Positions 1-10,731 of a stretch of DNA of 10,731 nt are shown one piece after another. The first letter of the stretch is position 1. Every line of letters starts with the position of its first letter. The notes under the pieces are model-generated. The model ran no database searches. It had not been told where the DNA came from and saw only the letters and a program-made list of their open reading frames with translations. Where the stretch lies: positions 1 through 10,731 of the forward strand of contig JAYVCD010000204.1 of assembly GCA_043750125.1 (NCBI GenBank). Direction: 5' to 3'. Both the position numbers and the translations under genes were made by a program. This stretch comes from Archangiaceae bacterium. Its GTDB lineage: Bacteria > Myxococcota > Myxococcia > Myxococcales > Myxococcaceae.

Positions 1-53
1 CGCAGGGCCGCCGCGCAGCGGCTCGCAGCGGGCGCAGAAGATCCCCTGATGGT

Positions 54-2402
54 TCAGGGGATCAAAGTGAGGAACAGCACGTTTTTCGGCTCGGAAGATT
101 TGATCGCCACCGCGATGGTTCCTCCTTTGGGAAGCGAAGCGGCGCCATTGGGACTGACGATCTGCCCCGGTTCCGAAAGGCTGGAAACCCGACCGCTCTC
201 GAAGAACTGCAGCTCGATTCCTGCGAGCCGCTGGATCTTCATCCGGTCGGTCGGAATGAAGGGACTCGAGTTGCTGCTCAGCACTCCAATTCCAATCTTG
301 CGCGCTTCCGACTTCACGCCATCGAGCACGAAGACGTTCGCCCCATCTGAAAAGCCGGCGAACTTCCCGAGCAACGGGTTGATGACGCTCGACTTCGAGC
401 CGACCATCGTGAAGTTGTAGCTTCCGTCGAGGGCCAGCGTTTCGGGAGCGAGCTCCGGGCTGTCGTAGACCACCGCGACCCGCTTCATCGTCGACGTCCT
501 CACCCACATCGCCCCGGGGGCATTGACGATCGGACTCTGTCCGGTGGAGTCGAGCGTCACGTCGGTGTCGGTGGTGGCAATTCCGCTCTTGAGGTCAAGG
601 CGTCGAGTCGGGTTGCTGCTGAACGCGATGTAGCGGGTCGGGCTGATCCACGCTGCGCCTTGCAGATTCAACCCAGTCAGGTGAACGATCGAATTGAGGT
701 TGGGAGGAACGCTGTCCTCGCGCACTTCAATTCCCAGTCCGCCCGACGAGTACGTGACCACCCGCGTCGCCGTCTCGTTGAAGAGCAGCTGGTACGCCGA
801 TGCGTGCAGTGTCGTCGCGCTCCCGTCGGCGGCTTTGACCAGCACCCTGCCTGGAGTCACTCCGCCCCAGGCCAGGGCGACCCAGTCTTTGACGGTGCCT
901 GAGAGGATGTATGGCGTCGTGGGAATCACTGCCGCCACCTGCGATGCGGTGTTCGCGGTCGAGCTCAGCACCTGGACGTTGCAGGTCGCCGCGCAGTTGT
1001 ACCCCCACAACACCGCGTAGGCGTAGCTGGGGCCGACTGGGGCAAATGCGTATGCCCCGAAGGTCTGCAGGTTGGTGAAAGCCGGGCTCACGCTGGTCGG
1101 GGTTATCAGCTGAACGTCAAAGGGAAGCGAGGCGCTGGTCCGTGCGAGGAACCGCTCGTTCGACTGAAAGTACGAAGGCAGGAAGGCCGGAAAGGTCGTC
1201 TTCACCCCGGTATCGAGGTCGACCCGGACCAGCTGATTCTGCGGCGTCCCGGTGAGAAACATCATTGTCGACTCGTCATTCGAGATGACCGGGCCGTTCA
1301 AGATCCCCGGCGCGGCGATCGAGTGGATCTGTCCGGTCACCGAGTTGACCGCGATCACCCCATTGGACGAGCCGACGACGAAGGCCGCCCACTTTCCGTT
1401 CTTGCTCAGGTAGAGCTGGGACACGTTGCCAATCGCAAACAGCTTCCGGGTGAAGGTCTTGGTGTCGAGAAAGTAGTACTCACTTTGGTAGTCGGTATCG
1501 ACGAGGACCCGAAGCACCGCGATGTCCGATTCGCTCGTCGCTTCCCACGAGGCGCCGCTGATCCGCGAGGGCCACGGAAACGCTTTGTACAGGCTCAACG
1601 TCTTCACCGCGATCGTCGTCGTCTGCCCCGCGCGCACCGTCGCAAAACCCAGCGACTGTTTCGGATACCCGGCCCGCTCGGCGACGGCCTCGTACTCGCC
1701 CGGCGGCAGCGTGAGCGTGAAGCCTCCGTTCTCGTTGGTCATCGCCGAGATGTCGGCCACCGAGACCTTGATGTCTTTGGGGCTTCCCCCATTGAACAGG
1801 GCCACGGTGCCTTCGAGCTTTCCGGTCAGCGTCAGGTCATTGCCCAGCGTCAGCGGCAGCGCTTCATTCTTCCCGCGCTTGAGCTTCACCATCGCGCTCG
1901 CCTGTTGGGGAAGCGGACCCGGGGCCTTTGCCACCAGCGCGTATTCGCCTGTCGGCACATCGAAGAATCCATAGCTGCCGGCGCCGTCGGTCAGCGAGAC
2001 GCGATCGCTTCCGGACAAGTAGACCGTCGCCCCCACCGCTGGCCCTGCGCTGTTCATCACCTTGCCGGTCACCGAAGCGAGCGGGTTGAAGATCAGATCC
2101 GGCACGGCGATCGAGGTGCTGCCGTCGGACTCGGTGCCGAACGCGTGCCGGCCTTCTTTGGTGTCGGGCCCCTCAACCGACACCTGGTACACGCCGCGGG
2201 GCAGCTTCTCGAAGCTGTAGGCTCCACCCCCGCCCGTCTCGACCTGCTTCCCCACCGCGCCCAGCAGCGTGACCCGAAGCCCGGCTGCGTCGCTGCCATC
2301 GCTGAACGCCACCTTCCCCGAAATCGTCCCGTTGGCTCCCCCACCACAGGCGGCGAGACAAAACATTGCTGCGCAGACTGCTGCACGGGCACCGGGGGGC
2401 AT
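54..2402 (-). CDS. Lipoprotein with three carboxypeptidase-regulatory-like (beta-sandwich) repeats and a C-terminal probable beta-propeller (TolB-like) region, 782 aa
   Basis: The start is reassigned from 2651 to the ATG at 2402, which has a GGAG RBS (2414-2411) upstream. The N-terminus MPPGARAAVCAAMFCLAAC ends in a lipobox. Three repeats follow the pattern G-x-(I/V/L)-x-G-x-V...T-x-x-x-G-x-(Y/F)...(L/V)P-x-G-x-Y: GTISGKV..LPRGVY, SVTGKV..VPTGEY, GKLEGTV..LPPGEY. The remainder is beta-rich with blade-like motifs (LSKNGKWAAF, ISNDESTMMF, FNETATRVVTY). Confidence 0.8.
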   Translation of the reverse strand: MPPGARAAVCAAMFCLAACGGGANGTISGKVAFSDGSDAAGLRVTLLGAVGKQVETGGGGAYSFEKLPRGVYQVSVEGPDTKEGRHAFGTESDGSTSIAVPDLIFNPLASVTGKVMNSAGPAVGATVYLSGSDRVSLTDGAGSYGFFDVPTGEYALVAKAPGPLPQQASAMVKLKRGKNEALPLTLGNDLTLTGKLEGTVALFNGGSPKDIKVSVADISAMTNENGGFTLTLPPGEYEAVAERAGYPKQSLGFATVRAGQTTTIAVKTLSLYKAFPWPSRISGASWEATSESDIAVLRVLVDTDYQSEYYFLDTKTFTRKLFAIGNVSQLYLSKNGKWAAFVVGSSNGVIAVNSVTGQIHSIAAPGILNGPVISNDESTMMFLTGTPQNQLVRVDLDTGVKTTFPAFLPSYFQSNERFLARTSASLPFDVQLITPTSVSPAFTNLQTFGAYAFAPVGPSYAYAVLWGYNCAATCNVQVLSSTANTASQVAAVIPTTPYILSGTVKDWVALAWGGVTPGRVLVKAADGSATTLHASAYQLLFNETATRVVTYSSGGLGIEVREDSVPPNLNSIVHLTGLNLQGAAWISPTRYIAFSSNPTRRLDLKSGIATTDTDVTLDSTGQSPIVNAPGAMWVRTSTMKRVAVVYDSPELAPETLALDGSYNFTMVGSKSSVINPLLGKFAGFSDGANVFVLDGVKSEARKIGIGVLSSNSSPFIPTDRMKIQRLAGIELQFFESGRVSSLSEPGQIVSPNGAASLPKGGTIAVAIKSSEPKNVLFLTLIP

Positions 2403-2698
2403 TTCGATTTCTCCATGGCCCCGAGGGTAGAGGGCCCAACGTGCTGGGAACCTAGCGCGGGGCCCGCCGGGTGAGACAACCAAAGCCGAATGAAAACCCT
2501 CTGAAGAACTGCGCCTGAACAGTCCACTTCGGCTGCGCAATGCCACCCGCAGTGACCAGGACGAAGCGACGCCGACTCCCGAAACGGCGCTGTGTTGGCT
2601 CTTTCCGATTGGGGAAAACGAAGCGGCGCGTGAAATGCACTGGTCGCCCAACGTTCGGCAAAGGGGTTACGCGGGTCGCTGCCCGGTGGAGCTCGGTG

Positions 2699-4273
2699 AT
2701 GTTCAAACGCACGTCGTTGATTGCTTTGGTCGCAACCGTCGCGGCTTGTACCGGCGAAGTCTCGGAAATCTACAACCCGGGGGAGCCCGTGCCTTCCCAG
2801 GCGGTGCCGCCCACGACGCAGCCTCCGGTTCGTCCTGACGTCCCCGCGACGGTCCCCAACTCGAAGGACGCGCTGCCGCCGGTGGTCGGGGTGCCTCTCG
2901 CGGCGGCCATTCCGCTGACCTTCCAGCCCACGACCCCCATCACCCCCGTGGTGCAGAGCGATATCTTCGTCGGCCTTCCCCGGGGAGCCGCGCAGCTCGC
3001 GATCCTTTGCGCCCGGGGTAACGGCGACCCGATTTCCCTGCGGCTGTGCGCGCCCCACCTTCCGGCGATCACCAGTCTGATCGAGCTGCAGAAAGTGCTG
3101 GGCCTCGATTTCAAGCCCGGGCAGCTGGGCAACGGGCAGGGCGGCAACCCGGCCTTTGTGCTCACCGGCCACTCTTCTTCGCTCGTCACCCGGTTTGTGT
3201 CCGCGATCAATCCGCGGGCCTTGATTTTCACCCCGCCCGCTTCGAACAACCGGGTCGGAACCCCGGTCGCCAACCCCAACTTCATCGGAATGGGGTTCGT
3301 GCGCGGTGAGCAGTTCGCCGAGTTGGTGGCGAAGGACCCCAAGACCAATGACCTCAATTTCTTCCTCGTCAGCTTCGAGCATGCCTGCAGTGCGACGAAC
3401 AGCTGCGCCCCGGCCGATCTGCTCACTCCCGACGTGGAAAAGAACTTCACCAACGTCACCGTGTTCCAGGACATCGACATCAAGAACACCGTCTTCGACT
3501 GCTTGCAGTGCCACCAGGCCGCGGGGGCAGGCTCGAAGAAGATCCTCCGGATGCAGGAGCTGCAGAATCCGTGGACCCACTTTTTCCGCAACAACCGCCC
3601 TGGCGGCCAGGCGATGATTGCCGACTACAACTCGGTGCACGGAACTCAAGAGGTCTACGCGGGCATCCCGGGCGCGGCGATCACCAATTCCGACCCGGGT
3701 CGGCTCGAGGGTCTGGTGGAAAACGAAGGCTTCAAGAACCAGCCCAACGAGTTCCTGACTTCGAAGATCGAGGCGGAAGTTCTGGCGTCAGGCACCACTC
3801 CGGGCACCAGCGCGACCTGGAACCTGCTGTACGCGAACGTGCTCAACGGGTCGGTGATTCCGGTTCCGTACCACGACGTGCGCGTCACCGACCCGGCGAA
3901 GGTGACGGCCGCCGCCACCAACTACAAGGCGGTCATGGCCGGGACGTTGCCTCGCAGCAGCCTGATGGACTTCCGCAGCATCTTCAACGGAGCGGGGATG
4001 AGCGACATGAGCTTCCAGCCCAAGGCCTCGCTGGACGGCAGAGGCATCATGGTCGCCATCTGTCAGCACTGTCACAACGCGGTGCTGGACCAGACGATTT
4101 CCCGCGCGCGGTTCGACGTAACCAAGCTCGCGACGATGACCCGTGACGAGAAGGACATCGCGATCGCCCGGTTGCAGATCTCGATCGACGACCGTCGCAA
4201 GATGCCCCCCTCGCGGTTCGCCACGCTGAGCCCGGCCCAGATTCAGCTGGCCATCGACGAGCTCAAGAAGTGA
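2699..4273 (+). CDS. Di-heme c-type cytochrome lipoprotein of unknown function, 524 aa
   Basis: ATG at 2699 with GGAG at 2688-2691. The signal peptide MFKRTSLIALVATVAAC contains a lipobox and is followed by a Pro-rich linker. Two CXXCH motifs are present: CLQCH (3500-3514) and CQHCH (4061-4075). C-terminal RRKMPP is a typical distal-Met motif of cytochrome c domains. Confidence 0.8.
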   Translation: MFKRTSLIALVATVAACTGEVSEIYNPGEPVPSQAVPPTTQPPVRPDVPATVPNSKDALPPVVGVPLAAAIPLTFQPTTPITPVVQSDIFVGLPRGAAQLAILCARGNGDPISLRLCAPHLPAITSLIELQKVLGLDFKPGQLGNGQGGNPAFVLTGHSSSLVTRFVSAINPRALIFTPPASNNRVGTPVANPNFIGMGFVRGEQFAELVAKDPKTNDLNFFLVSFEHACSATNSCAPADLLTPDVEKNFTNVTVFQDIDIKNTVFDCLQCHQAAGAGSKKILRMQELQNPWTHFFRNNRPGGQAMIADYNSVHGTQEVYAGIPGAAITNSDPGRLEGLVENEGFKNQPNEFLTSKIEAEVLASGTTPGTSATWNLLYANVLNGSVIPVPYHDVRVTDPAKVTAAATNYKAVMAGTLPRSSLMDFRSIFNGAGMSDMSFQPKASLDGRGIMVAICQHCHNAVLDQTISRARFDVTKLATMTRDEKDIAIARLQISIDDRRKMPPSRFATLSPAQIQLAIDELKK

Positions 4274-7197
4274 TTCGTGCTGCGGGCGCGGTGCTGCTCT
4301 TTGTGGCCGTGGGGTGTTCGAAGCCTGCCCCCGTCCACCGCAGCGAGCAGCCACGCGCCGGGCGAGACTATGAGGTCCCGGTTCAGGCGCTGTATGCCGA
4401 CGACCCGGGGTACGCGGCGCGGTGGCCGGTCGAGTACCGGGTGCGCGTCTGCGAGGGCCTGACCCAGGACCTGCAACGCGAAGCGCTGGACCTCGGCGCG
4501 CAAATGGGCGCTCCGTACTTTGCGGACCAGGTCGAGTGGTCCTGGCCGACGGCCGCCGCCGTTTCGGCGTTGCCGATGGGAGTCAGGCTCTCGGCCTTCA
4601 CCCCGGGCGTTCCGGCGCCGATCGCGGCCCCTGAGATCGAAGCGCATTGGCGGCAGTGGTTGGCGCCGTTTCGTTTCCTCGAGCGCTCGACCCTGAAGAT
4701 CAAGCCCGCCACCGTGAGTCCGGGGGGAGGTCTGCTCGCGACGGTGATGTTCGAGTTCGCCGGCCTCGAGCGCAGCGGAGACTGGCGGCGCGACTCGGGC
4801 AGCGCGTCGGTCGGGTTCGAGAAGACTTCCGGCGGTTGGAAGATCGTCCGCTTTGCCGTCACCGCGCTCGAGACGCAGCGCTCGTCTTCGAAGTTGTTCG
4901 AAGACGTGACCCTGGCCTGGCTCGCTTCGGTGCCCGCCTCGGTGCGCACCGATCTGCTGCAGGGGTCGGCCTCGGACGAAATTCATCGCCGGCTGCTGGC
5001 CGAGGTCAACCCGCTGCCGACCACCCTCGATCACCTTCAACCCGTCGCGATGGACGCGCACCCCGGGGTGGTGGTGGTCGACATCAATCACGACGGCTTC
5101 GATGATCTCTTCGTCTGGGACGTGCTGGGCACTTCGGTGCTGCTCGAGAACCAGGCGGGCCACGGGTTCGTCGACAAGACCGCCGAACATGGGCTTGGGT
5201 TCGAGGGCGTCTCGGCGGCGGCGTTCGCCGACCTCGACTCGGACGGAGAGCTCGACCTGGTCCTCGGTCGATGGTTCGCGCCCTCGCAGATCTTCCTCGG
5301 CCACCAGGGCCGCTTCTTCCCCGCGCGGGCAGGGCGGTTCGAACCGCTTCCGGCCAACGTCGTCACCGTCTCGCTGGCCGACGTGGACGCCGACGGTCGG
5401 CTCGACATCTTCCTCGGAACCGCGGCGCACGACTTTCACGCTCGGGTGGTCGCGTTGATGGAAAACGGCGAGGCGTTCGCCCACACCGTGGCCCCGTCCG
5501 AGCTGGCGCTGCTCACCGCCGCTTTGCCCACGGCACGGGCGGCGCGCGCCGAAGGCAAGCTCGACCCCAACGTCTACGAGATTGGCCCTGCCAACGTGTT
5601 GTTGATGAACCGCGGCGACGGGCACTTCGTCGACGAGACCGCCGAGAGGGGGCTGACGTTGTTCCGAAGCACGCTCGAGGCTGCATTTGCCGACGCCGAC
5701 GGCGATGGCTTCCCCGACCTGTTTCTGGCCAATGACTTCGCGCCGGCCAACCTCTACCTGAACCGCAAAGGTCACTTCGAAGACGTGAGCGTTCAGAGCG
5801 GCGCAGACCACATCTTCTTCGCGATGGGGGCGTCCTGGGGCGACTTCGATGGCGACGGCGATCTCGATCTCTTCGCTTCGGCGATGCAGTCCAGCGCCGG
5901 CAATCGAATCATGTCGGACGAGAAGAATTTTTCGACCGGGCACGACGCCGCGGCGCGCCTGGCCCGCAAGCAGGCCGCGCGCGGCAACACCCTGCTGCGC
6001 AACGACGGCAAGGGGCACTTCAGCGACGCCACCGCCGAGCCTGCGCTTGCCTCGCTTCGCAATGCGCAGTGGGCGTACTCAGGCCAGTTCGTCGACGGCG
6101 ACGGCGACGGCTGGTTGGATCTCTTCGTTCCGAACGGGTTTTTCACCAGCGCGACTTCGGCGGACCCGACGTGTGTCCGGGATCTTTGAAGTGATTACTG
6201 GCGAGGGGTCACCTCGCTGCCCACCACCGACGGAATGGCGAGCGGTCCCCGGGCCTCGGCGCGCATGGACTTCTCGGGCCGAGAGCGTGACCGCTTCTTT
6301 GCCTCGGTCGGCGGCGAGAAGTTTGTCGACCTGTCCTACCTGTCCGGCGCGGACGGAGCGGAAGACGGTCGCGCCTTCGCCCGAGCCGACTTCGATCACG
6401 ACGGACACGAAGACCTGGTGGTCATCAACCGCAACGCGCCCCGACTGCGGCTGTTTCGCAATGCCGTCGGGCCGCGCCTGCAGAACCGGTTTCTGGGCCT
6501 GCGACTGCAGGGCAAGCTCAACCGGGAAGCGGTCGGGGCCACCGTCACGGTGCGCTGCGATGGAAAGACGTTCTTCCGAGCCGTTGAGCTGGGAGCCGGT
6601 TTCGCCACCCAGAATTCTGGCTGGCTGACGATCGGTGTCGGCTCGTGTCTCAAGGCCGAGGCCGTCGAGGTCGGCTTCCCCGGAGCCGAGCGCCGCGCCT
6701 TCAAGGACGTAGCCACCAATCGCCATTACGAAATCGTCGAAGGCAAAGGTCTCAAAGACTTTGTGCCTGCGCTGACGGTCGCAGCCCGCGACAACGTGCC
6801 GCCGGGTTCCGCGATGCTCGCCACGCTGGGGCCCCTGGCGAAAAAGGCGGTGTTGGTCGAGACGTTCGCTTCCTGGTGCGAGGCCTGCCAACGCAGTCAG
6901 CCGCGCCTCGAGGCGCTCGGCAGCCAGTTTTCCGAACAGCTCGAGGTGGTCGGGGTCACCCTCGAGCCGAAGGACGACGCCGCGGTCATCCAGGCCTACC
7001 GGGCCGCGCACGCGATCGGACATCGGTTGTTGTCCTTCAGCGCAGCCGGTGCCACTGCGGTCGATGGAATCTTCGGCCCGTCTGCGCCACTGCCGTCGAT
7101 CGTGCTGCTCGAGGTGGCCACCGGAAGGGAGCTGCTGCGAACCGCCGGCGTGCCGACCCGCTCAGAGGTCGCCAAGGCGCTGATGGGTCAGAAGTAG
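4270..7197 (+). CDS. Putative selenoprotein: FG-GAP repeat (CRTAC1-like) + ASPIC/UnbV + TlpA-like thioredoxin lipoprotein, ~975 aa, with UGA at codon 640 read as Sec
   Basis: The GTG start overlaps the upstream stop (GTGA 4270-4273) and a lipobox VAVGC is present. Multiple FG-GAP Ca-binding repeats occur (DINHDGFDDLF, DLDSDGELDL, DVDADGRLDIF, DADGDGFPDLF, DFDGDGDLDLF, DGDGDGWLDLF). Track ORFs 4270..6189 and 6235..7197 share one frame with a single TGA between them (..CVRDL*SDYWRGV..). The downstream part continues the family pattern (FSGRERDRFF, DGRAFARADFDHDGHEDLVV), then ASPIC/UnbV (NREAVGATVTV..GAGFATQNS..IGVG) and Trx (FASWCEAC). Product family is high confidence; the Sec reading is an inference supported by the hairpin. 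Confidence 0.75.
6199..6219 (+). promoter_or_regulatory. Candidate bacterial SECIS element
   Basis: Stem GCGAGG (6201-6206) pairs perfectly with CCTCGC (6212-6217) and extends by G-U and U-G pairs to 6199/6219. The 5-nt apical loop GGUCA (6207-6211) begins with G, and 17 nt separate it from the UGA. This fits the bacterial SECIS consensus. GGUC also occurs in the apical loop of the E. coli fdhF SECIS. Confidence 0.7.
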
Positions 7198-7212
7198 GTC
7201 CCGCGTTCTCGA

Positions 7213-7311
7213 ATGCTCGAGGGCCTGCGCATCGTCGCGCTGAAGGACCCGGGTGGCCGCAGGCTCGCATTGAGCCGTTCAAAAATAGACTTAAGGTCCC
7301 ACCCCCAATGA
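7213..7311 (+). other. 32-codon mini-ORF, possibly a VOC/glyoxalase C-terminal remnant
   Basis: Translates as MLEGLRIVALKDPGGRRLALSRSKIDLRSHPQ. The segment GLRIVALKDPGGRRLAL resembles the VOC terminal motif G-x-R-x-x-x-x-x-D-P-x-G-N-x-x-E-L. The first ~17 codons end mostly in G/C. Its TGA overlaps the next ATG (ATGA 7308-7311). Confidence 0.3.
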
Positions 7312-8291
7312 CCTTCTCCTCTCGACTTCGGACCCTGCTGCTCGTGCTTGCCCCTGCGCTGGCTCTGGCCGCCCCACCCGCCGTCCCAGCCAAACCGTCG
7401 GCACCCCCTGACTTCTGGAAGCATTGGAGCGACGGTCGTTCCGAGCTCGATGGGTATCGCCTGGTGCAACCCCGCTACGGGCAGAAGCGGAACGGACACG
7501 CGGTGATGATCTGGGTGATCGAGCCCTTCTCGCGCGCGAAGCACGTCAAGAGCGACCACCCCGAAGCGCCCGGGGCCGACGCGCCGGTGGTGATGAAGCT
7601 CAACCACGTTCGGAAATTTCAAACCGGGATCTACGACTACAGCCTGATGACTTCGGTCTTCTCGCCGGTGGTGATCGGCGCGACAGATCTGGCTGCGCAG
7701 ACCCCGCTGAAGGTTTCGTTCACCAGTCAGGAATGGTGCGGCAACGTTTTCCAGCAGGTGACGCGCACCGGCTCAGAGCTCGACACGCGGTGGTTTTCGT
7801 ACTTCGAGTCGGAAGGCGACGGGGCACAGAAGCTCTCGACTTCCACGGACCTGGTGTTCGACGATGAGATCTGGATCCGGGTTCGAGAGCTCAGCGGTGG
7901 GCCCTTCGCCGCGGGCCAATACAAGCTGCTCCCGTCGCTTGCCTCGGTGCGGCTGGGGCACGCGGCGATGGTGCCCGGGACCCTGGCCGTCAAGCGGGGC
8001 GAGTTCGGGACCACCCGGGTTCCCGCAGGCAGCTTCGAGACCGAGACCTGGCAGCTGGAACTGACGTGGGGTCCCAAAGGCAGCCAACACCAGGCGCGTA
8101 CGGTCTGGGTCGAGAAGTCCTACCCCCACCGAATCATCGCGTGGGAGGGAGACGTGCCCGGGTTTGGAAACAACGAGCCGGCGCGCGAGCGTGGAGAGCT
8201 GACCGGCTCAATGCGTGACGCGTATTGGCAGCACCACGACGAGGGCGACGAGAAGCTGCTCGAGCAGCTCGGGTTGTCCCCCGTTCACTGA
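7308..8291 (+). CDS. Conserved secreted hypothetical protein, 327 aa (family often mislabelled 'septum formation inhibitor Maf')
   Basis: The start is reassigned to the ATG at 7308, giving a Sec-pathway signal MTFSSRLRTLLLVLAPALALA. Recognisable family motifs include FWKHWSDGRSELDGYRLVQPRYG..R.G.AV.I.V.EPF, VMKLN..RKFQTGIYDYSLMTSVF, KVSFTSQEWCG, SYFESEGD and R.AYWQ. No true Maf pyrophosphatase motifs are visible. Confidence 0.8.
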   Translation: MTFSSRLRTLLLVLAPALALAAPPAVPAKPSAPPDFWKHWSDGRSELDGYRLVQPRYGQKRNGHAVMIWVIEPFSRAKHVKSDHPEAPGADAPVVMKLNHVRKFQTGIYDYSLMTSVFSPVVIGATDLAAQTPLKVSFTSQEWCGNVFQQVTRTGSELDTRWFSYFESEGDGAQKLSTSTDLVFDDEIWIRVRELSGGPFAAGQYKLLPSLASVRLGHAAMVPGTLAVKRGEFGTTRVPAGSFETETWQLELTWGPKGSQHQARTVWVEKSYPHRIIAWEGDVPGFGNNEPARERGELTGSMRDAYWQHHDEGDEKLLEQLGLSPVH

Positions 8292-8307
8292 AAAAAGCGC
8301 CCGGAGG

Positions 8308-9160
8308 TCAGGGGGCTCGAACGTAGAATGCGCTCGTCCGCGCGGGCAGGGTCAGCTTGATCCGCCCCGCATTCAGCTCGAGCACGTTGGAGCTGTCCTT
8401 CAGCTGCTCGACCAGTCGGGCATCGGGGGCCAGCCACGCGGGCGCCTGAAGGTTGATGTTGGCTGAATTCGCACCGTTGTTGATCAGCACAATTACCTGG
8501 CTGTCGCCCGAGCGACGGCCATAGGCAAATGCGTTGGAATTGGCCGGGCCGTTCTGGCGCCACAGCTCGTCGTAGCTTCCCTCGGCGAGCGCAGGAAGTG
8601 TGGTCCGCAGCCCAATCAACAGCTGCAGCCGCGCGAACACCGCCGCCGGGTTGGGAAGCGCTTCTCCGGGATGGCGAACGGTGCGTCCCACCGGGTCGAA
8701 CCCCCAGACCGGCATGTCGTGCCGGTTGTCGGGGTCGGGCCCTCCGTACATCCCCAGCTCGGCGCCGGCGTAGAGCTGGGGGATTCCGAGCAGGCTGAAC
8801 AGCGCGGTCAGCGCGAGAAAATAGCGGCGCTGGATTTCCTCTTCGCCTGCTTCGTCGCGGCGACCAGCTGTTGCAGCTGAGCCGGGGTCCCGAGCTTCGG
8901 CTCGACCTGGCCATCGTCCGGCACCGTCAGGTCCGACCAGTAGCCGTGAAACTTCTGCGGGTCGTTCAGATCGTGACAGTCCGGAAAAAGCGGTCGGTCA
9001 TCACCAGGTAGCTTACCCGGGCTCGCCAGTCGGACTGCACCAGCGCCGAAGCGGTCACTCCCTTCGTCTCTTCCACGTATTGCACCGGGCTTTCGGGAAC
9101 CGGCTGCGGTTGCGCGCAGGACGTGAGCATCGGGAGCAACGCGAGAATGATCTGTTTCAT
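8308..9160 (-). pseudogene. GH13 alpha-amylase family lipoprotein pseudogene with internal deletions and frameshifts
   Basis: Three frames each carry GH13 pieces. 9160-8984: MKQIILALLPMLTSC...DWRARVSYLVMTDRFF. 8984-~8848: PDCHDLNDPQKFHG|YWSDLTVPDDGQVEPKLGTPAQLQQLV. ~8847-8308: EEEIQRRYFLALTALFSLLGIPQLYAGAELGMYGGPDPDNRHDMP...LRTTLPALAEG..AFAYGR..VIVLINNG. The catalytic regions (DxVxNH, GxRxD, catalytic E, NHD) are absent. Confidence 0.85.
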
Positions 9161-9576
9161 AGGGAAGGGCGCCTGAGCACGTCGAATGCCAGACCGACCG
9201 CCCTTCCGATCAGCGGGCCCAGACGCCCTGCGAGGTGGTCGTAACAAAAGCGGGCAATGAGAATGGGCTGGTCGGCGGCTTGACTCGACTCGACCCTGGG
9301 CGCCACCACCATTAGCGATTTGAGCATCCGCGCCACGTCGGCCGAAGCCAGTCGCAGATATTTGTGCCTGCCCTGTCGGGTCGAGACAATCAGCCCGTCC
9401 GTCAGCAAGCGCTGCAGGTGCGCCGTCGTCGTCGCGGGAGTGACCTGAGCTCCCCACGCCAGCTCTTCGGCCGTCAGGGCTCGGCCTTCCATCAACAACA
9501 ACAACATCAACATCCGGATTCGGGTCGGGTCGCCAATCGCGGTCGCCAGGCGGGCGAAGTCGGGCTCTGCATTCAC
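9157..9576 (-). CDS. ArsR/SmtB-family winged-HTH regulator (CYDHLAG subfamily), C-terminally truncated and probably a pseudogene
   Basis: The probable GTG start at 9576 gives VNAEPDFARLATAIGDPTRIRML..LMEGRALTAEELA..AQVTPATTTAHLQRL..GLI....QGRHKYLRLAS..VA, then ARFCYDHLAGRLG. It ends 19 aa later (139 aa total) and lacks the CLDWSERRxHLAG segment I recall for this subfamily. Confidence 0.8.
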   Translation of the reverse strand: MNAEPDFARLATAIGDPTRIRMLMLLLLMEGRALTAEELAWGAQVTPATTTAHLQRLLTDGLIVSTRQGRHKYLRLASADVARMLKSLMVVAPRVESSQAADQPILIARFCYDHLAGRLGPLIGRAVGLAFDVLRRPSL

Positions 9577-9640
9577 CGTTCGATGCCAACCAAACTGTCG
9601 ACGCGTGACAACGCTGCGGGCCCGGCGGCACCGTGACGAG

Positions 9641-9774
9641 ATGAACCCCATCGCCGCAGTCACCGCACCTGACCCTTACCCCTACTACGCAGAGCTCTGG
9701 CGACCGTCGGATTCGTGTCGCTGCGGCGTGTCTACCCGGCAGGCCTTTCCCCAGTTGAAAGGCAGATCCCCTAA
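9641..9774 (+). pseudogene. Cytochrome P450 N-terminal remnant
   Basis: ATG 9641 gives MNPIAAVTAPDPYPYYAEL, matching the DPYPxYxxL start of bacterial P450s. Similarity is lost after ~9697. It lies divergent from the ArsR gene across a 64-bp gap. Confidence 0.6.
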
Positions 9775-9808
9775 GCTCGCGCTTCAGCCTCGCTTCGGAG
9801 CTCCACTC

Positions 9809-10731
9809 GTGAAAACCCTCTTCTGGTCTGTTGCGGTCGTCTCGTTCCTCGTCGGATGTGGACCCGGGACGGAAGGGGGCGCGGACGCAGGAACAGGCGG
9901 CGGTGCGGGAGGATCCCAGGCGGGCGGTGGAGTCGGAGGGTCGGCCGGTGGCGGCTCGGCCGGCGGAGGAGCCGGCGGTTCAGGAGGCTCAGGCGGAGGC
10001 GTCGGAGTCGGCGGCGGCTCGGGCGGAGGGGGCGGCGGCACGGGTGGCGTCGGCGGCGGCTCGGGTGGCGGCCTCGGAGGTTCGGGTGGCGGCCTCGGAG
10101 GCTCGGGCGGTGGATCCGGAACATCGGATGGAGGCTGCGCAGGCCTCATCTACTGCGAAGACTTCGAAGGCCTCTCAGGCGTCTTGAACAACAACGACGT
10201 GGTGGGCGCGTGGAAGGCCTCCGTCGGCGGGCCCGGAACCTCGATGAAGGTCGACGGGGTCAAGCCCCGGAATGGAGCCCGCTCGCTTCACATCACCGTT
10301 CCCGTCGCTGACGCCGGAGCGCGTGCAACCCTCAACCAGTTGGCAACGGCCGGCCTCATTCCCGGTAACAACCTGTTTGGGCGCGCCGAAATTTTCTACT
10401 CGAGCGACGCCGGCTACGGGCTGCCGATTGGAGTGCACTCGTGGTTTTTCAACGCAGGCGGGAAGGCCGTCGACGGCGGCTCGTCGACCATCAACCTCGG
10501 CGGTGGCGGCACCAAGTTGCAGCTCAACTACCACCCGCAAGTGCCGGCCGTCGAACAGAGCGTCCAGGGCGGAGTGATGACCGCCGGCCAATGGCACTGC
10601 ATTCAGTGGCAGTACGACGGCTCGGGGAACCCACCCAAGAACGAAGCCCGGGTGTGGGTTGACGGAACGCTGGCCGTCAGCACGCTGACTCCTCCGAAGT
10701 CGTGGGACTTCGCCAAGCCGTGGACCACGAT
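9809..10731 (+). CDS. Lipoprotein with Gly-rich linker and ConA-like/polysaccharide-lyase-like (Cip1-like) domain, partial (runs off the window end)
   Basis: Absent from the ORF track because it has no stop in the window. GTG at 9809 with GGAG at 9797-9800 gives MKTLFWSVAVVSFLVGC (lipobox). A ~90-aa G/S linker follows, then GCAGLIYCEDFEG...GARSLHI...NLFGRAEIFY...HSWFF...GQWHCIQWQYDG...EARVWVDG. Confidence 0.8.
   Translation, partial: MKTLFWSVAVVSFLVGCGPGTEGGADAGTGGGAGGSQAGGGVGGSAGGGSAGGGAGGSGGSGGGVGVGGGSGGGGGGTGGVGGGSGGGLGGSGGGLGGSGGGSGTSDGGCAGLIYCEDFEGLSGVLNNNDVVGAWKASVGGPGTSMKVDGVKPRNGARSLHITVPVADAGARATLNQLATAGLIPGNNLFGRAEIFYSSDAGYGLPIGVHSWFFNAGGKAVDGGSSTINLGGGGTKLQLNYHPQVPAVEQSVQGGVMTAGQWHCIQWQYDGSGNPPKNEARVWVDGTLAVSTLTPPKSWDFAKPWTT
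9860..10135 (+). repeat. Low-complexity Gly/Ser-coding tract including a 21-bp tandem duplication
   Basis: GGN-rich codons throughout. TCGGGTGGCGGCCTCGGAGG(T/C) occurs twice, at 10061-10081 and 10082-10102 (SGGGLGG x2). Confidence 0.85.

Follow-up and report, generated by a model that had tools for sequence, protein, structure and literature searches.

In E. coli fdhF, the textbook bacterial selenoprotein gene, the SECIS lies directly 3' of the UGA. To our knowledge, nearly all bacterial selenoproteins described so far have their selenocysteine (Sec) within a classical redox motif, thioredoxin-like or otherwise. The protein analyzed here resembles murine CRTAC1 (PDB 9etn), which likewise combines an FG-GAP Ca-binding propeller with an UnbV_ASPIC domain. 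Chain 9etn_A was the best PDB match both by fold (E 1.1e-24, TM 0.72 by target) and by sequence (E 8.5e-11). We know of no biochemical role for CRTAC1/ASPIC-UnbV proteins, in bacteria or in animals, and the papers searched contained nothing relevant to Sec in CRTAC1 proteins.

We analyzed a 10,731-nt stretch of DNA (the window) from an Archangiaceae bacterium. Like bacterial selenoprotein genes, the locus has an in-frame UGA followed by a stem-loop within the coding region. An earlier reading, made from the sequence alone, had proposed that codon 640 encodes Sec. The conserved TGA, the Cys-containing homologues, the hairpin and the presence of selB, selD and tRNA-Sec all favor this proposal, and none of the refutation tests that were run refuted it. 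Decoding of this UGA as Sec is strongly supported, albeit on sequence data alone; there is no direct evidence of Se insertion or of expression.

Gene architecture and the reading frame across codon 640

Standard annotation splits the 975-codon gene (Table 1) into two ORFs, 4270-6189 (639 aa) and 6235-7197 (320 aa), an outcome that the sequence-only reading had anticipated and that recurs in dozens of database entries. Translation places both ORFs in one frame. The earlier claim that a lone TGA parts them agrees with our check of frame and stops, as the only in-frame stops within the gene are codon 640 and the terminal TAG. The 15 codons between the ORFs translate as SDYWRGVTSLPTTDG. These codons had been said to read as protein, and in a 34-protein alignment they include the invariant W644, with R645 and V647 at least 90% conserved. 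The ATG at 6235 lacks a properly spaced RBS, again as claimed: GACGGA, the only purine-rich stretch ahead of it, abuts it directly. No conserved start codon follows the TGA among homologues, in which the domains downstream of the TGA are intact and their motifs conserved.

Table 1. Features of the putative selenoprotein gene and its neighbors, in coordinates of the window
Feature	Coordinates	Strand	Basis
Upstream gene, c-type-cytochrome-like, two CxxCH motifs, start uncertain	2540..4273	+	Weak Pfam match, below cut-off
Putative selenoprotein gene, single, 975 codons, GTG start, TAG stop	4270..7197	+	Homologues continuous across site
Signal peptide, N-terminal, lipobox-like ...LLFVAVGC	4270..4317	+	Judged by eye; no predictor run
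FG-GAP/VCBS beta-propeller region, DxDxDG calcium-type motifs, holds Sec site	5062..6474	+	Pfam, fold match
UGA as putative Sec codon, U640, motif D-L-U-S-D-Y-W-R	6187..6189	+	TGA conserved; Cys in P0003 and others
SECIS-like hairpin of bacterial type, 17 nt after UGA; 5' arm 6199-6206, GGUCA apical loop 6207-6211, 3' arm 6212-6219	6199..6219	+	
UnbV_ASPIC domain, residues 754-820	6529..6729	+	Pfam PF07593, 1.1e-09, 38.5 bits vs cut-off 23.4
Thioredoxin-fold (TlpA/ResA-like) C-terminal domain	6802..7194	+	Pfam Thioredoxin, 26.2 bits vs cut-off 23.5
CxxC motif C870-E-A-C873 (WCEAC, 869-873) of thioredoxin-like domain	6877..6888	+	Sequence
Downstream ORF, signal peptide, no known family	7308..8291	+	ORF analysis

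As in the window's protein, the N-termini of homologues are hydrophobic and signal-like. Pfam matches on the propeller are to FG-GAP_3 (1.7e-36) and FG-GAP (7.7e-21). In the predicted structure, propeller strands and the ASPIC domain continue past codon 640, and U640 is modeled in the first turn of a short helix (639-648) inside a propeller insertion; model confidence near the site is modest (pLDDT 58-78). The site had been described as a loop of a Ca-binding propeller. The propeller assignment stands, but the model does not show a plain loop.

The sequence-only reading had also denied the protein a classical redox fold. This was incorrect, as the C-terminus is a thioredoxin-like CxxC domain that co-varies with Sec. 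The domain matches 4nmu, a thiol-disulfide oxidoreductase, in Foldseek and PDB thioredoxins by sequence. With the NCBIfam models for TlpA (NF047696), DsbE (TIGR00385) and thioredoxin (TIGR01068), it scored 19.9, 22 and 25.5 bits versus cut-offs of 230, 123 and 96.8, respectively. Judged by these scores, the domain is related to the TlpA/DsbE/thioredoxin equivalog families without being a member.

Upstream, the TGA stop of the cytochrome-like gene overlaps the GTG start of the putative selenoprotein gene (GTGA). The downstream ORF is a possible operon member. Neither was found beside distant Sec paralogues in five relatives (G012 was checked for the cytochrome-like gene), a comparison that covers distant Sec paralogues only and not the window's own subfamily. 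An ArsR/MarR-type regulator lies ∼2 kb downstream on the opposite strand.

Conservation of the UGA, the hairpin and the Sec machinery

TGA occupies the aligned codon (D-x-U-S-x-[YFW]-W-R) in 40 other loci, and neither TAA nor TAG is ever found there. Besides the window's phylum, their sources are metagenome contigs and two MAGs of Roseibacillus; with the window's own locus counted, the 41 loci with TGA at the site span at least two phyla. Among 60 related genomes, all 12 TGA-bearing homologous loci that were fetched have the TGA in one alignment column. When 401 genomes of the phylum were searched, 33 gave matches at E ≤ 1e-15; there were 36 such matches, each with exactly one TGA, and 29 of 29 phylum loci fetched (23 of them new) carry TGA at the site codon. 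So do five further loci, two of them on metagenome contigs and three in MAGs (two of Roseibacillus and one other). Metagenome loci picked up by a loose motif regex were mostly FG-GAP repeats, and only five true site matches were retained. Related genomes are not independent, so the raw TGA counts overstate the support.

About 45 of the best 150 cluster representatives (50% identity) stop exactly at D-x before the site, indicating that the Sec family is large. Eleven more representatives are C-terminal halves with WCxxC. Cys is found at the site in P0003 (RELCSDYWRGV, 54% identity), P0120, P0145, P0181 and P0233. Such Cys forms are a minority (3/88 and 4/57 site-covering proteins), and the residues most often seen in 88 full-length homologues are N (32), D (24), E (11) and S (10), with C in 3. 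A preponderance of N/D/E/S rather than Cys is unusual for a selenoprotein family. The motif DL-x-S-x-F-W-R, given in the earlier reading, is indeed present in homologues, and the predicted mixture of TGA in some and Cys in others was found. The earlier account needs correction in that most homologues have N/D/E/S there and not Cys. Sequencing error had been named as a further way to refute Sec. Independent Logan contigs of two runs, which may nevertheless be the source samples, reproduce the TGA with no variants; those of runs X3 and X4 leave 6043-6285 uncovered, and no RNA run was listed as carrying the locus.

The hairpin comprises 8 bp, including two G-U pairs, with a core of 6 bp and a predicted energy of -11.7 kcal/mol. 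The UGA-to-loop spacing is 17 nt. These values match the hairpin first described, which had 6-8 bp and a GGUCA loop at the same spacing. Its GGUC-type loop may resemble the loop of fdhF. The published bSECIS model specifies a loop of 3-9 nt, a stem of 4-16 bp, G within the first two nucleotides of the loop, spacing of 16-37 nt and an MFE of -7.5 kcal/mol or lower (PMC13188914), and the hairpin satisfies every one of these constraints. Hairpins that obey the same rules of geometry and are no less stable follow 15 of the 975 codons of the gene and 197 of 10667 window positions, or about 2%. On its own, then, the hairpin is no more than mildly improbable; it is the comparison across loci that gives it weight. 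The free fold of 6180-6260 is not unusual (z = 0.38), a measure that does not discriminate at 65% GC. Searched against Rfam (E ≤ 10), 6100-6350 matched nothing beyond four eukaryotic entries, all put down to chance. Rfam covers bacterial SECIS elements poorly, so this outcome is uninformative.

Across 35 distinct sequences, 92.9% of 210 cells are paired, versus 22-57% in slid controls. Three of the six pairs show changes on both sides. The hairpin is thus kept in register across TGA forms with compensatory changes, the very outcome that had been proposed as support for Sec. Forms with quite different peptides retain a hairpin, namely L044 and L203 (both with a GGUC loop), L119, L130, L204 and L207; the stem is disrupted in one Sec form, L211. 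In five non-Sec homologues, the hairpin is incomplete, yet 20 of 30 positions still pair in register. Part of the hairpin thus simply follows from the conserved peptide WRQVVA. Only these five non-Sec DNA controls were available, as other contig scans gave mainly distant paralogues that could not be aligned at the site.

The window's genome encodes selD (339 bits) and selB (281 bits), both over cut-off, and a tRNA-Sec with anticodon TCA (65 bits). The selD gene itself contains a Sec-UGA, followed by a similar hairpin of 7 bp with 16-nt spacing and -11.1 kcal/mol. With TIGR00474 or PF03841, selA was not found in this assembly, which is 89.4% complete and in 460 contigs. Among TGA-bearing genomes, it passes the cut-off in 11 of 12 relatives and in all three distant ones, and it is present in three of four genus-mates and in 45 of the 61 genomes searched, a total that counts the window's own genome. 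Hence, of the machinery that had been held necessary, selB, selD and tRNA-Sec (selC) are present and selA was not found in an incomplete assembly.

A putative selenol-thiol relay and its rivals

Only three Cys/Sec columns are shared by all nine Sec forms that were aligned, namely U640, C870 and C873. CxxC is intact in 36 of 39 complete Sec forms, versus 3 of 42 non-Sec relatives that have the domain; the remaining non-Sec relatives have the second Cys only (15) or no Cys (24). The domain was located in relatives with an HMM built from 12 Sec forms, BLASTP being too insensitive (4 matches). Sec forms L044, L203 and L207 and the Cys form P0003 lack the thioredoxin-like domain, and no thioredoxin-like ORF lies within 3 kb of L044.

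The explanation that best accounts for the data overall, and one in which we have high confidence, is Sec decoding at codon 640 to give one exported 975-residue protein, together with an inferred redox relay. SelB and tRNA-Sec would decode codon 640, directed by the hairpin. The predicted product would begin with a signal or lipoprotein peptide and an N-terminal domain, continue with a CRTAC1-like propeller and UnbV_ASPIC, and end in a TlpA/ResA-like CxxC domain. In the first turn of the short propeller helix, the selenol of U640 could serve as a redox-active nucleophile, reacting with an extracytoplasmic substrate such as a peroxide, a disulfide or a similar oxidant. The reaction would yield a selenenylsulfide or selenenic acid, which the fused CxxC domain may resolve before being re-reduced by an envelope reductant pathway. 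Taken on its own, the relay between U640 and CxxC is tentative, its function inferred and not shown, and we place it slightly short of an even chance. The three Sec forms and P0003 that lack the thioredoxin-like domain count against it, as do the three non-Sec forms with CxxC.

Those same Sec forms and P0003 would suit a different role, in which Sec is genuine but takes no part in a relay. In place of the N/D/E/S of relatives, it might sit on the propeller face to bind a soft metal or metalloid, or else a substrate. In favor of this role, the relatives have oxygen-ligand or helix-capping residues at the site of a Ca-binding propeller; the ArsR/MarR-type regulator is a weak hint only. The distribution of CxxC among Sec and non-Sec forms speaks against it, as does the fact that U640 shares its conservation with C870 and C873 and with no other Cys/Sec column. 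Moreover, the surroundings of the site revealed no other conserved residue that could serve as a ligand. We consider a ligand role possible, though unlikely.

Another possibility is that the UGA is a regulated or leaky stop, producing mostly a 639-residue propeller fragment, with occasional Sec insertion or near-cognate read-through generating a second isoform. The data do not constrain decoding efficiency, and bacteria as a rule insert Sec less efficiently than they decode ordinary codons. But termination at codon 640 would leave the propeller broken off inside a blade region, as modeled strands continue after the site, and the conserved hairpin and Sec machinery point to dedicated Sec decoding. 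A leaky stop appears improbable on these grounds.

The split made by standard gene callers, here and in database entries, would be correct if the TGA simply terminates, leaving 6235-7197 as a separate or dead ORF, and the failure to find selA in the assembly is compatible with that. The comparative data contradict it, with TGA at one codon in all 41 loci and never TAA or TAG, an invariant W644 and nearly invariant R645 and V647 in the supposed intergenic codons, no conserved start codon after the TGA, and intact downstream domains. We rejected this reading as very improbable. General reassignment of TGA (code 4 or 25), supported only by the open frame, was rejected as having next to no chance of being right, given that TGA ends two neighboring ORFs (at 4271-4273 and 8289-8291) and several homologous genes, that only one internal TGA occurs in 975 codons, that the genome has tRNA-Sec and selB, and that neither W nor G predominates among the residues aligned to it in relatives.

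Relation to known selenoproteins and to CRTAC1

Sec decoding at codon 640 would place the window's protein in an apparently uncatalogued bacterial family, large and exported, in which a propeller is fused to a thioredoxin-like domain. FG-GAP, VCBS, ASPIC and CRTAC1 have no entry in Table 1 of a 2026 catalogue of 119 prokaryotic selenoprotein families, insofar as that source was accessible (PMC13188914). Nor do terms for the family occur in the available text of that paper or of the deep-Sep and BSepDB papers, supplements excluded. The NCBIfam selenoprotein models did not match the protein. Dozens of database clusters end at D-x, labeled 'VCBS repeat-containing protein' or 'hypothetical protein'. 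Because standard annotation truncates the genes at this point, the whole selenoprotein family is currently invisible.

The closest relatives without Sec are FG-GAP/ASPIC proteins with TPR and AhpC-TSA/Redoxin domains, from Acidobacteriota, Planctomycetota and others. They share the propeller-ASPIC core and the motif D-x-X-S-F-F-W-R-Q-V-V, and often have a thioredoxin-fold domain, as does the window's protein. They differ in having N/D/E/S at the site and, in 39 of 42, a thioredoxin-fold motif of SxxC, AxxS or SxxS. In a broader scenario, Sec was recruited onto the CRTAC1-like propeller at the first turn of the helix, at a position that was ancestrally N/D/E/S and not Cys, and this gain was paired with an intact CxxC to make a two-domain selenol-thiol redox enzyme of the envelope. 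Recruitment is proposed to have been easy because the WRQVVA-coding sequence already forms, at a suitable distance, the greater part of a SECIS (a 'proto-SECIS'). This scenario, taken whole, is speculative and more doubtful than the relay alone. The partial hairpin of non-Sec relatives illustrates concretely how a new Sec codon could come about.

Unlike in known bacterial selenoprotein genes, the host protein family is new, and the hairpin overlaps the conserved WRQVVA, which encodes most of the stem. What the window's protein has beyond CRTAC1 is a Sec within a propeller insertion and two more domains, one at the N-terminus and a thioredoxin-like one with CxxC at the C-terminus. Sec probably marks a reactive site in the CRTAC1/ASPIC-UnbV family, which makes the function of this family directly testable. 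If Sec recruitment and CxxC pairing prove true, they would provide the first functional handle on it. The protein shares thiol-disulfide-type domains with the known exported families associated with Sec. In those families, Sec lies inside the redox motif (UxxC, UGC), whereas here the motif is all-Cys (CxxC) and Sec lies ∼230 residues upstream in a different domain, on a beta-propeller of unknown function, and is apparently paired with the separate CxxC domain.

The interrupted gene and its neighbours

Two same-frame ORFs in this window (65% GC) are separated by one TGA, and reading through it yields a protein of 975 residues (P0001). The 15 codons that link the ORFs translate as SDYWRGVTSLPTTDG. 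The sequence-only reading had judged them protein-like, and the best-conserved residues of the region are indeed those just past the TGA, with W644 invariant and R645 and V647 at least 90% conserved among 34 aligned proteins. That reading had also denied the ATG at 6235 a properly spaced ribosome-binding site, and the one purine-rich stretch ahead of it is GACGGA, abutting the ATG without a gap. The N-terminus of P0001 is hydrophobic and, judged by eye, has a lipobox-like end (...LLFVAVGC). General reassignment of TGA is excluded, since TGA is the ordinary stop of the ORFs on both sides.

Features of the window and domains of the read-through protein P0001
Feature	Position	Strand	Details
CarboxypepD_reg-repeat protein	54–2651	–	
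c-type-cytochrome-like ORF	2540–4273	+	two CxxCH motifs; lipoprotein-like N-terminus; weak cytochrome-c similarity, Pfam below cut-off
Upstream half ORF	4270–6189	+	same frame as 6235–7197
In-frame TGA (codon 640, U640)	6187–6189	+	
SECIS-like hairpin	arms 6199–6206 / 6212–6219		8 bp including two G-U pairs; loop GGUCA
Downstream half ORF	6235–7197	+	same frame as 4270–6189
Signal-peptide ORF	7308–8291	+	no known (Pfam) family; 93–110 nt past the selenoprotein gene
ArsR/MarR-type HTH regulator	9157–9663	–	
Gly-rich secreted or lipoprotein ORF	9605–10729	+	runs off window end
FG-GAP_3, four stretches	P0001		Pfam 1.7e-36
FG-GAP	P0001		Pfam 7.7e-21
UnbV_ASPIC	residues 754–820		Pfam 38.5 bits, cut-off 23.4
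Thioredoxin	residues 858–904		Pfam 26.2 bits, cut-off 23.5
WCEAC	residues 869–873		inside thioredoxin-like part of P0001

The TGA stop of the cytochrome-like gene overlaps the GTG start of the candidate selenoprotein gene (GTGA, 4270–4273), an arrangement that suggests translational coupling. If translation began at the annotated ATG (2540), the protein would have a long basic leader, so the real start is probably further downstream. Its Atlas neighbours are hypothetical proteins of Myxococcota, and 13–24% of these carry cytochrome c families. The 7308–8291 product is also in the Atlas, its structural neighbours being unnamed clusters of Acidobacteriota and Verrucomicrobiota. Homologues of neither gene adjoin the distant Sec paralogues (five relatives).

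Conservation of the TGA codon

We consider it very likely that UGA 6187–6189 is read as selenocysteine. This interpretation of codon 640, put forward from sequence alone, is supported by a conserved TGA, by Cys forms and by a conserved hairpin, in the absence of direct incorporation data. Sixty related genomes were searched in six frames; 11 of them contained strong matches, 12 in all and each with one TGA, and G010 gave one weaker match. By tblastn, the TGA fell in the identical column in all 12 fetched loci, within the motif (K/R)-D-L-U-S-x-(Y/W)-W-R-Q-V. When 401 genomes of the phylum were searched, all 36 matches at E ≤ 1e-15 (33 genomes, the window's own included) carried a single TGA, and in all of the 29 loci that were fetched, 23 being new, the codon was the same. 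Five further TGA-bearing loci lay beyond these sets: two in Roseibacillus MAGs (L038 and L108; Verrucomicrobiota), one in another MAG (L044) and two on metagenome contigs (L119 and L130). In all, codon 640 is TGA in 40 loci besides the window, and TAA or TAG in none. By their labels, the closest proteins suggest Myxococcota: P0011 is labelled Kofleriaceae, and Atlas rows for P0002 belong mostly to that phylum. Paralogous TGA-bearing copies occur in some of the phylum's genomes, with three loci in G114 (C64, C124 and C105) and two in G037 (C85 and C144).

Sequencing error at the TGA finds no support in Logan contigs, where two runs reproduced 5800–6600 with zero differing letters at ∼8x depth. 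These runs are possibly the source samples, so their agreement is not independent support, and contigs of two other runs do not span the site. At the FG-GAP DxDxDG repeats (5838–5875 and 6001–6037) depth exceeded 100, versus ∼8 elsewhere. The pile-up consists of many short contigs of other organisms in the same metagenomes, and reflects the conserved repeat motif, not copy number.

Standard annotation had been expected to split the gene here. Thirty of the 120 best matches to residues 520–780 terminate exactly at ...(V/T/F)RDL, as do ∼45 of the best 150 representatives (50%-identity clusters) at the D-x preceding the site; eleven more cluster representatives are C-terminal halves of 309–370 residues, all with WCxxC. 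These data indicate that gene callers split this large and diverse family systematically. For such entries the stop codon is inferred, without DNA; L119, which corresponds to one such type of entry, has TGA.

The SECIS-like hairpin and the decoding machinery

A hairpin of 6–8 bp with a GGUCA loop had been described 3′ of the UGA, and this description holds: the loop begins 17 nt past the UGA, and the energy is –11.7 kcal/mol. The element satisfies all the constraints of the bacterial SECIS consensus model quoted in a 2026 review (loop 3–9 nt, stem 4–16 bp, G in the first two loop positions, spacing 16–37 nt, MFE ≤ –7.5 kcal/mol; PMC13188914). Taken alone, it is only mildly unusual. By the same rules, an equally good hairpin can be drawn after 15 of the gene's 975 codons and after 197 of the 10667 positions in the window; free folding of the region gave z = 0.38, and an Rfam scan of it returned no match.

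Comparison among Sec forms (homologues with TGA at codon 640) bore out the predicted conservation. When 39 sequences (35 of them distinct) were aligned without gaps, the 6-bp core was paired in 92.9% of 210 cells, with both-sided changes in three of the six pairs (C-G to A-U or U-A, C-G to G-C, and A-U to G-C). None of 500 shuffles matched the observed pairing or covariation score, and sliding the 3′ arm by 1–3 columns as a control gave 22–57% pairing. An 18-sequence alignment showed 89.1% pairing, with five of seven pairs compensated. Despite divergent peptides, the hairpin stays at the same distance in the window, which reads RGVTSL, and in L199, its relative at 67% identity, and likewise in L119, L130, L204 and L207. 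L044 and L203 (LDFARDAVAS) have it with a GGUC loop and a C-G versus U-A swap between them. The exception is L211, where a Q-to-T change disrupts the stem.

This conservation must be weighed against five non-Sec homologues with DNA (L039, L040, L118, L120 and L122), which each have 3–5 of the six pairs in register (20 of 30 in total), because the WRQVVA codons are self-complementary. Judging from these five controls, the hairpin appears to have been completed, not created, in Sec forms. A speculative lead from these controls is that a 'proto-SECIS' made it easier for the Sec codon to arise.

The search for selA, selB, selC and selD in the window's genome succeeded for all but selA. Both selB and selD (339 bits) scored above cut-off, and a tRNA-Sec was found (65 bits; anticodon TCA by ARAGORN). 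No match to selA was obtained with TIGR00474 or PF03841 in this assembly (6.17 Mb, 460 contigs, 89.4% complete), an absence that we attribute to incompleteness, without having shown it. Above-cut-off selA occurs in 45 of the 61 genomes searched (own included), among them three of the four genus-mates and 11 of 12 TGA-bearing relatives; the three distant TGA-bearing genomes all have selA as well. The selD gene (G000:C278, locus L001) is itself a selenoprotein gene, with an in-frame TGA at locus position 1528–1530 in the canonical GG-U-GAK context, then a 7-bp hairpin (loop CGGGAC, 16 nt spacing, –11.1 kcal/mol).

Position of U640, a possible redox partner and known families

Five uninterrupted homologues (P0003, P0120, P0145, P0181 and P0233) have Cys at the site, so this family does show the Sec/Cys pairing that typifies selenoproteins; P0003, 54% identical over the query region, reads RELCSDYWRGV. 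Cys is a minority. Residues in 88 site-covering proteins were N 32, D 24, E 11, S 10, C 3, G 3, A 1 and gap 4, and in a second set of 57 were E 18, S 11, D 5, C 4 and other 19. The main atypical point is that, as far as these alignments tell, Sec replaces residues favouring the first turn of a helix, not an ancestral Cys.

An AlphaFold2 model (34-sequence alignment; mean pLDDT 84.2, pTM 0.83) matched murine CRTAC1 best in the PDB (9etn_A, E 1.1e-24, TM 0.72 by target), and 9etn was also matched by sequence (8.5e-11). The C-terminal domain matched 4nmu, a thiol-disulfide oxidoreductase. The sequence-only reading had placed Sec in a loop of a Ca-binding propeller rather than a classical redox fold. 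The propeller region stands; with modest confidence (block pLDDT 58 and 78), the model predicts U640 in the first turn of helix 639–648, following extended segment 621–638, and the protein carries a fused thioredoxin-like CxxC domain. A helix dipole stabilises a thiolate or selenolate at the helix N-terminus, as in thioredoxin-fold CxxC motifs.

In alignment A1, only columns 640, 870 and 873 have Cys or Sec in all nine Sec forms. CxxC is found in 36 of the 39 Sec forms whose downstream frame is complete (window included; kin are counted, so these are not independent), for example as WCKPC, GCKPC, SCKAC, WCGPC or YCASC, and as WCAPC in a TPR-type Roseibacillus form. The motif is shared by no fewer than five divergent Sec lineages: the subfamily of the window, the main phylum group, L201/L202/L226, L119/L130 and Roseibacillus. 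An HMM from 12 Sec-form domains matched 53 of the 120 best database proteins; among 42 non-Sec relatives with a readable motif, three had CxxC, 15 the second Cys only (mostly SxxC) and 24 neither. From the shared columns and the recurrence of CxxC we propose a selenol–thiol relay, in which U640 would pair with the CxxC of the thioredoxin-like domain. This function is an inference, plausible but unproven, and we hold it with slightly less than even confidence. The fused partner is not obligatory, as three Sec forms (L044, L203 and L207) and the Cys form P0003 lack the domain, nor does L044 have a thioredoxin-like ORF less than 3 kb away.

L044 and L203 (and L207) form a divergent Sec subtype, HDL-U-LDFARDAVAS. 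The C-terminal tail of L044 is hydrophobic and Arg-rich, so this form may be anchored differently. The Enterobacteriaceae label on its MAG looks doubtful, because L203 belongs to a genome from the same phylum as the window. In TPR-fused non-Sec relatives (P0049, P0059, P0072 and others), the AhpC-TSA/Redoxin domain mostly has SxxC, AxxS or SxxS, not CxxC; many may be one-Cys peroxiredoxin-like or redox-dead.

The 2026 review counts 119 prokaryotic selenoprotein families (PMC13188914), and its Table 1 has no FG-GAP, VCBS, ASPIC or CRTAC1 family. These names did not turn up either in term searches of that review and of the deep-Sep and BSepDB papers, whose supplementary tables could list the family. 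Literature searches combining them with selenoprotein or selenocysteine gave nothing relevant at the level of listings and abstracts, and no NCBIfam selenoprotein model matches P0001. Decoding itself follows the usual bacterial mechanism. As far as we have seen, the novelty lies in the family that hosts the Sec, in where this residue sits and in its apparent partnership with a CxxC domain separate from its own.
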